Positions 1 through 34,212 of a stretch of 34,212 bases of DNA are shown piece after piece. The DNA is from a virus. The position numbers and the translations under genes were made by a program. The stretch lies in the IMG/VR virus record IMGVR_UViG_3300045988_081598; one strand, written 5' to 3'. The notes under the pieces are model-generated. The model was not told the DNA's origin. It searched no databases and saw only the letters and a program-made list of their open reading frames with translations. The first letter of the stretch is position 1. Every line of letters begins with the position of its first letter.

Positions 1-55
1 AGATAGTCGCTGTAATCAAGAGGTGTCATTTCCTGCTCGTGTATGTATCGTGCCA
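1..55. repeat. Terminal direct repeat (left copy); identical to 34158-34212, marking circular closure or terminal redundancy
   Basis: Read directly: agatagtcgctgtaatcaagaggtgtcatttcctgctcgtgtatgtatcgtgcca is present at both window ends. Confidence 0.95.
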
Positions 56-794
56 CCCTTTGCGGTGTAAGACCTGTTATCCTCACAAGACGTTCAAGAG
101 TGCCGTGTTCGTTCTTAAAGACCTTTGCTATATTCAGTAAATCTTCTGGTCTGAGTTTTGGATATTCCTCACGATAGTCAAGATACTGCTCCCACAGCTG
201 TTCGCTGCCTTTGAGTGTCTTGAACTCCGTCTTGTTCAGTCCGAGCATTTTCAGCAGGTCATTACTTTTCCAGTTCACACGCTGAGAGAGCAGGAACTTT
301 TCCTGATATCCCCACCAACCTGTGTATCTCACGCTTGTTACGTCATAGTCTTGCTTCATAAGATACTCAAGATTAGGGTGCTTGCAATATGCGTGAAGAT
401 AGCTCATCAGCATATTACCGTGATAATGCTGATACTGACTATACCGCATATCCGATTTGTCTATGGCTTTGATGTTCAGTACCGAATAGGAATTATCGTA
501 GTTATATCCCATACAGCACTTGCAAAAAACAGGCTCACGGAAGTCATTACGCACAGACCAGTTTATGCCGTTATCACTGCCGTATCTCACAGATCCGTCA
601 CGGGCAAACACATACCGCTGTCTTTCCACAAGGTCACCCGTTGAGTATCGGTGAAAGCAACGTGCGAAAAGCTCAGCACCCCTTGTGAGGAACACCACAT
701 AATTCTTAGCACCTCTGCCTTTCATCTTATCCATAAGTTCTTTATCCACCGCAGGAAAGCAGTAGATAAGAGCCTCTTTTCTTGTCTTTTTCAT
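1..794 (-). CDS. PcfJ-like protein, N-terminal part. The ORF runs off the left edge and continues in frame into 33650-34186 via the terminal repeat (about 433 aa in total)
   Basis: Absent from the ORF track because it has no stop in the window. ATG at 794-792; my translation is MKKTRKEALIYCFPAVDKELMDKMKGRGAKNYVVFLTRG...RVARYIHEQEMTPLDYSDY. The ATG at 29-27 is the duplicate of the ATG at 34186 and lies 765 nt (255 codons) downstream in the same frame. Confidence 0.8.
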   Translation of the reverse strand, partial: MKKTRKEALIYCFPAVDKELMDKMKGRGAKNYVVFLTRGAELFARCFHRYSTGDLVERQRYVFARDGSVRYGSDNGINWSVRNDFREPVFCKCCMGYNYDNSYSVLNIKAIDKSDMRYSQYQHYHGNMLMSYLHAYCKHPNLEYLMKQDYDVTSVRYTGWWGYQEKFLLSQRVNWKSNDLLKMLGLNKTEFKTLKGSEQLWEQYLDYREEYPKLRPEDLLNIAKVFKNEHGTLERLVRITGLTPQRVARYIHEQEMTPLDYSDY

Positions 795-803
795 ACTGCT
801 ACC

Positions 804-1175
804 TCAGAAGTCAAGCAAGCTGTCAAGTGACAAGCTGACAGGCGGTTTTGCTGTTTCTTCGCTGTCCGAGCCGTCGCCCAGGTCGATAGTCATATTGAAA
901 TGAACGTCCGCACCCTTGAAGTAAAATCTTACAGCTCTGCGGTAGACCTCGATATCCGAGATACTTCCCCCTGCACCCTTAACAGCGTTTTCTGCACACT
1001 CAGCGAAAGTCCTGTCCGTCTGCAGGACCGCCTGAGCGAACTCCTCGTTCTGCTCACAGAAAGTTTTGAGGACCTCAAGAGTAGGCTTTGCGACCGCCTG
1101 CGCATACTTGCCAAGCTTAGCGGCAGACAGCTCCTGCGACAGCTTGTCCTGAGCTTTCTTTGCGTTAATGTTCAT
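804..1175 (-). CDS. PcfK-like / AcrIIA9-family-like protein (candidate anti-CRISPR family)
   Basis: ORF track 804-1187. I prefer the ATG at 1175 (MNINAKK...), which is preceded by GAGAGGTGG. The pattern ...FCEQNEEFAQAV...ISDIEVYRRAVRFYF..., an acidic C-terminal tail and adjacency to a PcfJ-like gene match the PcfK-like family as I recall it. No search was run. Confidence 0.55.
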   Translation of the reverse strand: MNINAKKAQDKLSQELSAAKLGKYAQAVAKPTLEVLKTFCEQNEEFAQAVLQTDRTFAECAENAVKGAGGSISDIEVYRRAVRFYFKGADVHFNMTIDLGDGSDSEETAKPPVSLSLDSLLDF

Positions 1176-1554
1176 TGCCGTCACCACCTCTCAACTTTTC
1201 AAGCTTATCCCTTGTGCTGCATATCTTTCCATACGCCTCGCCAATGTCAAAGGCTCTATGTTCTCGCTCAGACATTACTTCATAGATATCAATTATATCT
1301 TCACAAGCTTCATCAGCAGTTTTGTATGCTTGACAAATCTGTTCTTTTGTGCTATCATCAAGGTGTGTTGAATTGATATTTTTCAATATCTCCGAGCTTG
1401 TGTCTGTTGCCGCAGGTGCAGGCTCGGTTTTCATGTATTCGAGAATATGATTCATGAAATCAGTGATGCAATTACCATGTCCTGCAAGCGGGCATGATAC
1501 ACAGTTGTCTACTATACAGCATTTAGCCACAGTAATTATCTCATCTTTCGTCAT
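1165..1554 (-). CDS. Hypothetical early protein with a Cys-rich N-terminus (CC-x5-C-x2-C-x7-C)
   Basis: ORF track 1165-1590. The ATG at 1554 (MTKDEIITVAKCCIVDNCVSCPLAGHGNC) follows AAGGAGG. Confidence 0.6.
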   Translation of the reverse strand: MTKDEIITVAKCCIVDNCVSCPLAGHGNCITDFMNHILEYMKTEPAPAATDTSSEILKNINSTHLDDSTKEQICQAYKTADEACEDIIDIYEVMSEREHRAFDIGEAYGKICSTRDKLEKLRGGDGNEH

Positions 1555-1657
1555 CTTTATCCTCCTTAAACTGCTTTTCAATGGCACCAAGTACTATGTA
1601 TATCACTACATCTATCACTGCAAGCACAGCTATTGTTATCAGCAGTATCAACGCCAT
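1541..1657 (-). CDS. Possible 38-aa single-pass membrane peptide (MALILLITIAVLAVIDVVIYIVLGAIEKQFKEDKDDER)
   Basis: My own translation; below the ORF-track size cutoff. It fills the gap between neighbouring genes and its start is 1 nt after the upstream stop (tggTAAaATGgcg). Confidence 0.3.
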   Translation of the reverse strand: MALILLITIAVLAVIDVVIYIVLGAIEKQFKEDKDDER

Positions 1658-1658
1658 T

Positions 1659-1859
1659 TTACCACTTTCCTTTCATTTCAACTTCGACCTTGACCACGGG
1701 TCTGCCTGCTTCTCTCACCGCACGCTTTATGCTCTCCTCTGCTTCCTCGTAGGCAGTTTCTTTTACGCTTACATACCACCTGTACGCTACATACATTGTA
1801 AGCACCACCAAGAGCGCTACCGCTGCGGCACATCTGATTATCTCTAGTACGGCTATCAT
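1659..1859 (-). CDS. Small membrane protein (one TM helix, charged C-terminus)
   Basis: ORF track, 66 aa: MIAVLEIIRCAAAVALLVVLTMYVAYRWY... Translationally coupled to its neighbours. Confidence 0.5.
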   Translation of the reverse strand: MIAVLEIIRCAAAVALLVVLTMYVAYRWYVSVKETAYEEAEESIKRAVREAGRPVVKVEVEMKGKW

Positions 1860-2134
1860 TTTCTCACGTCCTTTCCGTAAAGCGTGCGGAGCTTTTTAAG
1901 CCTTTTCTCGAAGTTGTCGATATCAATGCCCCACACCTCGTAGGCTATCTCGGTATTGACCGAGTGTGGCAGCCATGACTTCACGCCACGCTTTGCCATT
2001 TCTTCCTTAACAGCTTTCTTGATCTTGATAGTCTGCGTTTCACCTGTGCCGAACAGTTCCTTGATATCCGAATTGGTTATTTCGGGCTTTTCATAGTACA
2101 GCCGCACTGCTATTTCAATGTCAGGTGACCTCAT
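1856..2134 (-). CDS. Hypothetical early protein, possibly HTH-containing
   Basis: ORF track, 92 aa. The segment ITNSDIKELFGTGETQTIKIKKAV looks like a helix-turn-helix, but this is weak. Confidence 0.5.
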   Translation of the reverse strand: MRSPDIEIAVRLYYEKPEITNSDIKELFGTGETQTIKIKKAVKEEMAKRGVKSWLPHSVNTEIAYEVWGIDIDNFEKRLKKLRTLYGKDVRK

Positions 2135-2470
2135 TTAGTCCACCTCCTCGATAGTCAAGACATTCTCACGAGAGCTAATACTTGCCTTTGTCAGAGCCTC
2201 GTACTGACTCTTTGCAGCTACTGTGAACACCCTTTTATCATGAAACTGGTCTATTGTTGTGACTTTGTACAGTTTCATACCTTTGTACCTCCTCATTGTG
2301 TTTTCTGTCATTTCTGCTTCCAACGAACATATCCGGCAAACATTGCTAGTTATCATGAGTGACAACGGAACTGTGTTGTCAAGCCCTGCAAGCGTACATA
2401 TACCGAATGCAAGTGGACTTGCTAGGCACAATGCAATGCCAAGATAATAGGCTATCTTTTTTAAATTCAA
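2135..2470 (-). CDS. Hypothetical protein with an N-terminal hydrophobic segment
   Basis: ORF track, 111 aa. TTG start preceded by GGAGG 8 nt upstream. Confidence 0.5.
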   Translation of the reverse strand: MNLKKIAYYLGIALCLASPLAFGICTLAGLDNTVPLSLMITSNVCRICSLEAEMTENTMRRYKGMKLYKVTTIDQFHDKRVFTVAAKSQYEALTKASISSRENVLTIEEVD

Positions 2471-2473
2471 CGT

Positions 2474-3352
2474 TTATGCCTCCAAATTTTCAAAGCTTAT
2501 TTGTGCAGTATCTTCACCAACCCACCACTTAAATACATCTGTTCCTGTTTTCCAAGACGTTGGTTTTCCCATTGCTACTCTCCGTTCAACCATTTTGTCA
2601 AACGCTCGTATATATGCTTGCTTGTACTTCGGGTACCGTTGAAACTCTGCATGCTGATGTCTTGCCGCAATAGGGCAGCCGATGCAGCCTACACGATTAA
2701 ATCCACAGCTATATAGCGGATTAATTTCGCAGCCGTAGTGATGAAGAAAATCCCATACATCATTGTCATCCCAATCCACTATCGGGTTTATCATCGTTTT
2801 CTGCTTTGCATAGCAGTGTTCGACCAAACGTCTGGCATTGTCGTTATCATTGTTCAAGATGATACCGCCTTTTGGTGAAACATGATATTCAGCACCTATC
2901 TTGTCCGCAAATTTTTGCGTATGCTTTGGCTTGTTGAGTACCTGAACGACACCTGAATTGTTTTTACGATTAGAACTTTCAGCCCAGCGAACACCAGTTA
3001 TCAGCACCTTGCCGCTACCCGAACGTTCTTTGAGTTCATCACAACAGTATCTCAAAAGACGTGTTGGCGGCATTAGCTTTTTAACGATCAGGTTCCACAT
3101 TGTAATGTGATTACCGTCATTGTCATAGGCTTTTTCTATGCGAATGTCGGGCTGTGATTTTATGTATCTCATAGTTTCGGGTGCATCAACAGTTGTCAAA
3201 TTGTGTACCGCTTCAAATTTAACTCCTGCAAGCTGTGCTAATATCTTGATACAATCACTGTCTTTTCCACCACTGTAAGCAAGTCTATAGCCGTCAGCAG
3301 GCTCAAAAGCTTTCAAACGAGCTATCGCCTTTTGCTCCTTAAGCTTGTCCAT
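2474..3352 (-). CDS. Phosphoadenosine-phosphosulfate (PAPS) reductase / PP-loop ATP-pyrophosphatase family protein (DndC/IbrA-like)
   Basis: PP-loop motif LAYSGGKDSD and a C-terminal Cys cluster (YSCGFNRVGCIGCP). ORF track 2474-3382; the ATG at 3352 (MDKLKEQ) follows GAGAGGTGA. Confidence 0.8.
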   Translation of the reverse strand: MDKLKEQKAIARLKAFEPADGYRLAYSGGKDSDCIKILAQLAGVKFEAVHNLTTVDAPETMRYIKSQPDIRIEKAYDNDGNHITMWNLIVKKLMPPTRLLRYCCDELKERSGSGKVLITGVRWAESSNRKNNSGVVQVLNKPKHTQKFADKIGAEYHVSPKGGIILNNDNDNARRLVEHCYAKQKTMINPIVDWDDNDVWDFLHHYGCEINPLYSCGFNRVGCIGCPIAARHQHAEFQRYPKYKQAYIRAFDKMVERRVAMGKPTSWKTGTDVFKWWVGEDTAQISFENLEA

Positions 3353-3390
3353 TAGTTCACCTCTCATTTTCTGTCCGTTCAATCGGACTG

Positions 3391-3648
3391 TTAGCTGTTG
3401 ACATTTTCAGCGTTCTGAGTATAATTAATGTCAAGGACTTCATTGATAGCCGTTTCTATCTTGGTAGACTTTATCTCGCCTGTCATTATCTTATACAGAT
3501 TAGATGTGTCGAGATAAGTTTCAGGAAGAAGCTTCTTGACTTCCTCAATGAGCCACTTCTGTGTCTTGTTGAGTTTAACAAGACGTATCTTGACTTCCAC
3601 GCCGTACTCAGTCAGCGGTCTTTTGCGTTCACTAATAATTAACACCAC
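3391..3648 (-). CDS. Cro-like / early-operon small DNA-binding protein (first gene of the leftward operon)
   Basis: ORF track, 85 aa. Divergent from the XRE repressor across the operator region; KTQKWLIEEVKKLL...SNLYKIMTG is HTH-like. The start codon is uncertain: GTG-GTG-TTA-ATT-ATT follows AAAGGTGG with no in-frame ATG nearby. Confidence 0.55.
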   Translation of the reverse strand: MVLIISERKRPLTEYGVEVKIRLVKLNKTQKWLIEEVKKLLPETYLDTSNLYKIMTGEIKSTKIETAINEVLDINYTQNAENVNS

Positions 3649-3685
3649 CTTTGCATAATATTCACACTAATATGTGTTTTACATA

Positions 3686-3714
3686 TTGACAGTTACGTTT
3701 AAATGTAATATAAT
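3686..3714 (+). promoter_or_regulatory. Perfect consensus sigma-70-type promoter firing rightward (TTGACA-17 nt-TATAAT) towards the repressor
   Basis: TTGACA at 3686-3691, a 17-nt spacer, and TATAAT at 3709-3714, all read directly. Confidence 0.7.
3693..3708. promoter_or_regulatory. Operator-like site O0, TTACGTTTAAATGTAA (TTAC-N8-GTAA), inside the spacer of the rightward promoter
   Basis: Near-palindrome with 14 of 16 positions self-complementary. It has the same architecture as the five sites to its right. Confidence 0.55.
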
Positions 3715-3734
3715 ATATTTACCAGATACAAATA

Positions 3735-3750
3735 TTACGCTCTTGCGTAT
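3735..3750. promoter_or_regulatory. Operator-like site O1, TTACGCTCTTGCGTAT
   Basis: TACGC-TCTT-GCGTA inverted repeat, read directly. Confidence 0.55.
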
Positions 3751-3762
3751 TGCCTTGACTGT

Positions 3763-3791
3763 ATTATATTACACTTTTGCGTAATTGTCAA
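3763..3791 (-). promoter_or_regulatory. Perfect consensus promoter firing leftward (unit A) towards the Cro-like gene
   Basis: On the minus strand, TTGACA (3791-3786), a 17-nt spacer and TATAAT (3768-3763). The spacer is operator O2. Confidence 0.7.
3769..3784. promoter_or_regulatory. Operator-like site O2, TTACACTTTTGCGTAA, in the spacer of leftward promoter A
   Basis: TTAC-N8-GTAA pattern, read directly. Confidence 0.55.
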
Positions 3792-3798
3792 GTGAAAA

Positions 3799-3814
3799 TT
3801 ACTCTTTTGCGTAA
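3799..3814. promoter_or_regulatory. Operator-like site O3, TTACTCTTTTGCGTAA
   Basis: TTAC-N8-GTAA pattern. It also overlaps a weaker possible rightward promoter (TTACTC-16 nt-TATATT, -10 at 3821-3826). Confidence 0.5.
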
Positions 3815-3848
3815 TTTTGTTATATTACACAAATTATGAGGTGTAACT

Positions 3849-3935
3849 ATGTCAGAATTGTACAATAGAATTGAAAGCTTGTGCAAAAAGAGAAATATAA
3901 ATGTAACAGTAATGTGCAAAGAAGTTGTAAGATAA
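3849..3935 (+). pseudogene. Truncated paralogue of the XRE repressor N-terminus (28-codon mini-ORF MSELYNRIESLCKKRNINVTVMCKEVVR)
   Basis: It has the same RBS and first 16 nt as the 4046 repressor gene. It stops before the recognition helix of the HTH. Confidence 0.7.
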
Positions 3936-3939
3936 TTTA

Positions 3940-3955
3940 TTACGTTCTTCCGTAC
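3940..3955. promoter_or_regulatory. Operator-like site O4, TTACGTTCTTCCGTAC
   Basis: Positional homologue of O1 in unit B; degenerate half-site. Confidence 0.45.
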
Positions 3956-3968
3956 TGTCTATGTTTGT

Positions 3969-3997
3969 ATTATATTACATTTCTCCGTAAATGTCAA
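3969..3997 (-). promoter_or_regulatory. Second perfect consensus promoter firing leftward (unit B)
   Basis: On the minus strand, TTGACA (3997-3992), a 17-nt spacer and TATAAT (3974-3969). The spacer contains operator O5. Confidence 0.65.
3975..3990. promoter_or_regulatory. Operator-like site O5, TTACATTTCTCCGTAA, in the spacer of leftward promoter B
   Basis: TTAC-N8-GTAA pattern; positional homologue of O2. Confidence 0.5.
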
Positions 3998-4045
3998 TAG
4001 CTAAATCGTAAGATTGTACGGTTGCACAAAAATTGAGGTGTAACT

Positions 4046-4396
4046 ATGTCAGAATTGTACATAAGGATTGAAAATCTGTGCAAGGAACATAAAATTTCAA
4101 TAACTGCAATGTGTAAAGAAGCTATGGTGAGCAGAGGTTCTATTACAGACTTAAAGCAAGGTAGAAGCAAAACTCTTTCTTCTGAGGCTATTTCAAAGAT
4201 AGCGAAGCTTTTTGATGTTTCAACAGACTATCTTATGACAGGCAATGAAGCTGAGCCGCAAAGCTCAGATATGGACGATAACATCAAGTTCGCCCTATGG
4301 GGAACAGCCGACGTTGACGACGATGTGCTTGAGGACGTGAAGCATTACGCTCAGATCGCACGTCAGATGAGAGAGGATAAGAAAAATAAAGAATAG
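4046..4396 (+). CDS. XRE-family HTH repressor (CI/ImmR-like)
   Basis: ORF track, 116 aa. A classic HTH_3 pattern is present (ISITAMCKEAMVSRGSITDLKQGRSKTLSSEAISKIAKLFDVSTDYL). RBS GAGGTG. Confidence 0.85.
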   Translation: MSELYIRIENLCKEHKISITAMCKEAMVSRGSITDLKQGRSKTLSSEAISKIAKLFDVSTDYLMTGNEAEPQSSDMDDNIKFALWGTADVDDDVLEDVKHYAQIARQMREDKKNKE

Positions 4397-4407
4397 AGGC
4401 GGTATAT

Positions 4408-4821
4408 ATGGATAGTGCTGAACTGCGCAGTTTTGCGGAGGACAGGGACATTATAGTGATTGACGGAAAATTAAGAAATGAACAAAAGTCCATATCCATT
4501 AGTGATAGAGGGCAATGTGCGATAGTGGTAGACCCTAAGAAGATCACCACAAGTGCAGAAGAAACTGTTATAATGGCTCACGAGCTGGGGCATTGTGAAA
4601 CAGGTGCATTTTATAACGAAAGAACGCTTGAGCTTCGTTCACGAATGGAGTTTCGTGCGGATAAATGGGCAATAAAAAAGCTCGTCACAGAGGACGAGCT
4701 GATAGAAGCATTTGAAAATGGTATCCTTGAAATATGGGAGCTTGCCGAGTTCTTCGGTGTCACCGAAGATTTTATGGTCAAGGTTTGTGAATTGTATGGA
4801 TATTATAACAGGGTGATATAA
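4408..4821 (+). CDS. ImmA/IrrE-family zinc metalloprotease (repressor-cleaving anti-repressor type)
   Basis: HExxH motif in VIMAHELGHCETG. It lies immediately downstream of the XRE repressor, as in ImmR/ImmA pairs. Confidence 0.8.
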   Translation: MDSAELRSFAEDRDIIVIDGKLRNEQKSISISDRGQCAIVVDPKKITTSAEETVIMAHELGHCETGAFYNERTLELRSRMEFRADKWAIKKLVTEDELIEAFENGILEIWELAEFFGVTEDFMVKVCELYGYYNRVI

Positions 4822-4825
4822 AAAA

Positions 4826-4858
4826 GTCCCCGTCAGTACCGCAAATACTGACAGGGAC
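4826..4858. terminator. Hairpin T1 (GTCCCCGTCAGTA-CCGCAAA-TACTGACAGGGAC). The A-tract lies on the + upstream side, so it is a canonical intrinsic terminator only for minus-strand transcripts
   Basis: 13-bp stem read directly. The reverse complement is followed by TTTTTT. It is a paralogue of hairpin T2. Confidence 0.6.
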
Positions 4859-4983
4859 AGCACACAGAATTTTCTCCTGCATGGTTACAAATACATTATA
4901 TCACCAATTTAAGACAATGTAAATGATTTCATAAATTGTTTACAAATGTCGGAAATTATTGAATTACAAGGAGGAAGTTTTTT

Positions 4984-5613
4984 ATGAAGAAGTTTATAGC
5001 TGGAGTAATTGCATTATCGCTCGTTTGCGGAATGTCCGCTTGTGGAAGTGGTGACAGCTCATCTTCAAGTGAAAACACTACTGCAACAACTACCACTACT
5101 ACAACATCAGAGGAAACCACAACGACGACAACCACAGCGGAGACTACGACTACGACGGAAGAAACGACAACAACGACGGAAAAGCCTACCACAACAACGA
5201 CTACTACGACCACTAAAGCTACTACCACCACTACAACAACTACTGCTGAAGAACCCAAAGATCAAGTTTTGTTTGATAATAACGGAATTAAGATTACCTT
5301 TACTGGTATGGATTATACAAGCAGTATATTTGGTCCAGAAATCAAAGTACTGATTGAAAATAGCACGAGCACAAATTATACAGTTCAGGTTCGTGATTTT
5401 TCTGCGAACGGCTTTATGGTTGATACAACAATGTCTGCGGATGTCAATGCAGGTAAAAAAGCAAATGATTCAATAGGAATTAATAGTTGGTCATTAGAGG
5501 AAAATTCTATATCCGAAGACGATATGCAAACTTTTGAATTCAGTTTTCATATCTTTAATTCCGATGATTGGTCTGACGGCTTTGATACTGAAACTATAAT
5601 TATACAGCTTTAA
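4984..5613 (+). CDS. Lipoprotein with a Thr-rich linker and a C-terminal ~120-aa globular domain (moron; candidate superinfection-exclusion protein)
   Basis: Signal peptide plus lipobox (MKKFIAGVIALSLVCGMSAC, Cys20). RBS AGGAGG. Located between the immunity genes and the integrase. Confidence 0.8.
   Translation: MKKFIAGVIALSLVCGMSACGSGDSSSSSENTTATTTTTTTSEETTTTTTTAETTTTTEETTTTTEKPTTTTTTTTTKATTTTTTTTAEEPKDQVLFDNNGIKITFTGMDYTSSIFGPEIKVLIENSTSTNYTVQVRDFSANGFMVDTTMSADVNAGKKANDSIGINSWSLEENSISEDDMQTFEFSFHIFNSDDWSDGFDTETIIIQL
5077..5244 (+). repeat. Low-complexity ACN-codon tract encoding the Thr-rich linker (43 of 56 residues are Thr by hand count)
   Basis: Read directly. Its antisense strand creates the spurious poly-Val ORF at 4956-5258. 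Confidence 0.9.
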
Positions 5614-5624
5614 AATAAAAAAAT

Positions 5625-5651
5625 CCCCTGAGTGCCGCAAACACTCAGAGG
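5625..5651. terminator. Hairpin T2 (CCCCTGAGTG-CCGCAAA-CACTCAGAGG), a paralogue of T1 with the A-tract on the + upstream side
   Basis: 10-bp stem with one mismatch and the same CCGCAAA loop as T1. The reverse complement is followed by TTTTTTT. Confidence 0.6.
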
Positions 5652-5709
5652 ACAGGTGAACTGATATTGACAGTATCAGCTCGATTCAAATTCACACCAA
5701 TAGACCAAT

Positions 5710-5735
5710 AAAGGGCGAATTTTGCCCTTTTATTG
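5710..5735 (+). terminator. Intrinsic terminator-like hairpin (AAAGGGC-GAATTTT-GCCCTTT + TATT) between the lipoprotein gene and int
   Basis: Read directly. Confidence 0.5.
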
Positions 5736-5777
5736 TAGCACACTTTCGAGTAAGTGTCAAGAATAGGAGGAATATTT

Positions 5778-6929
5778 ATGCCGATCTACAAAATGACGGA
5801 CAAGAACGGAAAGAACATCAGAAAAGACGGTCTGCAAAAATATCGTGTGCGTATCAATTATACGGACAGTTTCGGAAAGTCTCATCAGATAGACCGTGTG
5901 GCGTTCGGTGCAGAGACGGCTAAGCAGCTTGAACTCCAGCTTACACAAAAGCTCAATGCTAAAGAGATAGCTCCAAAAATGACTATCGGACAGCTATTCA
6001 CGGAGTACATCACCGCCAAGCGTTCAGAGGTCCGTGAAACGTCATTGGACAAGTCCTTAAGAATACTGAAAAAGAACGTCCTGCCGGCCTTTGAAAGCGT
6101 TAGGATAGATAATCTGAACGTACCAATGGTGCAGAAATGGAAGCAGGAGCTGTCAGAACAGGGATTGGCTATCGTCACACGAAAGAACATTTACGGCGAG
6201 TTTCGTGCAATGATGAACTATGCTGTGAAAATGGAATACATTCCGAAAAACCCCGTTATAACCGCAGGCAACTTCAAAGCGCCCCTTGAAGCCAAGAAAG
6301 AAATGCTTTTCTACACGCCTGACGAGTTCAAGAAATACATATCGGCAGCTAAGAATTATGCTCAGGAAGCAGAGGACGGCGGCTCAATGTACGAATGGAA
6401 CTACTATGTATTTTTCAACATAGCATTTTACATGGGTATGCGAAAAGGCGAGATATACGCTCTGCAATGGACGGATATAAAAGACGGCTACATATCTATC
6501 ACCAAGAGCATTGCTCAGAAGCTCAAAGGCGGTGATCGTATCACGCCGCCAAAGAACAAGCCAAGCATACGGACGATACAGATACCAGAGCCGTTAAGAA
6601 CAGTGCTGTCAGAACATTACGAACGCTGTAAGAAAGCAGTGCCAAAGTTCAGTGATGATATGTACATCTGCGGCGGTGAGCGTCCCATCCGTGACACGTC
6701 ACTTGAAAAGACCAACAAGAAGTTTGCAGACTTGGCAGGTGTCAAACGTATCCGTATTCATGACTTCCGTCACAGCCACGCTTCCCTGCTCGCCAATGAG
6801 GGCATAAACATTCAGGAGATAGCAAGACGTCTTGGACATTCCAACATATCAATGACATGGAACACCTACTCGCACCTCTACCCGCGAGAGGAAGAACGTG
6901 CGGTGAAGATATTGAACACAATCGTGTAA
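5778..6929 (+). CDS. int: Tyrosine site-specific integrase
   Basis: Catalytic signature R (MRKGEIYAL), HxxR (IHDFRHSHASLL) and H...Y (GHSNISMTWNTYSHLY). The ATG at 5778 follows AGGAGG; the ORF track starts at 5754. Confidence 0.9.
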   Translation: MPIYKMTDKNGKNIRKDGLQKYRVRINYTDSFGKSHQIDRVAFGAETAKQLELQLTQKLNAKEIAPKMTIGQLFTEYITAKRSEVRETSLDKSLRILKKNVLPAFESVRIDNLNVPMVQKWKQELSEQGLAIVTRKNIYGEFRAMMNYAVKMEYIPKNPVITAGNFKAPLEAKKEMLFYTPDEFKKYISAAKNYAQEAEDGGSMYEWNYYVFFNIAFYMGMRKGEIYALQWTDIKDGYISITKSIAQKLKGGDRITPPKNKPSIRTIQIPEPLRTVLSEHYERCKKAVPKFSDDMYICGGERPIRDTSLEKTNKKFADLAGVKRIRIHDFRHSHASLLANEGINIQEIARRLGHSNISMTWNTYSHLYPREEERAVKILNTIV

Positions 6930-6939
6930 AAATCGTGTA
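6921..6939 (+). promoter_or_regulatory. Pair of direct ATCGTGTA repeats, 11 bp apart (candidate integrase arm-type sites, left arm of attP)
   Basis: ATCGTGTA occurs at 6921-6928 and 6932-6939. Confidence 0.45.
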
Positions 6940-6950
6940 TACAAAAGAAA

Positions 6951-6976
6951 ACCACCGTAAATACGGTGGTTTTTGT
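6951..6976 (+). terminator. Intrinsic terminator after int (ACCACCGT-AAAT-ACGGTGGT + TTTTGTT)
   Basis: Perfect 8-bp stem plus T-tract, read directly. Confidence 0.8.
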
Positions 6977-7144
6977 TCGTTTGGCGGAGAAGAATAGATT
7001 AAATATACCACTTCACACCACTTTTTATTGCTTTATAAAGTTGCTTGTAAACCACGCATTTACGTCATTTAAGCCGTTTCATTTGTTCCGCATTTCACAA
7101 GCATATATTTACAATTCAGCTTTATCGTGTATAATTCGTGTACG
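6977..7144. other. Putative attP core region (non-coding, between the int terminator and the endolysin terminator)
   Basis: Inferred from position only; it is flanked by the two TCGTGTA repeat pairs. The core sequence was not identified. Confidence 0.4.
7124..7142 (+). promoter_or_regulatory. Second pair of direct (A/T)TCGTGTA repeats, 11 bp apart (candidate arm-type sites, right arm of attP)
   Basis: ATCGTGTA at 7124-7131 and TTCGTGTA at 7135-7142. Confidence 0.45.
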
Positions 7145-7186
7145 CAAAATCAGCCGCCTCAGACCCATAAAAGTCCGAGACGGCTG
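7145..7186 (-). terminator. Intrinsic terminator at the end of the late (lysis) operon
   Basis: The minus strand reads CAGCCGTCTCGGA-loop-TCTGAGGCGGCTG followed by ATTTTGCG. Confidence 0.7.
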
Positions 7187-7195
7187 AAATTCTAC

Positions 7196-7876
7196 CTACT
7201 TTATCTTCTTTGTAATCTCATCGCCAAGCCGTTTGATGAAGTTCACACCTGCGATACCGTTCTCATAATATCCCCACTTTTTCAGCAAGGTATTAACTGC
7301 CTTTGCAGTACCTTTTCCGTATGTACCATTCTTATCCATACCTACGTTGTGAAGCTTGACCGCCTTTGCAATAAGCAGCAGTTCCTTGAGCGCAAGCACA
7401 CCGTTTGTTTTGTTGCCCTGCTTGTAGCCTGTCTTGTCAAGCACTTTCACACTTATCTTACTCTGTTTCTTTGGTCTCAGGAAGCCTGCAATATGGTCAT
7501 AAGTATGCTTGACCTTAGTGCAGGCTTTTCCGCTCCAGTTCTGGTCATACGAATAAAAATAATTCGTGTTGCCCTCACCCGTGCAGATTGCTATGTGACC
7601 CCAGCCGCCATTCAACGTGCCTGACCATATCGCTACATCGCCCTTTTTCGGCACGAAACTTGGCGTGTTCTTTACCTTTGTGAAATTTGCTTTCAGCCAA
7701 GTGTTCTTATCGAATAAATCCCAAAAATGGTGAGCGTCATACCAGAAATTCTTGATACCTGATCCGAAGACCTCGTTGAAATATGCCGTTGCAAGGTCTA
7801 CACACTGTTTGCCTGCTGCGCCGTCATAGTTAACAGCTACACCATTGTGCTTCTTGATAAACTCATCATATGTCAT
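7196..7876 (-). CDS. Endolysin: N-terminal CHAP domain plus a C-terminal peptidoglycan-binding-like domain
   Basis: Cys/His pair (GKQCVDLA ... GGWGHIAIC). The C-terminal region NGTYGKGTAKAVNTLLKKWGY is PG_binding_1-like. It follows the holin gene. Confidence 0.8.
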   Translation of the reverse strand: MTYDEFIKKHNGVAVNYDGAAGKQCVDLATAYFNEVFGSGIKNFWYDAHHFWDLFDKNTWLKANFTKVKNTPSFVPKKGDVAIWSGTLNGGWGHIAICTGEGNTNYFYSYDQNWSGKACTKVKHTYDHIAGFLRPKKQSKISVKVLDKTGYKQGNKTNGVLALKELLLIAKAVKLHNVGMDKNGTYGKGTAKAVNTLLKKWGYYENGIAGVNFIKRLGDEITKKIK

Positions 7877-7879
7877 TTT

Positions 7880-8335
7880 CTATTCCTCGCTTTCGTTTGT
7901 ATCCACTTTGTTTTCAACTGTGATTTTAAGCTTGTGTACTATCTTCACCAAGAATGACGGCAGTGGTATACCTATCACCGCAAGATTTTCCAAGATTGAA
8001 ATGCACTCGTTGATGATAAACCATACCGTCACGATAAGACCGAAGTAAAAGCTGACGTTTACTTCAATGCCTATCTGTGAAAGTCCTGAGATAAAGAGCC
8101 AATCAAGCACGCCCGACACCGCCACCACAAATATGTAGCCGACCTTTTTGAAAAGCCCTTTAAGACCGACACGGCTTGACAGCTCGCCCCTGTTCCATGC
8201 TTTCCACATACCTGTAATGTAGTCAATGATCATCACAAGCACCAGAATGACTATAGGTATCGCCATAACACGGAAATACGCTGACAGCCCTGCGGCTATC
8301 GCTGATATGATGATTTTTGCTGTGTTTTCTTTCAT
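7880..8335 (-). CDS. Holin (phage_holin_4 / TcdE-like)
   Basis: Multiple TM helices, the motif IIDYITGMWKAW...GLKGLFKK, and a position immediately upstream of the endolysin. Confidence 0.75.
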   Translation of the reverse strand: MKENTAKIIISAIAAGLSAYFRVMAIPIVILVLVMIIDYITGMWKAWNRGELSSRVGLKGLFKKVGYIFVVAVSGVLDWLFISGLSQIGIEVNVSFYFGLIVTVWFIINECISILENLAVIGIPLPSFLVKIVHKLKITVENKVDTNESEE

Positions 8336-8421
8336 TACTGTTCCTCTCTTTCGTATGTTTGTCCCGTGATTGTTGTATACTCCTCAGCCGTGATCCACTT
8401 GCCGACAAGAGTAACATTAGT
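8335..8421 (-). pseudogene. Remnant of an XkdX-like small gene (C-terminal 28 codons, no start codon)
   Basis: My translation is TNVTLVGKWITAEEYTTITGQTYEREEQ*. It is bounded upstream by TAA TAA with no in-frame ATG, GTG or TTG, and its stop overlaps the holin ATG (TAATG). The WITAEEY..ITG..Y pattern is the XkdX C-terminal signature as I recall it. Confidence 0.45.
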
Positions 8422-8444
8422 TTATTATAGCCTTCTTTAGCTGA

Positions 8445-10427
8445 TTATCGTCGATACTTAGTCAGAAAACAACATTTACCTGTCTGGGGGGCATCGGTAT
8501 TGACAAAAACCCAAACATAATCTCCACCAACATACATTCCTTGCACCACACCGAGATAAGGAGTTCCGTCATTTTTATAATATTTCACACTGTTTTTAAC
8601 TGACGAATAATCGGAAAGCGACACTTTGTTTATAGTATACATTCCAAAACTTTCAGCTCCGCCAACATACAACGTGTTATTCCAAATGTCAGCTCCCTGA
8701 ATGCCAAACGCAGAAAGATTTTCTTTCCGTTCTAACTCAATAAACTCTCCATTAAAATTTCCACTTGAGTCTCGTTTCAACAACACTTTAATTATTGTTC
8801 TCAAATCATTGGACAAAAGAACGGCGATGTTATTTTCCCCAAGATTGGAATCGCCCCACAAAGCCTGCACCTTATAGCCAATATTCACATTGTATTTGAT
8901 ACCGACATCGGCTATAAGTGCAGTATTTCCAAGTTCTAATGGGTGAGGAATAACAACAAAATAATTGCCCTCCGTTTCAAAATCATTTGCTCCGTTTCCG
9001 AAAATCAAACAGTCGTTTGCTTCGCAATAGTCAACAACATTCCAATGCCCAAAATCACAGTTGATTGTTCCAATGTGAACAAACTGTTCACCGTCCCACT
9101 TATACCGAAAAACTCCTGTACCATTGGAGAAATCGGTAGTATTGCATTTAGCGAGCCACAATTCATCTTTCACAAACGTAAAATCGTTTTGATTGAATGT
9201 GAAAGAATTCCTAAGTTTGCTTATGGTTAAAACTGCATTATCCTCGTGATGTGGATATGTTCCAAAAGTGTATTTGTTAAGAATATCATTGTAATTGTTA
9301 AGGATATCATTCAAATTTTCAGGAACTATTGATATTTTTAAATGATATTTTTCGTAAGGGATAGGTTTCATGTCTGATTCGCCACTTATCAACATGAATT
9401 TACCGCCTGTAGATGATGTATAGTTGTAAGATACTCTAATGAATTTTGCACCTTTGGGAATTTCTACAACCGATTGTGACATATCGGCAACACCAGCTGC
9501 CGAATATGTTTTAAGATGTCCACTATTAGATTCAGACGCATAAAACGAAATTCTGTAGAAACACCTCATTGCTTTTCCATTCACAATAGTATATGCACTT
9601 ACATATTTTTCTGCAAGAGAAGAAATATCAATATAATTTACTGTAGCACATCCAGCTGGGAAGTCGTTCATGATATTACCATTACTCCCAAGTCTTGAAC
9701 CGTCCACAAGGAGTGTTTCATCCAGCAAATTAGATCCGGTCTTCCAAAACAAATTAGGCTGGTTGGTTTTTAAATCAGTTAAATCTTCCTTTAGCTGATT
9801 AACGGAGTCTGCATTTTCCAGAGCTGTCTGTGCGGCAGTTTCTGCGCCCTGTCTAGCCGTTTCAGCCTGCGCAGCGGACGTTTCTGCAGATGCCTGTGCG
9901 GTCTCAGCTCGGCTTGCTGCCTGCGTTGCCGTATCGGCGGATTTCTCTGCAGCTGTGGCAGATTTTTTTGCGTTTTCAGCCGCTGTAGTCGCCGTTTCTG
10001 CAGCGGTGACGGCTGTCTGCATATCTGCGTGCGCCTGTCTGCCTATGGCGTCTATGCGGTCTAGTGCGTCCACCGCCACATCAGGTGACGGGATAGCCGT
10101 ATCACCGATAGCCGCACCTATTCTCAGGCGGAATATGCGTGACTTCTTCACCAGCACATATTCATCGCCTGACATTTTTTTCGCCGCTATCTGACACGAT
10201 ATTGTCTGCGCTGAACGCAAGATATCTGCGGTTGGCGTCCATGTGCCGCCTGTGATATCGACCTCATAGACAGTGCCGTCACCGTAGTCTATCGTCAGCA
10301 CATAGCGGTCTGCTCCGTCTATCTCCATGCCCTCGACAGACACAGGGCGTGCATTTGTTTCACCGACGTAGCCCAGTAGGGCTGTTGATATCATTGCGTT
10401 GTAATTTTCGTCCAATCTGATTACCAT
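8445..10427 (-). CDS. Tail fibre / receptor-binding protein (N-terminal anchor, Ala/Glu/Thr-rich coiled coil, ~430-aa C-terminal domain)
   Basis: 660 aa. The coiled-coil segment reads TAAETATTAAENAKKSATAAEKSADTATQAASRAETAQASAETSAAQAETARQGAETAAQ. It is the last structural gene before lysis. Confidence 0.65.
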   Translation of the reverse strand: MVIRLDENYNAMISTALLGYVGETNARPVSVEGMEIDGADRYVLTIDYGDGTVYEVDITGGTWTPTADILRSAQTISCQIAAKKMSGDEYVLVKKSRIFRLRIGAAIGDTAIPSPDVAVDALDRIDAIGRQAHADMQTAVTAAETATTAAENAKKSATAAEKSADTATQAASRAETAQASAETSAAQAETARQGAETAAQTALENADSVNQLKEDLTDLKTNQPNLFWKTGSNLLDETLLVDGSRLGSNGNIMNDFPAGCATVNYIDISSLAEKYVSAYTIVNGKAMRCFYRISFYASESNSGHLKTYSAAGVADMSQSVVEIPKGAKFIRVSYNYTSSTGGKFMLISGESDMKPIPYEKYHLKISIVPENLNDILNNYNDILNKYTFGTYPHHEDNAVLTISKLRNSFTFNQNDFTFVKDELWLAKCNTTDFSNGTGVFRYKWDGEQFVHIGTINCDFGHWNVVDYCEANDCLIFGNGANDFETEGNYFVVIPHPLELGNTALIADVGIKYNVNIGYKVQALWGDSNLGENNIAVLLSNDLRTIIKVLLKRDSSGNFNGEFIELERKENLSAFGIQGADIWNNTLYVGGAESFGMYTINKVSLSDYSSVKNSVKYYKNDGTPYLGVVQGMYVGGDYVWVFVNTDAPQTGKCCFLTKYRR

Positions 10428-10441
10428 TTCTGCGCCCCCCC

Positions 10442-10837
10442 TTATACGATTGCTATGTAGTCAATGCTATACGTTCCTGCAGGCACGTTGACAGTCACTG
10501 CGCCATTGCTAGGACCCATGCAGATTACTGCGAAATATGCGCCCTTGTATACCTGCACATGGGTGCAATAGTTCTGAAATGGACTAGGCGTGCCGATATC
10601 CCTCAGTGACACGCATATCTGCTTTGGCGTAAAATCCAAATTCAGCGGTATTTGCACGATTGAAGCTGCCTTTTTCAGTGTGTATTCAATCGTGCCGCTT
10701 TTTATTTTATTCTGGTTTAGGTCATTTACTGCCTGTTCTGTTGCCGTCAGTGCGTCAACCAGCGCCTGACGAACGTCACGGCCGTAAAATGCGTTTCGGA
10801 CAGTTTCGATAAAAGATGTAAGGTCTATGTTTGCCAT
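10442..10837 (-). CDS. Hypothetical baseplate/tail-tip accessory protein
   Basis: ORF track, 131 aa; assigned from its position between Tal and the fibre only. Confidence 0.45.
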   Translation of the reverse strand: MANIDLTSFIETVRNAFYGRDVRQALVDALTATEQAVNDLNQNKIKSGTIEYTLKKAASIVQIPLNLDFTPKQICVSLRDIGTPSPFQNYCTHVQVYKGAYFAVICMGPSNGAVTVNVPAGTYSIDYIAIV

Positions 10838-10853
10838 AAATTTGCCCCCTTTT

Positions 10854-12692
10854 TTAATTCAGTGTGTGATTTTCTGTCGAGATGCTCTTGCAGTAAATGT
10901 CGCCTGTTTTTCCATGACAAAATATAGCAGGCTTGCTGTTCTCATCACAAAGAGTTAAACTTCCGTCTTCCGTACTTAGCGTAAACGTCTGTCTTTCGCC
11001 ATTATATCCGAATACCGCACCTGCCTGTATGACAACGTGACCACTTATGCTTGCGTTGTCAATGCGTATTTCCAATGGACTAATTCTAACTGTCCATTCG
11101 TTATGTGACAGCTGAATGGCACTGGTAGTTTCACCAGATGTCTGTAGATTGATAGTTCCACCTGTTATATCTGCTGATTTTGACGACAGTCTATTGGCAA
11201 CAACTGTTCCGTCCTCAGATACCGAAAAGGTGCCTGAGCCGTTATTTATCTTCAAACCTGTCAGGGTCAGGGCGGTTATAAAACTAGCCACCAAATTTCC
11301 GTCGATAGTCCACGCATTCGTATATGGTCCGTCTTTTGCAGAACCACCGTCGGCTTGCCCAGCCTTTTTTGCCAATTCAGGCGTCCAAAATCCTAAACCT
11401 TTATAATTCAGCTGAATGCAGGATTTACAGGTGTTTATATCAGCCGTGTCCATGATCAGAATGCGCTGAGGCTTCTCAGACGGGTCGAGTATAACGTGAC
11501 CGCCCTCTGCACCTGTAATCAGTTTTGTGGCATTTTCTATCTTGCTGTCTATGACCTTTCTGTTCCTAAACTCTGAGTTATCTATAGCAGATTGCAGGCT
11601 TTGTGTTTTCGCTGTCATAAAGCCCGAAAGGGTTTCAAATCGGTCGCCGAAGGTCAACTGTGAAGCCTGCGGATTGTCAAGGTCTATGGATATGCCCACA
11701 ATGCGCAAATCCTCGTCTATGCCCATAAGGCTATTTTTTACTCTGTACCAACAGCCGAGTTCAAACTGCTCAATGTGCTTGTCTATTCTCGAGAGGTCGA
11801 GTGCTGTTATTTGATACTGCACTTTCGCACGATTAACAGATTTAAGATACTCCTTACCCTTGCTAAGAAGATTGCTTGCAAGTGTCACACCGTCCCATAT
11901 CTGCGTACCGCTTATAATGCCGTACTTTGCGACCAAAGAACTGTCTTCTATGTAGTCCTTGCCGCCATTCACAGTGCCGATGGTCAACCGCTTTTCGCTG
12001 TCTGTAAGCTTTGCGCCGAGAGGGTAAAGACGTGTTATGACCGCCGTTTCATCGACTTCTCGTGATATGGTTTTAAGGTTGACCGCAAGCTCTATGGTGG
12101 TGTCTGTGCCGTGTCCGATATGTTCCAGATAGTCTATATACACCTTTCCGTCTTTATCACGAAGCTGTATCTCACCACCGAATTTTCCTATAAGCTTGTC
12201 GGCAATGACGTCCATTGTCTTGTCCCAATTTGCAGTATATGTGTAATTGTTGCTTGCCGTAACAGTGACCTGTCCCAGCTCTATACGCTTATCTGCACCC
12301 ACCTGTGCATTGTGTTTGGAGAGGAACGAAGAAAGCACTGTTGATATACCTACCATTTTGTATTCAATATATGGCTGAACGCTGTCATATAGCCAGCCTA
12401 AACGTCCCTCGCAGGTGACTTTGCGGCATATCAGACCTCTCTCGTCCATGCTATCAGGGCACTTCAAGACCCTGCCTATAAAAATGTCCTTGCCAATGTT
12501 TTCATCATAGACCTTGACAGCCGTTGTAAGCGGCTTCAAGAAGTTATAGCCTGCATTGTTCGGATATATGGTAAAACTGAAACTATCCACAGCGTTGATA
12601 GACTTTGCAACCTTGCCGCCTGATATGCGGTCTGTGCCGTCGCTGTGTATGATAGTGTTTTCAGCTCCGTTTGTTATCGTTACTATGAACAT
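10854..12692 (-). CDS. Tail-associated protein (Tal / prophage-tail endopeptidase-type minor structural protein)
   Basis: 612 aa, immediately after Dit. The N-terminus MFIVTITNGAENTIIHSDG...SFSFTIYPNN is typical of the siphovirus 'minor structural protein N-terminal region'. Confidence 0.7.
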   Translation of the reverse strand: MFIVTITNGAENTIIHSDGTDRISGGKVAKSINAVDSFSFTIYPNNAGYNFLKPLTTAVKVYDENIGKDIFIGRVLKCPDSMDERGLICRKVTCEGRLGWLYDSVQPYIEYKMVGISTVLSSFLSKHNAQVGADKRIELGQVTVTASNNYTYTANWDKTMDVIADKLIGKFGGEIQLRDKDGKVYIDYLEHIGHGTDTTIELAVNLKTISREVDETAVITRLYPLGAKLTDSEKRLTIGTVNGGKDYIEDSSLVAKYGIISGTQIWDGVTLASNLLSKGKEYLKSVNRAKVQYQITALDLSRIDKHIEQFELGCWYRVKNSLMGIDEDLRIVGISIDLDNPQASQLTFGDRFETLSGFMTAKTQSLQSAIDNSEFRNRKVIDSKIENATKLITGAEGGHVILDPSEKPQRILIMDTADINTCKSCIQLNYKGLGFWTPELAKKAGQADGGSAKDGPYTNAWTIDGNLVASFITALTLTGLKINNGSGTFSVSEDGTVVANRLSSKSADITGGTINLQTSGETTSAIQLSHNEWTVRISPLEIRIDNASISGHVVIQAGAVFGYNGERQTFTLSTEDGSLTLCDENSKPAIFCHGKTGDIYCKSISTENHTLN

Positions 12693-13468
12693 CAGAGTGC
12701 CTCCTCGTAAAGTTTGAGCGTGAGTGTGCCGAAGCCATAAGCCGCAAGAGTATTCACACCAGGCTGTAAAGTCAGCTCGTCAAGGTCAAATTCTTTCTCT
12801 GTGTTGCGGTATACGTTTGCACTTATCTCTTTGTCATTGAGCGCAAAATAGGTGAAGCCCACACTCTTTGCATCATCCTCTGAGCGCTTATAAGAAAGGC
12901 GTGGGCGTATGGGTCTATCAGCATATGAATAGACTTTCAGGGTCGCAGGAGGTGCGTATCGTGTCTGCTTGACCGCTGTCAGCGATATATCCGTCAAATT
13001 CAGATAATCGGTCTCAAAGTTGAAGTCGTCAAAACCAATATCTGAGTAATCGTCGGAACGTAGAAAAGGATACGTCTTGAAGTTCACTGTCAGATCAGCG
13101 GTGCGCCGTGAAGTGAACTCAAATGCAGAGGTATCAAACACAGCTGTTGCCCCCACAAAGTGATAGTCTGTCAGAAAGCTTATCCTCAGCTCACCCTTTG
13201 CTCCGCTGAGCCAGCGGACAACATCACATTTTCTGCGATAAAGTTCGTTTTCATCTTTTGCAGAAAGGCTGAATTTTATCGTGATATCACGCTGTTTGTA
13301 CGTCCTTTCACCTGCCATTTTCGAGAAGTCATAAAAGCCGTTCATAAATGGCAAAGTGGCTTCTATTCTGTTTTCCTCCGGCTGAGCTATTTGAACGCCG
13401 TCCTTTTGGATAACCAAATAGAAATCGGTGGACTTCTTACCACCAAATTCTATATATTCACTAGACAC
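12692..13468 (-). CDS. Distal tail protein (Dit, Sipho_tail family)
   Basis: Follows the TMP. The GTG at 13468 is preceded by AAGGAGG; the ORF track starts at 13504, inside the TMP gene. Confidence 0.65.
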   Translation of the reverse strand: MSSEYIEFGGKKSTDFYLVIQKDGVQIAQPEENRIEATLPFMNGFYDFSKMAGERTYKQRDITIKFSLSAKDENELYRRKCDVVRWLSGAKGELRISFLTDYHFVGATAVFDTSAFEFTSRRTADLTVNFKTYPFLRSDDYSDIGFDDFNFETDYLNLTDISLTAVKQTRYAPPATLKVYSYADRPIRPRLSYKRSEDDAKSVGFTYFALNDKEISANVYRNTEKEFDLDELTLQPGVNTLAAYGFGTLTLKLYEEAL

Positions 13469-15566
13469 TTGCAAGCCTCCTTTCGTTGCTTGTGACCCTC
13501 TCACCTAGTTTTCCGTCCACCTTTGACGTGAGCTTGTCACCGTCAAGATAAATGTTTCCTTGCTGTGCAAGCTGTGGGAAGTAGGTCTCTAAGAGGGCGA
13601 TGATCTTGTTCATTGTATCATTACCGCCGTTATTCACGCTCTTTTCGGGGAGTGCCAAAAAGCTTGGCGGTATGATATCCGTATCCATAAGCAGCTGCAG
13701 TGACCTGTTGAACTGCATTGTGATAGTGTCCTCGTTGTCTGCTATGCCTTTTGCAAACAAGTCCATCATATCAGGTGCAAAAGTGTGGAAGTTTGAAAGA
13801 GGGCCCTTGTCAGGTTCAGAAAAGCCGAGAAAGTCCTTAACGCTTGAAGCTACGTCACATACAGTATCTTTAAGGCTCTGCCACTTCTCTTTTATGCCGC
13901 CTATAAACGCCTGTATCATATCTGAACCCCACTCCTTGAAGTCGTTCCACTTTCGTGAAAACCAGTCTGTAAGGTCGATAAGCATATCAGACAAAGCGTC
14001 TGAAACAGGTGCGAAGTAGTCCACCATACCTTGTGCAATGCCCTTGATGAGCTCGACCGCTATAAGTATGCCGTCGGCAAGGATGTCAGGGAGATTTTTC
14101 AGGAGTTCCATTGTAAGCGTGCCGATGATTTCAAGTGCCGATTGAGCAAGCTTTGCCGCCGTATCACTGTCGGAAAGCGACATTGCAAGTGCATCTATTA
14201 TCTGCACTGCGCCGTCTATAATAAGGTCTATGTTATCCACAAGTGCTTCTGCAATAGCGGTCACTATCTGTATCGTGCCGTCAATTATTGCAGGCATACA
14301 ATCTATAACAGCTTGTATAACTGTAGGTATCTGCTCAACAATAGCATTGATAAGGTCTGGTAAAATGGTCGGCAAAGCCTGTGCTATAGTGGTTATGATA
14401 GTTGCCAACGACTGCACAAGAGGACCTGTGTTCTGAATAAGTGCTGTTGCAATAGTTGTAATGGCTGTTATGGCCGCCTGCGTTATCGTGCCGATGTTGT
14501 CAGAAATGCCTTTTACGAGAGCCTGAAATATCTGTGTTTCTGCTTCTATAAGCTGTGGAAGCAGGTCGCTCACAAGCTGCGGAAGCTCGGCCGCTATGTC
14601 AGGTGCAAGCTCACTTATGAGCGTTGTGACCCCTGAAAGAGCCTGCTTTATGACAGGCATAATATTCTTTGCAAAGGTCTTTACTGTACTTACCATTTCC
14701 TTGATAAGATTTTTCAGGTCAGCGTTTTTGTCGCCCATTCCTGCCATAAGGTTTGCCCATGCTGCTTTCACAGAACCAAGAGAACCGGAAACTGTTGTTG
14801 CCGCTTCTTTGGAAGTTGTACCGGTGATGTCAAGGTCGGTCTGTACCTTGTGGATAGCCTCTATCATTTTGTCAAATGACACGCTGTTGACGGTTTTTTC
14901 ATCGACCTTTATCGAATCCCCAAGCACGCCTGAATCGTTGATGAGCCTTGCCATTTCCGCCTGTGTACCGCCATAGCCCAGCTTTAAGTTATCGAGCATG
15001 GTATAGTTCTGCTTTGCAAAGCCCTGATATGCGTTTTGAATAGCTGATATGTCAGTACCCATTTTGTTGGCGTTGTCCGACATATCCACCATTGCTTCAT
15101 TGGCTATCTCAGCCGCTTGTGCAGTATTACCGCCCAAGCCTTGCAGAAGTGAAGCAGAAAAACTTGTGACATTCTGCATATAGTCATTAGCCGATATTCC
15201 TGCGGTCTTGTATGCCTCACTGGCGTACTTTACGATAGTATCAGCGTTGTCCTTGAATAGCGTTTCTATACCGCCTATGTTCTGCTCATAGTCCGCATAT
15301 GCGCTCGCAGAGCTTTTGACTATAGCGCCTATGCCTGCGCTTGCTGCCGATATAGTTGCTATACCAGCTTTTGCGGCAAGTGCAAAGCCCTTTTTGATAG
15401 TGCTTCCAAAACCTGAAACGACCTTGCCGCCAAGAGAGCTTCCAAACTTGTGACCATCGGGCATACTATCCCCGAACGCTCTTCGCAGTTCTGATGCAAG
15501 CCCTTGCATAGACGGAACTATCTGCACATATGCTTTGCCCAGCTGTGTGCCGTTTCCTTCTGCCAT
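13461..15566 (-). CDS. Tape measure protein
   Basis: 701 aa. Gly/Ala/Ile-rich helical repeats, and the position after the chaperone pair. Confidence 0.85.
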   Translation of the reverse strand: MAEGNGTQLGKAYVQIVPSMQGLASELRRAFGDSMPDGHKFGSSLGGKVVSGFGSTIKKGFALAAKAGIATISAASAGIGAIVKSSASAYADYEQNIGGIETLFKDNADTIVKYASEAYKTAGISANDYMQNVTSFSASLLQGLGGNTAQAAEIANEAMVDMSDNANKMGTDISAIQNAYQGFAKQNYTMLDNLKLGYGGTQAEMARLINDSGVLGDSIKVDEKTVNSVSFDKMIEAIHKVQTDLDITGTTSKEAATTVSGSLGSVKAAWANLMAGMGDKNADLKNLIKEMVSTVKTFAKNIMPVIKQALSGVTTLISELAPDIAAELPQLVSDLLPQLIEAETQIFQALVKGISDNIGTITQAAITAITTIATALIQNTGPLVQSLATIITTIAQALPTILPDLINAIVEQIPTVIQAVIDCMPAIIDGTIQIVTAIAEALVDNIDLIIDGAVQIIDALAMSLSDSDTAAKLAQSALEIIGTLTMELLKNLPDILADGILIAVELIKGIAQGMVDYFAPVSDALSDMLIDLTDWFSRKWNDFKEWGSDMIQAFIGGIKEKWQSLKDTVCDVASSVKDFLGFSEPDKGPLSNFHTFAPDMMDLFAKGIADNEDTITMQFNRSLQLLMDTDIIPPSFLALPEKSVNNGGNDTMNKIIALLETYFPQLAQQGNIYLDGDKLTSKVDGKLGERVTSNERRLASV

Positions 15567-15567
15567 G

Positions 15568-15960
15568 TTAGTCCTCCTTTCCTAAGATTTTTCTTCTTGC
15601 TTTCTCGTAATCCTCGCCGCTTTGGAACGCTGTTATCTCGCTGTCGCTCTCGTTTTTGCCTATAAGCTTTTCAGCTATTGACTGCGGTCTGTTCACACCT
15701 TTTTGGCCGTCCTTTGTCTGCGACCAGCATATCCATTGCAGGCGGTCAAATATCAGTGCAAGCAGTATTTCAGAGAACGAACCGCCAACATCATTGAGCT
15801 TGCGCTTGACCCGTGATGAACTGTCAAGACCACACAGAAAAGTCGCCACCTTTCGTGCAGGCAGCGACTTAAAGTCGTATATGTGATAATACTGCGCCAT
15901 ATCGCAATCAAGCTCATCAGGATAGCGCTCCATGACAGCGGCAAGGACTAGGAGTTTTTT
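15568..15960 (-). CDS. Tail assembly chaperone, frameshift-extension part (gpT-like); expressed as a fusion with 15948-16208 by -1 frameshift
   Basis: The -1 frame is open from 15963 through the track ORF 15568-15933. See the slippery site at 15954-15960. Confidence 0.65.
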   Translation of the reverse strand, partial: KKLLVLAAVMERYPDELDCDMAQYYHIYDFKSLPARKVATFLCGLDSSSRVKRKLNDVGGSFSEILLALIFDRLQWICWSQTKDGQKGVNRPQSIAEKLIGKNESDSEITAFQSGEDYEKARRKILGKED

Positions 15961-16208
15961 GTCTTAGGCGTCTGGAAGATCTCCACGATAAGCTTTGTTA
16001 TCTCTTTAGCCGATACATAGCCGCACTTTTCTCTTATCTTCTCAAAAGCTTTTTCTTTCTTGCTTCCAAGAGCGGCGTCAACTACCTTGACATATGCAAG
16101 GGGGTCACCCTGCTCGCACTTGCCGACAGCTTCGATAAACTCATAGTCGTCAAGGGTCTTCTCCTCTATTTCAAACTCAAAACCGCTTTCTGTCTTACCT
16201 GTCAGCAT
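15948..16208 (-). CDS. Tail assembly chaperone (gpG-like)
   Basis: 86 aa, acidic, lying between the major tail protein and the TMP. Confidence 0.7.
   Translation of the reverse strand: MLTGKTESGFEFEIEEKTLDDYEFIEAVGKCEQGDPLAYVKVVDAALGSKKEKAFEKIREKCGYVSAKEITKLIVEIFQTPKTKNS
15954..15960 (-). promoter_or_regulatory. Programmed -1 ribosomal frameshift slippery heptamer A_AAA_AAC
   Basis: The zero-frame codons are aca-aaa-aac-tcc-tag. A shift of -1 gives aaa-aaa-ctc-cta-gtc-ctt-gcc-gct-gtc-ATG..., which reads into 15568-15933 without a stop. Confidence 0.7.
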
Positions 16209-16211
16209 AGG

Positions 16212-16769
16212 TTATTCCCCCTTTTTCATGTACTCATAGTGCGTGTTGCCGTTTTCATCAGGTGTGGCTGTGATAGTCAGCTCATAGCCGATAGCCTCGT
16301 TGTCCTTGTAGGTGATGTCAGATATCTCCGTCACCTTGCCGAACGGAACGACCACTCTTTTCAGTATGTTGTTTTTCAGTATCATATCGAATACAAACGC
16401 CTGATTTTCATGCTCTGCGCTGTTGACTTTGATCGTCAGACCCGTGTCAAGGTCGCCTGAAACATTGCTGTCATTGTAGACAGTTTTCAGCACATCTACA
16501 TTGGTACATTCTATCAGCTTTACCTTGAAAGTGTCCGTTTTTTCTGTCTGTGGTGTGTCAACGATATCTCCGCCCCAGGCTTTGATGTTTTCAGTAGAAA
16601 TGCCCGAACTGTTTGTAACGCCGTCCTCTGAACAGTAGCCCAAGCTCTTGAACGCTTCGTCAAGTGCTGTTGTTGCATCTGTCGGCAGGGTTGAGCCTGT
16701 GGCCGCTGTGAAAACCGCTCCGCCTACCTTTGGCTTGCCTGTTGATACGTTATCTTTGTTGTTTGCCAT
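16212..16769 (-). CDS. Major tail protein (TP901-1/phi13-like)
   Basis: 185 aa. The N-terminus reads MANNKDNVSTGKPKVGGAVFTAATGSTLPTDATTALDEAFKSLGY. Position is upstream of the chaperones. Confidence 0.75.
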   Translation of the reverse strand: MANNKDNVSTGKPKVGGAVFTAATGSTLPTDATTALDEAFKSLGYCSEDGVTNSSGISTENIKAWGGDIVDTPQTEKTDTFKVKLIECTNVDVLKTVYNDSNVSGDLDTGLTIKVNSAEHENQAFVFDMILKNNILKRVVVPFGKVTEISDITYKDNEAIGYELTITATPDENGNTHYEYMKKGE

Positions 16770-16776
16770 AGTATTA

Positions 16777-17118
16777 TCACTCCTCGTAGTAGGTTATATC
16801 AAATACCGCCTGATAGCGGTATCGCTTTGTTTCTGTGTCTGTGTAGTTGTAGTCTGATGTGCATACACAGCGGCATATATCGCCCTGTGACACGCTTTCA
16901 GACATAGCCTTTTTAACTTTTGCGTTAAGTTCTGCCGCCCCGTATAGGCTCGCTGAGTAGCTCTGAACGGCTATGGTGGCAGATGTGATAAAATCATTCT
17001 CTGCCGAGCCTAGCTTGTCGATAAGCACATACTCTTTTGGTGGGTTTTTAGGTTCTTCAAGATAAGCCGAAACGTTAAGCTTTGCTCCCAGCCAGTCAAG
17101 AATTATCTTCTCTATCAC
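16777..17118 (-). CDS. Tail terminator / tail completion protein
   Basis: 113 aa; assigned by synteny (the last neck gene before the major tail protein). Confidence 0.45.
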   Translation of the reverse strand: MIEKIILDWLGAKLNVSAYLEEPKNPPKEYVLIDKLGSAENDFITSATIAVQSYSASLYGAAELNAKVKKAMSESVSQGDICRCVCTSDYNYTDTETKRYRYQAVFDITYYEE

Positions 17119-17372
17119 TTGCCAAGCACCGCCTTTAAAAGTGTGTTATCTCTAAGATTAGCACGCTGAGCCTTCTTGGTTTTAGCCTTGACGATAGCGA
17201 CCTTACGGCGCATTTTCGGGTACCTTGTCCATGTGATAGTATACGCTTTATGCCCCGTGCCGAGCCTCTGAACGGCTCTGTCGGCATAGCCTTTGACCAT
17301 GCTTTCAACAGGCTCAGAGCAAAGAAAAGCCGCAATGCCGTTGTGGTCAAGCTCTATCTTAACTTTACTCAT
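17115..17372 (-). CDS. Neck protein (HK97 gp10-like position)
   Basis: 85 aa; assigned by synteny only. Confidence 0.4.
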   Translation of the reverse strand: MSKVKIELDHNGIAAFLCSEPVESMVKGYADRAVQRLGTGHKAYTITWTRYPKMRRKVAIVKAKTKKAQRANLRDNTLLKAVLGK

Positions 17373-17706
17373 AGCGCTCCACCTTTACTTTCTTGTTCCA
17401 CTTTAAGGGGATATTATCGTCAATGCCCTGCGTAGGGATACCCACAGTTTTGAACGTCATTCCCCAGAACTCGACTTCTGTATTCTCCCATATGTGCGTG
17501 TCGCCTTTCGGGATAGCAAGCACATAAGCTATGCGTTTGCCTGATAGGTTGATCTCGTTCACAACGTCCTCTGCGGACGGCTCGCCTACAAGAACATTGT
17601 CAACAAGCTCCCAGCTATCCTCATAAGTTGGTCTGCCAAAGCCGTCAACGCCTGTCTGCGTCTGCACTTTAAGCTTCACCGAAATTCCCTTTATCATTGT
17701 TCTCAT
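17365..17706 (-). CDS. Head closure / head-tail adaptor protein
   Basis: ORF track 17365-17751. The ATG at 17706 lies 8 nt after GGAGGT. Assigned by synteny. Confidence 0.5.
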   Translation of the reverse strand: MRTMIKGISVKLKVQTQTGVDGFGRPTYEDSWELVDNVLVGEPSAEDVVNEINLSGKRIAYVLAIPKGDTHIWENTEVEFWGMTFKTVGIPTQGIDDNIPLKWNKKVKVERYE

Positions 17707-18100
17707 AGTCATATACCTCCATAGCTCCCCACCTCTGACGAATGATACCAAGCTCTTTCAACTCGTTTTTGAGAAAATATAAAGATTGTCCTGAATTGAG
17801 ATAAGTCATTGACACCGAATAGCCCATAGCTGCCTGAGATGCCTGCATAGCAGGTGGTGCATTATCAGCCGAACAGTCAAGACTTCTCACAACAGCCTTT
17901 GAGATTATCGCCTTTACTGTCAACGCATAGTCTTCATCACTTGTCACAAGGGTATTGACATCAACGCCGTAACGCTTGCCTATAACACGGAGCTTTGCGC
18001 AGGCGGTCTCGATAAGACTATCTGCCGCCTGCTGCTCCTGTGATGTGAGCTTTCGTCCGTATACTGCTATGTCGTCGATAGTGGCATAAACGTTGCTCAT
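17669..18100 (-). CDS. Head-tail connector protein (gp6 / Gp19-Gp15-Gp42-like)
   Basis: 143 aa, immediately after the capsid gene. The N-terminus YATIDDIAVYGRKLTSQEQQAADSLIETA resembles that family. Confidence 0.5.
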   Translation of the reverse strand: MSNVYATIDDIAVYGRKLTSQEQQAADSLIETACAKLRVIGKRYGVDVNTLVTSDEDYALTVKAIISKAVVRSLDCSADNAPPAMQASQAAMGYSVSMTYLNSGQSLYFLKNELKELGIIRQRWGAMEVYDYENNDKGNFGEA

Positions 18101-18996
18101 TCTGTTGCCTGAACGGCCTGAACGGCTGCAAACGCCTTAGGGTCAAGGATAGCAAAGCCGATATAAGCCTCTGTTCTGAGATACACCTCATTGTGACCTT
18201 TCAGATCTCTGCCTGAGTTATCAGGGTCGCCATATGGAATGACCTCCAAAGGAAGTTCCTTAGCATAGCCCCACTTAAAGGCTCTCGCAAAGTCGCCGAC
18301 GATAGCTCTGTCTGTACCCTTATTGAAGTTTACAGTGGAGTTGACGTCACAAGCTGTGCCGTTGAGATTGCCTGGATTTGCACCAAGACCAAACTCAGGA
18401 TACTGCTTTACGCCGTTGACCTTGAGCTTTGCAAGTGCAGAGGCAAAGTCCTTTGAAAGTGCAAAGCCTGTTGCCTCGTAGTCGCCAAGCAGAGCAATAG
18501 CGTCTTCTAGATTGCCCTCAGGGTCTGTGCTGTCAAAATCGACCTTTGCACTATTGTCAGCTACCGCCTTGTCGATATAGTTATTATCCAAAGCAGCGAC
18601 AACAGTTTTCTTTCTTGGATTGATTCCGTGAAAGCCAAGAATGTCGATAGCACGAGCAAACTTGATCGCTGCACCCTCTGCAAATGCTTTCATGACCTCA
18701 AGCTTTTTCTCGTCTGTTCCATAGATGAACTCGTCACTGAAGCGTGCGCCGTATTCTATCTTCAGCGGACGCATCGTCACCTTGCCGAGTTTAGCACTGC
18801 CTGCGGATTTAGCCTCGCTTTCACCGATAACGTCCGCCTCATCGTCCATAGAGAAAACGAAATAGTCATTGCCGTTAAAGGACACAGGATCTCTTCTGCT
18901 GAGCTTTGCAAGGGTGGAATGACCCTTTACTGTTGAAAAAATGCTTGTTACTGTTTCAGGCTCAAGAAGTGTGCCTCTCTTAATTGTTTCTGCCAT
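18097..18996 (-). CDS. Major capsid protein (HK97-fold, no delta domain)
   Basis: 299 aa, following the scaffold gene, with strong codon regularity. Confidence 0.8.
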   Translation of the reverse strand: MAETIKRGTLLEPETVTSIFSTVKGHSTLAKLSRRDPVSFNGNDYFVFSMDDEADVIGESEAKSAGSAKLGKVTMRPLKIEYGARFSDEFIYGTDEKKLEVMKAFAEGAAIKFARAIDILGFHGINPRKKTVVAALDNNYIDKAVADNSAKVDFDSTDPEGNLEDAIALLGDYEATGFALSKDFASALAKLKVNGVKQYPEFGLGANPGNLNGTACDVNSTVNFNKGTDRAIVGDFARAFKWGYAKELPLEVIPYGDPDNSGRDLKGHNEVYLRTEAYIGFAILDPKAFAAVQAVQATE

Positions 18997-18998
18997 GA

Positions 18999-19418
18999 TT
19001 ATTCTCCTTTCAGCTTTTCAAGTGTTTTTCTAAGTGCGTTTTCCGCACTGTTTTTGCTTGGGTCGCCCTCTGCTCTGAAATCAGGGGCATTGTGTGATGT
19101 CTTAAAGTATTTTGACATCTTTTCTGCATCGGCTCTTATAGACTTTTCGTCCTCGCCGCTGAGCCTGTCCGAAAGCTCCGCAGGAAGTCCGTACTCCTGT
19201 GCGGCTCTCAGTTTGCAAAGGCTCTGTTCAGCCGCCTTGCCCTTTGCCGTAAGGTCTGCTATAGTGGTTTCATAGCCCTTGACCTTTTCTGCCATATCAG
19301 CAGGGGAAACATATCCCTCAAACTGCTTTGTGACAGCGTTTGTGTTTTCCTCCAGCTTTGCATTTACTATCTTGTCAAGCTGTTCCTGCGTCGTGACAGG
19401 TTCAAATTCTTCTGCCAT
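18999..19418 (-). CDS. Scaffolding protein
   Basis: 139 aa, helical and charged; lies between TerL and the capsid gene. Confidence 0.7.
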   Translation of the reverse strand: MAEEFEPVTTQEQLDKIVNAKLEENTNAVTKQFEGYVSPADMAEKVKGYETTIADLTAKGKAAEQSLCKLRAAQEYGLPAELSDRLSGEDEKSIRADAEKMSKYFKTSHNAPDFRAEGDPSKNSAENALRKTLEKLKGE

Positions 19419-19438
19419 AATATCATTCCTTTCAAATA

Positions 19439-20860
19439 TCAGTAGCTTATCTTTTGCTTTTTCTTTTCTTTAGCGTTCGCACAGCTCCAATGTGCAAGCA
19501 CCACCGACTCTAACAGCGAAATGTCAGCACCCTCCATAATAGAGCTGTAACCAAAACCTCCGCCTGAGCCTATGGCTCTGTGTTCGCAATTTGAAACAGC
19601 CTGCTCAAGTGCAGGTTGTTCTGCGTGGCATATCTTATCAGCAAACAGACTTTGCTCAAACTGAGCTGACGCCTGCACCACCTCAGCAACCTTTGGCAGC
19701 ACAGCCTTGCACTTAACTCCTGCGTCTTTCATATCACTTTCAAGCACAGCCTGTCCGTTTGCACCGTCTATGGTCACTTGCCTTGCGTGAGGATTTCTGA
19801 GATATGAGATTATCCAGCCGTTCCCCTCTCGCACAGGGCGGCAGTCGATAGCTTCAACGAATATTTTGCCGTCAGAAGTTTTAACAGCAACTGCAAGAGA
19901 AACATTTGCCGTATATCTTGCATACTTAACACCGAAGAACAGTTCAGGCGTGCCTGAAAGTTTTGGTGCTGTATCAAGCTGATAGTTATGCCATTCCTCC
20001 CGGCTTATAGCGGACTTCTGATTGTATCTTAACCACAGACCTAAACGCTGAATATTATCGTCTGTCTGGTCTTTGCCAAGCTCTGAACGTATCTTACGCT
20101 CGGTCAGTATCGTACCGAGTGAGGGATTTGTTTCATACCAAAGTTCAGGGTCATGTGCGTCAGCCATTTCAGGTATGCTCCACTCCGCCCAGCCGCTGTC
20201 AACGTTAGTTCCACTCAGAGTGTCACGGCGGTACTGATAGAACACAGTTCCAGATGATACCGCAGTAGGAGGAGTGCCGCACATCAGTGTCTGAGGGTTT
20301 GCAGAATCGGTAACAACGTATTTCAATGCACTTTCTTGGTCAGCCGTGTACTCCTGAGCCTCGTCTATAATGAGCAGGTCATAGCCCTCACCAAGTCCGC
20401 CTTTTGATGAACGTGTACGGAAGTTGATAAGACCTCCGTCATTATCTTTGAGCCACTCGATACGTTCAAGGCCAAACTGTTTTGTGCTCTTGAAATCCTC
20501 TTTTTCGGTATATCCTGCCTTTGCAAGACGTTCAATGACCTTTTCCCATGCGTTGTGAGAGGTGGTCGTTCTGTGTGCCGTATAAAGAACACGCTCTCCG
20601 TGGATAAGTCCCCAGAGAGCACGCATTATAAGTATTTCAGATTTTCCGTTACGTCTTGGCACGCTGTAGCCGTATTTCATATGCGTCCACAATCCCTCGT
20701 CATTGGTCGCCATTATGTCATATAGCTGTATTTCCTGCCATTCCTGAGCAGTTCTGCCTGTGCTGTTATATAACTCTACAGCCTCGTTGCCCTTAGTCTG
20801 CTCATAAGGCAGGACAAGGGCTGTGGTGGGGGTCTGCCTGCCGACTCTCTTATCCTCAAT
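19439..20860 (-). CDS. terL: Terminase large subunit; the likely start is ATT at 20860 (474 aa) rather than the ATG at 20713
   Basis: Walker A is VPRRNGKSE. The frame is open for 49 codons upstream of the track ATG with no in-frame ATG, GTG or TTG. AAGGAGG lies 9 nt upstream of the ATT, and there is no SD before the ATG. Confidence 0.8.
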   Translation of the reverse strand: MEDKRVGRQTPTTALVLPYEQTKGNEAVELYNSTGRTAQEWQEIQLYDIMATNDEGLWTHMKYGYSVPRRNGKSEILIMRALWGLIHGERVLYTAHRTTTSHNAWEKVIERLAKAGYTEKEDFKSTKQFGLERIEWLKDNDGGLINFRTRSSKGGLGEGYDLLIIDEAQEYTADQESALKYVVTDSANPQTLMCGTPPTAVSSGTVFYQYRRDTLSGTNVDSGWAEWSIPEMADAHDPELWYETNPSLGTILTERKIRSELGKDQTDDNIQRLGLWLRYNQKSAISREEWHNYQLDTAPKLSGTPELFFGVKYARYTANVSLAVAVKTSDGKIFVEAIDCRPVREGNGWIISYLRNPHARQVTIDGANGQAVLESDMKDAGVKCKAVLPKVAEVVQASAQFEQSLFADKICHAEQPALEQAVSNCEHRAIGSGGGFGYSSIMEGADISLLESVVLAHWSCANAKEKKKQKISY

Positions 20861-20885
20861 AGGGAATTACCTCCTTTTGGGTATG

Positions 20886-20908
20886 AAAAAAGCACCCGTT
20901 AAGGTACT
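20886..20908 (-). terminator. Weak terminator-like hairpin just upstream of the terL RBS
   Basis: The minus-strand RNA reads AGUACC-UUAACG-GGUGCU followed by UUUUUCAU (6-bp stem including one GU pair). Confidence 0.35.
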
Positions 20909-20931
20909 TAGTTCCGATGTTTGAACAACTA

Positions 20932-21174
20932 TTATCCTCTAATGACCTTGTTCTCAAATTTCTTGTATGCATCAAGATACCATTCTTTCTTATCACCGTT
21001 ATATGTCAACTCGTAATACATACCGTCAAAGAGAGTACTTGAAAGCAAGTATTTCCAGTTCTGCAATGCCTTGCATTTCCATACTGTATAAACTTCAAAA
21101 TCAGGCTTTATATCTGATTTATCAAGATGTTCTCCAATGTAATCTTTCACAATTTCTATTGCTTTTTCGTCCAT
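20932..21174 (-). CDS. Hypothetical 80-aa protein (bracketed by terminator-like hairpins)
   Basis: ORF track; RBS AAAGGA. Confidence 0.55.
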   Translation of the reverse strand: MDEKAIEIVKDYIGEHLDKSDIKPDFEVYTVWKCKALQNWKYLLSSTLFDGMYYELTYNGDKKEWYLDAYKKFENKVIRG

Positions 21175-21202
21175 AATATCCGTCCTTTCTGATTTTGGGT
21201 AT

Positions 21203-21232
21203 AAAAATACCGCCTCGCCGTAGCGGAGCGGT
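21203..21232 (-). terminator. Intrinsic terminator inside the late gene block
   Basis: The minus-strand RNA reads ACCGCUCCGC-UACG-GCGAGGCGGU followed by AUUUUUAU (9 pairs, 1 mismatch, UNCG-type loop). Confidence 0.6.
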
Positions 21233-21238
21233 TATTAA

Positions 21239-21466
21239 CTAATATTTGAGTTCAGGAGGTAACTGCTTTTCTCGAATGTCTGTCTCTGATACTTCTATAC
21301 GAGAAATATGAAAAGCTTTTTTACAGTCATTGCACCAAACATCTCCATATCCTTTACCACTGCTTATTTCAAGCAATCTGTAATCTGTATTTTCTTGTCC
21401 GCAATATGGGCATTTGCCTGCCTTATGGAGCTGCTTTATACTCGCTAGATTGTCAAGCCATTTCAT
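21239..21466 (-). CDS. Small zinc-ribbon protein (CPYCG...CNDC); candidate immunity partner of the MuF C-terminal domain
   Basis: ORF track 21239-21508. The ATG at 21466 (MKWLDNL) follows AGAGGTGA and lies just after the MuF stop. Confidence 0.55.
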   Translation of the reverse strand: MKWLDNLASIKQLHKAGKCPYCGQENTDYRLLEISSGKGYGDVWCNDCKKAFHISRIEVSETDIREKQLPPELKY

Positions 21467-21470
21467 ACTA

Positions 21471-22661
21471 TCACCTCTTTGTAACCAAGCTATAAAATAA
21501 TCGTTCAAACCTATAAGCTTGTTTTTCCATTAAATCTAAGTTTTGCTGAGCATATGCTTTGCCATGTTTCTTTAGCTGTAAAACGTGGCACTTTTCATGC
21601 AATATGGTTTTTACTAATTCCTCTTCAGAAGAAAATGCACTTGGGAACAAGTCTATTCTTCCTATGTTATTATAGTCTGTTGAGCCATAAAAAGGGAGTG
21701 CAAGGAGTTTTTCAGAACGCTGAATCTTAAAGGTTATTCCGCTAGTATCAATAGAATATTTTCTACATATGTTCAGAATTTCTCTTTTCTGCATTGGCAC
21801 TGTCAACGTTGAGAACGCACCTATGTTTTGCTCTTTTCGTTCAAGGTTTCTTCCTAATTTCATTATACCACTTTTTTTCGATTTGTCAATCCTGCTAAGC
21901 ACTTCTTTTTCCTTAGCTCTTGCCTGCTCAGGTGTGAGCCTTGTGACCTGCTTGCGTGTTTCGATCTCTTTGCCGTTTTGAACGTCTGAGTAGCTTATTT
22001 GGTCATATGTGCCTGCCTTTTCATTGACGTAGGTTATCTCACAGGTGCAGCGCTTATGCCGCCGCCACACGTCCTTTGGAACATCAGGATAGACGTACTT
22101 TCCTGCAAGCTTTGAACACCACGCACAGCATTTGCTGTGGTCTGAGCGGATAACGTACACCCTAAGTCCTGCTTTACTGCGAAAATCAGCATTTGTTTTG
22201 ACATAATCGGTAAAAATCGAGCCGTTTATGTTCTCAACTGACGCAGTGAACTCGCTGAGCGACGTCTTGTCGGTAAGTTCCTTTTGAGCCGTCACTTTTG
22301 CAAGATTTTCTATCCTCTCAGAGGGAAAATCTGCTCTTTGCGGCTTTATGCCTATGCCTGCCGCCTTATCAAGCTGTTTTTGGATATTCTCAGCCACAGA
22401 GTTTATAAGTTCGTAATTATCACCGAATATATCACCGAGTATCTCAGCAATAAGCTGTTCATCTGTAAAAGCCTTTGGACTTTCGCTTATGCTTTTCTCA
22501 AAGACTTTTTTCAGCACAGCTCCTGTTGCCTGTGCGAAGTCATCAACATCACTAAGATTTGCGTTACCGCTTTCAAGCCTTTTTATAATGCTCTGCAAAT
22601 GTTTGTCGCTTTTTGAAAGCTTGACAAGTTCGCTTTTTATTTTGTCTGAAAGTGCGCTCAT
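21471..22661 (-). CDS. MuF / SPP1 gp7-like head morphogenesis protein with an extra C-terminal HExxH domain
   Basis: MuF-type core (SDHSKCCAWCSKLAGKYVY...RRHKRCTCEITY), a Lys/Glu-rich linker, and then ~110 aa ending ...ILHEKCHVLQLKKHG... Confidence 0.75.
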   Translation of the reverse strand: MSALSDKIKSELVKLSKSDKHLQSIIKRLESGNANLSDVDDFAQATGAVLKKVFEKSISESPKAFTDEQLIAEILGDIFGDNYELINSVAENIQKQLDKAAGIGIKPQRADFPSERIENLAKVTAQKELTDKTSLSEFTASVENINGSIFTDYVKTNADFRSKAGLRVYVIRSDHSKCCAWCSKLAGKYVYPDVPKDVWRRHKRCTCEITYVNEKAGTYDQISYSDVQNGKEIETRKQVTRLTPEQARAKEKEVLSRIDKSKKSGIMKLGRNLERKEQNIGAFSTLTVPMQKREILNICRKYSIDTSGITFKIQRSEKLLALPFYGSTDYNNIGRIDLFPSAFSSEEELVKTILHEKCHVLQLKKHGKAYAQQNLDLMEKQAYRFERLFYSLVTKR

Positions 22662-23884
22662 TTGCCGTCACTCTCCATACCTGTGAGAGCCTTTATGTTT
22701 CTTGCACCAAGATAGTCAGGCACAGCCTGGTTTATCTTCAAGATAGCGTCGCCCACACCCGAGAGTGCCGCAGCGTCAGGCTCGAAGATAGGCAGCCATG
22801 CGACTTTTGTATCTCTGAACGCATCTCTTTGATATGCGTATCTGTCACGGATACAAACGGCAAGATAGCCCACATTGAGCAGACCTGTTCCGAACGTCCT
22901 CTGCGCCTTGCGTGCCGTTAATCGTAGGTTTTCATGACCTGCCTTGATAGCCTCTGCGCTGGAGGGGTTTTCGGTGGCAAAGCCCAAGTCATCAAGGGTC
23001 AGTCCTGTTTCTCCTGCGAACAGGCTTGCAAGTGTTCTCAGCTGTTCAGTATATGGCGTCATTGATTGCTGTTGAAACTGTCCTACAATGGGGTGATCGC
23101 CGTCGCCGTCTTTCGTGAAATTTAGAAAAGAGGATATCGTAGCAAGCCGGTTATTGAACTCTGCGTCCTCAGATAATCCAAGCACATATTTTTGAGGGAA
23201 GCTGTAAAATTCAGCCGACACCTCAGAGCGTTTTATAGTTCTGAGAGCTGTCTGTGTATAGGCAATGCAGGCTCTTGAAATACGGCTGTGACCGAACGGA
23301 CGCTTTGCGTCAGGACGATATATTATCGGCACGAGCAGTGCATATGGTGCAGCGTTTGGTATACGCTGAACAAGCACGCCATGGGAGTATATTTCCGTCA
23401 TGCCTGCCATGAAATAAGCCTCTGTCTTTACAACACCCATGCTGTCACGCTCAAGCACTGCATAGCCCTCGGTAAGCAGATTTGTCACAGGGTCAATGAT
23501 ACCGGTGGCATTTGAGCCGTCAATTACCTGCAGGCGAGGATAGCCGTTATCTTCTCGGATATAGACGAAAGAACACGCTGAGATAAGAGCCGAAAGCACC
23601 GCAGAGTCAATAAGTATATCCTGATTGTTTGACAAGAATATTTCGCTCAGATCAAATTCATCATTTTGAAATTCATCGAACTGCAAGCGGTCAGCAAGGC
23701 TATCGACTGCTTTCGCACACCAGCCAACAGTTTCCTTTAGCCCCTTGAATTTTTCGGGAGCAAGGCTCGAAAAGTCCTGTGCGTTATTTTTCATTTCGTA
23801 GTACTTATATCTCAATAGCACTCGTGTTTGTTTATCGGCAAGTCTGCGTCGCAGATAGTCAATTCCGTATATTTCGTTTGTCAT
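22658..23884 (-). CDS. Portal protein (SPP1 gp6-like)
   Basis: 408 aa, directly upstream of MuF. RBS AGGAG. Confidence 0.8.
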   Translation of the reverse strand: MTNEIYGIDYLRRRLADKQTRVLLRYKYYEMKNNAQDFSSLAPEKFKGLKETVGWCAKAVDSLADRLQFDEFQNDEFDLSEIFLSNNQDILIDSAVLSALISACSFVYIREDNGYPRLQVIDGSNATGIIDPVTNLLTEGYAVLERDSMGVVKTEAYFMAGMTEIYSHGVLVQRIPNAAPYALLVPIIYRPDAKRPFGHSRISRACIAYTQTALRTIKRSEVSAEFYSFPQKYVLGLSEDAEFNNRLATISSFLNFTKDGDGDHPIVGQFQQQSMTPYTEQLRTLASLFAGETGLTLDDLGFATENPSSAEAIKAGHENLRLTARKAQRTFGTGLLNVGYLAVCIRDRYAYQRDAFRDTKVAWLPIFEPDAAALSGVGDAILKINQAVPDYLGARNIKALTGMESDGK

Positions 23885-23985
23885 ATTTTTGCTCCTGTTT
23901 AAAATTCTGCGAGATATTTACACAATGAAGGCGTGAACGTGAAATTGCCCCTCAAAGGGGGTGGTATGCCCCCATATACTCAAAA

Positions 23986-24004
23986 AAATTCGTGGAAATT
24001 CGTG
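23986..24004. repeat. Direct repeat AAATTCGTG x2 (10-bp period) in the HNH-portal gap
   Basis: Copies at 23986-23994 and 23996-24004. It shares AATTCGTGT with the attP-side repeat at 7134-7142. Confidence 0.6.
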
Positions 24005-24005
24005 T

Positions 24006-24341
24006 TTAAATCGACTTCCAATCAAAAGTTTGCGGTAAAACACGGTTGGATACGGCTTCTACCTTTTGGTCAAACACCTGTTTTTCCACCAATTTGTCAG
24101 ATTTCTGACGATTGCAACACCAATGAGCAAGCTGCAGGTTTTCAAGGGCTGAGGGGTGACCGCCTTTTGCTATGGGTATGATATGATCTATGCAAGCTGA
24201 CAGTGGGTGTGGATACTTCAAGGAAAAATCAACAGGTTTTCCACAGATGCCGCAAACTGTTTGGGTAGCGTAGATTTTCTTCTTGTTGATACGGAACTGC
24301 TGTTGATGTGAACCGCTTCGGTCTGGTCTTGGTATAGGCAT
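24006..24341 (-). CDS. HNH endonuclease
   Basis: CGICGKPVD...IDHIIPIAKGGHP...NLQLAHWCCNRQK. Confidence 0.85.
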   Translation of the reverse strand: MPIPRPDRSGSHQQQFRINKKKIYATQTVCGICGKPVDFSLKYPHPLSACIDHIIPIAKGGHPSALENLQLAHWCCNRQKSDKLVEKQVFDQKVEAVSNRVLPQTFDWKSI

Positions 24342-24360
24342 AAGGTCACCTTCTCAATGC

Positions 24361-24386
24361 AAAAGCGACCGCAAAATGCAGCCGCT
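24361..24386 (-). terminator. Terminator-like hairpin upstream of the HNH gene
   Basis: The minus-strand RNA reads AGCGGCUGC-AUUUU-GCGGUCGCU followed by UUUGCAUU (9 pairs including 2 GU); the U-tract is short. Confidence 0.4.
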
Positions 24387-24389
24387 ATG

Positions 24390-24719
24390 TTATTTCTTTC
24401 CAAGCTTTATGAGCTTGTCGTTTGCTGTTGTCTTACCTCGCAATACGAGTCCATCTTTACCGATCGTGCCGTGATGAGTCTTCGTTCTTTGATAAATATC
24501 ATTTTTATCTGCTGATTGCATTCTGCCGCCATGAACTTTTTGAACAGTGGTTGCTCTTGAGTATTCAAACGAGATAGAACCGTCACCCTGCTTTTTAAAA
24601 ACAGGTTTTGAATATCCATTTTTTTTAGCAACATTTTCGAAACGTTTCATAACTGTTCGTTGCTCTGACGTTGTACCACTAGCAACACCTATTCCGCTCG
24701 AACTTCCTCTACCACCCAT
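24390..24719 (-). CDS. Hypothetical basic protein (MGGRGSSSG... N-terminus)
   Basis: ORF track, 109 aa. RBS AAGGAG. Confidence 0.6.
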   Translation of the reverse strand: MGGRGSSSGIGVASGTTSEQRTVMKRFENVAKKNGYSKPVFKKQGDGSISFEYSRATTVQKVHGGRMQSADKNDIYQRTKTHHGTIGKDGLVLRGKTTANDKLIKLGKK

Positions 24720-25386
24720 TTATCCTGGCTCCTTTCCATTTATCCTGAAACGCTTTTATGTGTACAATATTCCCCTTGCATTCGTCTGGAACATTGCCGT
24801 AAAACAATATAGTTTCCGGTCTAAGTTTTTCGCACATAACCTCATAACCTGATATGAATGCGGCTTTTGCAGCATTGTCATTCTGTGTTCCTATAGATGA
24901 TACTGCCACCGTGCCACCCTTAGGTTCTCCGTCAAAACACCATTTAAATGACTTTTCGTCGCTCCAACATATAGTTGGAATAACTTCAATTCCGTTATCT
25001 TCCCAAAACGCACCGAGCCAATGCTTGCGGTAATGATTGTATATCTGCATTGCTGTCGGAAAATCAGCATATAGTGAAAAATCAGGAGTAAGGACACATC
25101 TGAAACCTTTGAGAATATCAAGATAGGCGGTCGGATTGTTCCAAAGCCTGAGAAATTGATAATCATCAAGAAAGAAATGTACTCCCTTATTCTGCCTGTT
25201 CTTTGTCGTCTTTGCATAATTAAAGCCAATAAGTTCAGGAAAATCTGTAATCTTTGAGCCTGTCAGCTGAGGTATATCATATTTACCTGCACCAGCATAA
25301 AAGCCGTGCTGTAAATTTTCATAGCGTTGTTTATTATTCAATTCAGCACCGCCTTTTTTTGTTTTCCAACGCAAAAGGCACCCCAT
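24709..25386 (-). CDS. DUF4417-like protein (start uncertain; a TTG at 25341 is possible)
   Basis: The pattern GVHFFLDDYQF...LTPDFSLYADFP...IYNHYRKHWLGAFWEDNGIEVIPTICW matches DUF4417 as I recall it. The track ATG at 25386 sits in the loop of a terminator hairpin. Confidence 0.6.
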   Translation of the reverse strand: MGCLLRWKTKKGGAELNNKQRYENLQHGFYAGAGKYDIPQLTGSKITDFPELIGFNYAKTTKNRQNKGVHFFLDDYQFLRLWNNPTAYLDILKGFRCVLTPDFSLYADFPTAMQIYNHYRKHWLGAFWEDNGIEVIPTICWSDEKSFKWCFDGEPKGGTVAVSSIGTQNDNAAKAAFISGYEVMCEKLRPETILFYGNVPDECKGNIVHIKAFQDKWKGARINGW

Positions 25387-25395
25387 AGGAGTGCC
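25370..25395 (-). terminator. Intrinsic terminator between the late regulator gene and the packaging genes
   Basis: The minus-strand RNA reads GGCACUCC-UAU-GGGGUGCC followed by UUUUGCGUU (8-bp stem). Confidence 0.65.
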
Positions 25396-25434
25396 TCTTG
25401 TGAAAATATTTTAAGGAGTTTTGTAAATGGTGAA

Positions 25435-25508
25435 GCAGATGTTGAGCTGGCACGCTCTCGACCTGCATACGGAGCTTTCGCCCCGTCGGACTTTTTTATG
25501 GAGGTCCG
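25435..25508 (-). ncRNA. Structured non-coding leader with three helices, including a 7-bp GAAA-tetraloop hairpin; candidate regulatory RNA element
   Basis: Minus-strand hairpin ACGGGGC-GAAA-GCUCCGU (25486-25469), CGGAC...GUCCG (25508-25487), and nested GCAG/CUGC + GAGC/GCUC helices (25466-25435). No convincing ORF is present. Confidence 0.35.
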
Positions 25509-25525
25509 CAAAGAAACTTTTGCCG

Positions 25526-25999
25526 TTATGGCATATTATCATTATACTCTCTTGACAGGGGTGATACAAGGGCTTTTTCGGGTGTCTGATAAAATTTCTT
25601 GAACATTTTTATCGCATTCGGACCAAGCACCTTGCGAGTGTAATTTACCTCACGGTCAAGAGCCTCAGCTGTTCGTTCCCATGACATTCCGTTTATGTAT
25701 TTGTTGATTATCACCGCCGCAAGTCTGCTGTCAGGCATACTGTCCGTGATACACAATACATTGTATGACATCTGTTCGTAACTTTTGCAAAGCTTTTCAA
25801 GCTCCGTCTTATAGTCCGCTATCATCACAACGCTGTCTTCTATCTTTCTTGACGTGCCGCCTGTAAAGCTGGGCGGTATATCGGAGCTTTGCGGCGATGT
25901 ACTCTCAGCCCTTGCATAGCATTTTTCTATGGCACGCCTTATCGCCGATATACGCTTGTCTATATCCACCAGCTTGTTCAAATATTCTTCTGCTGTCAA
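25526..25999 (-). CDS. DUF1492 / ArpU-RinA-like late transcriptional regulator (sigma-70 region-4-like HTH)
   Basis: 157 aa with an N-terminal coiled segment. The C-terminus reads LAAVIINKYINGMSWERTAEALDREVNYTRKVLGPNAIKMF. TTG start after GAGGAGG. It sits at the head of the packaging block. Confidence 0.6.
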   Translation of the reverse strand: MTAEEYLNKLVDIDKRISAIRRAIEKCYARAESTSPQSSDIPPSFTGGTSRKIEDSVVMIADYKTELEKLCKSYEQMSYNVLCITDSMPDSRLAAVIINKYINGMSWERTAEALDREVNYTRKVLGPNAIKMFKKFYQTPEKALVSPLSREYNDNMP

Positions 26000-26002
26000 C
26001 CT

Positions 26003-26509
26003 CTATCCCTCCTCGATCATTCTTCCGCAAACAGGACAGAATTCAAAGCGGACTTCCTTGCCGTCTGCACCAAGCTTTTCGCTCCACTCTGTCACTCCAT
26101 TGCAGTATTCACAGCCTGCATATTCAGGTAAGTTTACTCCGTTATGTTTCGCAAGTCCCTCGTCGCAGAGTATCAGCTCCAGTGCCTGCAATGCGTATTT
26201 GAGCTTTTCTTCTCTGTCCTGCGTTTTGTTTATCTTCCAGACTGTTGTCTGCCCTCTGCGGATATTCTCCTGCATTATGCAGGCTTGTCTGAAAAACCTG
26301 CCGTTTCGCTCTTTGCTGTGAAGATATTCCCGCTTGTATTCCGCCTGCTTGTCCTCACATATCTCTTTTGACCCCCCCTCATGCCTGTTCTTGTAGCCAA
26401 GTCTTGATAACTGCGAGAAATACTTATATTCCTCAGCAGGATACTCGTCATAAATGAGCCTGCCGTCTATTGCCATATCTTCATATCGTGCGAACTCTTC
26501 TTGTGACAT
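26003..26509 (-). CDS. Hypothetical protein with a C-terminal zinc ribbon (CEYC...CPVC)
   Basis: ORF track, 168 aa. Confidence 0.55.
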   Translation of the reverse strand: MSQEEFARYEDMAIDGRLIYDEYPAEEYKYFSQLSRLGYKNRHEGGSKEICEDKQAEYKREYLHSKERNGRFFRQACIMQENIRRGQTTVWKINKTQDREEKLKYALQALELILCDEGLAKHNGVNLPEYAGCEYCNGVTEWSEKLGADGKEVRFEFCPVCGRMIEEG

Positions 26510-26545
26510 TCTTTTGAAATCTATCTTTATAGTTGGTACCCCCTT

Positions 26546-26565
26546 TGTGAAGGGTTGTGAAGGGT
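26546..26565 (+). repeat. Iterons: two tandem copies of TGTGAAGGGT (left arm)
   Basis: Copies at 26546-26555 and 26556-26565, read directly. They are followed by the small hairpin AAGGGT-TTGC-ACCCTT. Confidence 0.85.
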
Positions 26566-26644
26566 TTGCACCCTTTTTAAAGAATTCTTTCTTTATATAT
26601 ATTCTTTTTTATTTTCTAATACGAAAGGTTAGAAAACCCCTTCA

Positions 26645-26664
26645 ACCCTTCACAACCCTTCACA
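26645..26664 (-). repeat. Iterons: two tandem copies of TGTGAAGGGT in inverted orientation (right arm), plus a degenerate third copy at 26636-26644
   Basis: ACCCTTCACAACCCTTCACA is the perfect reverse complement of 26546-26565. The 79-bp spacer is AT-rich. Confidence 0.85.
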
Positions 26665-26675
26665 CTTACAATTAC

Positions 26676-28967
26676 TTACACATTATCAAGTGACAGTCCA
26701 TTGAAGTATATACCGCCCCTTGTTCTTACTTTCTCAAAGCGTTTTGCAAGCTCCATACCGAACTTTGTTGAACTCATACGATATTCATTGTTCTGCTCAG
26801 CCCAGTTAAGATACGCCGCAAAAAGCTGACTTGACTTAACGCTCAGACCCTTGCCCACAGTACACTTATCCTCAACAAATGCAGAGATAACGTCCATTTC
26901 ACGACGGTACTCCCTCACTTCTTCAAGAACGGCACGAGGCATTTTAAGCCCCTCTTTCTGCCACAGCAGACAGCCCTCGACCGCCCAGCGGAATATGCCC
27001 GTAAGCTCCGCCGACAGCTTGTATTTCAGCCTGCGGTCTATCTTTTCTTCGGGGATCTGCACAGTGAACGGTATCATATGTATCCTGCGCCATATGCCCG
27101 TATCCGTTCCTCTGATGACAGGCTTATGGTTTGTCGCCATCCAAAGTTTGAACTCAGGTTTGAACTCGAACTCGTCGCCGTAAAGCTTTCTTGCGGTAAC
27201 AGTATCATCGCCTGTAAGCTGTTTGAGCAGACCCTCGTTGATACGAACGCCCTCGTTAGGCTCAACGCTTGTCACGAGCCTTGCTCCTTTGAGCCTTGCG
27301 ATATCGCTGTTTATGGCGGTGCTCTGATTACTGCGCACCATAATAGTTTCAGGCTGGATATTTGCCGCATAGTCCCCGAAAATATCCCTTATGATATCAA
27401 TGAAAGTTGATTTGCCGTTTCGTCCTGTTCCGTATAGAAAGAACGCACATTGCTCGGTGGTCGAGCCTGTCAGGGAATATCCCACAGCTTTCTGAACGTA
27501 TCTGATAAGGTCTTTATCCCCTCTAAAAATGTCGTCAAGAAATGCAAGCCAACGAGGACAGTCGGCATTCTCTGAATACTCAACGGCTGTCATTTTCGTC
27601 AGATATGTCATAGGGTCGTGAGGAGATATGCCGCCGCTTCGCAGGTCGATAACTCCCCCAGGTGTATTGAGAACAGTTTTAAATCTGTCCATCTGAGCAG
27701 GCAGAACAGGAACGTGGTGCATGACCTCGCTTAGCATTGCGTTCTTTGATTTGTTAGAACGGCAGGACTTCATATGCTTTTCAAAAGCCTTTGCCATATC
27801 CGTTCCCTCGTCTGCGTCAAGCTGAGCGTACACTTTTGCCTCTGCCGCCATACAAGCCACAGCCTTGTCAGCAAGACGTTTAACTGTGCCTGTCATATCG
27901 GTACACCACTTTCTGCCGTCATACCAAAGCCAGCGTTTGTCTGTATAACAGTATCTCACCTGCTCGCCAAAAAGGTCAACAAAGCGTTCTGCGTTGCCCG
28001 TATCGTCAAATGAATAAAGTCTTGGCTTGGCTTCTTCCTGCTCCACAGCGCCCACAGAAATCGGCTCAGAGGGCGACTTGAAGTTAAGAGAAAATCCCCC
28101 TGCGAACTTTGGCGAATAGGTCTTGTCGCAATCTGCAATGGCTTTCTGAATGGTGAGTGCGCCATAGGTCGAACCGCTTTGCGCCCTGTCCCACTTTTCA
28201 CGCATAAGACCTGAGGAACGGAATATCATATCCATCTTCTCTGCGTCACAGCCTGTCCAGAAGGCAAGCATCGAGCAAAACGCCATATCAGCTTCACTCT
28301 GCGAAGCATATCCTGCGGTTCTTCCACTGTAGAGGGAAACGAACTTTCCTCCGTTCTTTGCACCTGCCGCCGCTTTGATTATCTGGTCTGCGGTGTCAAG
28401 TCTGACAGCAGGAACAGCCTTTGCCACAGGCTCGTGACCGCCGCCTATGTACTTTTCGTGCAATGGCTTTATGCTGTCGGAACACTCTGCGATACCCTCA
28501 TATTCTGAGCAGGAGTTGCCTGTCATAACGAAAAATCTGCCGTCCTCATACATCTCAACTGAGCCTTTGCGTCTGCCACGCTTTGGGAGCATTCCTCTGC
28601 ATATGATATGTATGCCCTTGCCCGATTGAGATATTTCAGTATAGCTTTGCAGGGTGGAGATAAATTCAGATATGATGTTGCCGTTTTCTCCCCTTTGGTA
28701 TGCCTCAAGCTCCTCCTCTTTGCCGTCAATGTCAACACCGAAATAGGGACAGCCACCGAACATAAATCCTATGCCCGAATGTTTTTCTGAGGCTCTCACA
28801 GCCGTATCGAAATCGCACCAAGTAGAGGGGTTATTTGACATAGCCCCTCCGCCAGTAAGTGCGTTTATCGGCACTTTCTTTATCTTCCCTCTCTTTTCAT
28901 CAGGCACAGCGTCCCAGCATATCCAGTTTGGCAGGGCTTTAATCTCCTGCGGTATTTGTTCGTACAT
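26676..28967 (-). CDS. Bifunctional primase-polymerase / D5-P4-type SF3 helicase (replication initiator)
   Basis: N-terminal prim-pol pattern (KKVPINALTGG...GIGFMFGG..YFGVDIDG) and Walker A (FFLYGTGRNGKSTF). The ATG at 28967 (MYEQIPQE) follows AGGAG; the ORF track starts at a GTG at 29012. Confidence 0.85.
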   Translation of the reverse strand: MYEQIPQEIKALPNWICWDAVPDEKRGKIKKVPINALTGGGAMSNNPSTWCDFDTAVRASEKHSGIGFMFGGCPYFGVDIDGKEEELEAYQRGENGNIISEFISTLQSYTEISQSGKGIHIICRGMLPKRGRRKGSVEMYEDGRFFVMTGNSCSEYEGIAECSDSIKPLHEKYIGGGHEPVAKAVPAVRLDTADQIIKAAAGAKNGGKFVSLYSGRTAGYASQSEADMAFCSMLAFWTGCDAEKMDMIFRSSGLMREKWDRAQSGSTYGALTIQKAIADCDKTYSPKFAGGFSLNFKSPSEPISVGAVEQEEAKPRLYSFDDTGNAERFVDLFGEQVRYCYTDKRWLWYDGRKWCTDMTGTVKRLADKAVACMAAEAKVYAQLDADEGTDMAKAFEKHMKSCRSNKSKNAMLSEVMHHVPVLPAQMDRFKTVLNTPGGVIDLRSGGISPHDPMTYLTKMTAVEYSENADCPRWLAFLDDIFRGDKDLIRYVQKAVGYSLTGSTTEQCAFFLYGTGRNGKSTFIDIIRDIFGDYAANIQPETIMVRSNQSTAINSDIARLKGARLVTSVEPNEGVRINEGLLKQLTGDDTVTARKLYGDEFEFKPEFKLWMATNHKPVIRGTDTGIWRRIHMIPFTVQIPEEKIDRRLKYKLSAELTGIFRWAVEGCLLWQKEGLKMPRAVLEEVREYRREMDVISAFVEDKCTVGKGLSVKSSQLFAAYLNWAEQNNEYRMSSTKFGMELAKRFEKVRTRGGIYFNGLSLDNV

Positions 28968-29036
28968 ATATCCAACTCCTAACATAAATTTTGAAAAGTC
29001 AAAGCCTTTCACTTATCCCCGAAAAGCACCCAAAAA

Positions 29037-29055
29037 GTTGCATTAAAAATGCAAC
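29037..29055. promoter_or_regulatory. Perfect palindrome GTTGCAT-TAAAA-ATGCAAC upstream of the primase-helicase gene
   Basis: Read directly. Additional TTGCA-containing partial palindromes occur at 29091-29106 and 29116-29133. Confidence 0.4.
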
Positions 29056-29159
29056 AATTGCAGAAATGTTGCCAAATTAAAATATAAATCATTTGTTTGC
29101 ACAAAATATCATCTGCGTTTTTATGCAAAAGCACTATGACTTTTCGCTTTTCTCAGAAA

Positions 29160-29744
29160 TCAGAACGGCACGCCGTCATCTGTAAGCACGTCCTCAAAAT
29201 CTTCAAGCGAGCCTATGGCGCTGTCAGCCTGCGTATTTGTCTTAGGCGTTGCAAAGCCCGTCTGCTTAGTCGCAAAGCTGTCCGCCGTTGGTGCAGAGGA
29301 TTTGAACTTATGCTTGCATTCAGGATACTTTGTAGGGTTGACAAAATCAATGCATTCCCGCTCCTTGCCGTTCCATTCCTTATGCGTGAGATCTACCCTT
29401 ATGCACTTGTTCAGCAGGTCTGTGCAGTATGCTTTAAGGCTGTCATACTCCTTGCCGTCAGGAAGCTTAGCCGCCTTGCCCATTGCCATAAGCTGAGCAA
29501 AGTTGTAGCCCTCCACCTGCATATCGTTCTCGTTAGGCTCATGCTTTTTCCATATGGTGTGAAACAGGCAGGAGTTGCCGTATTTCTGCCCCTGCACGTC
29601 ATTTCTGATGACGAGAGTGAAGTTAAGACCCACCGAGCCTTTCTTTGTTGTGCGTTCCTCGATAGCAGTTATGATGCACTCGTAAACGCCCTCAGGCTTT
29701 AATCCGTTCTGAAATGCCTCTGATTGATTTGACTTAAATCCCAT
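29160..29744 (-). CDS. DUF669-type single-stranded DNA-binding protein
   Basis: 194 aa with an SSB-like acidic tail ending DDGVPF. RBS GGAGGAAT. Confidence 0.65.
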   Translation of the reverse strand: MGFKSNQSEAFQNGLKPEGVYECIITAIEERTTKKGSVGLNFTLVIRNDVQGQKYGNSCLFHTIWKKHEPNENDMQVEGYNFAQLMAMGKAAKLPDGKEYDSLKAYCTDLLNKCIRVDLTHKEWNGKERECIDFVNPTKYPECKHKFKSSAPTADSFATKQTGFATPKTNTQADSAIGSLEDFEDVLTDDGVPF

Positions 29745-29747
29745 TTT

Positions 29748-30062
29748 TTATTCCTCCGTTAGTAAATTTACTGCGTCCTCTGCTGATCGGCATATGCCTG
29801 CCAATGCTCCGCACTCACGCATTTTTGTTATGAACTTCTTCTGCTCAGGACGAACTCGTCCCGACGTTGTTTTGACTTCGATAAAGACAGCTCTGCCGTC
29901 CTTATGCCTTACGCCGAACAGGTCTGAAAAACCTTTCGGCACTCCTGTGGTGAAATATCTGCCGTCAACTGTTTTCCCCTCGCCCACGTTCACACGAAAG
30001 ACAGTGCAGTAGGGCGATACCGCACAGCGTATCTCGTTTTGTATCCTGTGTTCTTCCGTCAA
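29748..30062 (-). CDS. VRR-NUC domain nuclease
   Basis: GFSDLFGV...AVFIEVKT..G.VRPEQKKF. I prefer the TTG at 30062, which overlaps the helicase stop (TTGA). The track start at 30158 would overlap the helicase by 100 nt. Confidence 0.7.
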   Translation of the reverse strand: MTEEHRIQNEIRCAVSPYCTVFRVNVGEGKTVDGRYFTTGVPKGFSDLFGVRHKDGRAVFIEVKTTSGRVRPEQKKFITKMRECGALAGICRSAEDAVNLLTEE

Positions 30063-31393
30063 CCTATAAGCCCCCTTTGCCTTGCCTGATAATACGCCCA
30101 GCCTGATTTGTAGCCGTGACTTTTCGCATACTGCAAAAGTTCGGGATAGGTATGACAATCGGCAGGGCTTGAAAAATCAAGCTTAAATCCCTCCACCTTT
30201 ACAAGCCCCACGCTGCTGTCAGTTTCAAGCTTTCTCTCGGCTGAGGGGAACTCATATCCGCAATGAGGACAGCATACTTTCACCCCCGCAGGAGGAGCAG
30301 AGAAAGTATAGAAACATTCAGGGCATTGTTTCACCTTGTCGCTCTGCTCCTGCTTTTTATGCTGAGCTTTCGGCTTTTTCTCCAAGCTCCACTCCCTGTC
30401 ATCGTCAGGCATACCAAACCTTGCATAGTTGCCAACGTGGTCGATTATGACGGCTCTTTTATTTGGACGATAACGCATACATCTCATAGCCTGCTGAATG
30501 TAAAGAGTAAGGCTCTTGGTGGGTCGCAGGAGTATGGCACACTCGCAGTCGGGAACGTCAAAGCCCTCCGAGATAAGGTCAACGTTGCACAGCACCGTTA
30601 TATCTCCACTGCGGAAAGCTGAGATAATGCTGTCACGCTCTGCCTTTGGGGTCGAGCCGTCAATGTGTGCCGCCTTTATGCCGTTGCCGTTAAATACCTC
30701 TGCCGTCCGCTGAGAATGTCTGACGGAAGCACAGTAGCAGACCGCTTTTTTGCCATTTGCTAACTGCTTGTAATACTTTATGACATCGCCGAAAACGGTG
30801 TTTTTCACCATAGCTTTCTCTATCTCCGCCGCCATATATTCTCCGTGAGAAACGTGAAGCCCTGTAAGGTCGGCAACGTCAGGAGCATAGTAGTCATAGG
30901 GTGCAAGACAGTTGTTATCAATAAGCCACTTGGTGGATACCCCTATGATAAGCTTGTCGTTCACGTCACCAAGCCCGTCACCGTTAAGGCGGACGGGGGT
31001 CGCAGTAACGCCCACTCTCGGCACGTCTGAAAAGTATTCGTATATGCGTTTGTAGGACTGAGCAAGGCTGTGATGATTTTCGTCAGTTATGATAAGGGCA
31101 GGCTTGGCAAGCTTTTTAAGCCGTCTTGTAATAGTCTGCACCATACCCACCTCGCAGAGCTTCATATCAACGCCCCAGCGGATAAACGTCTTTTTTATCT
31201 GCTCCACAAGCTCACGTCTGTGGACGAGAAACAGCACACGCTTGCCGTTAAAGGTCGTTCGCCTTGCCATTTCAGCAACTATGCAGGACTTTCCTCCACC
31301 GCAGGGCAGGACTATGCAGGGTGCTTTATACCCTGCTCTCCACGCCTTTCTTACCTGTTCCACCAGCTCATTCTGATACGCTCTCAGCTTCAT
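30059..31393 (-). CDS. SF2 DEAD/DExH-box helicase with a C-terminal zinc ribbon
   Basis: Walker A is LPCGGGKS, the DExH box is ITDENHH, and the C-terminus reads CPECFY...CCPHCG. Confidence 0.85.
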   Translation of the reverse strand: MKLRAYQNELVEQVRKAWRAGYKAPCIVLPCGGGKSCIVAEMARRTTFNGKRVLFLVHRRELVEQIKKTFIRWGVDMKLCEVGMVQTITRRLKKLAKPALIITDENHHSLAQSYKRIYEYFSDVPRVGVTATPVRLNGDGLGDVNDKLIIGVSTKWLIDNNCLAPYDYYAPDVADLTGLHVSHGEYMAAEIEKAMVKNTVFGDVIKYYKQLANGKKAVCYCASVRHSQRTAEVFNGNGIKAAHIDGSTPKAERDSIISAFRSGDITVLCNVDLISEGFDVPDCECAILLRPTKSLTLYIQQAMRCMRYRPNKRAVIIDHVGNYARFGMPDDDREWSLEKKPKAQHKKQEQSDKVKQCPECFYTFSAPPAGVKVCCPHCGYEFPSAERKLETDSSVGLVKVEGFKLDFSSPADCHTYPELLQYAKSHGYKSGWAYYQARQRGLIG

Positions 31394-32150
31394 TGGACTT
31401 CGCCGCCTTTACCCTTTTCAGAACGCATTTCATACAAAGCTGTTTGCCGTAATTCTTCATCGAGCCGTCTATTATCTGCTGAACTGTGCGCCTGCCGTCT
31501 GACATTATCGTCTTTCCGCACTCTGAGCAGATATGTTCGTCCGCAAGATGATAGTATGTTCTCAGCGCTTCATCAACAAGTTTCAGATCGTTGCTTATGT
31601 ACATACTGTCAAACAGCCCGATAGGACTTTTGCAGGTGTCAGTGCCGTCCGTCTGAGTGGCGAAAAGATACTTGCCGTCAACCACAACAGTTTTAAGCAC
31701 AGTTGTGAACATACCCTCGACAGTTATCTTTTCGTCAAGCAGCTTGCCGATAGTTTTAGCTTTCTGCCTGCCGTCCTCGCCTGTATCAAGGTGATTGAGA
31801 AAATACACGATAACATCTTCGGGAAGCATTTCAACGCTTCTCACAAGCTCCCAGAAATTCTTTGCAATGTCAGTGAACTTCTGATAGCCCGTTTCCTTTG
31901 CACGGCGCATAAACTCGTTCACCATAAGATACTGACTATCGTCAACGGCTATGGACTTTGCCGTCTGAGCTTTCATAAAGCGTTCTATCTCACCGTAATT
32001 GTCGGTATGTATCGTTGACTTAAACTGTGTGCGGAACGGAAGCTGTTTTCCGTTCACGTTCACAAGAGCAAGTTCGTCCTCTTTGAAATTTCTCAGGGAA
32101 GCAGATTTGCCGCTTCCCGAAAAGCCTAATACAAGTATCGCAAGTCCCAT
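31368..32150 (-). CDS. AAA_24 / Sak4-like ATPase (RecA-like recombination protein) with a C-terminal zinc ribbon
   Basis: Walker A is VLGFSGSGKS, Walker B is IAVDDSQY, and the C-terminus reads CSECG...CMKC. Confidence 0.7.
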   Translation of the reverse strand: MGLAILVLGFSGSGKSASLRNFKEDELALVNVNGKQLPFRTQFKSTIHTDNYGEIERFMKAQTAKSIAVDDSQYLMVNEFMRRAKETGYQKFTDIAKNFWELVRSVEMLPEDVIVYFLNHLDTGEDGRQKAKTIGKLLDEKITVEGMFTTVLKTVVVDGKYLFATQTDGTDTCKSPIGLFDSMYISNDLKLVDEALRTYYHLADEHICSECGKTIMSDGRRTVQQIIDGSMKNYGKQLCMKCVLKRVKAAKSNEAESVSE

Positions 32151-32163
32151 TCTCTTTTCCTCC

Positions 32164-32703
32164 TTATCTTATGGTCAGTCCCGGTCTGCGGACAACTGCC
32201 GCATATGGTATCTTCCTGCCTGCCTCGATAGCCGCCTTGACAGCCGTCTTGCTTATGTCAGGATCTTTGTATTTCAGCAGGCTGTCATCATTGACCTTTG
32301 CCCACTCCACAAAGGCTTTCGGGTCTGTTATCTCGGTGCTTTCCCTGCCCTTTGTAATGCTTATCTTAGCCATAACGCCCTCTATCTTGTTAAGATTTAC
32401 CCTCTGCATACTGTTCATAAGATAAGCTTTAAGGCTCTCTGCCTGCTTGATTTTCTGCTCACGTCTTGCTTTGAGGGCTTTCTCCTCTGCTTCAAGCATT
32501 TTCGCCTCGCTGCCCAGCACCTTAACATAAGCCGCAACGTTCTCCGCCTTGTCCGTAAACTCAGCCTCGACGCATTCAAGTGTATCAAACCACACCTTTT
32601 CAGCCTCAGCCTTTTCCTCTGCCGTAAGCTCGGCATTTTCCGTCATATCCTCAAGGCTGTCAAAAAGCCTCTGAAAATCGTTTGTAAGCTCATAAAGTTT
32701 CAT
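32164..32703 (-). CDS. Siphovirus Gp157-family protein
   Basis: MKLYELTNDFQRLFDSLEDM...coiled coil...; this is the typical Gp157 N-terminus and position upstream of the Sak4-like ATPase. Confidence 0.65.
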   Translation of the reverse strand: MKLYELTNDFQRLFDSLEDMTENAELTAEEKAEAEKVWFDTLECVEAEFTDKAENVAAYVKVLGSEAKMLEAEEKALKARREQKIKQAESLKAYLMNSMQRVNLNKIEGVMAKISITKGRESTEITDPKAFVEWAKVNDDSLLKYKDPDISKTAVKAAIEAGRKIPYAAVVRRPGLTIR

Positions 32704-32705
32704 TT

Positions 32706-33653
32706 TTATACCTCCAGTTTTGAATTGATTATATCCGCAAGCTGTCTTGCTTTCTGTGTGAAAAGTCCGTAATTGTCGCTGTCATTATGCTCGTTCACAA
32801 AGTCCACGAGCCTTGTTACACTGTCAACAGCGGTTGAAAGATAGGCCTTGAATATGGCTTTATCGTCCTGCGTTGGCGTGTTCTCCGCCTTCTCCGCAAG
32901 CTTTTTCTCATACTCCGCCTTAGTTCTGTCAAGCTCCTCACGAAGCTGTGAAAGCTTTTCCTGCTTGTCCTTTTCAGCGTTATCGGCTTTTTGCAAAAGT
33001 TCTCTTCGCTCTCTGAGATTTTCCTCTTCAAGCTGAGAATACCTCTGCGACCAGTCAAGATCAACACGTTTCATAGCGTCCCTGAGGTTTGCCACCTCTT
33101 TGCTGTCCGTTTCCACAGCCACCTCGATAGGACGGCTCTCAAGCTCCTTTATCTCGGCTTCAAGCTGTGTTACCTTATTTTTCATTTCAAGCACCTTTTT
33201 ATCCGCCATAAAGACCTGATGACTTGCCTCTGCATTTGACTCCACGGCTCTGTCACGCTCGTTCTGCAAAATATCTATTTTTGCTTTGAGCTCCTTGACA
33301 GTAGTGCTTTCAAGGTCGATATTTTCGGCAAGCTCTGTTCGTTCTTCATCGGAAAGTGAAGATAGAAGATAGAGCTTTTTTATTCCGATTTGTCTTCCCG
33401 AGGAGACAAATTCAGACGGCAGATTTTCCGCTACTTTTATGTATTTGTAGACATTCTGCCTGTTTATCTGTGTTTCCTGCTCGCAATACTCTCCAAAATC
33501 GGAGTACCCAAGCTCCTTGTAAAGCCTGCTGTCCCTCATTTCCTTAAAGCCCATACACATATCGTAAAGGCTCTGCTGTGCAAGCTGAGCTGAGGTCTTT
33601 ATCCTGCGGTCAAGCTCAGCCGCCTTGATATATTCTGCCGATAGTTCGTTCAT
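32706..33653 (-). CDS. DUF3102-like DNA-binding protein with a long coiled coil
   Basis: FKEMRDSRLYKELGYSDFGEYCEQETQINRQNVYKYIKVAENL, followed by ~200 aa of coiled coil. Confidence 0.55.
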   Translation of the reverse strand: MNELSAEYIKAAELDRRIKTSAQLAQQSLYDMCMGFKEMRDSRLYKELGYSDFGEYCEQETQINRQNVYKYIKVAENLPSEFVSSGRQIGIKKLYLLSSLSDEERTELAENIDLESTTVKELKAKIDILQNERDRAVESNAEASHQVFMADKKVLEMKNKVTQLEAEIKELESRPIEVAVETDSKEVANLRDAMKRVDLDWSQRYSQLEEENLRERRELLQKADNAEKDKQEKLSQLREELDRTKAEYEKKLAEKAENTPTQDDKAIFKAYLSTAVDSVTRLVDFVNEHNDSDNYGLFTQKARQLADIINSKLEV

Positions 33654-34212
33654 GCTGTTTTACGCTCCTTTCGTTTTTCTGCAAATATCCTGTCAAGATA
33701 CTGCTGATATTTCTTTTCAAAGCTCTTTATCTCCGGCGGCTTTGCCTCACCGCCGTTTCGTACCGCGTTGTTCCTATATCCTCTGCACTGCACGATACCG
33801 CCGTATTGGCTCACCTCAACAGTATAGTAAGGCTTGTTAGGCTCAGAAACTTTTCTCAGAAACATTATACTTAGCTTTCCCATAGCATGGCGTTCTGCAT
33901 ATCCGCCCACACAATGGGAAAGTATCCTGCCCTCGTCCTCTATCTCTTTCAAACTGTGTGGCTGTCTGACAAGTAAGCCGTCTGCCGAAAATTCAAGGCA
34001 GACACGCTCTGCAAGCCTTTTCGTGAAGTTCTGCAAAACAAGCTCGTCATGCTCATAGTTGATGATCTGAGTAAGCCTGTTGTGCATTGCCCGGAAATCG
34101 TGTGGCAATGCTATCATTGTATCGTGAATGTTATACTCCAGCATTTCGCACTGCTCCAGATAGTCGCTGTAATCAAGAGGTGTCATTTCCTGCTCGTGTA
34201 TGTATCGTGCCA
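33650..34212 (-). CDS. PcfJ-like protein, C-terminal part. It is the same gene as 1-794, joined through the circular junction
   Basis: PcfJ-type motif EGRILSHCVGGYAERHAMGKLSIMFLRK. The frame stays open upstream of the track ATG (34186) to the window end. Confidence 0.75.
   Translation of the reverse strand, partial: ARYIHEQEMTPLDYSDYLEQCEMLEYNIHDTMIALPHDFRAMHNRLTQIINYEHDELVLQNFTKRLAERVCLEFSADGLLVRQPHSLKEIEDEGRILSHCVGGYAERHAMGKLSIMFLRKVSEPNKPYYTVEVSQYGGIVQCRGYRNNAVRNGGEAKPPEIKSFEKKYQQYLDRIFAEKRKERKTA
34158..34212. repeat. Terminal direct repeat (right copy), identical to 1-55
   Basis: Read directly. Confidence 0.95.

Follow-up and report, generated by a model that had tools for sequence, protein, structure and literature searches.

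The gene directly downstream of the portal gene in a phage of gut Clostridia encodes a head protein of MuF type with an additional HExxH domain at its C-terminus, and a small zinc-ribbon gene follows it at once. What would a protease be doing on a phage head protein, and what would the small gene next to it be for? MuF toxins of temperate phages are defined by a MuF N-terminus joined to a variable C-terminus, and 20% of them have metallopeptidase domains (PMC5576092); two members, Apk2 and Bxa, are neutralised by neighbouring small ORFs (PMC10083569, PMC11699363). Such toxins are common in phages of the human gut, but in the MuF literature that we searched only Apk2 and Bxa are described as characterised, and the protection of lysogens is not explained. 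We follow up here a first-pass annotation of the window (the whole stretch of viral DNA analysed, 34,212 nt) that had proposed a MuF toxin and immunity pair at this position.

Results

The fusion gene lies in the head module of a temperate phage

The features of the locus are as follows, each with its basis in brackets.

22658..23884, minus strand: portal gene, 408 aa (weak SPP1_portal match, E 0.003)
21471..22661, minus strand: 396-aa fusion gene (MuF-type minor head protein, disordered linker and C-terminal zinc metallopeptidase module)
22017..22661, minus strand: N-terminal MuF-type head-protein domain, aa 1-215 (PHROG, hhalign, AF2, Foldseek)
21852..22016, minus strand: Lys/Glu-rich linker, aa 216-270, its 3' end being the recombination breakpoint (pLDDT, sibling DNA comparison)
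21862..21889, minus strand: predicted internal sigma-A/sigma-70 consensus promoter, TTGACA-N16-TGgTATAAT (12/12 match plus extended -10)
21474..21851, minus strand: C-terminal minimal gluzincin module, 126 aa, aa 271-396, putative toxin domain (alignment, AF2, Foldseek)
21585..21599, minus strand: HEKCH codons, H355-E356-x-x-H359, predicted metal-binding and catalytic motif (sequence; invariant in alignments)
21239..21466, minus strand: 75-aa zinc-ribbon gene, putative cognate immunity protein, with C19, C22, C45 and C48 (downstream homologues)
21201..21232, minus strand: intrinsic terminator, GC-rich hairpin and T-run (stem pairing kept in siblings)
21177..21889, minus strand: mobile cassette comprising promoter, toxin-domain coding region, immunity gene, terminator and junction (713 bp, 99.6% to L001)
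20932..21174, minus strand: second variable slot, 80-aa DUF6275 gene (Pfam DUF6275, E 1e-28)

Both ORFs, of 396 and 75 aa, are as the first-pass annotation described them. The portal stop overlaps the ATG of the 396-aa gene at 22658-22661 (ORF coordinates), the equivalent portal gene of related loci belongs to PF05133 (SPP1_portal), and scaffold and HK97-type capsid genes lie downstream; the fusion gene thus sits where MuF toxin genes do, immediately 3' of the portal gene and among the genes of head morphogenesis. The phage is temperate, which is the other genomic setting of MuF toxins: genes for an integrase, a Cro/C1-type HTH repressor and an ImmA-like M78 peptidase lie at 4046-6929, and large bacterial contigs contain homologous loci. 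Since the exact 396-aa protein is present on 119 contigs and its C-terminal module in 330 representative clusters, always at the C-terminal position, the feature is no chance ORF.

An N-terminal domain of MuF type

The motifs CCAWCSKLAGKYVY...RRHKRCTCEITY by which the first-pass annotation recognised a MuF core are present, and the core is of MuF type by profile-profile and fold comparison, on which this assignment rests; the curated MuF models, however, do not match it (Pfam PF04233 and PF06152, NCBIfam TIGR01641). The domain aligns with PHROG 2494 'minor head protein' at E 7e-50 and contains a CxxC...HxxCxC knuckle (C179/C182/H202/C205/C207). Its hhalign comparison with a deeper MuF1 profile (probability 78.5%, E 1.7e-5) keeps the CxxC..GK..HxxCxC signature in register; the comparison with a thin six-sequence Phage_min_cap2 (MuF2) alignment gave no signal (probability 2%), and an iterative local search at the HMM level linked the family to neither MuF1 nor MuF2. 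AF2 models residues 1-165 with pLDDT >90, and Foldseek places this model among MuF-like and minor capsid proteins with probability 1.0. With moderate confidence we assign the domain to the MuF superfamily, nearest to a VG15-like group that may be one of the MuF families added by Jamet.

A C-terminal minimal zinc metallopeptidase shared with RHS and LXG toxins

The extra C-terminal domain exists as annotated, but its conserved start lies near residue 271 and not 285. The HExxH motif to which the annotation drew attention (ILHEKCHVLQ) is present: among 37 diverse members of the module alignment F343, T352, H355, E356, H359, Q362 and E386 are invariant and E379 is conserved in at least 90%, giving the signature HExxHxxQ...E. 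In the AF2 model of the module (pLDDT 93, pTM 0.85) HExxH falls in helix 76-96, which is the active-site helix of a zincin fold modelled with confidence, and the Glu residues fall in helix 105-125. Foldseek against BFVD retrieves SprT-like, IrrE-like and M48 proteins (probability 1.0, TM 0.55-0.65); against the PDB it finds no convincing relative (best E 0.43), the top-ranked matches all being weak (E at least 0.4) and mostly zinc peptidases. The best sequence match among solved structures is proabylysin. The conserved HExxH and putative Glu ligand, together with the modelled fold, point to a gluzincin (zincin) metallopeptidase.

The annotation's statement that the domain fits no named toxin family holds: in Pfam and NCBIfam both the module and the zinc-ribbon family score below every model threshold, the nearest models to the module being SprT-like and Tox-MPTase4. 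SprT-like (PF10263) reaches 19.9 bits against a gathering threshold of 25.6, and Tox-MPTase4 (PF15640) and eCIS_core (PF13699) are not detected in the module at E up to 1. Sub-threshold matches at E <=1 among the 37 members number 29 for SprT-like, 6 for Tox-MPTase4 and 3 for eCIS_core (best E 5.5e-4, 2.9e-5 and 7.5e-4, respectively). Because it stays below the thresholds of all three, we treat the module as a sister family, so far without a name, within the zincin clan. It resembles Tox-MPTase1-5 and the PVC-metallopeptidases (DUF4157/eCIS_core) in its length of about 120 aa, its zincin fold, its HExxH with a downstream Glu and its occurrence at the C-termini of RHS toxins, and the PVC-metallopeptidase signature HExxHxxQ-E is the same; it nevertheless matches neither Tox-MPTase4 nor eCIS_core at the family threshold. 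For Tox-MPTase1-5, neither an immunity family nor an association with MuF is listed by Zhang et al. 2012 (PMC3482391). The best neighbours in sequence and fold are SprT/Wss1/Spartan, the minigluzincins (proabylysin, PDB 4jiu), IrrE/ImmA M78 and M48; three strands, the HExxH helix and a Glu-bearing helix are shared with them. Unlike these neighbours, the module occurs in a toxin-delivery context rather than in repair or regulation; its scores are all below family thresholds, its TM-scores reach only 0.55-0.65, and nothing found here points to DNA-dependent activity.

The proteins that carry the module point to its use. The 66 full-length hosts include 32 with Phage_Mu_F, 15 with Phage_min_cap2, three with VG15, one with RHS_repeat and one with LXG+PT-TG (P0253). 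The RHS hosts are P0257 (1856 aa), P0255 and P0266, in which the RHS-associated core scores 61.7 bits against a cutoff of 32.5. An ankyrin protein (P0238) was rejected as a host, its retrieval in the representative search being a spurious repeat match. This sharing with other polymorphic-toxin families (RHS, LXG+PT-TG), as judged by sequence, is consistent with a putative toxin domain of polymorphic-toxin type.

The zinc-ribbon gene accompanies the module

The 75-aa ORF runs from an ATG at 21466, 4 nt past the TGA of the fusion gene, to a stop at 21239, and is preceded by a Shine-Dalgarno sequence, AGAGGTGA; a small zinc-ribbon gene with its own ribosome-binding site is thus found where the annotation placed it. 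An 89-aa version initiated at TTG was rejected as over-extended at its N-terminus, more than 40 distinct homologues starting at MKW.

A homologue of this gene lies directly 3' of the module in 67 out of 67 loci, whether the scaffold is MuF1, MuF2, VG15-like, RHS or LXG. It adjoins the module in all 62 of the phage or prophage loci and also in L001 and L003; at the RHS locus, for which P0266 was used to define the neighbourhood, it is found at E 6e-19, and at the LXG locus at E 1e-14. The zinc-ribbon protein is never fused to the module (67 loci, 23 database homologues), always standing alone and unnamed. The two proteins co-diverge (r = 0.54), with the zinc-ribbon protein evolving faster (mean identity 46% versus 60% for the module). 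The pairing is not strictly one-to-one, since L003 has a toxin domain identical to that of the 396-aa protein and a zinc-ribbon protein only 65% identical. This genetic linkage is what would be expected of a cognate immunity gene.

C-terminal domain and downstream gene are exchanged as a cassette

AF2 gives pLDDT <50 at residues 216-244 and 254-262, and the Lys/Glu-rich stretch that the annotation saw between core and C-terminal domain is accordingly predicted to be disordered. It is also where sibling loci part company: DNA similarity of about 96% stops at 21858-21882, with breakpoints at about 21860 and 21233. After the same linker and breakpoint, at least seven unrelated C-termini follow N-termini that are 77-96% identical over their first ~270 residues, and each alternative C-terminus comes with a different small downstream ORF. 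The C-termini of MuF homologues are therefore not collinear, seven unrelated ones swapping at the linker as the first-pass annotation had thought possible, and variability of this domain among close relatives, the hallmark of MuF polymorphism, is observed directly. Both refuting conditions named in the annotation that sequences and models can address, collinear C-termini and an HExxH placed in a non-catalytic helix, thus came out on the side of its reading. The 75 IMG/VR loci of the lineage fall into eight C-terminal clusters; because the loci compared share ancestry, such counts overstate the number of independent events.

The same HExxH cassette is also found on N-termini that are only ~40% identical (P0082, L001). 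In L001 the 713-bp cassette is 99.6% identical and its flanks only ~73%. The second variable slot, which holds the DUF6275 gene in this phage, instead has a Tad2-like gene (PF11195) or a 59-aa gene in siblings.

A predicted consensus promoter is encoded in the linker

Within codons 258-267 of the linker, in frame, lies a perfect match to the sigma-A/sigma-70 promoter, missed by the first-pass annotation, from which transcription would start at about 21855. The window contains five perfect matches versus 0.02 expected, and the others lie only in the phage's regulatory switch region. In 8 out of 8 siblings neither the hexamers nor their 16-nt spacing change, whereas the spacer sequence and the residues that it encodes do; the match is 12/12 in 74 of the 75 lineage loci, irrespective of cassette, and reaches at least 11/12 in 41% of diverse loci versus 0.5% of background windows. 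Loci with a 17-nt spacer read the -35 in another frame, as L-T. Among the promoter codons GGT is used in 23/23 cases (26% in the background) and ATA in 27/27 (37% in the background). Fixed synonymous codons and a variable spacer indicate selection on the DNA rather than on the peptide. The predicted promoter is absent from a subgroup of MuF hosts with the linker 'GLGKVG..PKPKRKE' and from the RHS and LXG loci.

At the other end, the intrinsic terminator that the annotation reported after the zinc-ribbon gene is borne out as a hairpin with a T-run, whose stem stays paired by compensatory changes in sibling loci; the hairpin alone is energetically unexceptional (z = -0.89). Linker promoter and downstream terminator would, at the level of sequence and conservation, delimit a moron-like autonomous cassette: a predicted unit of promoter, toxin domain, antidote and terminator, with the consensus promoter encoded in the linker. 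In the MuF-toxin papers that we searched we found neither a promoter in the linker nor a promoter-to-terminator cassette described.

The first ORF with a Shine-Dalgarno sequence past the predicted transcript start is the immunity gene. The first in-frame ATG on this transcript is M290; because it has no Shine-Dalgarno sequence and a start there would remove conserved residues, production of a stand-alone toxin domain from the internal transcript is unlikely here. Some sibling cassettes (e.g. L008) do have an in-frame ATG with a Shine-Dalgarno-like sequence on the internal transcript.

Discussion

A probable toxin and immunity cassette with a predicted antidote promoter

We think it likely that the locus holds a MuF-type (phage head) cassette of polymorphic toxin and immunity gene, in which the linker promoter serves expression of the antidote. 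By analogy with SPP1 gp7, the N-terminal domain would carry the fusion into the capsid, where a small number of copies would sit at the portal and be ejected together with the DNA. The disordered linker would tether a 126-aa minimal zinc endopeptidase of SprT/Wss1/Tox-MPTase type, which most likely cleaves an intracellular bacterial protein, because RHS and LXG/type VII toxins use the same module as their toxic end; the 75-aa zinc-ribbon protein probably binds and blocks this protease. The linker promoter would start transcription just upstream of the toxin-domain coding region, and the terminator would close the unit. With the promoter placed before that region, the immunity gene as the first ORF bearing a Shine-Dalgarno sequence and a terminator behind it, two modes of expression are predicted. 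During lytic growth, the late transcript would give toxin fusion and immunity protein together, protecting the producing cell; in a lysogen, the linker promoter would give the immunity protein alone from the repressed prophage. Lysogens would thereby be immune to virion toxin of the same cassette type and non-lysogens would not, and phages would swap cassettes by recombining within the conserved promoter/linker and at the terminator junction.

The locus resembles the described MuF polymorphic toxins (PMC3482391, PMC5576092) in its position after the portal gene, its MuF-type N-terminus, its small private downstream ORF, its temperate Firmicute phage and its variable enzymatic C-terminal domain common to other toxin families. 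It differs in that the N-terminus escapes the curated MuF1 and MuF2 models, and in that its zincin family and zinc-ribbon partner are unnamed in Pfam and NCBIfam. Nuclease colicin operons have an immunity gene with a constitutive promoter inside the toxin gene. In the 'dual expression' of the V. cholerae T6SS, likewise, effector genes contain promoters that drive the immunity genes (PMC3857813). The likeness to both lies in a promoter within the toxin coding sequence and in immunity made when the toxin promoter is off; unlike theirs, the promoter predicted here lies in a phage structural gene, in the disordered linker between two domains; it falls on the recombination point, and cassettes with unrelated toxins have it in common. 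Morons, as reportedly described by Hendrix and colleagues, are promoter-gene-terminator units inserted in the late operons of temperate phages. An accessory unit with its own promoter and terminator in a late structural operon, and predicted prophage expression, are common to morons and to this locus, but here the unit is joined in frame, at its 5' end, to a structural gene of essential type, so that the 'moron' begins inside an ORF.

Other readings of the locus

The injected protease might instead serve the phage, cleaving a host defence or regulatory protein or biasing the choice between lysis and lysogeny, with the zinc-ribbon protein as its inhibitor and the prophage-made inhibitor acting in superinfection exclusion against phages of the same cassette. 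Its molecular mechanism largely overlaps that of the toxin cassette; the biological role differs. Anti-defence-type genes (Tad2-like, PF11195) occupy the adjacent variable slot in siblings, constitutive production of the inhibitor by the linker promoter would suit exclusion no less than immunity, and low-toxicity peptidase MuF toxins have been proposed to guide lysogeny decisions or counter defences (Jamet et al., PMC5576092). We nonetheless judge this unlikely: RHS and LXG toxins, which are known to act in antagonism between bacteria, have the same module and partner, and at least seven unrelated domains at one site resemble an interchangeable toxin repertoire rather than a single infection function. 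It is barely credible that the domain serves morphogenesis, as a prohead or scaffold protease joined to MuF like that of the actinophage maturation-protease/MuF-like fusions, even though 'capsid maturation protease and MuF-like fusion' proteins are among the fold matches of the N-terminal domain and no separate prohead protease gene was identified from portal to capsid. In siblings whose genes for portal, terminase, scaffold and capsid are ~96-97% identical, the C-terminus is no protease or is unrelated, so the protease domain is dispensable for assembly; as the domain is swapped in this way and is also the end of RHS and LXG toxins at loci outside phages, we reject a role in capsid maturation.

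The zinc-ribbon protein could also work as part of the protease, corresponding to the SprT zinc ribbon but encoded separately, and perhaps bind nucleic acid or substrate. Many SprT proteins have a C-terminal zinc ribbon (Pfam Zn_ribbon_SprT), SprT-like is the nearest Pfam family of the module (weakly, in 29 of the 37 members), and strict co-occurrence is also expected of an obligate subunit. This seems to us improbable, given that the ribbon is never found fused to the module, has no match to the SprT zinc-ribbon model at E up to 1 and evolves faster than the enzyme. RHS, LXG and MuF systems export only what is covalently attached, and a separate subunit would be left behind; moreover, a small private ORF stands at this place in every sibling cassette with an unrelated domain, which is the pattern of immunity genes. 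We give similarly little credence to the conserved linker sequence being a peptide (a processing or pre-toxin motif) or a recombination 'handle' in place of a promoter. It does sit exactly at the recombination breakpoint, where the pre-toxin motifs VENN, PT-TG and DPxGL are often conserved in polymorphic toxins (PMC3482391), but the invariant hexamers and 16-nt spacing around a variable spacer, the shift of the -35 to another frame in 17-nt loci and the fixed synonymous codons all argue against this reading, as does the full consensus, including the extended -10 TG, with its only other perfect matches in the regulatory switch region. A role as a handle is compatible with the same sequence also being a promoter.

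Implications

Reading the locus as a toxin and immunity cassette, we see three contributions: a family of zinc-protease toxins that has no name yet, together with its unusual zinc-ribbon partner, common to phage capsids, RHS and type VII toxins; a very clean natural cassette exchange with mapped breakpoints; and a testable regulatory design, in which linker promoter and terminator predict antidote expression in the dormant prophage. A wider proposition, which we put forward tentatively and with rather more doubt than belief, is that the linker evolved into a constitutive promoter in gut Clostridia phages of this lineage and its relatives and that MuF loci discriminate between lysogen and non-lysogen, or between phage and phage. 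If this is true, each swappable cassette would bring its own built-in expression of the antidote in the prophage state, and virions would carry a toxin that spares only cells whose prophage has a cassette of the matching type. The 'phage-delivered weapon' model of MuF toxins would thereby gain the mechanism that it lacks, and the diversification of cassettes would be explained. The regulatory design by itself, if confirmed, would provide a sequence rule for finding such cassettes in metagenomes, namely a linker promoter, a small ORF with its own ribosome-binding site and a terminator, and the idea of toxin-delivery particles that spare kin lysogens would gain a testable mechanism.

Gene layout

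The window spans the complete ~34-kb genome of a temperate phage. An unannotated human-faecal contig, MT835767, matches it at 98% identity across the region, and the 396-aa protein occurs in identical form on 119 contigs. The ORFs, motifs, ribosome-binding site and terminator reported in the first-pass annotation were all found in the window sequence.

Principal genes of the window
4046..4396, plus, Cro/C1-type HTH repressor (lysogeny module)
4408..4821, plus, ImmA-like M78 peptidase (lysogeny module)
5754..6929, plus, integrase (lysogeny module)
24006..24341, minus, HNH (head module)
22658..23884, minus, portal (head module)
21471..22661, minus, 396-aa gene (head module)
21239..21466, minus, 75-aa gene (head module)
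20932..21174, minus, 80-aa DUF6275 gene (head module; match at E 1e-28)
19439..20713, minus, terminase-large-like gene (head module)
minus, scaffold gene and HK97-type capsid gene (head module)
also annotated: holin and CHAP endolysin; tail genes

The gene order is unusual in that the portal and MuF-type genes lie upstream of the terminase large subunit. Two minus-strand genes at 2474..3382 and 24709..25386 between them encode a PAPS-reductase-like protein (PF01507, E 3e-17) and a DUF4417 protein (E 1e-61).

Cassette exchange at the linker

The 396-aa protein is modular, and its C-terminus is exchanged as part of a cassette. Comparison with close relatives (siblings), which share 77-96% identity with the query over the N-terminal ~268 residues, bears out the earlier suggestion of domain swapping at the linker: seven unrelated C-termini follow the same linker, each with its own, different small ORF (43-80 aa) next in line.

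C-termini following the shared linker
P0072, ATLF-like HEYGH peptidase
P0074, DUF6883-like domain
P0090, HNHP..S..D domain
P0095, HEYAE domain
P0069 and P0073, two domains, no match
window, HExxH module

The DNA breakpoints are sharp: sibling sequences retain ~96% identity down to ~21860, are unalignable over 21858..21233, share a 56-nt junction (21232..21177), diverge a second time over 21176..20925 and return to ~97% identity from 20924 on. In the related phage locus L001, 21889..21177 is 99.6% identical yet the flanks are only ~73% identical, which demonstrates recent cassette transfer between lineages. Every sibling has a strong Shine-Dalgarno sequence before the small ORF and a hairpin with T-run after it; the terminator is conserved at the DNA level, its stem differing in sequence among loci with pairing maintained.

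Several of the C-termini of P0090, P0095, P0069 and P0073 and of the cassettes in loci L166, L167 and L172 lack any Pfam match; such domains of the sibling and related lineages, each with a private small ORF, are candidates for further new toxin domains. The P0090 motif is reminiscent of JAB/MPN peptidases.

A second variable slot lies directly past the cassette terminator (second-slot positions: L001 5480-5734, L004 5485-5739, L008 5762-6082; 59-aa ORFs in L003, L010 and L012). It holds the DUF6275 gene in the window, and in siblings a Tad2-like gene (PF11195, anti-Thoeris family), a 59-aa coiled-coil gene or nothing, so the stretch between the MuF and terminase genes has the look of a hotspot for accessory or anti-defence genes.

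A small zincin shared with RHS and LXG toxins

Representative clusters containing the C-terminal module (residues 271-396) number 330, and 204 match at E 1e-10 or better; the module always lies at the extreme C-terminus of its host protein, whose length ranges from 130 to 1856 aa. Among 37 diverse aligned members F343, T352, H355, E356, H359, Q362 and E386 are invariant, giving an HExxHxxQ...E signature. The AF2 model (pLDDT 93, pTM 0.85) has three strands, an HExxH helix and a Glu-bearing helix, and matches SprT-like, IrrE-like and M48 proteins among predicted viral structures (probability 1.0, TM 0.55-0.65). Foldseek against the PDB returns only weak matches, with zinc peptidases prevailing among the top-ranked; by sequence profile the solved-structure match is the minigluzincin proabylysin (E 0.056).

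The module stays below threshold for every Pfam and NCBIfam family, the nearest being SprT-like (29/37 members matched), DUF3920 (21/37), DUF6782 (10/37), Tox-MPTase4 (6/37, best E 3e-5), MPTase-PolyVal (6/37) and eCIS_core (3/37). It thus represents a small, unnamed zincin near the Wss1-like "Tox-MPTase" and the "PVC-metallopeptidase" domains described by Zhang et al. 2012. A search of 50,697 deposited records gave a single match, an unannotated contig, and no deposited cultured phage with the module.

The 66 full-length hosts include 32 with Phage_Mu_F, 15 with Phage_min_cap2 and 3 with VG15-like domains, together with one carrying RHS repeats and DUF6531 (P0257) and one carrying LXG and PT-TG (P0253); P0266, with an RHS-associated core above threshold, and P0255, another RHS protein, also bear the module. 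Sharing of a domain by several polymorphic-toxin families is a defining hallmark of such toxins (PMC5576092).

The zinc-ribbon partner

A homologue of the 75-aa four-cysteine zinc-ribbon protein lies directly downstream of the module in every one of a further 62 loci from phages and prophages, mostly overlapping the upstream stop by 4 nt. This strict linkage persists as module identity falls from 100% to 42% and across host proteins of 136 to 870 aa; it holds in L001 and in another phage or prophage locus, L003, after an actinobacterial RHS protein (65% GC; profile E 6e-19) and after an LXG toxin (33% GC; E 1e-14). The two proteins co-diverge (r = 0.54), the zinc-ribbon evolving faster (mean identity 46% vs 60% for the module), and the zinc-ribbon family consists exclusively of small, unnamed, stand-alone proteins. 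In RHS, LXG and MuF delivery, the producer exports only the covalently attached domain. Since the zinc-ribbon is separately encoded and strictly linked, and only the attached domain leaves the producer, it is best read as the putative immunity protein of the module.

In L003 the zinc-ribbon (3081-3308) is just 65% identical to that of the window (21239..21466), beside an identical toxin domain. The L003 fusion is that of L001 (P0082), its module being the window's save for one residue in the linker just upstream; its zinc-ribbon corresponds to the variant paired with an 83%-identical module in locus L054. The mismatch suggests either recombination between toxin and immunity genes or relaxed specificity.

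A divergent MuF-type head domain

Curated MuF models miss the N-terminal domain (Pfam PF04233, Pfam PF06152 and NCBIfam TIGR01641 are all without a match), the sole curated hit being a sub-threshold one to VG15 (PF25310). On the other side, PHROG 2494, "minor head protein", covers residues 5-261 at E 7e-50, and profile-profile alignment against a MuF1 profile, assembled from 57 sequences of Phage_Mu_F type, gives probability 78.5% and E 1.7e-5 with the C..C..l.GK...H..C.C signature in register. The AF2 model has pLDDT >90 over residues 1-165 and disorder at 216-244 and 254-262; fold comparison pairs it at probability 1.0 with phage proteins of the "MuF-like", "minor capsid" and "head morphogenesis" kinds, known MuF-enzyme fusions among them. 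The gene also overlaps the portal stop codon. With moderate confidence, we regard the domain as a divergent MuF-superfamily member. Its closest fold match, BFVD A0A8S5PIE7 (469 aa, 27% identity in the Foldseek alignment), is annotated "Matrixin", which suggests another metalloprotease-type cassette on the same MuF lineage.

A predicted promoter within the linker

New here, and absent from the first-pass annotation, is a perfect TTGACA-N16-TGgTATAAT on the coding strand at the cassette 5' edge (21889..21862), within codons 258-267 (RIDKSKKSGI). The window holds 5 perfect consensus promoters against 0.02 expected. The remaining 4 cluster near the repressor at 3398..3997, on both strands; these are TTGACA-N16/17-TATAAT matches, and three of the four spacers share an operator-like inverted repeat, TTACG-N7-TGTAAT. 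The region adjoins the operon of the HTH repressor, ImmA-like peptidase and integrase, and so presumably forms the lysis-lysogeny switch.

Eight sibling loci, representing seven cassettes, show no change in either hexamer, in the TG or in the 16-nt spacing, while the spacer and its encoded residues vary (SKKS, SRKN, RGGS, SGKS, SAKS, TAES). The match scores 12/12 in 74 of 75 IMG/VR loci, which comprise the window's lineage and a ~42%-identical one with eight C-terminal clusters, and 11/12 in the other. In a set of 39 diverse loci, where MuF1 or MuF2 hosts carry the HExxH module, 41% reach 11/12 or better, vs 0.5% of background windows, at a constant offset (-35 about 38 nt ahead of the module); a 17-nt spacer puts the -35 in a different reading frame. 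One linker subgroup and the RHS and LXG loci lack a match. Codon use at the -10 was compared in 27 distinct loci whose encoded residues there are [GD]-I-[IM]: all 23 Gly codons are GGT (background 26%), all 27 Ile codons ATA (background 37%) and all 4 Asp codons GAT. At the predicted promoter, then, it is the DNA and not the peptide that is under selection.

Some sibling cassettes have an in-frame ATG just 3' of the promoter: in L008 (~4800-4850) it follows an SD-like GAAGGAAA, and in L006 (~4800-4830) it almost coincides with the predicted transcript start. From the internal transcript, such cassettes might make the toxin domain in free form as well; in the window, no start of this kind follows the linker promoter.

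The MuF papers searched make no mention of a promoter. The nearest parallel comes from the V. cholerae T6SS, whose immunity genes owe a dual expression profile to an internal promoter (PMC3857813), and as far as our searches show the promoter-in-linker design is undescribed.

Proposed mechanism

By analogy with SPP1 gp7, the fusion would be packaged at the portal and then ejected; the module would act as a protease harming the recipient cell, and the zinc-ribbon protein would bind and block it. In a repressed prophage the linker promoter would drive the immunity gene, and late transcription would produce toxin and immunity protein together. The intrinsic terminator (21201..21232) lies mid-operon in the head module, after the MuF-type gene and before the terminase (19439..20713), scaffold and capsid genes, and late transcription has to pass it or restart; the terminase and capsid genes may be reached by read-through, by antitermination or re-initiation.

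Swapping, sharing with RHS and LXG toxins, zinc-ribbon linkage and the conserved zincin signature support the toxin-immunity reading of the first-pass annotation. The pair is a further member of the MuF polymorphic-toxin class, a known class, with toxin and immunity families that are unnamed. Its promoter-in-linker design opens the biological role of MuF toxins to direct testing.
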